A stretch of DNA of 64,000 bases from Ranitomeya imitator (taxonomy: Eukaryota), in the NCBI RefSeq assembly GCF_032444005.1, contig NC_091291.1, positions 32,240,001-32,304,000 of the forward strand, given 5' to 3'. Position 1 is the stretch's first letter. Each line of letters opens with the position of its first letter. Position numbers and translations under genes: made by a program. A model generated the notes under the pieces. The model was given only the letters and a program-made list of their open reading frames with translations, was not told where the DNA came from and searched no databases. Shown here piece by piece: positions 1-64,000 of the stretch.

Positions 1-1590
1 CATAAATGGCACAGACGGTGCAAGCTTCATAAATGGCACAGACGGTTCAGGCTTCATAAATGGCACAGACGGTTCAAGCTTCATAAATGGCACAGACGGT
101 TCAAGCTTCATAAATGACGCAGGTGGTTCAAGCTTCATAAATGGCGCAGATGTTTCAAGCTTCATAAATGGCGCAGACGGTGCAAGCTTCATAAATGGCA
201 CAGACGGTGCAAGCTTCATAAATGGCACAGACGGTTCAAGCTTCATAAATGACGCAGGTGGTTCAAGCTTCATAAATGGCGCAGATGTTTCAAGCCTCAT
301 AAATGGCGCAGATGTTTCAAGCTTCATAAATGGCACAGACGGTGCAAGCTTCATAAATGGCACAGACGGTTCAGGCTTCATAAATGGCACAGACGGTTCA
401 GGCTTCATAAATGGCACAGACGGTGCAAGCTTCATAAATGGCGCAGGCGGTTCAATCTTCATAAATGGCACAGACGGTTCAGGCTTCATAAATGGCACAG
501 ACGGTTCAAGCTTCATAAATGGCACAGACGGTTCAGGCTTCATAAATGGCACAGACGGTTCAAGCTTCATAAATGGCACAGACGGTTCAAGCTTCATAAA
601 TGGCACAGACGGTTCAAGCTTCATAAATGGCACAGGTGGTTCAAGCTTCATAAATGGCGCAGATGTTTCAAGCTTCATAAATGGCACAGACGGTGCAAGC
701 TTCATAAATGGCACAGACGGTTCAGGCTTCATAAATGGCACAGACGGTTCAATCTTCATAAATGGCACAGACGGTTCAGGCTTCATAAATGGCACAGACG
801 GTTCAAGCTTCATAAATGGCACAGACGGTTCAAGCTTCATAAATGACGCAGGTGGTTCAAGCTTCATAACTGGCGCAGATGTTTCAAGCTTCATAAATGG
901 CACAGACGGTGCAAGCTTCATAAATAGCACAGACGGTTCAGGCTTCATAAATGGCACAGGCGGTTCAAGCTTCATAAATGGCGCAGACGGTTCAGGCTTC
1001 ATAAATGGCACAGACGGTGCAAGCTTCATAAATGGCACAGACGGTGCAAGCTTCATAAATGGCACAGACGGTGCAAGCTTCATAAATGGCACAGACGGTG
1101 CAAGCTTCATAAATGGCACAGACGGTGCAAGCTTCATAAATGGCACAGACGGTTCAGGCTTCATAAATGGCACAGGCGGTTCAAGCTTCATAAATGGCAC
1201 AGGCGGTTCAAGCTTCATAAATGGCACAGACGGTGCAAGCTTCATAAATGGCACAGACGGTGCAAGCTTCATAAATGGCACAGACGGTGCAAGCTTCATA
1301 AATGGCACAGACGGTTCAGGCTTCATAAATGGCACAGGCGGTTCAAGCTTCATAAATGGCGCAGACGGTTCAGGCTTCATAAATGGCACAGACGGTGCAA
1401 GCTTCATAAATGGCACAGACGGTGCAAGCTTCATAAATGGCACAGACGGTGCAAGCTTCATAAATGGCGCAGACGTTTCAAGCTTCATAAATGGCACAGG
1501 CGGTTCAAGCTTCATAAATGGCGCAGATGTTTTAAGCTTCATAAATGGCGCAGGAGGTTCAAGCTTCATAAATGATGCCGGTGGATCAAG
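1..1590. repeat. 27-bp tandem array (about 58 units, continues off the window start)
   Basis: Unit CATAAATGGCACAGACGGTTCAAGCTT (HindIII site). Unit starts at 1, 28, 55 and 1567 (=1+58x27) keep register, so there is no net indel. Confidence 0.97.
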
Positions 1591-1686
1591 AATTTTAGGC
1601 TAAGTTAACTTGTTTTTGTTTATCTTTTTTAGCGACTTTTTCTAGTAGCGTCCTTTACAGAATTTATATTTGTGCTTTTTCTGTTA

Positions 1687-2100
1687 GGCTACTTTCACAC
1701 TAGTGTCGTACTCAGCCCGTCTCAGTGCGTCAGGCCGACGTACCGACGCTAGCAGTGAATCCGCCGCTCAACGGGGGCAGCGGATGCATTTTTCCAGCGC
1801 ATCCGCTGCCCCATTGTGAGGTGCGGGGAGGTGGGGGTGCGCATGCATGCGCGGTCGGAAAAGGCGGACCGGCGGCAGCAAAAAACATTACATGTAACGT
1901 TTTTTGCATCCGACGGTCCGCCACAAAACGGCGCAATCGTCGCACGACGGTTGCGACGTGTGGCAAAGCATCGCAATGCGACGCTAATGCAAGTCAATGG
2001 AGAAAAAACGCATCCTGCAAGCACTTTTGCAGGATGCGTTTTTTTTCTACAAAACAACGCATAGTGACGTGCTGTGCACGACGCTAGTGTGAAAGTAGCC
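1687..2100. mobile_element. PIF/Harbinger-type MITE
   Basis: TIRs GGCTACTTTCACACTAG / CTAGTGTGAAAGTAGCC, flanked by TTA on both sides (1684-1686, 2101-2103); partly palindromic interior. Confidence 0.85.
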
Positions 2101-2169
2101 TTAAACTCCTCACCTTCTGTGGGATTTTAATATAACAGACAGGTTATAACAGACAGGTACACAGAGGGG

Positions 2170-2900
2170 CATTGTCGGGGGATATGGAGAGGGGCATTGT
2201 GGGAAGAATATTATGGAGAGGCACATTGTGGAGAGAATATTACGCAGAGGGGTTTTGTGGGGGGAATATTATGTAGATGGGCAGTGTGTGGGGGAATATT
2301 ATGGAGAGAGTCAGTGTTGGGAATAAGGAGACGGGCTGTGTGGGGGAATATTATGGAGAGGGGCAGTATAGGGGATATTTTGGAGAGGCACAGTGTGGAG
2401 GACATTACAGAGAGGGACTTTGTGGGGGGATATAATGGACAGGGGCACTGTGGGGAGAATATTATGGAGAGGGTTTGTGTGTGGGGGAAATTATGGAAAG
2501 GGGCAGTGTGGAGGGGATATTATGGAGAGGGGTAGTGTGGGGGGGAATATTATGGAGAGGGGTAGTGTGTGGGGGAATATTATAGAGAGGGGCAGTGTGG
2601 GGGGAATATTATGGAGAGGGGCAGTGTCGGCGGGAATATTATGGAGAGGGGAGTGTTGGCGGGAAAATTATGGAGAGGGGCAGTGTTGGAGGGAAAATTA
2701 TGGAGAGGGGTAGTGTCGGCGGGAATATTATGGAGATGGGTAGTGTGAGGGGAATACTATGGAGAGGGGAAGTGTGGGGGGAATATTCTGGAGAGGGGCA
2801 GTGTGGGAGGAATATTATGAAGAGGGGCAGTGTGGAGGGAATATTATAGAGAGGGGCAGTGCTGAGAGATATTACGGAGAGGGGCAGTGTGGGGGGATAT
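2170..2900. repeat. G-rich imperfect minisatellite, about 26-27 bp unit
   Basis: Repeated GGGGAATATTATGGAGAGGGGCAGTGT-like units; a related block lies at 4930-5630. Confidence 0.85.
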
Positions 2901-3294
2901 TTTGTACATGAAGCACAGTGGGGGGCAATGATTTATTCAGTGGCACAGCATAGGACATTTGTTTATGGGGCAGTATAATAATACTTTTATTTTTAGGGGC
3001 ACCGTGCTGGGATGTGCTGCTGAAGAGGGAAGTCTGCAGATAGGAGCACTACGCATAAAATCTTATCATGGCGTCTGTACTACATGGAGACAAAAGGGAT
3101 GGACGCTACTCTCTCCTTTCTATATTATTATTATTTATTTATATAGCACCATTGATTTCATGGTGCTGTACATGAGGAGGGGTTACATACTGTACAAGTT
3201 ACAGATATCACGTACAGTAAACAAACTAACAATGACAGACTGATACAGAGGGGCGAGGACATTCAAATGTATTTGTGTCTTTCAGATGTGAATA

Positions 3295-4567
3295 TGGATC
3301 GCCCCAGACACAGGGCCACGGGTTCTCGGTACCGGGCCTCTCTGGTTCGGTTCTGAGGCTGTCACGGTGGCTAGACCCGGTCCGCGACCCTGCTAAGGAG
3401 CGTCCAATAAAGGTGGTACAGTCTGTCAGGGGTTCGTGACGCCACCTGTGGTGTTCGGTCAGGGTGACCGACGCTGCTGTGGGGTCCGCTGGGGTGATGG
3501 AATGGCAGCTGGATGGTATACCTTCCCACAGGTGAAGTATGTCCCCAGGGCTTCCCAGTAAGGTGGATGGTGATGGTGTGAGGTGCAGTCAATAACGAGG
3601 ACACAAGGTTGCAGTCTCTTTACCTCTTTACTGAAGGCTTCAGGATCCTCAATCCAGAGTACGTTTAACAGGGCTATCAGAGACCGGCCGGTCCGATGGG
3701 CACATCCAGAGTTTCCTTCACAGATGGAAATCGTTGCCTACCAATAGCGCCTGTGTGTTGTAGTCCTACCCTGCTGAGCATTCGGAATAGTCCTCACAAC
3801 TGCTGTTCTCGTTCGTTCGTTCTCTACAGCTTTCTCTCTCTCTCTCTTTAGTTTCAGATGTTGCTAGTTTCTCGTCCCCCAGGTATGTTATGGCTAGGAC
3901 GCACCCGTATGACGGGAAGGCCTGGAGGTCTTCCGGGACCCTAGAGACGCCCCTCTCCCTATGTTGCCCCGTATGTCTTCTTAGGAAATTTAAGGTAGAC
4001 AGCCAACCTATAGTTAACTGTCCTGCGGAGTTCGAAGTAAGGCCTAGAGTCAGTTACTCCCGCGGTGTTCCGGCCACCGGCTATGCGCCTCAGTAGGATG
4101 TTGCCTCGGTCTCACGGCACGACTCCTACTGGCTCTCCTTTGTGCTTGATCTCGTTTACACTGTTCCACAATATCCTTCCCTTCGTGTCTCTTTCTTAGG
4201 ATACCGCCGCAGGGTGTGCAGGCGCGGTTCCGTTACATTCTGTTCTGTTCGCTAGGCACCTCCCAGGTTCCCACGCCTGACAGGGACCCCCCTGTGCCTT
4301 CTCCCTGCAACACCCCCTGCCACGGGATGTTGCCCAAATCCAACCCAGTCAGCTTCTGACTAACTTCCTCCCCAGCCCCTAGTTTTACCAGTGTGAGGAG
4401 TGGCCCAATAAATAAAGCCTTTTTCTCCCCCTAGTGGCCGGAGTGTGAAGTCTAATGTGTTCTGGTGATACCTGGTCAGGAGAACTCCTTAGTGCCATCA
4501 GACGTACCGCTGCTTCCCTTAGTGGCAGAGTGTCATACTGCAACGACCAGATCTCTGGGGCGCTGCA
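3295..4567 (-). mobile_element. Solo LTR (Gypsy-like)
   Basis: TG...CA termini with short inverted ends (CGCCCCAGA/TCTGGGGCG); 4-bp TSD AATA at 3291-3294 and 4568-4571; both ends similar to the element at 50296-51452 in the opposite orientation. Confidence 0.85.
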
Positions 4568-4929
4568 AATACATTTGAACACTTGGGCGCCAGTCTGGGG
4601 TAGAGGAGCGCCTGTCAGCCCTGTCCCGCCATGCAGCGGTGTGGTGAGGTCAGCATGCGGTAACCTTATCACACTGCTTCTAGGCCTGTAGAGACAGCGG
4701 GCATCGGTAAGCGAGGGCGGGCACCGCTGGAGCGAGACTAGTCCATTAGACGGCTTCTGCTCTGGAGTATGCATATTGCATACATCACTGCCGTTCCTGG
4801 CTCAGAAAAAGGCGAATTCTCACAGCGCACACTAAAAGTCTTCTTCATTTTAGACCGGACAACCCATTTGATATGCTTTCATTTTAGATGAGAGGGGAGA
4901 GTTGGTGTTACTGCTAGGGCACATTATGA

Positions 4930-5630
4930 GGCAATTGGGGGATTGTGAAAGGGGGCTTGGTGTTTGGAAGGACAGTGGGGTGGACGTTATGCAGAAAGGA
5001 AATGTAGAGGAGATATTATGGAGAGGGGCTGTGTTGGTGGAATATTATGGAGAGGGGCAATGTGGGGAATATTAAGGAGAGGGGCAGTGTGGGGAACATT
5101 AGGGAGAGGGGTAGTGTGGGGGGACATTATGGAGAGGGGCAGCGTGGTGAATAATATGGATATGAGCTGTGTTGGGGGAATGTTATGGAGGAGAGCTGTG
5201 TGGGAGGGAATATTATTGACAGAGGCAGTGTTGGGGGTAGATTATGGAGAGGGGCTGTATGCAGGAATAGTATAGAGGGGTAGTGTAGGGGAGCATTATG
5301 TAGAAGAGCGGTGTGGGGAATGTTACGGACAGGAGCAGTGTGGGAGGAATATCGTGGAGAGGAGCAATGTGGCGAATATTTTGGAGGGGGCAGTGTGAGG
5401 GGAATATTATGGAGAGTGGCTGTGTGGAGGATATTTTGGAGAGGGGCAGTGTGGGAAATAGTATGGAGAGGGGCTATGTGTGGAATAAGGAAAGGGGCTA
5501 TGTGGCAAATAAGGAGAGGGGCAATGGGAATAATGAGAGAGGAATTATGGGGGGAATATTATGGAGACGTGCTGTGTGGGGGATATTTTGGAGAGGGGCA
5601 GTGTGGAGGGATATTATGGTAAGAGCCATT
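4930..5630. repeat. G-rich imperfect minisatellite, second block
   Basis: Same motif family as 2170-2900, followed by a non-repetitive segment similar to 2890-3120. Confidence 0.8.
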
Positions 5631-6778
5631 GTGGGGGTGATATTTTGTGCACGAAGCCCGGTAAGGGGCAATCATTTATTCAGCAGTACAGTATGGGAGA
5701 TATTTATACTTACGGGGCAGTATAACGATTATTTTAGTTTTAAGGGCACCGTGTCAGGATGTGATGCTCAAGACAGAGAAGGGGGAAATCTGGAGATAGG
5801 AGCTCTGGGCATGAGCTCTCATAATGGCGTCTGTACTGCATGGAGACAAAAGGAATGGGAACGACTCCAATCAGAGAATATGTCATCTATTAGGTACTTG
5901 GTTGTACGTGTTTATATGTGATACTGCCTGTGTCTCATCAGTGCTGTGATTCTAGTATGGTCCACAGTCTGATGATGACTGGTAACCGTAACTGCCAGAA
6001 TCTCCTTACCATTGCTAAGGACATACTGGGAGTTGTAGGTTCATGCGATATCTGGGGCTGATCTGACATTGCCGCTGGTGCTGCATTCATGTACTGACGG
6101 TGGTTCTGGTGCTGCACTCGTGCTGACGGTGGTTCTCATCTGGTACACATGTAGCAATCCATAATGGGATTCATGGCTATGTTAAAACTTAAAAATCCTA
6201 AAAATGTAGAGATTTGAGACTATGAGGAGGATTTGGTGAGTTTCTGCTGCAAAAATGTAAGATTTTTTTAAACAAACTGGACAGAAACTCTAAAAATCCT
6301 CATCAAATATCAAAACTTGGTTCTGGTGATGTACAAACGTACTGATAGTTGTTTTGGTGATGTGTTCATGTAAGTTCCTGTTATAATAAGTACACTTGTC
6401 ACATTTGTGATAGAAAGGAATCAGGAAATGCAGAGCATCGCAGCTATGATATGTATCATGACATACAGAGTATCACAGCTGTGATAGAAAGGAATCAGGA
6501 CACGCAGAGCATCGCAACTGTGATAGAAAGCAGTTAGGACACAGATAATCATAACTGTAATAGAAAGGTGTCAGGACATGTAGAGCATCGCACGTGGAGG
6601 AAAGACAATTATGGCAGCTAAATAGGAAAGGGTTCTTTACAGTAAGAGCAATCAGACTGGAAAGCCGACCACAAGAGCTAGTAATGGCAGTTACTATAAC
6701 AACATTTAAAAAAGGTTTACATGCTTTTGTAACAAAACATGACATTGTGAGTTATAAATAATCTAGCAATATAACATA

Positions 6779-8206
6779 CTAGATGGTGGCCCGATTCTAA
6801 CGCATCGGGTATTCTAGAATATGCATGTCCACGTAGTATATTGCCCAGCCACGTAGTATATTGCACAGCCACGTAGTATATTGCCCAGCCACGTAGTATA
6901 TTGCCCAGCCACGTAGTATATTGCCCAGTCACGTAGTATATTGCCCAGTCACATAGTATATTGCCCAGTCACGTATATTGCCCAGTCACGTAGTATATTG
7001 CTAAGTCAAGTAGTATATTGCCCAGCCACGTAGTATATTGCCCAGCCACGTAGTATATTGCCCAGTCACGTAGTATATTGCCCAGTCACGTAGTATATTG
7101 CCCAGTCACGTAGTATATTGCCCAGTCACGTAGTATATTGCCCAGTCACGTAGTATATTGCCCAGCCACGTAGTATATTGCCCAGTCACATGGTATATTG
7201 CCCAGCCACGTAGTATATTGCCCAGCCACATAGTATATTGCCCAGCGTCGTAGTATATTGCCCAGCCACGTAGTATATTGTCCAGTTACGTAGTATATTG
7301 CACAGCGACATAGTATACAGCACAGAGCCACGTAGTATATTGCCCAGCCATGTAGCATATTGGCCAGTCAGGTAGTATATTGCCCAGCTACGTAGTATAT
7401 TGCCCAGCCATGTATGTCACAGGTTAAAAAATAAAAATATACTCACCTTCCGAGGGCCCCTTGTAGTTCGGTCACATGACCGTGACATCATGGCAGGTCA
7501 TTCTCGCGCAGGCGCACAGGACCTGTGATGACGTCGCAGTCACATGACCGTGACGTCACGGCAGGTCGTTCTCGTGCAGGTGCGCAGGCATTGTGTTGAC
7601 GTCACGGTCACGTGACCGTGACGTCATGGCAGGTCCTTCTCACGCAGGAGCGCAGGGCCTGTGATGACGTCGCGGTCACATGACTGTGACGTCATGGCAG
7701 GTCCTTCTCGCGCAGGCACGCAGGACCTGTGATGACGTCGTGGTCACATGACCATGACGTCATGGCAGGTCCTTCTCCCATACCATTCTTGGCACCGGAA
7801 CCTGCCAGAGGTCACCGGAGCGTCGCGAAAGGTGAGTATATAATGATTTGTTATTTTTTAAATTATTTTTAACATTAGATGTTTTTACTATTGACGCTGC
7901 ATAGGCAGCATCAATAGTAAAAACTTGGTCACACAGGGTTAATAGCGGCGGTAACGGAGTGAGTTACCCGCGGCATAACGCTGTCCGTTACCGCTGGCAT
8001 TAACCCTGTGTGAGCGGTGACTGCGTGGAGTATGGAGGGACTAATCGGACTGTGGCCGTCGCTGATTGTTCGCGGCAGCCATGACAGATAGCTGGCGAGA
8101 CCAATCAGCGATTTGGATTCCATGACAGACAGAGGCCGCGACCAATGAATATCCGTGACAGAAAGACAGACAGACGGAAGTGACCCTCAGACAATTATAT
8201 AGTAGT
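6779..8206 (-). mobile_element. Non-autonomous Helitron carrying 20-bp and about 67-bp tandem repeats
   Basis: 3' end on the minus strand: A|CTAG at 6778-6782 followed by hairpin CCCGAT-N8-ATCGGG. The 5' end near 8206 resembles that of the copies at 34050 and 60561. Internal CACGTAGTATATTGCCCAGC array at 6830-7410. Confidence 0.8.
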
Positions 8207-8217
8207 TATAACTTTGA

Positions 8218-8272
8218 AGATAGGTTGAACTTGATGGTCCTAGGTCTTTTTTCAACCTATGTAATTATATGA
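8218..8272 (+). mobile_element. CR1 LINE 3' terminal fragment
   Basis: GGTTGAACTTGATGGTCCTAGGTCTTTTTTCAACCTATGTAA resembles the CR1 3' end as I recall it; short match only. Confidence 0.5.
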
Positions 8273-10000
8273 ACAGTACATTAGGAAAATGCCTGAAATG
8301 TTATTGCCTATAATACTATTCTACAAGTAATTTCCCCTTATTTTTTTCTGTATAAAGTGCTAGCTATAAATCCAATCTCTGGATTTAAATAGTGTGAAAT
8401 GCTTGCACGTTTAATCTGTATTTCTTCTGGTGCCTAAGGGAAGCCATAATGATAGGCGCCTGCTTGGTAACCAGTGCAGTTATTTGCCTCTATAATTAAG
8501 TGAATTACCAATAATGAAAGGGTTAATACTTGGGTCCTGCATCAGTAATAGCCCCTGCAGTAACCATGACAACTGTGATAAAGAAGATTCCATAATAGAA
8601 GGCCAAGCTGCCACAATCAGCGCGATTACTGATGCGCCTGAGGACGTTGAGCTTGACCACCCCACGTAATGTGCCGACCTTGGTGAAATTTGGAGGTTCT
8701 AGCAGGGAAAGGGTTTGTCTGCTTTAGACACCCCCAGGGCATGGGAAGGTAACCGAGGAGGATCCCCAGCACAGAATCCCCTTCTGTTTGCCTCTACAAA
8801 GAGCTGCTCTCCTTTAGGAGTTCATGGAAGCACCTATGACTTTAATGGGTGATAAATTGGGATTGGAGAAGGGGGGAGGGGGTATTTCTCCTGTTAGGGG
8901 TTATCCATTATGAACAATCCCTGTAATCAAAAGTCTAAATTTATGAGAGATGGACGTGGATCAGTAAGGAAGAAATGTTCATCCATCTGGGCAATCAGAT
9001 CAACTAAATTGATTCTATCAACCAATGTGGTGACCGAAACTGCAGCCAGATCTCTCCCACATCCGGTTTATCACATTTATAGTCTATATTTGTTATGTTG
9101 CTCTCTGTAAATCTGGTAAAATGTACAAATGTTAAAACTTGTTACATCTGTTATATATCGGTACTAAGTCTCTAAGCCCAAGGGAAGGGCAACCCTCCAG
9201 CCATGGTTCCCTAGAGGTTTCCACCACAGGGGTTTTTTCCTCTCCTGAGTGCTGGGGGTGACTCTTCGTGAGTCGAGGGTTGTGCCATTTTTGGTGTCAT
9301 GTGAATGTAAATAAAATTGAGAACGTTTGACACCTAATTACAATGCTTCGTGTATTTATTTTGTGCGATTCATTTTGTTTGGGAGACGGGGTCCATCACA
9401 TGTCACTGTGTCATAGGACATGTCGGACATCTGCCGGCCACAGTTTTGCCCCAGGTGTTGCTCCTGCTCTGGTGAATATCATGGAGCAGAGAAGACAAGC
9501 AAGGGTGAACTCATCATTGGAATAAAGACTTGTATCACAGCAGGATTAAAAGCAGCTTCCTCGCCTCATTCACACAGTGAGTATTTTGGCCAGTATTTTA
9601 CATCAGTATTTGTCAGCTAAAAAAAACAGGAGCAAACAGTGAGAAAAATAATAACTCAATGACTTTCACGTCTTCTGTGTTTTGGATCCACTCCTGGAGC
9701 CTGCTAACAAATACTGATGCAAAATATCGCCATGTAAAAGTGCTGTAAATCCTTACTGATTTCATCATTACATCGATGACAGCGCTGCAGTCAGTAACTT
9801 AGCTCAGTGACTCTTTGTCCGTGATCCTCGAGGTCAGTGTGGTTACAAAGAACATGTCTTGCTCTTACCTCCGGACGGCTGTTATATCCTGCAGTAACTG
9901 ACAATCCACAGATATGAATAAGCGCTGTATTGTGAGCGGCAGCCAGGACCGTAGTCGTGGCCCACATAGGTGTCTGCTTTACCGTGCCTTGACCACCCGC

Positions 10001-10794
10001 TGTTGTGAATTCTGTTATCGAACTCCCTCCTGTGGTCATGAATAGTACTTCGGCGAGTTCTGTCCATGGACTCCCTCTGGTGGCTGTGAGTGGAGTTGCT
10101 GGTTCTGAGGTTCCTTCCACAGGTGACCTAGGTTATTCTTAGGCTGGCTTCTCTATTTAACTCCACTCAGATCGTTACTCCATGCCAGCTGTCAATGTTC
10201 CTGTACTGGTTCAGTTTGCTCTTGAATCTTTCTGGTGACCTGTCTCTTCCTGCAAGAAGCTAAGTCCCCGATTGTTATTTTCTGTTCATTGTTCTCTTGT
10301 CCAGCTTGCTTTCATGATTTGCTTTGCTAGCTGGAAGCTCTGGGATGCAGAGTGGCACCTCCGCACCGTGAGTCGGTGCGGGGGTCTTTTTGCACACTCT
10401 GCGTGGTCTTTTGTAGTTTTTTGTGCTGACCGCAAAGATACCTTTCCTATCCTCTGTCTGTTTAGTTAGTCTGGCCTCCCTTTGCTAAAACCTGTTTCAT
10501 TTCTGTGTTTGTGACTTTCATCTTAACTCACAGTTAATATTTGTGGGGGGCTGCCTTTTCCTTTGGGGAAATTTCTCTGAGGCAAGGTAGGCTTTATTTT
10601 CTATCTCTAGGGCTAGCTAGTTCTTAGGCTGTGTCGAGGCGTCTAGCCAATGTCAGGTACGCTCCACGGCTATTTCTAGTTGTGTGATAGGATTAGGGAT
10701 TGCGGTCAGCAGAGTTCCCACTTCCCAGAGCTTGTCCTGTATCGGTTTAACCATCAGGTCATTTCGGGTGCTCCTAACCACCAGGTCCATAACA
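10001..10794 (+). mobile_element. Solo LTR with 6-bp TSD (superfamily uncertain; BEL/Pao- or ERV-like TSD length)
   Basis: Starts TGTTGTGAATTC and ends CCATAACA; ACCCGC duplicated at 9995-10000 and 10795-10800. Strand is assumed. Confidence 0.8.
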
Positions 10795-11893
10795 ACCCGC
10801 ATCACATATATACAGTCCCACTGTCTCACTTGCCTGGTTCTCAGAGGCCTCCCTGAGACGCAGGGACACTTCTTCACATAAAGAGACAGAGTCCAATTCC
10901 AAGTTAAAACGTAGAACTTTGCTTGTTTCCAATCGCAGCACGTCCACATCAGTTACAGCATCAACAGAGAGTTCTGCACAGTTCACATCCTTCGCTTTCC
11001 CTATGTCCTTTAGGTTGTACCCGGTTTGTCCCATCTCGACCGTTACTGCAGCATCCTCCCTGTTCAGCTTCACACCATTCAGGATGTTCCCTTGTCTGTT
11101 TCGCACCAGACATAAGGGCATCTGCCCAAGTAGAAAGCTGCCACATTTTGGAGCGATCTGCGTTTCTGTTTTGCGGTGACTTCTGCTATCACCTCTGCTC
11201 TCACTTCTGCTGTTTCTGCTGCTCTCACTTCTGCTGTCCTGCTGCTCTCACTTCTGCTGTCCTGCTGCTCTCACTTCTGCTGTCCTGGATGACTGGGCTT
11301 CACACTTAACATTACGTGGCCCACTGCATAGCTGGGGGCCCTCAGGCCCAGCTGACCTGCCTGGGCTCCCTATCCTAACTGACCCAAAACCAGGAAATCC
11401 TCCTGTCTTACCCACAGTTGGCCCCTCCTAAGTTAACTGTTACTGTTCCTGAGTTCCTCTCTCTAATCTCAGTGTGCTGTAATGCTCCCCTCTAGTGGCT
11501 AACAAAGTCTCTTAGAACTGCTTAAAATGTACAGAAACTGGCCAATACCCCATCACAATTTTTTTTTCTACCAAAATTTACAAAATTTAAGGGAAGCGAC
11601 AGTTTAATAAAGAGACACAAGTCTCCTTTAGAAGCCTCTAAAAGCCAGCAATGGTCTTTGTCCAGCACCGGACAATGTCAAGTGCTAACAAATATATATT
11701 CCCTATCTAACTAACAATTTGTGAACAGACATATATGCTGACAAGGGACAACTGAAAGCTGGACTGGACGTGGTTGCTGACTGTTGTGTCTGTGCAACTG
11801 CAGTTTGTGGGCAAGAGGCATCAGCGCCTCCTTCCTGGATAGCAAATTGGGAAGGGTGTAACACAGGGGAATTGAATTACTCCATGCATTTAA

Positions 11894-12210
11894 ACGGACT
11901 CTGTCACCTGAATTTGGCGGGACAGGTTTGCGGTCATATGGACGGGGTTTTCGGGTGTTTGATTCACCCTTTCCTTACCCGCTGGCTGCAATATTGGGTT
12001 GAAGTTCATTTTGTGTCCTCCAAAGTACACGCCTGCGCAAGGCAAGATTGCCTTGTGCAGGCGTGTACTTCGGAGGACACAGCATGAACTTCAACTCAAT
12101 ATTGCGGCCAGCAAGCAGCCAGCGGGTAAGGAAAGGGTGAATCAAACACCTGAAAACCCCGCCCATATGACCGCAAACCTGTCCCGCCAAATTCAGGTGA
12201 CAGGTTCCTT
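11894..12210. mobile_element. T2/Kolobok-type palindromic MITE
   Basis: Long inverted repeat (CTGTCACCTGAATTTGGCGGGACAGGTTTGCGG / reverse complement), TTAA on both sides. Confidence 0.85.
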
Positions 12211-12929
12211 TTAAGTGTCTGGTTCATGTAGGAAAATGGGCTCACAAGACGTGTTTCTCTTCAAGAACTGCAATGAGAAATCATATCTATCCCCTTATAT
12301 GGATACATTTTGGTTAATGATTTTTAAATGATTTTTGTCATTTTTTTCGTCACGATGTACATTTTTACCATAAGTGTGTTTTTTGTTTGAAAAGATTGAA
12401 AAAGATCAACATTTTCCAACTTCTACCTATTTGACAGTGAAAAGTGAACAGCATTATGATGCCACACGGATAGCATCAATGTATCTATAAAAAAGCTGGA
12501 CACGTGAGCATGCCCACAGACTATAATGAGTACTTGTTTATAATGGACAGAACACTGAGAATATTGGATGAATGAAAATGATCTAATATTTCTTTATCTT
12601 ATACTCGTCGATTACAGGCTGTTAATAGCCAACAGCTATATTCACAATTTTACAGAATAAATAGCAGTAATTTCTGACTCAGCGCCTTGAGGTTTTAGAT
12701 TATTGATACTTAGAATAGGCCAGTATTATCAGATCAGTGGGACTCTTCACACTCCATAATGATCAGCACAAGTGCTGTTAGAATGAGTCACGGCCCCTGT
12801 GCAAACACTACAACAAGTGTCAAACTGGGGTGACAAGGGCCCACCAGTAACATTGACTTTGGGGGGGCCACTTTTCACCTGCATGCAAATATTATGCTAC
12901 CTTCGTTCACAAATTTACCGATTCACAGC

Positions 12930-14870
12930 TGGGATAGAAAGTGGTCAGGACATACAGAGCATCTCAGCTATGATAGATAGGTGTCAGACCACGCAGAGCA
13001 TCACAGCTATGATAGATAGGTGTCAGACCACGCAGAGCACCTCAGCTATGATAGAAAGGTGTCAGACCATGCAGAGCATCGCAGCTATGATAGAAAGGTG
13101 TCAGACCATGCAGAGCATCACAGCTATGATAGAAATGTGTCAGACCATGCAGAGCATCTCAGCTATGATAGAAAGGTGTCAGACCATGGAGAGCATCACA
13201 GCTATGATAGAAAGGTGTCAGACCATGCAGAGCATCACAGCTATGATAGAAAGGTGTCAGACCATGCAGAGTATCACAGCTATGATAGGTGTCAGACCAC
13301 ACAGAGTATCACAGCTATGATAGATAGTGTCAGACCACGCAGAGCATCACAGCTATGATAGAAAGGTGTCAGACCATGGAGAGCATCACAGCTATGATAG
13401 AAAGGTGTCAGACCATGCAGAGCATCTCAGCTATGATAGAAAGGTGTCAGACCATGGAGAGCATCACAGCTATGATAGAAAGGTGTCAGACCATGCAGAG
13501 CATCACAGCTATGATAGAAAGGTGTCAGACCATGCAGAGTATCACAGCTATGATAGAAAGGTGTCAGACCACGCAGAGTATCACAGCTATGACAGATAGT
13601 GTCAGACCACGCAGAGCATCACAGCTATGATAGATAGGTGTCAGACCACGCAGAGCATCGCAGCTATGATAGATAGGTGTCAGACCATGCAGAGCATCGC
13701 AGCTATGATAGAAAGGTGTCAGACCATGGAGAGCATCACAGCTATGATAGAAAGGTGTCAGACCATGCAGAGCATCTCAGCTATGATAGAAAGGTGTCAG
13801 ACCATGGAGAGCATCACAGCTATGATAGAAAGGTGTCAGACCATGCAGAGCATCACAGCTATGATAGAAAGGTGTCAGACCATGCAGAGTATCACAGCTA
13901 TGATAGGTGTCAGACCACGCAGAGTATCACAGCTATGATAGATAGTGTCAGACCACGCAGAGCATCACAGCTATGATAGAAAGGTGTCAGACCATGGAGA
14001 GCATCACAGCTATGATAGAAAGGTGTCAGACCATGCAGAGCATCTCAGCTATGATAGAAAGGTGTCAGACCATGGAGAGCATCACAGCTATGATAGAAAG
14101 GTGTCAGACCATGCAGAGCATCACAGCTATGATAGAAAGGTGTCAGACCATGCACAGCATCGCAGCTATGATAGATATGTGTCAGACCACGCAGAGCATC
14201 ACAGCTATGATAGATAGGTGTCAGACCATGCAGAGCATCGCACCTATGCTAGATAGGTGTCAGACCATGCAGAGCATCGCAGCTATGATAGAAAAGTGTC
14301 AGACCATGGAGAGCATCACAGCTATGATAGATAGGTGTCAGACCACGCAGAGCATCACAGCTATGATAGAAAGGTGTCAGACCATGCAGAGCATCACAGC
14401 TATGATAGAAAGGTGTCAGACCACGCAGAGTATCACAGCTATGATAGAAAGGTGTCAGACCATGCAGAGCATCGCACCTATGATAGAAAGGTGTCAGACC
14501 ATGCAGAGCATCGCACCTATGATAGAAAGGTGTCAGACCATGCAGAGCATCGCACCTATGATAGAAAGGTGTCAGACCATGCAAAGCATCTCAGCTATAA
14601 TGGAAACGTGTCAGACCATGGAGAGCATCACAGCTATGATAGATAGGTGTCAGACCATGCAGAGCATCACAGCTATGATAGAAAGGTGTCAGACCATGCA
14701 GAGCATCGCAGCTATGATAGATCACTGTCAGATTATTCAGGGCATCACAACTATGATAGAAAGGTGTCAGACCATGTAGAGAATCGCAGCTATGATAGAT
14801 CAGTATCAGACCATGCAGAGCATCGCACCTATGATAGATAGGTGTCAGACCATGCAGAGCATCGCAGCTT
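12930..14870. repeat. 39-bp minisatellite (about 49 units)
   Basis: Unit AGAGCATCACAGCTATGATAGAAAGGTGTCAGACCATGC, with occasional 35-bp units; a degenerate relative lies at about 6410-6600. Confidence 0.95.
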
Positions 14871-15225
14871 GATGTGTGTGAGGCTGCCTAGCTGGGGGCT
14901 GATACAAGGAGGAGATCTGGTCTGACGAGTCACGTTTTTTTTAATCATGCGTATGGCCGGTGTGTCACTCATCTGAAGAGATGCACTATGAAGGCAAGCC
15001 GGCGGAGGCCGTGAGATGGTGCGACGTCCTGCTGGGAATCCTCAGGTCCTGGTATCACGTGGATGTGACACGTATCAGCTGCCTAATCATGGCAGCGCCT
15101 CTTACAGCAGGACAAGGCCCCCGCCACAGATGAGATCAAGATGATCACTTGTCTCTAAAGTCACCACATCTCATTTGGGAGTTTCCTGAGGCGGCTGGAC
15201 ACTGATTCAGGAAACGCTGGCTTTG

Positions 15226-15575
15226 GCTTTGTTCACACTGAGTTTTTGGAGGAGCGTTTATTTTCTTGAAAGGTTTTGTAAGAGTTTTTTTCTTTGAGGA
15301 AGGCACTTCAGGGATTACTCTTTTTTTCTGTTTTTTTTTTCTCTGTGTTTTTTAATCATGATCGTTTTTTTTCCTAAATCAATTTAGAATTTTTCACCAT
15401 GTTTTTTATTTTTCACTTTTTTATTGATGTTTTTGGGACGTTATATTATGAATCAAATTCCAGGTTTTTTTTTTATTGTTGTTGTTCTGAGGCGGAAACA
15501 CTGAGACACAATGTCCCGCTAAAAAATGAGCTTTTCCAGAGGTTTTCGCCTAAAAACCACTGTGTGAACACGGCC
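15226..15575. mobile_element. Harbinger-type MITE, diverged
   Basis: Imperfect TIRs GGCTTTGTTCACACTGAGTTTT / AAAACCACTGTGTGAACACGGCC. Confidence 0.6.
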
Positions 15576-15599
15576 TTGTAGCAAGAGTTCTGCTTTTAT

Positions 15600-15818
15600 T
15601 GTCGCCCTGCCCCCTGCCGGCGGGATGGTGCACTGCACACATGAGACGTCACTGTGTCTCCACAGAGCTGGCGACGGTTACATCGCTCCTCCCCCTTAGT
15701 GGGCGTGTAGAGGCGGAACGATTACGCCGCGGTTTGAGTTTCCACTTTCCAGCCGGAGCGGTATCATAGTTGCACCTCTCGTGTACCTGGCGGTTGTGTA
15801 GTGTGGAGAAGCGGCAGC
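15600..15818 (+). promoter_or_regulatory. CpG-rich promoter and 5' UTR of RUVBL2
   Basis: CpG-dense, TATA-less segment directly upstream of the RUVBL2 ATG, with GGGCGTG, GGCGGAA and GACGTCA motifs; TSS not determinable. Confidence 0.6.
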
Positions 15819-27490
<11,672 letters not shown>

Positions 27491-27839
27491 TGACTGATCT
27501 AGGTGAACGTGCTTGTTGTTGTTGCCCCTCCCCACTTTCATTTTGTCTCCACTCTTGTTACTTGCCTTAATTTCCATTCCTTGTCTTTTTTTATTAAAAC
27601 AAAAAGAGAAATCAAGTTTCTGTTTTTTATTATTATACAATTTATCAGGAACTAAAGTAGACTGGCATCTTCCAGATGAAATAAATGCATGGGCGCAGGT
27701 CGCTGTGACTGCATACGCATTGCACGGGTGCAGGTCGCTGTTACTGCATACGCATTTCATAGCCTTGTGAGCGCACATTAGAGATCACTAATTAGAAAAA
27801 TTAAACCCAACTCAAAGCTTTGACCAATTGGCCAAAAAA

Positions 27840-28417
27840 TATTTTACTGCTGAGGACATGGATGAACTCCTGACAGCAGTAAGACATACAATGGAAGTCG
27901 AGGAAGAAGAGACAATGTGAACAGTCCAAGATCAAATGTTTGGAGGAGTGAAAAAAAGAAAAATTTTTTATTTCTGGTTCATGACAATATCCAGAGTTTG
28001 ATTATAGATTAATAGGAGTTCCCAGAAAAGCATTTGTGTATTGAGGGCGTAATAAAAGGAATATTTCCGTTAGAAGAAGAGATGGCTATGACTTGGTCTG
28101 AAATTCCCAAGATTGATATCCAGGCTTCTAAAGTGGCTAGATAAAAAAAAAACCTCTTCTATTTGAGGATTCTTCACAACTTAAAGACCCAATGAATCGG
28201 AAGATGAATAGCCTTTTGGGGAAAACGTGGGAAGCGTCAATGGCCTACCTCCACATACCCATCTTTCTGAACCACCAAATATTCCTCTGATTCACAATCC
28301 AACATTCCCACTTTTAGTTTACCACTCTGCCAATCGGACTGACCACTGCACCCAAGAGTTTCACAAAGCTCATGGCTGCAGTTATCGCCATCCTGTTTGC
28401 CAGGGGGATAAGTCTTC
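27840..28417 (+). pseudogene. Old DIRS relic: gag-like and RT fragments
   Basis: Broken frames read TAEDMDELLTAVRHTMEVEEE, DQMFGGVKKRK, WSEIPKID and EDSSQLKDPMNRK, similar to ORF1 of the adjacent young element; then LPIGLTTAP and FTKLMAAVIAILFARGI (RT motif B region). Confidence 0.75.
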
Positions 28418-28905
28418 TTTTACTCTTCGTCACGACAGCACCCCACATGAGAGAGAGGGATCCGCCCATAGGAACAGGAAACCTACAGAATAAAAGGAGG
28501 CGGTCCCCTCTCCTCCTCAGTTTAGGTTTCCTGTTCCTATGGGAATCCCAGGACGTACCTACAGAAGATCCCTGGGCCATGCACCCGCCTGCGTCGGTCT
28601 CTGTAAGGAACGGCAGGGGCTGCGGTTCCAGTAGCAGCGGCGGGGGAGCCACTGTGTACAGCCTCCCCCCTCGTCTGATCGATAGCCATGGTCCGGGTCC
28701 GGTCACCGCTGGTCCGCCCGGCTCCATGAGGGCGCGCGCGCTCAAGCGGCCGGCTAAATAAAGCAGCCGCCGCATGGAGGAATGAGCGGCGCGTCTGACC
28801 CGGAAGTCGCTGGAGCACTTCCGGGTTCGGGCCGGGGAGGCAGGAGATTTGGCGCCATATTTAAAAAGCTACAGCGCTACTGTCGGCCGGTGTGTGGATG
28901 TGAGT

Positions 28906-30369
28906 ATGGCTTCACCGGCCGACGAAACGCACCTTGTGGTACCAGAGCGCTCTCCTAGTAAGGAGAAAAGCGCCAGGAGCAGCATTAAAGAGGGTGGTCG
29001 TCAGCAGCGATCTTCCACTAGGCAAAAAGATCCCTCAAAGAATCCGCCTCCAGATCCGGTACCTGTCAGCTTCTCTGGGTGAGTGTAAAGACTTCTCTAC
29101 CTATATGCTGATGTATGTTCCTCCTATGTCCCCTTCCTTCAGTCCAGGAAAAAAGCGCACAAGTCCAAGCACAAACAATGTGCTTTATGTATACAGCCCC
29201 TTCCAGACTCCTATATGAAGAGGTTATGCTCAGATTGCATCATACTGACCTTACGTCAAGAAAACATTATGACTCCATCTGACGTTAGAGCCATGATTCG
29301 AGAAGAGATGCAGGGACTGTCACAGGCTAGTATCCCTAGTTCCCACCAACCTAGCAGATCCCCATCTCCGGAAAACCCAGAATCAGAGGAGGTGCATAAG
29401 TCCTCAGATGAGTCGGAAACTCGGCCGAGTTCATCCGAAGATGAGGGGGGGCTGTGTCTGCCTAACAGCAGCGTGGACAACCTGGTGAAAGCAGTCAGAA
29501 ACACGATGGGGTGCCCTGATGAGAAAGGGAAAAAATCAGCTCAGGACATCATGTTCGCGGGGTTAGGACAAAGGAAGCGCAGATCCTTTCCCGTTGTCGC
29601 AACTGTTAAAGAATTAATTAAAAAAGAGTGGGACAAACAGAGCGCCAGAGGTTTTCTACCATCTTCCTCTAAAAGGCGATATCCCTTTAGCGACGAGGAG
29701 CTGAATACTTGGTCGAAAGTGCCAAAAGTGGACGCAGCCGTAGCCTCAACCTCAAAACAGTCAGTCTTGCCTGTAGAGGATTCAGGGATGCTAACGGATC
29801 CGTTGGACCGTAAAGCAGAGGCCCTGCTTAAAAAATCTTGGGAGGCCAATACAGGGGCATTCCGACCAGCCATCTCTGCTACCTGTACGGCGAGATCTCT
29901 GCTGGTTTGGATGGAACAACTGGAGGAGCAGATCAGAGGTAGAACTGCAAGAGACTCCATTCTACCAAAGATCCCTCTGATGAAGGAGGCTGTAGCATTC
30001 CTGGCAGACGCCTCAGTAGATTCGCTACGCCTAGCAGCCAGGTCAGCCGGCTTAACAAACACAGCCCGGCGAGCACTCTGGTTGAAGAACTGGAAAGGGG
30101 ACGCACAGGCAAAGGCAAAGCTTTGTGCGCTACCCTGCCAGGGTGAGTTCCTTTTCGGGAAGACTCTGGATGAGATCTTAAAGAAAGCAGGAGAACGGAA
30201 GAAAGGTTTTCCTAATCAGTATCTTCCGTCTTAGAGGAGAGCATTCAGAAGACGACCCTTTTCCCGGAGGCCGTTTGAGCAAAGGGATCGCTGGGAGGCG
30301 AAAGACCCTAAGCAAAAAGGAGCCCTGTTTACCGGATCTTACAACTCAAAACGTGGCAAGTACCGCTAA
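28906..30369 (+). CDS. DIRS ORF1 (gag-like), with predicted intron 29079-29147 and one in-frame TAG at 30232
   Basis: ATG 28906; in-frame TGA overlaps donor GG|GTGAGT; the frame resumes KKAHKSKHKQCALCIQPLPDSYMKRLCSDC (CxxC-x12-CxxC), runs to TAG 30232-30234, then a basic tail continues to TAA 30367-30369. Confidence 0.75.
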
Positions 30370-32254
30370 CCTGGAAGTAGGCGGTAGATTAAAATTTTTT
30401 CTATCCAAGTGGGAACATATAACATCCAGCCGTTGGATATTGGACATTATAAGAGATGGCCTTAAATTAGAATTTTTTAGAATCCCTTGGGATTCTTTTA
30501 TAATAACATCTCCAAAGGGACAAGAACAACAGGAGGCTCTAGAGTCCGAGATTATTTCTCTCCTATCTAAAAAAGTGTTGGTAGAGGTTCCCCAAGATCA
30601 AAGAGGAAGGGGATTTTACTCCCCTTTGTTTTTGATCAAAAAACCAGATGGTTCATTCAGAACCATCATTAATCTCAAGAAATTAAATTCCTTTCTATAT
30701 AATCGAACTTTTAAAATGGAGTCTATTAGTTCTGCCATCAAGCTCTTGTTTCCTAGGTGTGTCATGGCCGGAATCGACCTAAAAGATGCCTATTATCATC
30801 TTCCCATACATGCCGAACATCAGCAGTACCTAAGGGTAGCAGTCATCCTGGCAGGACAGGTTCGTCACTTTCAATATGTAGCAATGCCCTTTGGGCTTTC
30901 TATGGCTCCCCGCATCTTTACAAAGGTGATCCTGGAAGTGATGGCTCACTTACGCCAGCAGAACACTCTCATAATACCCTACCTGGATGATTTTCTTGTT
31001 ATCGGAAATTCCATATCCCAATGTCAAATGCGGTTATCTAATGCGATCTCATCCTTGCAGGATCTAGGTTGGATCGTGAATTACGAAAAATCCAGGTTGA
31101 ATCCAGACACCATCCAGATATTTCTGGGAATTCAACTAGATTCAGTAAGTCAGAGGAGTTTTCTGCCACAGTCAAAGAGAATAATTATTCAATCAAAGGT
31201 GTCAGAGGCAATATCAAAGCCCTGTATGACCCTGAGGAAGGCCATGTCCTTACTTGGATCACTGTCCTCATGTATACCAGCCGTGCTGTGGGCTCAATAT
31301 CATATCCGTCAATTGCAGTATGAAATATTATCCATTCAAAAGGAAGTACGAAATTTAGAGAGTAAAATCACTCTTTCCAGTGACGTAATTGAATCCCTAA
31401 GCTGGTGGTTAGACATGGATCACCTTTCAGGGGGTGTACCATGGATGATAAATCCCTCCAAAACAATTATCACTGACGCCAGCCCTGTGGGTTGGGGCGC
31501 ACATATGGAAGATAATCTGATCCAAGACACCTGGAATCAGGCGGAGCTGGTGTATTCTTCAAATTGGAAAGAGTTAAAAGCAGTAGAATATGCCCTAAGT
31601 CATTTTCTTCCACAGGTTCAGGGAATGCACGTGAGAGTTCTGTCAGACAATTCCACCGCAGTGGCGTACATAAACCGTCAGGGAGGTACGCGATCAGGAA
31701 CCCTGATGAACGTAGCAGCAAACATCCTCCAGTTGGCAGAGTTTCATCTTCCATCCTTAACAGCCCTGCACATCAAAGGGGCAGAAAACACCAAGGCGGA
31801 CTACCTCAGCCGAAACAGGCTACGACAAGGGGAATGGTCGTTAAACAAGGACATATTCAACATGATAACAAAAGCATGGGGCGTACCCCAAATAGATCTG
31901 TTCGCCACAAGAGACAACAGACAGGTAAAGAGATTTGCTTCCCTGAACCTCATGGATCACCCAGACATGTTGGACTCCCTTCACCATCCTTGGAGCTTCA
32001 GGCTAGCGTACGCCTTCCCTCCAATGTCTCTGATACCTCTAGTGATCAGGAAGATCAGGAGGGACCAAGCCAGAGTAATCCTGATTGCTCCCTTCTGGCC
32101 AAAAAGACCATGGTTCTCGTGTCTCCAAAGCATGTCTCTATGCGATCCATGGATCCTTCCTTTACACAAGGAACTGTTGTCTCAGGGCCCATTTTTCCAC
32201 CCGCAAGTGAAAGGTCTTCACTTGACGGCGTGGAATTTGAGAGGCAGTTGTTAA
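30182..32254 (+). CDS. DIRS ORF2: reverse transcriptase, RNase H and methyltransferase-like domain
   Basis: Stop-free frame: VGGRL, FYSPLFLIKKPDGSFRTIINL, IDLKDAYYH, MPFGLSMAPRIFTK, YLDD; RNase H TDASPVGWGA, WKELKAV, SDNSTAV, NTKADYLSR; MT-like IDLFAT, YAFPP and IAPFWPKRPWF. No ATG before 30716. Confidence 0.95.
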   Translation, partial: RKQENGRKVFLISIFRLRGEHSEDDPFPGGRLSKGIAGRRKTLSKKEPCLPDLTTQNVASTANLEVGGRLKFFLSKWEHITSSRWILDIIRDGLKLEFFRIPWDSFIITSPKGQEQQEALESEIISLLSKKVLVEVPQDQRGRGFYSPLFLIKKPDGSFRTIINLKKLNSFLYNRTFKMESISSAIKLLFPRCVMAGIDLKDAYYHLPIHAEHQQYLRVAVILAGQVRHFQYVAMPFGLSMAPRIFTKVILEVMAHLRQQNTLIIPYLDDFLVIGNSISQCQMRLSNAISSLQDLGWIVNYEKSRLNPDTIQIFLGIQLDSVSQRSFLPQSKRIIIQSKVSEAISKPCMTLRKAMSLLGSLSSCIPAVLWAQYHIRQLQYEILSIQKEVRNLESKITLSSDVIESLSWWLDMDHLSGGVPWMINPSKTIITDASPVGWGAHMEDNLIQDTWNQAELVYSSNWKELKAVEYALSHFLPQVQGMHVRVLSDNSTAVAYINRQGGTRSGTLMNVAANILQLAEFHLPSLTALHIKGAENTKADYLSRNRLRQGEWSLNKDIFNMITKAWGVPQIDLFATRDNRQVKRFASLNLMDHPDMLDSLHHPWSFRLAYAFPPMSLIPLVIRKIRRDQARVILIAPFWPKRPWFSCLQSMSLCDPWILPLHKELLSQGPFFHPQVKGLHLTAWNLRGSC

Positions 32255-33267
32255 AATCTAGGGGGTTCTCGGAAAAACTAGTTAACACCCTATTGTTGAG
32301 TAGGAAGAGATCTACCACCCTATTATACAGTAGGGTATGGAAGAAGTTCTTAGATTTTCATACAAGACCATTCTCTAAGCAGATTCCGATAGTTCCGATT
32401 CTAGAGTTCCTACAAAAAGGTAGAGAATTAGGGTTATCGGTGAACACCCTAAAGGTTCAAGTCTCAGCTTTAGGAGCCTTGTATGGGGACAACATAGCAG
32501 CCAACAAGTGGGTCTCCAGGTTCATCAAATCCTGTGAACGTTCCAATCCGGTCCATATTCCCCGTCTACCTCCGTGGGATTTGAATTTAGTCTTAGAAGC
32601 CTTAACTGACTCCCCATTTGAGCCACTAGATGCCATACCTCTAAAGGTCCTAACATACAAAGTCGCCTTATTGGTAGCCCTAACCTCAGCTAGAAGGGTT
32701 AGTGACATCCAGGCCCTATCGGCAGACCCACCTTTCTTAATGGTATTTCAGGATAGAATTGTCCTAAAACCTGATCCCTCATACCTCCCTAAGGTAGCAT
32801 CCATCTATCACAGATCTCAGGAGATAATTCTGCCTTCTTTTTTTAATACACCTGTAACCCCAGAACAACATAAGTTGCACACCTTAGATGTCAGAAGAGC
32901 TATCCTGACATATATAGAGAGGTCTCAAACATGGAGGCAGAGTAGGGCTCTGTTTGTCTCCTTTCAGGGCCGCAAGAAAGGATATGGGGTCACAAAGGCT
33001 ACCATTTCTCGATGGATCAGAGAAGCTATTTGTCTAGCCTACACATCAAGGGGCGAAATCCCACCAGTGGGGATTAAAGCGCATTCCACGCGGGCCATGG
33101 CTTCCTCTTGGGCGGAACATGCGGATGTACCGATCCACATGATATGTAAGGCCGCAACCTGGTCCACACCTTCTACCTTTTACAACCATTACAGACTTGA
33201 CCTTTCTGCTTCCTCTGATTTGACCTTTGGTAGAGCTGTTCTTAGTACAGTAATCCCACCCAAATAA
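31564..33267 (+). CDS. DIRS ORF3: tyrosine recombinase
   Basis: Stop-free frame overlapping ORF2 by about 690 nt; catalytic set SARRVSDI (R), AHSTR (HxxR), ATWS (W/H), NHYRLD (Y). First ATG at 31834. Confidence 0.95.
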   Translation: MERVKSSRICPKSFSSTGSGNARESSVRQFHRSGVHKPSGRYAIRNPDERSSKHPPVGRVSSSILNSPAHQRGRKHQGGLPQPKQATTRGMVVKQGHIQHDNKSMGRTPNRSVRHKRQQTGKEICFPEPHGSPRHVGLPSPSLELQASVRLPSNVSDTSSDQEDQEGPSQSNPDCSLLAKKTMVLVSPKHVSMRSMDPSFTQGTVVSGPIFPPASERSSLDGVEFERQLLKSRGFSEKLVNTLLLSRKRSTTLLYSRVWKKFLDFHTRPFSKQIPIVPILEFLQKGRELGLSVNTLKVQVSALGALYGDNIAANKWVSRFIKSCERSNPVHIPRLPPWDLNLVLEALTDSPFEPLDAIPLKVLTYKVALLVALTSARRVSDIQALSADPPFLMVFQDRIVLKPDPSYLPKVASIYHRSQEIILPSFFNTPVTPEQHKLHTLDVRRAILTYIERSQTWRQSRALFVSFQGRKKGYGVTKATISRWIREAICLAYTSRGEIPPVGIKAHSTRAMASSWAEHADVPIHMICKAATWSTPSTFYNHYRLDLSASSDLTFGRAVLSTVIPPK

Positions 33268-34049
33268 TGAATCTCTGAAAATCTCTCATGTGGGGTGCTG
33301 TCGTGACGAAGAGTAAAAATCCGGATTACTTACCGGTAATGCTCTTTTAATGAGTCACGACAGCACCCATGTATTACCCTCCCTAAATTATGCACAGCAC
33401 TTTCCTTTAAGTTCAAAGAAGTAATGGTTGTATAGGGTTAAGAATTTTTATGTTACTGAATAAGAATGAATACTAACACTTTTGCGGTTCCCTTTTTATA
33501 CTCTGTAAACTAAACTGAGGAGGAGAGGGGACCGCCTCCTTTTATTCTGTAGGTTTCCTGTTCCTATGGGCGGATCCCTCTCTCTCATGTGGGGTGCTGT
33601 CGTGACTCATTAAAAGAGCATTATCGGTAAGTAATCCGGATTTTGATCCCTGTTCAGCGTCTAGTCTTGAGAATGTTAGACACAGTTCAAGCAAGTTTGG
33701 TTTTCACTGAAGACAAGAGATCTGCCCATGATTGTGGCATACGTTCTCTCAGATGTCCATCTCCCTGTTCAGTCCATTTCTGATTCAATGTCCTGGGCCA
33801 GATGGTGGCTGTGATTGAAGCCATTCTCTTTAGGGTTCTTCTACACTGCATTCTGCCACCCATTCGTTGATCCTGTTGAGGCGTACATCCAAATCCCCTG
33901 CAAATGGGAATCGGGCGTATGCACCAACAGGGCAATAGACTATAATACGCAGTCTTCTATGTCTGAGTATCCACCTCCAGTACGCCTACATGCCCGAAAA
34001 TGAGGCTTGAGAGAGCACTCGTTCGCTCTGTCAGGATGATTATAGTCTA

Positions 34050-34952
34050 CTAGATGGTGGCCCGATTCTAACGCATCGGGTATTCTAGAATATGCATGTC
34101 CACGTAGTATGTTGCACAGCCCACGTAGTATATTCCCCAACCACATAGTATATTGCCCAGCCACGTAGTATATTGCCCAGTCACGTAGTATATTGCCCAG
34201 TCACGTAGTATATTGCCCAGTCACGTAGTATATTGCCCAGCCACGTAGTATATTGCCCAGCCACGTAGTATATTGCCCAGCCACGTAGTATATTGCCCAG
34301 TGACGTAGTATACAGCACAGAGCCACGTAGTATATTGCCCAGTGACGTAGTATACAACACAGAGCCACATAGTATATTGCACAGCGACGTAGTATACAGC
34401 ACAGAGCCACGTAGTATATTGCCCAGCTACGTAGTATATTGGCCAGTCACGTAGTATATTGCCCAGCCACGTATGTCACAGGTTAAAAGATAAAAAATAA
34501 ACATATACTCACCTTCCGAGGGAGCCCTTGTAGTCATGTCGCCTGTGTGCAGTGCACTCGGGTATTCTAGAACGCATCGGATATCTAACGCATCGAGTAT
34601 TCTAGAATATGCATGTCCCCGTAGTATATGGACAATGATGATTCCAGAATTCGCGGCAGACTGTGCCCGTCGCTGATTGGTCGAGGCAACCTTTATGACA
34701 TCATCGTCGCCATGGCAACCATTATGACATCTACGTCGATACTGTGCCCGTTGCTGATTGGTCGAGGCCTTGTGGCCTCGACCAATCAGAGACGCGGGAT
34801 GTCTGCGTCCTTTATGACATCTTCGTCGCTGTGCCCGTCGCTGATTGGTCGAGGCCTGGCGGCCTCGACCAATCAGACGCGGGTTTCTAGGACAGACAGA
34901 CAGAAAGACAGACAGACAGACGGAAAAACTTTTAGACAATTATATACATAGA
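34050..34952 (-). mobile_element. Non-autonomous Helitron (composite)
   Basis: A|CTAG at 34049-34053 plus the CCCGAT/ATCGGG hairpin; GA|T at 34951-34953 (A|TC on the minus strand); same 20-bp array as the 6779 copy. Confidence 0.85.
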
Positions 34953-35369
34953 TGGCCACGTCCAAATTTTGCAATGAGGGGTTCAGCCGTGAGCCCCAAC
35001 GGGACCAATGAATTGGTGCCAGAACGCTGTGTGAAAGCGCCACAGTTCCATACCAGACCTCTTCAGCCTGCCCTTCTTTTTAGAACAAGACTGTCCTCGT
35101 TTTTTATCTACTGATCATTCTTAATCATCGTCTTTCGGATTCTTGCATGGGCAGAACAAAGAGACCTAGCAATATCAGCAGTGCACATTACTGGAGTGGA
35201 CAACTGGATTGCCGACTTTCTAAGCCGCGAATGACTCGATAGAAACCAGTATGAACAGCAGAGTCTCTTGGTTCGTTTCCAGATCCCGCAATCCACTAGC
35301 AGTCAACTCAAATGCTTTGGCGATCTGATCCCAATTTGTTCTCCTTTATCTGTTCCCACCCCTGCTCCT

Positions 35370-37150
35370 CTTTTTCATACATTTTTCTTTATTAAGTTTC
35401 AAAGCGAAATGAAAAAACAAAAATAGGGAACAAATTGTGCCGGGTATGGCAGGTCAAACATAGGCACACACACAATACAATAAACACTATCCTCACAATA
35501 TTTAAGAGATATAAACACAATACAAGGTAAAAAAAAACAGTATACATTTATATAACATGCTGTAAAATAGTTCCATTGTGGTGACTCAAACTTAGGTATT
35601 ACATAGTCATGTGAAATAACAAGGAAGAGGAAGGAAAAAAAGTAGAAAGGAGAGATGAAACATAAACACACACACAAAGAAATAGAGATGGAGAAAGAGA
35701 ACAACGAGAGGCTCCTAGAGTATTGGGTTTTTCCCTATAAACTCGAGGTAGCAGAGGATATAAACTCCAGCCAATAAAACCAGGATTTGTAGAATCTATC
35801 ATGAGTTATTAATCGTGGTATTAAGCTGCTCCATTGGCATAACCTCAATTATTTTGGAAAACCAGAGAGCGATTGTCGGAGTGGAATATTTTACCATAAC
35901 GGAGGAATGCATACTCTAGTAGACGCAATTAGGTGCCTCAGTATTGAGTTTTGTTTTGTTTTTTTACAGGTTTTAAGTTTCCATTTTTATTAACCCAAGG
36001 CAAAAATGTTTCTATATGTGGAGCTCTGCTTAATATCTACAGTCATTAAACACAAGAAACTGTTCCATATTTTTTATTTCCTCCAACCTAAGTTACTTAA
36101 AAACATGAATGACTGAAATAAAAAATAAAGGAGCATTGAGTCCCATCAGGTCATCCCATCTACTGCCATAGGCGCACTACAGATTGTTTGCTGCAGGCTC
36201 TACTGGAAGTGCTGGGCATAAGGGAATGATTTATGTTAATACGGAAAGATTGTGAGATCAAATTGGTTCCCAAATATTAACCAGCAAGATAACCAGTTAC
36301 AATTTATAAATAAAAAGGTGTGTTTGATAAAAACCAAAATGTATAGAAAGTCCATGAACGCAGTATCAAGTATTTGTGCTTTTTTAAAGGGATGCCGCTG
36401 TGATGGAGAAGGACGAAAGTTGGATCAATGTCTGAGATAAGATCTGTGATTTTACTTATCACTAGTGGTACTTTTTCCCCGAAATGGAAGAGACGTTTTC
36501 AAGACCAAAAAATATATAATACATCACCCTCCTCTTCCCTGTATCTCCAACACATGGGCTTGACATCTGGAAATATAGAGTTTAGGTGATACCACCGGGA
36601 GATTAATTTATAACCGTCCTCATGGAATCGAGAGCTGATGAATGATTTATGTGGTAGGGTGAAGACACACCTCCATTGTTCCCTCATTGGGGTATGACCC
36701 AGATCGCCCTCCCATTGCATCTGAAACCGGGTTTTAGGCTGGTCCGGGGGAACAATCAGAACCAAATATAAGAAAGACAAAGACAGGGACCTGTGTTTGA
36801 GCACTCCTCTTCTAAAGTCGGATTGTCATTTTTATAAAAGGCTTATAAATGACGAAAGTGAGAAAGCTGACTAATTCTCCAGAGCCCTAAGGTGGAGGGA
36901 GCTGAGAGACCCTGAAGATGTTCCTTTTGAAGGCCATTTGTTTCCAAATCTAAAAGCCATCACTCAACAGCCACTATTTACTCAGTAGCGAAAAACTTCA
37001 TCCTTTACTCCCTGATGTAGGGTACATTGAGGAGAATTGTGGTAGAATTGATGAGCGTACTAAGGGATTATTGTAGCATGAAAGAGTAGCCCCAATCATG
37101 GGATGAGTTATAAGAGCAGTAACCGTAGATAGGGCTAACCAGGGAGTGGT
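35370..37150 (-). mobile_element. L1/Tx1-type LINE 3' relic
   Basis: Minus-strand frames YKLISRWY and CWRYREEEGDVLYIFW (degenerate ORF2 C-terminal knuckle), LWFSKIIEVMPMEQL and FYKSWFYWLE; AATAAA and an A-rich tail at about 35370-35395. Confidence 0.7.
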
Positions 37151-39689
37151 AATTAGAGGGAAGTTTGTAAAGCTTTGTTCAATCCCAAACTTTTACAGAA
37201 CACCTCTGCCCCTCTTACCCAGGCTGATCAAGAAGATCAAAGCAGAATGCGTTCCAGTCATTACCATTGCTCTGGACTGACCCAGAAGATCCTGGTACAC
37301 TGTAGTAGACAACCTTCTAGCAGATGCCCTGTGGAAGCTCGTAGATCATCCAGATCTGCTTTCCCAGGGCACCATCTTCTACCAGAATTCAGTCTCTTAA
37401 TTTAACGGCATGGCTGTTGAAGCCGCAGTGTTAAGTCTCAAATTTTTTTTCATCAGGTCATCCATATGAAGGGTGGCATAAGGCCAGTTGCTGTGAACCA
37501 GACCCAAGTTCTCTTTGCCCTGAAACCCCTCTTATAAACAGGATTCTGGCTTCAGTGTGATGTGGTGTGGAATGGTTTCTGTGTACACTTGTAGTTCAGG
37601 AGTCCTTGTTACCTCCCTGTCAATGAGACCAGACTCAGATGCACACATAACAGGAGACCTTAGGGTTACATTTTTCCATGCCATTCGGATACATGCGGGT
37701 GCGGCACACAGAGTGAGACAGAATCCCCTCCAGGTGATGTTCCCGTTGTCCAATGTACTACCAGTCCTGGACTCCATTGTGCCCGACCTGTCCCTGCTTT
37801 AAAAGCTCCTCTTGGTACCGGGGACCTTGTATCCAGCATAGCATCTTCCCTGAGACCCATCATCTTTCCCTCTCGCTGGGACCTGACCAGCATGTTCCTC
37901 ACAGGGCAAACAGAGACTTGGCACCTTAGGTCCAACACTGCCCCGGGATCTGCACAAGACTTCAGATGATTCCTCATACTGTTTGGAAACTTGGCACTGA
38001 CAGGACTTCCTTCGCTGCTGCTGTATCCACTACCTTGGAACCTGTTGAACATTGTCACTGTTGAGCACTTCCTCAGACTGACCTCTCTTCCACTAACACC
38101 TGACTATCATCTGGACTCTAAGCCTCTCCAGAACTCCTGAACTAGGAAGTGATTCCTCTCTTTATCAGATCTAACCCCTTCCCACTATGTGGGCTAATCC
38201 CAAACTATTTACCTTACCTTACCCAAACTGCTGCAACTATATCCATATGCCTTGTAAAGGACGGCCTTGAGGTTAAAACTCCGGGAAAACAGAGACACAC
38301 ATCGGCCATTAAGAATAAAACTTAAAACTCTTCATCAAAACATTTTACCATAAACATTCACATCAAATATTATTTTCTCTTGAACAAATGTATTACTCTA
38401 CTCCTCTACACATACATGACAGCTCCCTTCAGACATTCAGATTCCTTGTTTGTAATTCCGGAGAGTCATCATAGAGGTCTCCCTGCCTCTGAGACTACTA
38501 TTCCTCATTGGTTCCTCGTTGGACTCGCTCTATTATTCTGGAAGTGTATCGGGCATAAGACAGAGCACCACCACTCCGGTTTACTGTTAACTTCACCCGA
38601 GCAGTGGGGGCTTCCTGGTTTATCAAGGCTACTACCTGGTCTTCTCTACATATCTTCTCCAAGTTCTACAGTTCTACAGTCCACACCTTTTCCATGGCAG
38701 ATGCAAGCCTGGGTAGAAAGGAGCTGCAGTTGCCTGGGTTCTGACCTGAGAGATTTGCCTCATTTTTTCTGGTTCAATCTTCTCCCACTCTCGGGACTGG
38801 TTTTGGACATCCTATGGTTCCCCAATGAAGCAATAAAGAAAAGAATTTGGGTACTCATAAAATCCCTTACTCTGAGCCTTCACTAGGGGACCCAGCACCA
38901 TCCCCTTGTGCCAATTTCGGGACAGCGTTGTAATTAATCTAAGTTGCTTCTACTTCTTTCTAACAGATTGGCTTGGTTCCAGTTGGTGGGTGGAACCTGC
39001 TGAAGGTAATTTAACTTTTTTTTGCCAAGTGTCAGCCTCCTACTGGCAGCAGTATACACCCTGTGTCCCCCAGTGAAGGCTCCAAGAAAGATTTTATGGT
39101 GAGTACCCAAAAATCATCTTCTTGCTTGTTTGTCTGGTGATGGTCAGCCTGGTGCGACTGCATAATTATTGGGAAATAAGTAACGCTAGGGACAAGGTTA
39201 CATGGCAAAGAATAGGTTAGATTGAGGTAACAATCGGGGCATCTGATATGGAGTGTATCATTTAAGCTCCTATTTGGTTTTATATCCTTATGCAATAGGG
39301 TTAGTCCAAAGCTGATGACCCCTTTCTAATCATACTGGTCATGTTTCTGTCTGACAGCTCTTTCCCAGCCATTCCATACACATGCACACTTGGCTCGACC
39401 ATCCATTTCATGTACGGTATTTAGTCATTAGTTCGTTTTTAGTTATATTAATTGGCCAGTGACGTATATGACTTTCCTTGCTCTTCAGAACATTGAGCAC
39501 TGTGCAGAATCACTGAGACGAGTCTGTAAGAATGAGGTAGTGACGTGTAAAGCACTTTCATTTATTGGGAAGGTGTACATGTTCCATGCATACAATCAAT
39601 AGGTCCGCTATCAATATATTTATGGTAATAGATTTAATTAGGATTTTGGGGAATTTGCAAGTACAGATTCTATTGCTTTGCCCGTAGCG

Positions 39690-40656
39690 TTATATTTCTA
39701 GGCGGCTCTTCATGCAGACATCGGGCTCGCTGCTCTCCACGGTGCAGTCACTGTAGTCCATCTTGCAGCGATCACAGTCACAGCTCAGTGCCACAGGGTA
39801 GGTGAAGAAGGGGTCTGCGCCAGGTAAGCAGTCTGGAAGTTTAATGGTGTCATAGCGGATATCTTTATAAGTGCAGATTTGTTGTTTAAATTCAGAAAGC
39901 GCAGTTTTGAACGACAGATCCTGTTAGAAATAATAGAAATACTTAAAAAAAAAAAAAAAAACAGTGATTTTTCATTTCTGCTGAACCGGTTTAGAAATTA
40001 ATCGAATGATCTTGATGCACTTCAACGGGAATTATGGTAACAAGTGAGCAAAGTTTACTCCCGCGGATGGGAATGTGCCTTTAGGATTGAACTTGTATGC
40101 GAAGTTAATGTGTTTTTGGTTAAAAAGAACGAAGAGTATAAAGAACGCTGACGCCTCTCTTGCAAATATTGTGTCTCATGCCCACAGGGCCACATGTTTA
40201 TGATTTTTCAAAGGGAAAATCAGAGAAAGCCACCGCCATACAGCTCTGGCAGCAGCCTATCTCCTGAAGAACAAAAGACCTGGACATTAAAATTCAAACT
40301 GTGGACCCTTATTTTCCTCGATGGAGGAGAGTTGGGAGGCCATTCAGACATATTAGATTACCGACTGGTTCGGCCCACTTTAGTGCTTAAGGGGGTCTTT
40401 ATACTAGCCATGATATGTCTTTGGCTTTGTACTCAAAAATGCAAGAAGGGATTTCATTTATGACATCAATTCAAAATATAAATCTCACCATTGTCGGACA
40501 GTGACCACTGCAGATGGTGGTGGTGAAGACGACGCACACTGGACAGTGGTCCTTCTCAGCAGATACGGTAGCATTAGTAAGATAACATGACCGACGTCCT
40601 TGCACAGCAGACAAGTAAACGACCAGAACGTAGGACATCAGATGAGACGTGAACAT
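39690..40656 (-). CDS. LHB: Luteinizing hormone beta subunit, 132-aa precursor
   Basis: Coding exons 40656-40489 ([20 protein letters not shown] signal peptide, then [36 protein letters not shown]) and 39920-39690 ([76 protein letters not shown]). Phase-0 GT-AG intron; 12 Cys; one N-glycosylation site (NAT); AATAAA at 39566-39561; tail-to-tail with RUVBL2. Confidence 0.95.
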
Positions 40657-41128
40657 CCTGTGTTCAAAAAGGTCAAATTATACAGGTGTAGCTGGAGTCG
40701 ATAAACGCAGTTATGCAGGAAAATTATCGGGATGATTATCCAACACCTTTGCCACATGTGTTATAAAGATTCATGAAATTCAACTTTTGTAGCCTTTTTT
40801 TATTTTATTGTTTGTATTTGGCGCATCTACCTGGAGAAAGATTTCTGGACAAATTTTTTCAATTTAGCGCAGTTTTGTGACTTTTGATGCAAAAAAAAAA
40901 AAAGTTGCAGAAACTGGTCAAAGGCAAAAATAAAACATTTTTTCATTTTGGGCTAAATTCAGGAAGTACGTATGCCATTTTTAAGAATTTGGCCCAGAAA
41001 CCATCAGAAAATACCAGGAGACAAAAAAAAAATGACTTGAATGAATCACAATTTATGAATTTTAATTATTGGAAACAATTTTCCGTTTATGGGAAAATAG
41101 TGCACATCTATGACAGACCAGGCATATA

Positions 41129-42709
41129 CACTAGCGTTCCAAAGTTTAGGGTCAATTAGAAATGTCCTTATTTTTTTAAGAAAAGCACAGTTTTTTTTCC
41201 AATGAAGCTAACATTAAATGATTCAGAAATACACTCTATACATTGTTAATGTGGTAAATGACTATTCTAGCTGCAAACGTCTGGTTTGTAATGCAATATA
41301 GTTGTATAGAGGCCCATTTCCAACAACCATCCCTCCATTGTTCTTATGGTACTTTGTGTTTGCTAACTGTGTAAGAAGGCTAATGGATGGTTAAAATACC
41401 CTTGAAAACCCTTGTGCAAGTATGTTAGCACAACTGAAAACAGTTTGGCTGAATAAAGAACCTATAATCCTGACCTTCCTTTGAGCTAGTTTAGAATCTG
41501 GAGCATTACATTTGTTGGTTCCATTAAACTCTCAAAATGGCCAGAAAAAAAAAATTCCATGTGAAACTCGACAGCCTATTCTTGTTCTTAGAAATTAAGG
41601 CTATTCCATGCGAGAAATTGCCAAGAAACTGAAGATTTCCTACAACGGTGTGTCCTACTCCCTTCAGAGGAGAGAACAAACAGGCTCTAACCAGAGAAGA
41701 AAGAGAAGTGGGAGGCCCCGCTGCACAACTGAGTGACAACACAAGTACATTACAGTAGAGTCCATAGTTTGAGAAATTGACGCCTCACAGGTCCTCAACT
41801 GGCAGCTTCATTAAATAGTACACGCAAAATGCCAGTGTCCACGTCTACAGTGAAGAGGCGACTCCGGGATGCCGGCCTTCAGGGCAGAGTGGCAGAGAAA
41901 AAGCCATATCTGAGACTGGCTAATAAAAGGAAAAGATTAATATGGGCAAAAGAACACAGACATTGGATAGGAAGATTGGAAAAAAGTGTTATGGACAGAC
42001 GAATCCAAGTTTGAGGTGTTTGGATCACACAGTAAAACATTTGTGAGACTCAGAACAACTGAAAAGATGCTGGAAGAGTGCCTGACGACATCTGACAAGC
42101 ATGGTGGAGGTAATGTGATGGTCTGGGGTTGCTTTTGTGCTGGTAAAGTGTGAGATTTGTACAAGGTAAAATGGATTTTAAATAAGGAAGGCTATCATTC
42201 AATTTTGCAACACCATGCCATACCCTGTGGACAGCTCTTGATTGGAGCCAGTTTCATCCTACAACAGAACAATGACACAAAGCACACCTCCAAATTATAC
42301 AAGAACTATTTAAGGAAGAAGCCGGCAGCTGGTATTCTATCTGTAATGGAGTGGCCAGCGCAGTCACCAGATCTCCGCCCCATTGAGCTGTTGTGGGAGC
42401 AGCTTGACTGTATGGTGCAAAAAGTGCCCATCAGCCAAACCTACTTGTGTGAGCGGCTTCTGGAAGCACGGGGGGGGAATTTCTCCAGAGACCTCAGCAA
42501 ATTAACTGCTAGAATGCCAAAGGTCCGCAATGCTGGAATTGCTGTAAAGGGAGCATTCTTTGAAATAAAAATCTTTTTTTTTTTTGAACCTTGTCAATGT
42601 CTGGACTAGATTTTCAATTCATTTAGCAACTCATTTGATAATTAAAAGTATGAGTTTTCATGGAAAACCCAAAATTGTCTGGGTGACCCGAAACTTTGGA
42701 ACCGTAGTG
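41129..42709 (+). mobile_element. Tc1-family DNA transposon, decayed transposase, in LHB intron 1
   Basis: TIRs CACTAGCGTTCCAAAGTTTAGGGTCA / TGACCCGAAACTTTGGAACCGTAGTG, left TA; transposase remnants GYSMREIAKKLKIS, TVKRRL, TDESKF, QQNNDTKH (second Asp replaced by Asn) and SPDLRPIELLW, with frameshifts and stops. Confidence 0.92.
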
Positions 42710-42736
42710 TCCTAGTATAATAAATTAGTGAATTTA

Positions 42737-43087
42737 CAGCTCTGGCAAAAATTAAGAGACCACTGCACAGTTTTATAAAAATCAGCTTCTCTACGTGTCT
42801 GACAGCCATTCCATTCCAGTGTCAGTTGAAGTCCAACCAGAGGACACCTCATTCTACTTAATGTGCTTCTGATTTTGATTCTATTATGATTAGGTGATTA
42901 TTTTGAGCAATTCTCATTTTCCGAAAAAAAACAAAAACACATTTTTTGCTTGGAAATTCGGAGACATGTTGTCAGTAGTTTATAAAATAAAAGAGCAATT
43001 TATTTTTTACTCAAAAACATACCTATAAAGAGAAAAATCAGACAAACTGAAAATGTTGCAGTGGTCTCTTAATTGTTGCCAGAGCTA
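42737..43087. mobile_element. Tc1/mariner-type MITE
   Basis: TIRs CAGCTCTGGCAAAAATTAAGAGACCACTGCA and near reverse complement, TA on both sides. Confidence 0.85.
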
Positions 43088-43089
43088 TA

Positions 43090-44903
43090 TCTATAATATA
43101 AGGCTGGGAGCGTCACTCTGTCCGAAGCCTTTATAGACTGCGCAAGCGCAAGCGCCGGCGCGGTCTGGCCCCCACAGAGTGACGCTCCCAGGAGATCGCG
43201 GTATGTGTAAACACTGAACGCACACCGCGATCTCCAACAGAGAAGCAGGGACCGCCAGGAGGGTAAGTATAAGCTATATTCACCTGGCCCTGTTCCACCG
43301 CTGCGCGCCGCCATCTTCCGGGTCCTTTGCCTGTGACGTTCAGTTCAGAGGGCGCGATGACGCGCTTAATGCGCGCCACCCTCTGACTGACCAGTCACAG
43401 CCAGAGGACCCGGAAGATGGCGGCGCGCAGCAGTGGAACGGGGCCAGGTGAATATAGCAAGTGCTGGGGGGCCTGAACTAGTGGCGATACCGGCACTTGA
43501 CCCCCACAGCGCGCCGGTGTCCCCGCCTGCTCAGGCCCCCCATCACTCGGCGCCCAGCGACGATAGGCGAGTATGGTATTTTTTTTTTCATATATTGCAG
43601 CAGCATACAGGGCATATACCATGGAGCATCTTATGGGGCCATAAACCATAATGGAGCAGTGTACAGGGCATATACAATGGAGCATCTTATGGGGCCATAA
43701 ACCATAATGGAGCAGTGTACGGGGGGCATACACACTGGAGCAACTTATGGGGGCCATCAACCATAATGGAGCATTGTACGGGGGCATACACTATGGAGCA
43801 TCTTATGGGGCCATAAACCATAATGGAGCATTGTACGGGGGCATATACAATGGAGCATCTTATGGGGGCCATAAACCATAATGGAGCAGTGTACGGGGGC
43901 ATATAAAATGGAGCATCTTATGGGGGTCATAAACCATAATGGAGCATTGTACGGGGGCATATACAATGGAGCATCTTATGGGGGCCATAAACCATAATGG
44001 AGCAGTGTACGGGGGCATATAAAATGGAGCATCTTATGGGGGTCATAAACCATAATGGAGCAGTGTACGGGGGCATATACTATGGAGCATCTTATGGGGG
44101 CCATAAACCATAATGGAGCAGTATACAGGGGCATATACCATGGAGCATCTTATGGGGGCCATAAACCTTTATGGAGCAGTGTATGGGGACATATACTATG
44201 GAGCATCTTATGGGGGCCATCAACCTTTATGGAACAGCGTACGGGGACATATACTATGGAGCATCTTATGGGGGCCATCAACCTTTATGGAGTAGTGTAT
44301 GGGGCATATGGATGGGAGCAGCAAATTTAAAGAACGGTGGCGCAGGATGGGAGCAGCACATGTCAGAATGGAGGCGCAGGATGGGAGCAGCACATGACAG
44401 GATGGGGACGCAGGATGGGAGCAGCACATGACAGGATGGGGGCGCAGGAAGGGAGCAGCACATGACAGGATGGGGACGCAGGATGGGTGCAGCACATGAC
44501 AGGATGGGGGCGCAGGAAGGGAGCAGCACATGACAGGATGGGGGCGCAGGATGGGTGCAGCACATGTCAGAATGGAGACGCAGGATGGGAGCAGCACATG
44601 ACAGGATGGGGGCGCAGGAAGGGAGCAGCACATGACAGGATGGGGGCGCAGGATGGGTGCAGCACATGACAGGATGGGGGCGCAGGATGGGTGCAGCACA
44701 TGACAGAATGGGGGTGCAGGATGGGAGCAGCACATGACAGGATGGGGACGCAGGATGAAGCAGCACATGACAGGATGGGGGCGCAGGATGGGTGCAGCAC
44801 ATGACAGAATGGGGACGCAGGATGGAGCAGCACATACCAGGATGGAGACCATATACCAATATAAATGCTCGCCACCCGGGCATAGAACGGGTTCAATAGC
44901 TAG
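43090..44903 (+). mobile_element. Non-autonomous Helitron with 56-58-bp and 34-bp internal tandem arrays
   Basis: A|TC start at 43089-43091; 3' hairpin CCCG-N9-CGGG then CTAG|T at 44900-44904; arrays at 43610-44310 and 44340-44830; followed by (TA)n. Confidence 0.85.
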
Positions 44904-45021
44904 TATATATATGTGTGTATATATATATCTATATATATATCTATATATATATGTATGTATATATGCAAATACAGTATATTTGTGTATCTATGTGTGTATA
45001 TATGCAAATAAGGTATATATA

Positions 45022-45075
<54 letters not shown>

Positions 45076-45124
45076 TTTCATTTTTTTACCGAAAAATATA
45101 TTACATAAAAAAAATGTAATTTCA

Positions 45125-45265
45125 NNNNNNNNNNNNNNNNNNNNNNNNNNNNNNNNNNNNNNNNNNNNNNNNNNNNNNNNNNNNNNNNNNNNNNNNNNNN
45201 NNNNNNNNNNNNNNNNNNNNNNNNNNNNNNNNNNNNNNNNNNNNNNNNNNNNNNNNNNNNNNNNN
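45125..45265. other. Assembly gap (N-run) inside a (TA)n/(TG)n microsatellite region
   Basis: 141 Ns with near-identical sequence on both sides. Confidence 0.99.
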
Positions 45266-45296
45266 TTGTGTATCTGTGTGTATATATGCAAATAAG

Positions 45297-45356
<60 letters not shown>

Positions 45357-46320
45357 ATATATATATAATTTGTTTTTCTTTTTTTTTTACCGAAAAATAT
45401 ATTACATAAAAAAATATGTAATTTCAAAACCCCATTATGCCTTCTCTGTCATAGATTTGCACCATTTCCCCATGAATTTCAATAATTGGAAAATAATTTG
45501 CTGGAAATATTTTCTTTTCCCTTCATTTGAATAGGAGATAAGATGCAGTACCAGTAGTGAACACCAAAGAATGTATGGCGCTGCACTGCTCCTTCTCCAT
45601 ACATTATTTACTTTACATTTACTTTCGATGCAGGGGGTGCCGGGTGTTGGACCCCCACTGATCCTGATGATATGTCATCATTATGTTTGGTCCTGAACAT
45701 CCCCTTTTAAAATCTACATCCACATCGATTTTATTGGTCCCAACGCATAGAAAAGGAAGCAACTTGGCAAATAGTCTTGAATTCAAAACTCATTAGTGCT
45801 TTGTGTCTTTTGAGCTGATCTATACCGATACATTATTTTCAGTCTAATCCTGTAGGCCTACTCTTTTTCATATGCTCCCTACGTTAGGAACCTGACTACG
45901 CACAGAGTTTGTAGTCTGTTGCCATGGAGACCTGAAGATTCTAAATAAATACAAATGTAGATACATTCTTAACTGAGACCAATTGCAATTCACTTTAAAA
46001 GAAAACTATATTTACGAAAGTGAATATAAATATTTATCTGCCCCAAATTTGGAAAATGATCATCAACGGCCAACATAATCTAATGGGGGTTCCTTTATTT
46101 TAAAAAAAGGGATATTAAATCATGATGGTGGTGCAAAAGGAATTGAGCATGGACCAAATTAACGTGGGTAGAAGCCATCTAGCTATGGCCTTGCCCATCG
46201 GGAGAGACTAAGTCCAGTATATATAGGCAAGTAAGCATTTTCTTTAAAAACGCTGCACCTCCCGATACCACTGCGGGCAAACAACGCATAGCCGGTCTCA
46301 TCAGTATTGAGGCCACTTAC

Positions 46321-46470
46321 CTTGCAGCAAGGAGCTGAAGACTAAATAGTTCTTCCAGGTGTCCGGGCCGATGCATTCAGCTTGTACAAGTCCCCATTTA
46401 AATATTCACGTATGACCCAGCCCCATCTGTCATGGCCACAGCTTGTGGGGGTGTGAAGGCCGAACGGATC
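46321..46470 (-). promoter_or_regulatory. Probable LHB exon 1 (about 46375-46321) and proximal promoter
   Basis: Strong donor AAG|GTAAGT at 46321/46320; TATTTAAA at 46404-46397; CGGCCTTCA-CACCCCCAC (NR5A-like plus Egr-1 site) at 46462-46445. Splicing to 40657 gives CAAG|GATG in front of the LHB ATG. Confidence 0.7.
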
Positions 46471-48309
46471 TTTTTTTTTTTTTTTTCATTTTTCTCCGAA
46501 GCAGATTAGTGAATTATTACCGAGATGTTAAATAAATCTTCCCTATCCTGAAACGAATGACTGCGCTAATCCACAAGGACCATTGTGTCCAACCGGACAT
46601 ATGTGATGGTTTATGTATCTCTATGGAAAAAAAAAAAAGACAGAGTAATTGCTTTCTTTTTGCAATATTATATTTGGACACTTTTTTTTCTTTTTTTATA
46701 CTTTTTTAGAATTCCTAGAAATTCTTAATCATTCTTTGCTTTAGACCTTGGTACCCTCATCCTTTACAAATCTTGGGAAAAAAACAACTATAACCTGTTC
46801 TAAAGAACTAAACCGAAGATGTAAGAGATAATTATGGTACTCTGCTGCACCCCACCGGTGCCCCGGCGTAGGTTCTGATTATAGGTAGAGGGGGCAAATG
46901 CTTTTTGGGTCCTTCACAGCCCTCCAATGACAAGTTTTTCATTCTTGGTTTAAAAAATGAGCTGAGCACTGATTTTCAGTGTTAGACAGTGTATGGCGGT
47001 GTTATTCGAGCACTGTATGGCACTGTTATTTATGTATCATATAAACTTCAGCATTCTAGTGGTCACTGATGCTTTAACCCATGGTTTATCAAAACTTCCA
47101 AAAAGTATATGCATGAATTAAAGTAATAATTTTTTAAATTTGGTTTAATTAAAATCTTTGCACTGTTTGGTTCTGTGCGGAGTCTGGCTGTGTCTGACAC
47201 CCAATTTCCTGCTCCCACAGCTGTACGATCTAACTCTGTATTGACATTTCAGAACTTCAGTGCAGAGTAAAGTGTGGACCGTCCAGCTTCATCTGCCATG
47301 TTGTTTCGGCTTGAAAAAGGTCCGCTTGCTGGCTAAAACGCTTTTTTGATGTATTTTGGCTGAATAAAAGAATAGAATCATTTGTCTGGTGCCTTGGAAA
47401 TAATTGATTCTAGTTTAAAGGGGTTGTCCACCTTTCAGTTACGTTTTTAATTTTGTGCTTAAATGCATTTATTTGGGCCTAAAAATCATTTTTGCTGTTT
47501 GGTTTCATTAAAATGTTGCACTGTTTGGTTCAGTGGGGAGTCTGGCTGTATCTGACACCCAGTTTCCTGCTTTCACAGCTGCACAATCTAATGTAATGTC
47601 AATTCACGGGAAAGTGTGGACCACTCACACGACTATATCTATAAGCAGTCCAGAAATAGTTTAAGGGGATGTCCACTTTTGGGGATTTTGTCTTCTTTTT
47701 TTGCAATTTGGGTTAATTTAAAATATTTCACCATTTGTCTTATACAGGCTCTTTGTTACCCTGCACATTAAACTTTGATGTGGTCAAATTACCTAAGAGC
47801 AGCTAAAGCAAATGACAGCTAAGAGCTATAAATTATCCCATTGGGTCGTCAGAATGAGCTCACTGACTGATTTTCAGTTAACTCATTCTGCAGCCAGCAA
47901 AAGGCCCTGCAACACAGAAGATACAGAAGGCAAAAAGTGCAACACTTTTAATTAAATACAATTATAAAAATGTTTGTGAACTTTATCATTACATCATCCA
48001 ATGGAGTCGCCTGGAGGCCAGGAGGAGTCCCCAGGCCTCATATGGCTCACTCCAAATATCTTTTAGTTATATTACTGCCTTTCAAGGTTGAGGAAATGAG
48101 TATTACTTGGTATTACATAATGGGTGTTATATTCCCTGCGCAGCCTTGGTCCTAGCTGTATCCTCAGGTACTGGGTGTTCTGTGTGGGAGGCTGTAACCA
48201 GAGAACCTGTTTCAGCTGATAAATGTGTTAAGACCTTAGATATCCACCTTGGGCTAAAATGGAACCGGGGACCCAACGTGTACTTACTGGTTTTCTAATG
48301 ATAAAGGGA

Positions 48310-49640
48310 TAAAGGGAGCTGTGACATCACCTATTGCGAATGGTGGATCCTGTGTTATCCACTGTATATAGAGATGTTATCAGTCATTGTACAGGAGGAG
48401 GAGGTGAGCTGTGACAACACTTATTGTGAATGGTGGATCCTGTGTTATGTACTGTATATAGAGGTGTTATCAGTCATTGTACAGGAGGAGGAGGTGAGCT
48501 GTGACATCACCTATTGCGAATGGTGGATCCTGTGTTATCCACTGTATATAGAGATGTTATCAGTCATTGTACAGGAGGAGGAGGTGAGCTGTGACATCAC
48601 CTATTGTGAATGGTGGATCCTGTGTTATCTACTGTATATAGAGGTGTTATCAGTCATTGTACAGGAGGAGGTGAGCTGTGATATCATCTATTGTGAATGG
48701 TGGATCATGTGTTATCTGCTGTATATAGAGGTGTTATCAGACATTGTACAGGAGGAGGAGGTGAGCTGTGACATCACCTATTGTGAATGGTGGATCCTAT
48801 GTTATCTACTGTACATAGAGGTGTTATCAGTCATTGTACAGGAGGAGGAGGTGAGCTGTGACATCACCTATTGTGAATGGTGGATCCTGTGTTATCCACT
48901 GTATATAGAGGTGTTATCAGTCATTGTACAGGAGGTGAGCTGTGATATCATCTATTGTGAATGGTGGATCATGTGTTATCTGCTGTATATAGAGGTGTTA
49001 TCAGACATTGTACAGGAGGAGGAGGTGAGCTGTGACATCACCTATTGTGAATGGTGGATCCTATGTTATCTACTGTACATAGAGGTGTTATCAGTCATTG
49101 TACAGGAGGAGGAGGTGAGCTGTGACATCACCTATTGGGAATGGTGGATCCTGTGTTATCCACTGTATATAGAGGTGTTATCAGTTATTGTACAGGAGGG
49201 GGAGGAGGTGAGCTGTGACATCACCTGAATGGTGGATCCCGTGTTATCTACTGTATATAGAGGTGTTATCAGTCATTGTACAGGAGGAGGAGGTGAGCTG
49301 TGACATCACCTATTGTGAATGGTGGATCGGATCCTGTGTTATGTACTGTATATAGAGGTGTTATCAGTCATTGTACAGGAGGAGGAGGTGAGCTGTGACA
49401 TCACCTATTGTGAATGGTGGATCCTATGTTATCTACTGTATATAGAGGTGTTATCAGTCATTGTACAGGAGGAGGAGGTGAGCTGTGACATCACCTATTG
49501 TGAATGGTGGAGCCTATGTTATGTACTGTATATAGAGGTGTTATCAATCATTTTACAGGAGGAGGAGGTGAGCTGTGACATCACCTATTGTGAATGGTGG
49601 ATCCTGTGTTATCTACTTTATATAGAGGTGTTATCAGTTA
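48310..49640. repeat. 90-bp minisatellite (about 15 units)
   Basis: Unit GAGCTGTGACATCACCTATTGTGAATGGTGGATCCTGTGTTATCTACTGTATATAGAGGTGTTATCAGTCATTGTACAGGAGGAGGAGGT, with GAG-number variation. Confidence 0.95.
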
Positions 49641-50132
49641 TAGTATAAGTCTAACATTTAGCCTAGTAGCCAGGGTGAAAATTGCAAGATTTTGTAATGC
49701 AGATCGTGGTATTGAAAACTGAAAAGACATGATCAAAAATTTTAAAAGATACATTTGACATATAAATCTTATTTACACAATAGGTTTGCAGCCCCTTCAA
49801 TATTTATATGTGTGGCTTGTCCAGAGGTACAGTATATCAAGGTTTTCCAGCACCCGCGGAAGTTTGGCTCCCCACCCAATCACATATGCGATTTGCACGC
49901 TTACAGTCACATGCTGATGAGCTGCTCTTCCTAATTCTCTCAATGTTCAGTGAAAAACTGAGATAAGTAGGAAGAGAAGCTCGTTTTTACGTGACCGTAA
50001 GTATGAAAATCACATATGAGTGGAGCGACCATATGATGACTGCCTGCTGGAATCTGCTAGCAGAGCTGAATCCTGACATTGAGGACATTACACACTGCTA
50101 GGATTGGCTACATGGCTTCATTTTATAATTAA

Positions 50133-51650
50133 AGGGCTTGTTCAGGGTTGAGATAAAAGTCTGCAGTCAGTCTGTGACTGCGGGTTTCTGAATTCTGACA
50201 GTTCGCACTGCTGTAAGGATTCTTTGGTGCTGGCAGTGAGAGTGGATGGTCATTTCAGTACAAGTATGAGATTTATATACTTCTGGTGACATTCCTGCAG
50301 CGCTCCAGAGTCCTGGTCGTTGCAGTAATGTTATTCTTCCACCAGGGGGAGTGATGTTACGTCTGAAAGCAATGAAGGAGATCTTCTGTCCAGGTATCAC
50401 AACCACAATACACACTTCACACTCCAGGTCGCCAGGGGGAGCCATGCTTCTATCTATTAGGGCACTCCTCACAATTAGGTAAAACTGGGAGTCTTGGCAG
50501 AACGTAAGGAGGAGGAGAAGAGAGCAGACTGAAGGTCTGTGGGAGAACGAGGGTTCACGGAGCTGCACCTTCCCCACGTGCGGCAGCATCCAAAGAAAGA
50601 GACATTGAAAGGAATTGTGTTGCAGTGAGTGAGAAACGAAGTCATAGCAAAAGGAGAGAAACATCAGGGGGTGACCATCTAGGAGCAGGCTGCCTCCTTC
50701 TAAAGCGCAGTACCGGTAGCCAGAACACCGAGGGAGTAAGGAACTCTATGCTTTACTTCAGAGACTGGCAGGAGAGTTGATTCCACGTTGGCTGCCCGAC
50801 CATATACCCAGGAGGCACGGAGGCAACTTGTGGGGGCTGGGGCGTCTCTAGGGTCCCTGTAAAAAGCCTCAGGCCATCAGTCATACGGGTTTGTCCTATC
50901 CGTCAGGGGGACAGAGAGAGAGAGAGAGACTTAACACCGACGATAGATTTGAGGACCTCACTGAGGAGCTCAGCAGGGAGGTATTACAACACTTAGGCGC
51001 TAGAGGAAGGCTATTGAATTCCACCTGGATAGGGGGACTCTGGATTTACCTTCAGACCGGCCGGACTCTGCCTACCCTGTGGTCCCTACCCTGGACTGTG
51101 GATGCTGAAGCCCCCAGTAAAGGTAAAGAGACTGCAACCTTTTGTCCTCATTATTCACTGCGCCTCACACCATCCACCATTTACACTCTGGGAAGCCCTG
51201 GGAATACACTTCACCTGTGGGAAGGCATACCATCTAGCTGCCATAACATCACCCCAGCGGACCCCTAAGCAGCGTCGGTCACCCTGACCGAATACCACAG
51301 GTGGCGTCACGAAAACTTTCATATAAACTTTTGTCCTTTTATTGCACGCCCCTCAAAGGGCCACGGACTGGGTCAGGTCACCGTGACATCCCTACTGAGA
51401 ACAGAAGGGTCCGGCTCCGAGTACCCCATTGCCCTGTCGTGGGGGCGCTCCATTCCAACTAGATGTGTTTGGCCTCGCTCAATTAATTTTGATTGAGTGA
51501 GGCAATGCATGCCTAGTCAGCACGTGACCGCATGTATGCAAATCGCCAGCACTAGAGAATCCTGACAGCGTGCAGTGCGCACTGTGAGAATTTAGATGTC
51601 TGCAGTCGCATAGAATGAATGCAGATTCATCACAAACTTGTACAACCCCT
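50133..51650. mobile_element. T2/Kolobok-type MITE interrupted by a solo LTR
   Basis: TTAA|AGGGCTTGT start and ACAACCCCT|TTAA end. Confidence 0.7.
50296..51452 (+). mobile_element. Solo LTR (Gypsy-like), same family as 3295-4567
   Basis: Starts TGCAGCGCTCCAG and ends GGGGCGCTCCA; 4-bp TSD TTCC at 50292-50295 and 51453-51456. Confidence 0.85.
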
Positions 51651-54642
51651 TTAATACTCATAGTATAAATAAAAACATAGCAATCCTTAATTTGTAAGAT
51701 GGCACAATACTTTATTAACTTAGCCATATATCACATAATCTTACAAATTATGGATTGTTACATGTGTACTGAATCAGAAACAATAACACAAGAATACATC
51801 ACCAGACACACCATAAGTACAGAAATTAATCATCAGAACCACCAGCAGTAATACATCCATATAACCCTCATCAGTAGAGCAACACAGCATCAAAACCCTC
51901 ATTAGTATAGGAATACATCACAAGAACCACCATCAGTACAGGAATACATCACCAGGTCCACCATCAGTACATTAATACATCACTTGGGCCACACCATCTG
52001 TACATGGTACATCAATTGTAATGTCAGGTCAGACCCATATACGTTTGTATGGCATGGACCTACAACTGCTAGTACGTCCTTAACAACGGTAAGGAGATAC
52101 TGGGAGTTGTTGCTAACAGCCATGTTCAGGCTGCGGACTATACAAAAACCACAGTACTCATGAGAATTATTCAGTATCACAAAAAAAATCTACATCCAGG
52201 TACCTGATAGATGACATTGTCTATGGAGTTGTTCAATTTCTTTTTTTTCATCTTGTCCAGGTACCATAATGACTTCTCACAGCCACAGCTCGTCTCTGCA
52301 GGCTTCCATCTTCTCCGGTCTTCTGGAACACATCTCCAGACGATGCCCTTAAAAATAGCAGTGTCATTATAATGCTCCTGAATAAAAATATCTACCCTAC
52401 GCTGAGCCCCTGAATAAATAATTGCCTTTCACTATATTCCATGCATCAAATATGACCCCCAAACTGTCCCCCTTATCCTCCACACTGCCGCCTTCTTTCC
52501 ATACTGGTCCCTTTCTTCACCCTGTCCTCTCACACTGTGTACCCCTATAGGGCCAAGTCTTTATGCTGTGCCCCCTCATCACACTGCCCCTCCTTGCTAT
52601 ACTGTCACCTCCTGGCTGTGCCCTTACACTGTTCCCCATGCTACCTCCACCCCCACACACACTACTCAGTCGCTATTTTGTGCCTACTCACACTTTTCTC
52701 CCCCAATACTGTATCCTCACACTATTCCCTTCAATAGTCTCCTCACAAATTTACCCCTCCATCCTCATAGTGTATCCTCTCACAAACCCCCTGCTAAACA
52801 TGCTGTCTCCTCACCTACTTAACTCCTTACTCTCCATACTGCCTCCTCACATATCCCCCGACTCCCCTTATTGTGTGTGCACCCATCTTCCCTGACTCCC
52901 CATACTGTCTGCACCCAACTCATCACCCTCGCTCCCTATGTGTCCCTTCGCCTCGCTCCTCATACTGTGTCCTCACCCATCCCTTCACTCACCATACTGT
53001 CTGCACCCATCCCCTACCTTGCTTCCTATTCTGTGTCTGCATACATTTCCCCCTCGCTCATTACACTGCATCCGCACCCATCCCTCCAGTCACCATACTG
53101 TTTTCCCCTATGCCCCCCTGTTGCCTCATACATGCTCCTCATCTCAACCATTGCTCATCATACTTTGTCCTCAAATTTGTCCCGCTTGCCCCTCACTCTC
53201 CCAAATTATGTCAGCACCCATCCCTTCCTTGTTCCCCAAACTGTCCTCAAATCTTATTCTCCCCCGAAACTGTGTCTTCAAATAATATTCCCTCCTGGTC
53301 CTTATAATGTCCCTCATAATGTCCTCAAATCTCTTCCCCTCCGCTTCCCATATACCCCCATCTACTCCTTGCTCCTCATATTGTGTCCTCAAATTTCTCC
53401 CACTGTGACTCCCCATATTGTATCCCCATTCATCCCTCTCTAACCCCCCAATCTCTCCCATTAATAAATTGTTGGTGTGTTTTCAGCTCCATTAGAGGCT
53501 GGAGCACTTATCACCAACGTTGTGTCGTCTGCGCCTCTGCAGTGCCGATGAGTGACGGTCAGGGCTTCAATCATACTCGCGTCTCACTGGGATCTGACGT
53601 GTAGCACCCCAGTACAAATCCTAGTGGGCAGCAAAATCCAGCTGCCGGGGACGGCTGCATCAGGAGGCCTGACGGCGCACCCTTGCCGGCTGCAGCTGGG
53701 GCAGATGCCCCTCCGGTCCCCCCTGGATACTGATCATAATTATTCTGCACAGGTCTGCATTAGTCTTTCATGATTTGTCATTTATGCAGTTGGAAAATAT
53801 ATATTTTTGAGCATTTCGAGCAGCTTGCCCCTTTGTGTTTCAGTGATCAGCGATACATGAGAAGAGCAAAGGTAAACTACATTTCCAGGAAGAATAACAG
53901 AGGAAAAGCTTTCAGTGTTGGCACATGACTCACAGAGCGAGGCTGGCTGCTCGTTTCAATAGTTGAGCCAGCCCACTTCTCTGTCTCTGTATCTAAAAAA
54001 AAGGTGGTGGCTTAGCTATTGAAATGAGCCAAGATACAGAAAGAGGGGAAGGAAGCTTTTTATTCTATGTGAAAAGAGTTGTAAAGAGACAAATAAACTA
54101 AGACATCAAGGCACACTTGTAAAAGAAAGTATATTAGTAATCCCTTTTGAATATCAATGAGACATATTTTTATTTTGCTGGACATCCCCTTTAAGTGAAG
54201 GGTCTGATGAAATTAACAACATGGAGAGAAAGCACTAAGAGCTGTTTCCATGATAAAGCTACAAAGTGTTCAACCTGAAAGGGGTATTCTCAGAATCCAA
54301 AACGATCACCTGTTCTCAGGGTACATGATAACTTTTTCATTACCGGGGGTCTGACTCACCCCCGTCGATCCTGCAGAGTCCCGTCTTGAATAGAGTGGAG
54401 GAGCACTTGCTCGGACTCGGCTCCATTCATTGTCTATGGAACTGGTGGAGGTCAGGACGTTAGACAATGAATGCATCGGAGTTTGAGCATCTGCCATTCC
54501 AGAAAGGAATCTACAGAGCTCCGATCTCGGGATCACTGGAGGTTCCAGTAATGATCAGTAAATATTCCACAATCCCATCAATAAGGGGATAACTTTGAAT
54601 TCTGGGAATAACCCTTTAAAATATATCACAGGTCATTAATTG

Positions 54643-57600
54643 TCACACCGCAACTGGCCTCTCACTACCATATGTCTCGTATTCTGTTTCATACATCTTG
54701 GGAACAGCCATGATCTCTGGCAATGGTCCCTGTCTTGGTTTGGTCCAGGGGCATTCTAGGGGGAAGTAGACATCTTGTGACCTCTTGACGTCCAGTGGCC
54801 ACTGGTAGCTTTCCTGTGCCAAGGACTTTAGGCCTGTGTGTGGGACTGATTGTGCACGTGGTGGTATCCGTGGCAGTTTAGTGGCAATGGGAAACTGAAG
54901 GGTGTCCCGCATTGGAGGTGGTCGTCGAAGCATTGGTTGACTCTCCTTCGGTAGAGGGTTTTCTTTCAGACCATGTCCCCAGGCTTTCGGGTAATCCTCC
55001 GCCTGCCAGTAAGTCAGAATATCTTTTTTCGGATAGCCTTCAAGTTCTTTCCTGGTTTGGAAAAATAGAAGACCATAAAAAACAATACAACTTAACAAAA
55101 ATAATGGTTGTCATTGGGACTAACGTAAAGGGCATTGGAGCTGATCACTTCCTACACAGTCTTCTAATTCGTACATCTCAGCCCTTTTTACTTAAGACTC
55201 CCTCCAGGATATAACCAATGGAGTTCGGAGGCTGTAGACAACAGCTGAGCTACGATGCATCCGTAACCCCCAACCAAAATGAATGGGAGGTCTGGACCTT
55301 CAGTGGTCTATTCTCCGGTGGTCAGAGCCTTGACAGAGCCATACCTAAAAGGCAGAGATGGGAATAAACCTATAACCAAAAACCAGGCCCTTAGCGATGC
55401 TTTGGGGTCTAACGGGGGTATATTGGGTGGAGAGAAAGTTGTTACAACATGGTTCCTTTGGGGCTCTCTGCCACTTAAAGAAGATGCATCAAGTTTGGAA
55501 GTTATCCCCTATCTGTGTCCAAACTCTGGGAACCGGACCTGCACTGATTCCAAGAACCGGTGGTCTGAAAAGCCCCTTTGTGAATGGAGTGGTGGTCGCT
55601 CATGTACAACTTCGCTCACTACATTCTTAATGGGAGTGCAGAAGATCAGCCGATATTTGCATTAGGGCCCTGGAGATTTATGTTACATTTTCGGGGGACC
55701 TACATCAACCTGGTCAACAAGAACGAGCCGAGATGTACGATCATCTCCACGCTTGTCCATAGCTGTGAAACTGATTGACGGCATATCGCTAGCGCATGCC
55801 CATTATGGCATGCGTTGGTGATGCACCCGATAATAGGGGTTAATGGCAGCGTTAACGGACTGCCGTAAAGCAGTGTGACCCCAGCCTAAGGGTGACGTTG
55901 TTTCTGGGAAATAATTTCCACCTTTTTCTTTAATATCAGATAACTTCTATCTCGCTTGTGGTTGTTGGACTTACGCTGTAAACGCACGGAAGTCCCGAGC
56001 TGTAGTGGATGCATATATGTCGTTCAAGCTCAAGACCCCCTTGTCTCTTACGTAGAACGGTTCTCCAGATACAGCCTTGTTTTCTGTCGTTGCCACTATC
56101 GCCTAAATTGCAACAGACTTTGTAAAGATATACTCCGGAAATTTCAAAATATTTCATAAATAGCTGATGAAAATATGGAGCAATCATAGATCGGTGTCAA
56201 TTGCTGCTCGTCCTTTTTCATTTTAAAGGACATCTGACAGCACAAAATGACTTTTCAAACCTAGCGCGGAAGCTTAGTGCACCCTTGGTGGGGATGAGCA
56301 GCTCAGTGCACCCTTGGTGGGGGTGAGCAGCTCAGTGCACCCTTGGTGGGGATGAGCAGCTCAGTGCACTCTTGGTGGGGATGAGCTGCTCAGTGCACCC
56401 TTGGTGGGGATGAGCAGCTCAGTGCACCCTTGGCGGGGGTGAGCAGCTTAGTGCACCCTTGGTGGGGATGAGCAGCTCAGTGCACCCTTGGTGGGGGTGA
56501 GCAGCTCAGTGCACCCTTGGTGAGGACGAGCAGCTTAGTGCACCCTTGGTGGGGATGAGCAGCTCAGTGCACCCTTGGTGGGGATGAGCAGCTCAGTGCA
56601 CCCTTGGTGGGGATGAGCAGCTCAGTGCACCCTTGGTGGGGATGAGCAGCTCAGTGCACCCTTGGTGGGGGTGAGCAGCTTAGTGCACCCTTGGTGGGGA
56701 TGAGCAGCTCAGTGCACCCTTGGTGAGGATCAGCAGCTTAGTGCACCCTTGGTGGGGATGAGCAGCTCAGTGCACCCTTGGTAGGGATGAGCAGCTCAGT
56801 GCACCCTTGGTGGGGATGAGCAGCTCAGTGCACCCTTGGTGGGGGTGAGCAGCTTAGTGCACCCTTGGTGGGGATGAGCAGCTCAGTGCACCCTTGGTGG
56901 GGATGAGCAGCTCAGTGCACCCTTGGTGGGGGTGAGCAGCTCAGTGCACCCTTGGTGAGGACGAGCAGCTTAGTGCACCCTTGGTGGGGATGAGCAGCTC
57001 AGTGCACCCTTGGTGGGGGTGAGCAGCTCAGTGCACCCTTGGTGGGGATGAGCAGCTCAGTGCACCTTCTCACCTACTTGTTTTCTATTTATCTCTGACC
57101 TTTGGCAACGCTGACTATACAATAAACCAAGAAAGGGAGGACAGAGAGGGAAAATATGTACAATGGAAGGTGCACTGAACTACTCGGCCACACCAAGGGT
57201 TCACCGAGAGCTTGTGCTTGGTTTGAACAGTCATGTTGTGCTGATAGACTGCGTTTGTTGATGGATACAATTAACAGAAGCCACAAAGCCCAATGTCAAC
57301 AACGACAAACCTGTGACGGTCCTCTATTTATGTGATTTTCCAGAGAGAAGGGTTGAGGTCCTGCATGGAAATTAGTGATGGAGGGGTGAGCTGGACGCCC
57401 CTTGAATTCTGCTTTCATCTCACTGCTTTGGTGTTTTGGATCCAGTGGAGTCCTCCATGGTCTTAGTTTCAACTGCAAAGTTAATGTTAATGAAAATATT
57501 TAGACCACATATGTTTACCTCCTAGAGTCAAATTCATAGATCCAAACTATGTCAGGGTTGTATGAGATTAGAAACAAAAAATGATCTACTGTTTTCCAGA

Positions 57601-59155
57601 AGCAGCGCCACACTTGCCCAAAGGCTGTGTCTGGTATTGCTGGTCTGCCACATACATTTGCAGAGAGCGGCGTTACAGTACCACATTCAGTCTATAAGAA
57701 ATACAACACTTTTCTTGACTCGTACAAACCTTCTGATCTGAGACTATATAGTTTGCATAAGCAAAAATCAAAAACTTGGTGAAATGGCCTTTCTCACCTT
57801 ATCCCAAAAATCTTTATTATAATGAACCTTCCAATGAGGTGCGGGGATGGGGTGACTGGGCTGAGACAGGACGCCCCCGCAATATTTCCGGTTGTGAGTG
57901 CTTCCAGTGGTCGTCTCGAATGTATTGATCAGCTCATCATAGGCGGTGGCTTCGCTTAGTTCCCGCAGTGTTGCTGGAAGAGTCTCAGAGATGGTGGACT
58001 GGAAAAAGAGGCAAAAAATGGCAGCCATCATGAAATGTATTGCAATCTATCATTGAGTGTAAGGCGAAAAAAAAAAAAAATCAGTGACCCAGTCCCTTAT
58101 AGGAATCCTGCTAGACAATCGAAAGAATTGCAATTTTTTATGGCTGTGGTTGGACACTCCAAACTTATAGGACCACTGATATACTTATAGGCCGCGTATG
58201 ATATAGTATTTGCGTGCAAATTTTCAGACAAGAATGGTACATCACATTTTGTGTCCTACATTTAGCACGGGAAATCTCTAGACGTGCACATATGGCTCTA
58301 ATGCCAGATGGAGGTCAAAAGGGCTCAAATGCTAGTTGGACGCCAACAGGTATGGACCCATGTACTAGACGGCGCCATTCCATCCTGCAGAATCCATGAA
58401 AAATAACACAGATCTGCTTTTTAACATGGAAGTCTATGCGTGATGAATACGTTATGGGCTTTCCGTTATGGATCCGAAAAAGGGATGCCATTTAGTCTAT
58501 GGGTGACGGATCCGTTAAATTTATTTGAAGAGTAAGTAAACTTTATTTTTTTTTTCAATTTTGGCCAGCATGAAAAGTTATGAAACTTTGCCCATTACTT
58601 TATTAAGGGATTATGTTGATTCATGTAAAAAATGCATGCAAGTGTCTTGCTAACCCCTGCTTTTTCCCAGTCTATTTTCCTTCCTTTAGCCGCATTGTGA
58701 AAGTACTGTTTTTGGAGTACAGATGATGGCAGTGATGAGCTGAGCTGCCCCATCAATACTATCATCTTTTTCTGATTGACTCACACTGATCATGTATAAT
58801 CTGATTATTTATAATCAGATTATAAATGATTGATGATGAAGTTGTTACATCTGTGGCCATTTTAGCAGACGTGTCACATCCTTACAACGAGCTACACATC
58901 AACCTTTATATATCCCCGACCCGGCTCATCCACCGCCTCTCACATTACCTTGATATGTGCAGGTGGGAACGACACCGGAGATATGAAGTCATGGCCAACG
59001 CCAGTGCTAGTGAGATGCCAGTCCTGCCTCCGCTCTACCCCCATTATTAGAAAAACATCCAAACTCCAAGAATGGAGCAATAGGTGAGCGTGTGCAGCCG
59101 GGAGAGGTCCAGAATAGAGGCTGAAGCTGCGGAATGTTGTGTTTCCTGTCGTCAT
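54643..59155 (-). CDS. SAXO3: Stabilizer of axonemal microtubules 3-like (microtubule inner protein), about 331-368 aa
   Basis: Phase-compatible GT-AG exons 59155(or 59044)-58949, 57998-57798, 57472-57311, 56102-55975 and 55051-54643. Peptides [65 protein letters not shown] and VPKMYETEYETYGS resemble human SAXO3 as I recall it, and the position next to LHB agrees. Start codon uncertain. Confidence 0.82.
56275..57065. repeat. 29-bp minisatellite (about 27 units) in a SAXO3 intron
   Basis: Unit CAGTGCACCCTTGGTGGGGATGAGCAGCT. Confidence 0.96.
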
Positions 59156-60560
59156 GGAGATAGAACACTCCTCATCTACATGACAATGCGCAGTCAGGGA
59201 CACATAACCCAACAGTGAGACCTGTAACCTTCCACTCATCGGTATTGTAGAGACACAAATGGTGACCATAGTCATTAATAATAATGAAACCCACATGTGA
59301 ACCCCTGTATTAGGTCTCGCAACTCCTGAATAGTAAATTTCCATAATGCAATTGTCTGTGGAGGATCAATAACATCATAATGTATATGAAAAACAAGATT
59401 ATGAAGAATCCTCAATGTACGCAAGACCCTACATTTAATGCATACTTGCTCATTTTAGAAAAATAAATGACTATTTCAAAAACTGAATTTTTTTTTTTTT
59501 TTGCAAGCACACCGCTAAATCAAATACTGATCCTAGAACAGATCCATTAAAATTACAGCCCTCTAGACCAGTCCCCTTGTTTACAGACATCCAGGCCAGA
59601 ACCTTGAAAAGTCCCAGAATTCAGACTAGTCTACCTCCTATTTAAAGGGAACCTGTCACATGTAAAAACACTGCTACCTGCAGATATGAGGTTAATCTGC
59701 AAGTTAATAGCATTCTGAACCTGCACTTTGGGGAACGCTGCTGGGAGAAAATGAACTTTATTTTCCCCCGGCACCGTGCCACCGTGCCAGTTTGTCACGG
59801 GGGCGGCGCCGGTGCTCGTTCAGTTACTGCTCTGTGCATAGAGAGTGGCAGCTGTAACCGTGCCCCCGACAGAAAGAACTGATAATTTGGGGGGTCTACT
59901 AAGAGGTCTGGGATTTCCGCTTCATCCAACACAATAAGTCTTTTTCCCTATTTGCCAATGATTCCACTTAAAGGGATCATTTGACCTCTACTTTATATTT
60001 CAGCCAATATTTTTTTCGCACCACATGATCACTTCATCTCGCATCAACCCAAATGGCTAAAGGGACATTTCCAAAAACTATCAATAATCAATATTTACAA
60101 CTTTAACAAAGCCCCTGAAAATTTGGGGAGAGGTTTTTTTTTTATTATGGATTTTGTATTTGTGGATTAGTAAAAAAAACAACAACAAAAAAACACTAGG
60201 TGGCGCTATGTACCATATTTTTGTAGTTGAACCTCCCCCAATATCCAGTGACCCCCAAATATCATATGCATGCAATCAAATTAGGTATAACTGACTGTGT
60301 CTGATTCACCTCAATTGGCTTTTTATAAATGTATATTTAAACAAATTATAATTGTTAAAACAATATTAACACTTTCCAAACTTATCTGTACAGACAGAGC
60401 AGCTTCCCCCCCCCAAAAAAAAAAAAATCAAAATTGGATCCAAATTGATCATAGATCCCTGTATTGGCTCCGTACATGCTATGTATGAACTGGCCTTAGG
60501 GTGTTAGTTATGGTGATGAATCGTGGAGTAATGGGAATTAGATATATTTTTATTTTCTTA

Positions 60561-61143
60561 CTAGATGGCAGCCCGATTCTAAAGAATCGGGAGTCTAGAA
60601 TCCATATATACTTTATTTATTCAAATGTAAGAATAATACAATTAATAAATAATAGTAAGAAAGAACAAAAATAATAGGCAGTATATGGAGAAAACACCAA
60701 ACAAAAGTTCAAAATTGGTGTGAAAATGTCACTGAACCACTTCACAACTAAATATATATAGTTTTGGTAAATGGTATTATCATTTTTTTGACGAAATTCG
60801 GCAGGAGCTTGAAGAGCAACGTCACTGGGCCCGCCTCCACGCAGTAGAAACTTGCTGTGAGGTAAAAATTCAAAAATCACACCAAAATGGCGGGCGGAGT
60901 GTGTCACAGTACGGCACGTTTCTGATTGGTCGCTCGCAGCAGGCGGCAACCAATCAGACACTGGACACTGTTGATGTCACTTAGCTCCGGACATTAGCTC
61001 CGGACATTAGCTCCGGACATTAGCTCCGGACATTAGCTCCGGACATTAGCTCCGGACATTAGCTCCGGACATTAGCTCCGGACAAAGCCACGGAAGTTGG
61101 CACAAATTGCAGGAAGTAGTATTCTAGGCAATTATATATTAGA
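60561..61143 (-). mobile_element. Non-autonomous Helitron with a 13-bp tandem repeat
   Basis: A|CTAG at 60560-60564 plus hairpin CCCGATTC/GAATCGGG; GA|T at 61142-61144; (TTAGCTCCGGACA)n at 60981-61084. Confidence 0.85.
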
Positions 61144-63651
61144 TTTATTAATGAGCTCTACTGTTTATTTTATTTAGTATGCATTGCTTATAACTCCACT
61201 ATATCATTATACTATTTACCATGCATTGTATTAATTAACCCCTAAAGGAGGTTTTTTTTTTGCTTTAAGAAAACGCTCTTAGATTTATGCTCCTATCACC
61301 GCTGCAGCCAATCACTGACTGTACATTGCTTGTGTGAGACAACGACGGAAGACATAGCTGGGTCAGTGTGTGGGCTATGGGGGACTACAGTGAGTGCCGG
61401 ACCAGCAGATGGCGCCCTGATGATTTAGAAGTGGCCTACTTATTCCTGTGCATAGGCTGGTGGAATTTAAAGGGATAGTTCATTTTGGCCCACTCTTGAA
61501 AGATACTCCCATGGGTGAGAATTGCCCATTCTCTGGTGTACCCCATGGTGTCATATATGCAAAGTTTAGCTTGTTTCAAGTTAGGCCCGGTCTAAGTGAC
61601 CTGATGATAATATTGACTCCATTGCAACTTACTGTTACAACTGTTTTGCTGTTGTTGCAACTTGCACAGTCTTTAGATCCTTAAAGATACAGCCAATTTT
61701 TGTTTTGCCATTTCAAATCTTCCTCCTCCTTCTTTCCAAGAGTGAGAACATTTTTTTTTTTTATTTCTCTGACAACATAGCTGTGCGAAGGCTTCTTTAA
61801 GGCTTCTTTATTTGTTTGTTTTTTTTTTTTGTGGGTTGAATTATGGTTTGGAATGACCCCATTCACTTTTACCATATCATGTGCTGAAAAACAGAAAAAA
61901 TTCCAAATGTGGTGAAATGCTTTTTTTTTAATTTAAACAAAACAAAAAAAAAACAATACAGCTATTGTTTCTTGTGGTGTAGTCTTTACAGCGTAAAAAT
62001 GACAGCATACTACAGGACAGTTAAATTACGGGGTTACCAAAGTTTTAAGATTTTGTTATCAGTTTAGTGCCTTAAAAAAAATTCTGAACTTTGTAAAAAA
62101 AATAATATATATATATTGATTTGTATCGCCATTTCCTGAGACCCATAGGTTTTAAATTTTTCCATTGATGGACTTGTGTCAGGGCTTGTTTGTTGCGCGG
62201 TGAGATGTAATTTGTATTGATATGATTTTCGGGTGCATATGACATTTTTATCCTTTTTTTTATTTAAAGCATTTACCTTATGGGTTAAATATTAGATTGG
62301 ACTTTTATAACCAGCGCAACACGGTATGTGCTTATTTTTTGGGGGGAAGGGGTATGGGGAGGCTATACAAACTATTATGGCATCCTGTCCATGATGTAAA
62401 GAGGGAAGGGGTTAATATATTCAGAATTATTTATTCTTAAAATTGTAAATATTCTTTTACCATTACGGTTCTGTAAACACAATGAAAAATATATAAAACA
62501 GATAATAAAAAAAATGACATGCTTATTTCAGGGTTTAGCCATTAAAAGTACAGTAAAACTGGGGAAGACGTTACTATAAATGGCACTTAGTATGTTGGGG
62601 GCGCGTTATACACGGAGCATTGGGTAAAGGGGGCTTCAAGTTACACCTCAATTAGGAGGATACTCCTATGATAAAATAATCACTGGACTTGTTGGAAATT
62701 GGAGGAAGTGTTGATTTAATCTACAGCTCCCCCGAAGGATTAATGAAGTATTACACAACTCTTCTTTAAAATCAGTGGTCTGTTCTTGCAATGCATGAGC
62801 ATTAGAGAGGTTGTTTGAGTGTTTTGGGGAGTTATATGTTTTGGGATGGGAATTAGAGGCAGACTAGTTTTTTTTGCATTAGCTTAAACCCTAAAATAGC
62901 AGTCTGTGTGATTTATTAATCTATGTAGATTAATACCACTTTGGCTTTTTTTTTCACTGTACAAAAAAAAAATGCCAGCCTAAACGGTCAGATTGTCTCT
63001 AGAACTTGACTCTCCGAACCTTGCTTGGTCTGAAAGCCTCCTTAAGAAATCGGACTCTAGCTATCTTCCTACATAAATAAACTGCAATGGAGATTCAAAA
63101 GTCTCATCAAAGAGGGTCTATGTGGCAGCCGAGCCTTGTACCGGGTGGGGCACAATTTATTCTTAGCTCAACCATCTGTCGTCTGGAATGCGGCGAGTGT
63201 AGGAACAAGGCTTCATAAAGCCAGGACCATGCCAGCAGACCAGAATCACAGTGTCACATACAGTGTCAGTATGAGCTCCTCTAAGGTTTTTTTCCCCCTT
63301 GATAATAACTATCGCTTGCACGTGTTTTTGACCTGTGCCAATATCTCAATAAGGGGCAAGATTTGATTACGCAGAACTACTGACAAATAAAAAGACTGGA
63401 TTGAGATGCTCAGAAAGTTTGGTTTTCAGTTTGGTCCTTCGCGATGGCTAGAGCAGGGCAGTGTTCACAACTGTGTCGGAGAACCTCTGCCAAAGCATCA
63501 TGAGAACCTCAGCCACTTAACGGGACCTTGGAACGTCATGACGTGGCACGTGTTCAACTTACCAAACTTCAAGGTGGAGACACCAGGTGAATGGCACTCC
63601 CATGGATAAAAGTAGTGCAAAAATAAAATACATTTATGAAAACAATAAAAC

Positions 63652-63726
63652 ACAACACGTTTCGGCTACATCCAGCCTTTCTCCGGTGTCACCTGAGGAA
63701 GACTGGATAAAGCCGAAACACGTTTT
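63652..63726. mobile_element. Penelope-like pLTR remnant with a degenerate hammerhead-type core
   Basis: Imperfect inverted pair ACGTTTCGGCTACATCCAGCCTTTCTC / GAGGAAGACTGGATAAAGCCGAAACACGT; core CTGAGGA and GAAAC. Confidence 0.5.
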
Positions 63727-64000
63727 ATGGTCTTTATTTTATTTTGGCACTACTTTTATCCACTCACCTGGTATCTTCACCTTAATTACACCCTGCCAGG
63801 ATTCCCTTGGAGGATATTCAAACAGTACACCAATTGGATCTGGTTTATGTGATTTTGGAGTTGTCCAATTATGAAACTTCATCGAGTGAGAAATTTCCCT
63901 ATCAATTGTCTTAACAATTCCAATCATACACTCGGAAAGCTCTACTTACTCTTCGTCTCCTTCAAAGGACATTCAACATTCCACCAACATGAATTCCTTG

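Follow-up and report, generated by a model that had tools for sequence, protein, structure and literature searches.

Retroviruses produce env from the 5′ leader by subgenomic splicing, in which one donor is joined to alternative acceptors and the unspliced RNA serves as genome. Among retrotransposons, BARE1, Drosophila copia and Ogre use splicing to set the balance of Gag and Pol while unspliced RNA is kept for replication, and Ogre splices between its ORFs, according to the available part of PMC3735527; all three are integrase elements with direct LTRs, unlike the DIRS element analyzed here. DIRS1-like elements of Xenopus (Gazolla et al., PMC9210276) and of other eukaryotes (Piednoel et al., PMC3266345), in the accessible parts of both papers, have inverted terminal repeats (ITRs) of ~100-120 bp, an internal complementary region (ICR) with an AAA junction, TTT ends, a LAP2alpha-bearing ORF1, RT, RNase H and methyltransferase domains, and an overlapping tyrosine recombinase (YR) ORF. 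Replication via single-stranded cDNA, with the ends restored on the ICR, has been shown for Dictyostelium DIRS-1 (PMC7192593, available part). The ORFs are treated as unspliced in PMC9210276 and PMC3266345, whose main texts contain no mention of "splic" or "intron", and our literature search found no description of a DIRS splicing plan.

Within the window, a 64,000-nucleotide stretch of Ranitomeya imitator DNA, positions 28418..33644 are a full-length DIRS1-like YR retrotransposon of dendrobatid type, which shares all of the structural features just listed for its relatives. Its non-coding landmarks are:

28418..28528, + strand: left terminus and left ITR, starting with TTT
28858..28867, + strand: candidate TATA-like motif before the leader, read from sequence
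33282..33368, + strand: ICR (inverted-repeat pairs I3 and I5)
33507..33644, + strand: right ITR and extension, with TTT at the end (inverted-repeat pairs I1 and I3)

The ITR arms (28429-28528 and 33507-33606, 100 nt each) are 99% complementary, and 28418-28454 is complementary to 33282-33318. The two halves of the ICR, 33282-33318 and 33316-33368, overlap in an AAA at 33316-33318, a junction that matches the terminal trinucleotide TTT, and the ICR as a whole is complementary to both element termini, as in DIRS1-like elements. The coding part also follows the DIRS1-like pattern, with a gag-like ORF, RT, RNase H, a weakly matching methyltransferase-like domain and, in place of integrase, a tyrosine recombinase whose catalytic part lies outside the pol overlap. 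The split direct repeats of Ngaro and PAT elements were not found: the terminal repeats are inverted, and the direct repeats are solely 21-26 nt parts of the ITRs and ICR. No second young copy of the element was detected within the window.

Splice sites were ranked among 217 GT and 362 AG sites with an approximate matrix. The 5′ part of the coding region contains the following features:

28906..29078, + strand: coding leader exon, 173 nt (57 codons plus 2 nt), ending at donor D1 in phase 2
29079..29147, + strand: predicted intron 1, 69 nt, with two in-frame stops, CTGAT and a pyrimidine tract
29148..30369, + strand: gag exon, with a CxxC-x12-CxxC finger, a LAP2alpha domain and an Arg-rich tail; stop at 30232-30234

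The first-pass annotation of this DNA had described an ORF1 that starts at ATG 28906, meets a TGA overlapping GG/GTGAGT and ends its exon at 29078 in phase 2, followed by a 69-nt intron with CTGAT upstream of the CxxC-x12-CxxC finger. All of these features are present as described. The frame of ATG 28906 spans 58 codons and is closed by TGA 29080-29082; this ATG is the only one in the leader frame from 28860 to the first CxxC, which has no in-frame ATG unless the leader is joined. D1 ranks second of 217 GT sites, the acceptors 29148 and 29143 rank sixth and fourth of 362 AG sites, and the CTGAT lies 37 nt upstream of 29148. The competing AG at 29141-29142, which precedes the 29148 acceptor and is out of frame with D1 as the annotation had cautioned, counts against this intron.

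Gene models of relatives bear on the same join. Three unrelated upstream sequences are joined at the gag acceptor column in models P0123, P0132 and P0161, as are several leaders of 56-57 residues. The leaders of P0124, P0130 and P0427 are weakly similar to that of the window (shuffle p 0.002-0.008; three of ten tested fell below 0.05). A search for the leader peptide among longer proteins gave seven candidates, none scored. The end of the P0427 leader resembles that of the window leader and is phase 2 by its only canonical reading, for which reason we rejected the notion that the phase-2 leader of the window copy must be an assembly error, although it may be one. Six relatives have an Ala at the gag junction, which fits phase 0 or 1 and not 2. 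Somewhere in 28516-30791, seven gap letters separate the contig of one run from the window sequence, so the leader phase of the window copy may differ from that of the family. Given the ranks of D1 and 29148 and the relatives' gene models, the leader-to-gag splice is well supported, and intron 1 (29079-29147) is probably removed in cells.

The gag exon matches LAP2alpha (PF11560, E 1.7e-18; PDB 2v0x, E 1.6e-18). As judged from the sequences compared, its stop at 30232-30234 is peculiar to the window copy: the base at 30234 differs from the window in all four runs, and P0121 carries Tyr at this position. Because base 30234 creates both the stop and a nearer AG, the window copy itself seems unable to make the Gag tail and may also be impaired in the pol splice.

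Downstream of the finger, gag meets pol:

30143..30236, + strand: predicted intron 2, 94 nt, between donor D2 after 30142 (phase 1) and the acceptor before 30237
30182..32254, + strand: pol frame, with RT, RNase H and a Dam-like methyltransferase
30218..30220, + strand: pol acceptor of the first-pass annotation, rank 27 of 362, probably unused

The pol frame matches PF00078 (E 2.2e-17), PF17917 (E 8.2e-6) and PF05869 (E 0.005, below the cut-off) and lies in the +1 frame relative to gag, with a 62-codon overlap at the gag tail. The claim that it has no ATG before 30716, inside RT, was confirmed; this codon is pol residue 179, within the Pfam RVT_1 match at 152-318. Donor D2 is the top-ranked of the 217 GT sites, while acceptor 30237 ranks 18th of 362 with the window base at 30234 and fourth with the base read in the four runs. 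Both 30142 and 30237 are phase 1, and removal of intron 2, inside which a branch-like CTAAT lies at 30212-30216, puts gag and pol in one frame. When codons are resampled synonymously with the proteins fixed, the donor at 30142 appears by chance in 11.5% of cases.

Proteins that contain gag up to its CxG motif and then the start of RT join at the 30142/30237 columns in 48 of 52 cases; the remaining four run on in genomic gag. These joined proteins form about ten groups at 60% linker identity and come from three dendrobatid species, and the join, present in 16 of 20 cluster representatives (RefSeq models of relatives), was found solely in dendrobatids. Most joined proteins have G at the junction and three have E, which matches the phase-1 prediction, and unspliced pol-frame readings (P0286, P0294, P0298, P0302 and P0309) show T, I or L followed by G at the acceptor column, compatible with YAG/G. 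In model P0292, a 51-residue leader is joined directly to pol at the 30237 column in phase 1, a join that is closed to the window copy because its leader is phase 2. On the strength of these sites and models, a splice from 30142 to 30237 giving Gag-Pol is likely to occur.

The third frame and its candidate entry points are:

31516..33267, + strand: YR frame, 583 codons, the first 231 overlapping pol without a stop; recombinase core at the 3′ end
31602..31616, + strand: predicted YR acceptor, exon start 31616, phase 1 for the YR frame and phase 0 for pol
32206..32208, + strand: YR acceptor (AAG) of the first-pass annotation, rank 62 of 362

The YR frame lies in the -1 frame relative to pol. Its core begins at residue 250; PF00589 matches weakly (E 0.026, below the cut-off), and 380 homologues were found at E<=1e-20, with matches to proteins named for a Tyr recombinase domain. 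The overlap with pol contains no stops at 55 at-risk sites, against 12.3 expected, and the 197 codons of 31616-32207 none at 46 sites, against 11.3 expected (P 3e-7); the same test over the RT region gave 17 stops versus 18.0 expected. The frame is likewise open there in 16 long relatives hand-picked from frogs, snakes and lizards. The 197 stop-free codons upstream of 32208 suggest that the YR frame is entered earlier than 32208.

Acceptor 31616 ranks second of 362 and arises by chance in 5.8% of synonymous resamplings with the proteins held; no branch consensus was found within 60 nt of it. Its column is entered by eight of 41 pol-frame models, and in the YR frame by two models, P0125 and P0258. 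Among the 31616-column models is an isoform pair of one locus, P0316 being intact and P0307 joined. A join from the gag donor to the 31616 column is absent from all models, in a YR search that covered proteins of up to 616 residues. Among 23 distant loci that carry pol and YR, six have an upstream ORF in one frame with YR, parted from it by a single stop, and a seventh has the two fused; a Gag-YR product thus has precedent in the anatomy of the group. The 30142-31616 splice that would give Gag-YR has a little less than an even chance of occurring.

Other entries to the YR frame were considered. The top-ranked acceptor, 32968, was rejected, as was the third-ranked, 31061, after which the YR frame closes at 31321. 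The YR-frame ATG at 31834, pointed out in the first-pass annotation, exists and has a purine at -3 and G at +4; it was rejected as a conserved start, being Met in only eight of the 16 long relatives and Val or Ala in the others.

Every join cited in support comes from a computed gene model. Lacking RNA support, a gene finder may simply pick the best GT-AG pair to connect two overlapping frames, so that the joins are possibly artefacts, and relatives' models also contain in-pol joins that delete catalytic parts, which indicates that not every modelled join is functional. Our RNA check consisted of contig sets from four runs whose RNA status was guessed; the window stretch is present in 13 of the 15 runs listed, of kinds likewise guessed and none on record as RNA. 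The joints listed for the four contig sets, 15 of 22, include none of the junctions predicted by either plan, and the contigs listed were unspliced only: one through 28516-30791, another through 30129-32221 and a third, from a related family, through 30090-30354. Single-protein scans of viral and metagenome contigs gave no loci, and alignment scans gave distant elements only, with best segments at 20-42% identity. All 13 distant loci carry some acceptor scoring 4.8-9.1; the pol-extension acceptor ranks seventh or better in five of them, with mixed phases and no consistent pattern, and conservation of the sites in phase is supported at the level of protein models in dendrobatids only.

The unspliced contigs, and distant relatives in which the overlaps recur but no acceptor is consistent, would suit an element in which the leader intron alone is spliced, ribosomes shift by +1 within the gag/pol overlap to make Pol, and YR is reached either by a -1 shift from pol or by ribosomes that started upstream and read on. 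The +1 and -1 frames of pol and YR fit such a scheme, and Gypsy elements usually rely on +1 frameshifting (PMC3735527, in the part available). However, the needed frame offers no classic slippery heptamer, the sole Ty-like match includes the window copy's own base 30234, and frameshifting leaves a common join column across about ten families unexplained. We regard this alternative as unlikely.

Less likely again is the plan of the first-pass annotation, in which one leader feeds all three frames. Its idea of splicing in a DIRS element and its leader-to-gag intron stand; its single phase-2 leader feeding 30220 and 32208 does not. Positions 29148, 30220 and 32208 are indeed each preceded by AG (AAG at the last), and from the phase-2 donor they lead into gag, pol and YR, respectively. 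D1 and 29148 exceed chance, but 30220 and 32208 do not. The former is not apparent in several relatives' readings, and its AG at 30218-30219 lies only 3 nt past the branch-like A of the CTAAT, a motif that fits acceptor 30237 instead. For 32208, a score as high arises in 36% of 5000 synonymous resamplings of the pol codons; with S in 25, G in 12 and other residues in 16 of 53 relatives, at most 26 could hold a phase-2 AG at its column, and one of 140 YR-frame proteins, a beetle model, enters near it. This acceptor is probably a by-product of pol codons, and a splice there gives no account of the stop-free overlap. A phase-1 leader in sister families could instead feed the 30237 and 31616 columns: the end of the P0292 leader matches the window leader read one base shifted, and the junctional Ala of six relatives and the gap letters noted above would agree with a different family phase. 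Yet P0292 is a single-member cluster and the P0427 leader is phase 2. Donor 30142, acceptors 30237 and 31616 and the copy-specific nature of the gag stop had been missed in that annotation.

It is improbable that there is no regulated splicing, with the sites as chance codon products (6-12% per site, contigs unspliced) and pol and YR translated from internal starts on shorter transcripts, for although many gene models begin at ATG 31834, its Met is inconstant and the frame upstream of it is stop-free (16 sites, P 0.009), the first pol ATG falls within RT, and gag needs the leader for its ATG.

The reading that we favor, with a probability of roughly 0.55, is that this DIRS family uses two splice donors to express its three proteins, through intron 1, the Gag-Pol join and the Gag-YR join. 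The phases of the proposed joins close without adjustment; that they are made in cells is what we infer. Removal of the short leader intron would complete Gag, and if intron 2 were kept, a copy without the 30232 stop would yield Gag with its Arg-rich tail (464 codons). Joining donor 30142 to acceptor 30237, 94 nt downstream, would yield Gag-Pol (1061 codons), and joining it to the farther acceptor 31616 would yield Gag-YR (939 codons), which would carry a 197-codon, pol-overlapping linker before 32208. For reverse transcription, the genome would be the unspliced RNA. As in retroviral splicing, there would be a single donor, a choice of acceptors and an unspliced genome; in contrast, the products would share almost the whole of Gag and not a short leader, and the element is without env, protease and integrase. 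Splicing in BARE1 and copia, as far as the available text of PMC3735527 describes it, removes or closes pol, whereas here it would open pol and a third frame. The LAP2alpha exons of mammalian TMPO and ZNF451 (506 and 497 residues) are described as DIRS gag in the form of a spliced-in exon, although these are domesticated host exons (Abascal et al., PMC4495291, available part).

More speculatively, frog DIRS elements may have given up translational recoding in favor of a choice among 3′ splice sites, by which one Gag trunk is spliced to the recombinase, to Pol or to the basic tail of Gag itself. The YR/pol overlap would then be a translated linker, the remnant of an ancestral Gag-YR frame whose RT-overlapping part turned into an intron, and it may be through the same gag acceptor that LAP2alpha exons were captured by mammalian genes.

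Amphibian, reptile and fish genomes are rich in DIRS elements, with a pol that has no usable start codon and an overlapping YR frame, and three exact junctions turn the translation of both into a testable question. If the proposed plan is true, it would explain the conserved open YR overlap and provide a mechanism for the Gag:Pol:YR balance. It would also add a retrotransposon whose genome RNA has to retain introns, and many frog gene models labelled "uncharacterized" would be isoforms of transposons.

The stretch at 28418-33644 of the window is a complete DIRS1-like retrotransposon. It has inverted terminal repeats of 100 nt and an internal complementary region whose two halves share an AAA overlap, the element termini being TTT, and it encodes a gag with LAP2alpha, a pol with RT, RNase H and Dam-like domains, and a tyrosine recombinase (YR) frame. 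With 97% identity between its recombinase and a Ranitomeya imitator model, and 88% to one from R. variabilis, the element probably has a dendrobatid frog as its host. Its features agree with published descriptions of Xenopus DIRS (PMC9210276) and pan-eukaryote DIRS (PMC3266345). Immediately upstream of the left terminus, an older DIRS copy has left degenerate pieces of gag and RT (28064-28389; tblastn 40-44%); this copy, or the DNA next to it, may have been the insertion site of the element. Another decayed copy of a different family, consisting of the pol end and YR pieces, is present on the same strand at 37203-38726. Large minisatellite arrays occupy 1-1574, 6829-7414, 12923-14873, 16211-17719, 34100-34473, 48316-49645 and 56271-57066; a 20-nt minisatellite unit occurs in two places, and at 34067-34627 is flanked by a 44-nt direct repeat.

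The first-pass annotation had proposed that a leader exon (28906-29078) is spliced from its phase-2 donor to gag at 29148, to pol at 30220 and to YR at 32208. All of its coordinates and phases were correct on recheck. We ranked all 217 GT and 362 AG dinucleotides in 28880-33300 with an approximate splice matrix, and the ranks support the leader-to-gag intron: donor 29078 ranks second and acceptor 29148 sixth, with a competing AG five bases ahead of the latter ranking fourth. The first CxxC of gag has no in-frame ATG without the leader. Among 150 gag relatives, 60 have the finger in the N-terminal 200 residues, and dendrobatid RefSeq models carry low-complexity leaders of 56-70 residues, with likeness to the window leader beyond that of shuffles in three of ten tested. 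At the 29148 column, 11 residues ahead of the first Cys, gag is joined to three unrelated upstream sequences, one of which we read as complement-like. In the D. tinctorius model P0427, the leader end resembles the window leader, and the sole canonical reading of the join gives phase 2. The gag junction residue is Ala in six of 12 distinct relatives, which suits phase 0 or 1 and speaks against a uniform picture. An ATG followed immediately by TGA at 28898-28905 overlaps a third GTGAGT (donor rank 3), and a splice from this donor to 29148 would make a start codon at the junction, giving a leaderless Gag.

The phenomenon and this one intron were probably identified correctly, but the donor and acceptors assigned to pol and YR are likely wrong. 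The top-ranking donor, overlooked at first pass, lies after 30142, close to the gag end, and is phase 1. Acceptor 30220 ranks 27th, and a CAG at its column is not apparent in several relatives' unspliced readings. Among collected proteins running from gag to its CxG motif and then to the RT start, 48 of 52 exit gag exactly at the 30142 column, a count inflated by fetched cluster members (16 of 20 for cluster representatives alone). These 48 proteins represent three species (R. imitator, R. variabilis and D. tinctorius) and cluster at 60% linker identity into about 10 groups (ungapped, which may oversplit). Their entry into the pol frame lies 46-49 residues ahead of the RT start; an acceptor at 30237 would give 46. 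The residue at their junction is Glu in three and otherwise Gly, matching the phase 1 prediction, and five unspliced pol-frame readings have Thr, Ile or Leu followed by Gly at the 30237 column, compatible with YAG/G. The gag stop at 30232-30234 belongs to the window copy, because 30234 is C in all four runs compared (contig sets guessed to be RNA); in P0121, an R. variabilis model, the residue at this position is Tyr. With C at 30234, the site before 30237 ranks fourth of 362, and CTAAT at 30212-30216 is 22 nt upstream of 30237, a normal branch distance, but only 5 nt from 30220. The main rival to splicing is that Pol is made by a +1 frameshift, but no classic slippery site was found in the needed frame. 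The single-member model P0292 has a phase-1 join from a leader directly to the 30237-column acceptor. Because the end of that leader matches the window leader when the latter is read one base shifted, P0292 may come from a copy with a frameshift or from a family whose leader is phase 1.

Over RT, the YR frame has 17 stops versus 18.0 expected from codon use; over 31516-32207 it has none versus 12.3 expected (P = 3e-7 for 31616-32207 alone). It is open over the matching stretch in 16 long relatives chosen among frogs, snakes and lizards, and in several the open part already begins at the RNase H start or earlier. The first-pass acceptor 32208 ranks 62nd, leaves this stop-free overlap unexplained, and is close to the entry point of just one of 140 YR-frame proteins. 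Of the 53 alignable hits (of 120), 25 have Ser at its column, 12 have Gly and 16 have other residues, a mix that follows free choice of the pol Gln codon. The position of ATG 31834 is Met in eight of the 16 long relatives. Acceptor 31616 ranks second of 362 and is phase 1 for the YR frame, and therefore matches the phase-1 donor 30142. Its column is entered by eight of 41 pol-frame models; P0307 and P0316, two isoforms of one locus, are respectively joined there and intact, and in P0125 and P0258 a phase-1 donor leads into the YR frame at this column. The 30142-to-31616 join is in no model, the YR search having covered proteins up to 616 residues. Strong acceptor-like sites also occur at 32968 (rank 1) and 31061 (rank 3). 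The 31061 column is entered by several models (P0292, P0294, P0398) and is likewise phase 1 for the YR frame, which when reached from there closes at 31321 in the window copy; this site may be an older YR entry.

RefSeq isoforms are usually supported by aligned transcripts. LPQ is found on both sides in seven of the eight pol-frame entries at the 31616 column, so genomic deletion could mimic some joins, and since public models also contain joins deleting catalytic parts of pol, some modelled joins are noise. The chance per site is not small (11.5% for donor 30142, 5.8% for acceptor 31616), and the case for the predicted splices rests on recurrence across families. In five public gene models (P0132, P0161, P0427, P0057 and P0016), host-gene names or exons are attached to DIRS frames, which may be an annotation hazard or may reflect capture of exons via the splice sites of the element.

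Among the listed runs that contain the stretch, none is on record as RNA, nine were guessed to be RNA and four are of unknown kind. Contigs from one guessed-RNA run of each of four studies were compared with the element; such assemblies tend to lose rare forms. Of 22 joints, 15 were listed, and none of these was a predicted splice. One contig reads unspliced through both the leader-to-gag and gag-to-pol introns (28516-30791), and another across 30237 and 31616 (30129-32221). These contigs would speak against dominance of spliced forms in those four runs, but they are also compatible with genome-length RNA, nascent RNA or DNA. Contigs of related families, ~13-14% diverged and of very high depth, cover 32553-33600 and start at 32553 in all four runs, the explanation being either a graph node that they share or a short derivative in high abundance.

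We fetched 91 distant DIRS loci, 23 of which have both pol and YR. In six of the 23, a long upstream ORF and YR form one frame with a single stop between them and YR is open across all of pol, making these loci candidates for stop-codon readthrough; in a seventh (L003), the two share a frame without a stop.

One-frame distant DIRS loci
L001, L003, L010, L012, L015, L019, L023: YR frame about 890-1020 codons

The frog element likewise has gag and YR in one frame, but with the part that overlaps RT closed; splicing gag to YR would restore continuity of the gag-YR frame. No consistent splice-site pattern emerged in the 13 distant loci scored, and all 13 have strong acceptors, so the splicing plan does not hold generally, and a high score is no proof by itself.

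Some fungal YR retrotransposons have been reported to contain introns. Splicing is known to tune Gag against Pol in BARE1, copia and Ogre (PMC3735527), and the splicing mentions in a Dictyostelium DIRS-1 paper (PMC7192593) concern a marker intron. A full-text literature search, covering few subscription papers, found no description of vertebrate DIRS being expressed through splicing. The element is of a known kind, probably with an undescribed mode of expression, in which splices made in cells would yield Gag, Gag-Pol and Gag-YR of 464, 1061 and 939 codons, and unspliced RNA would serve as the genome.
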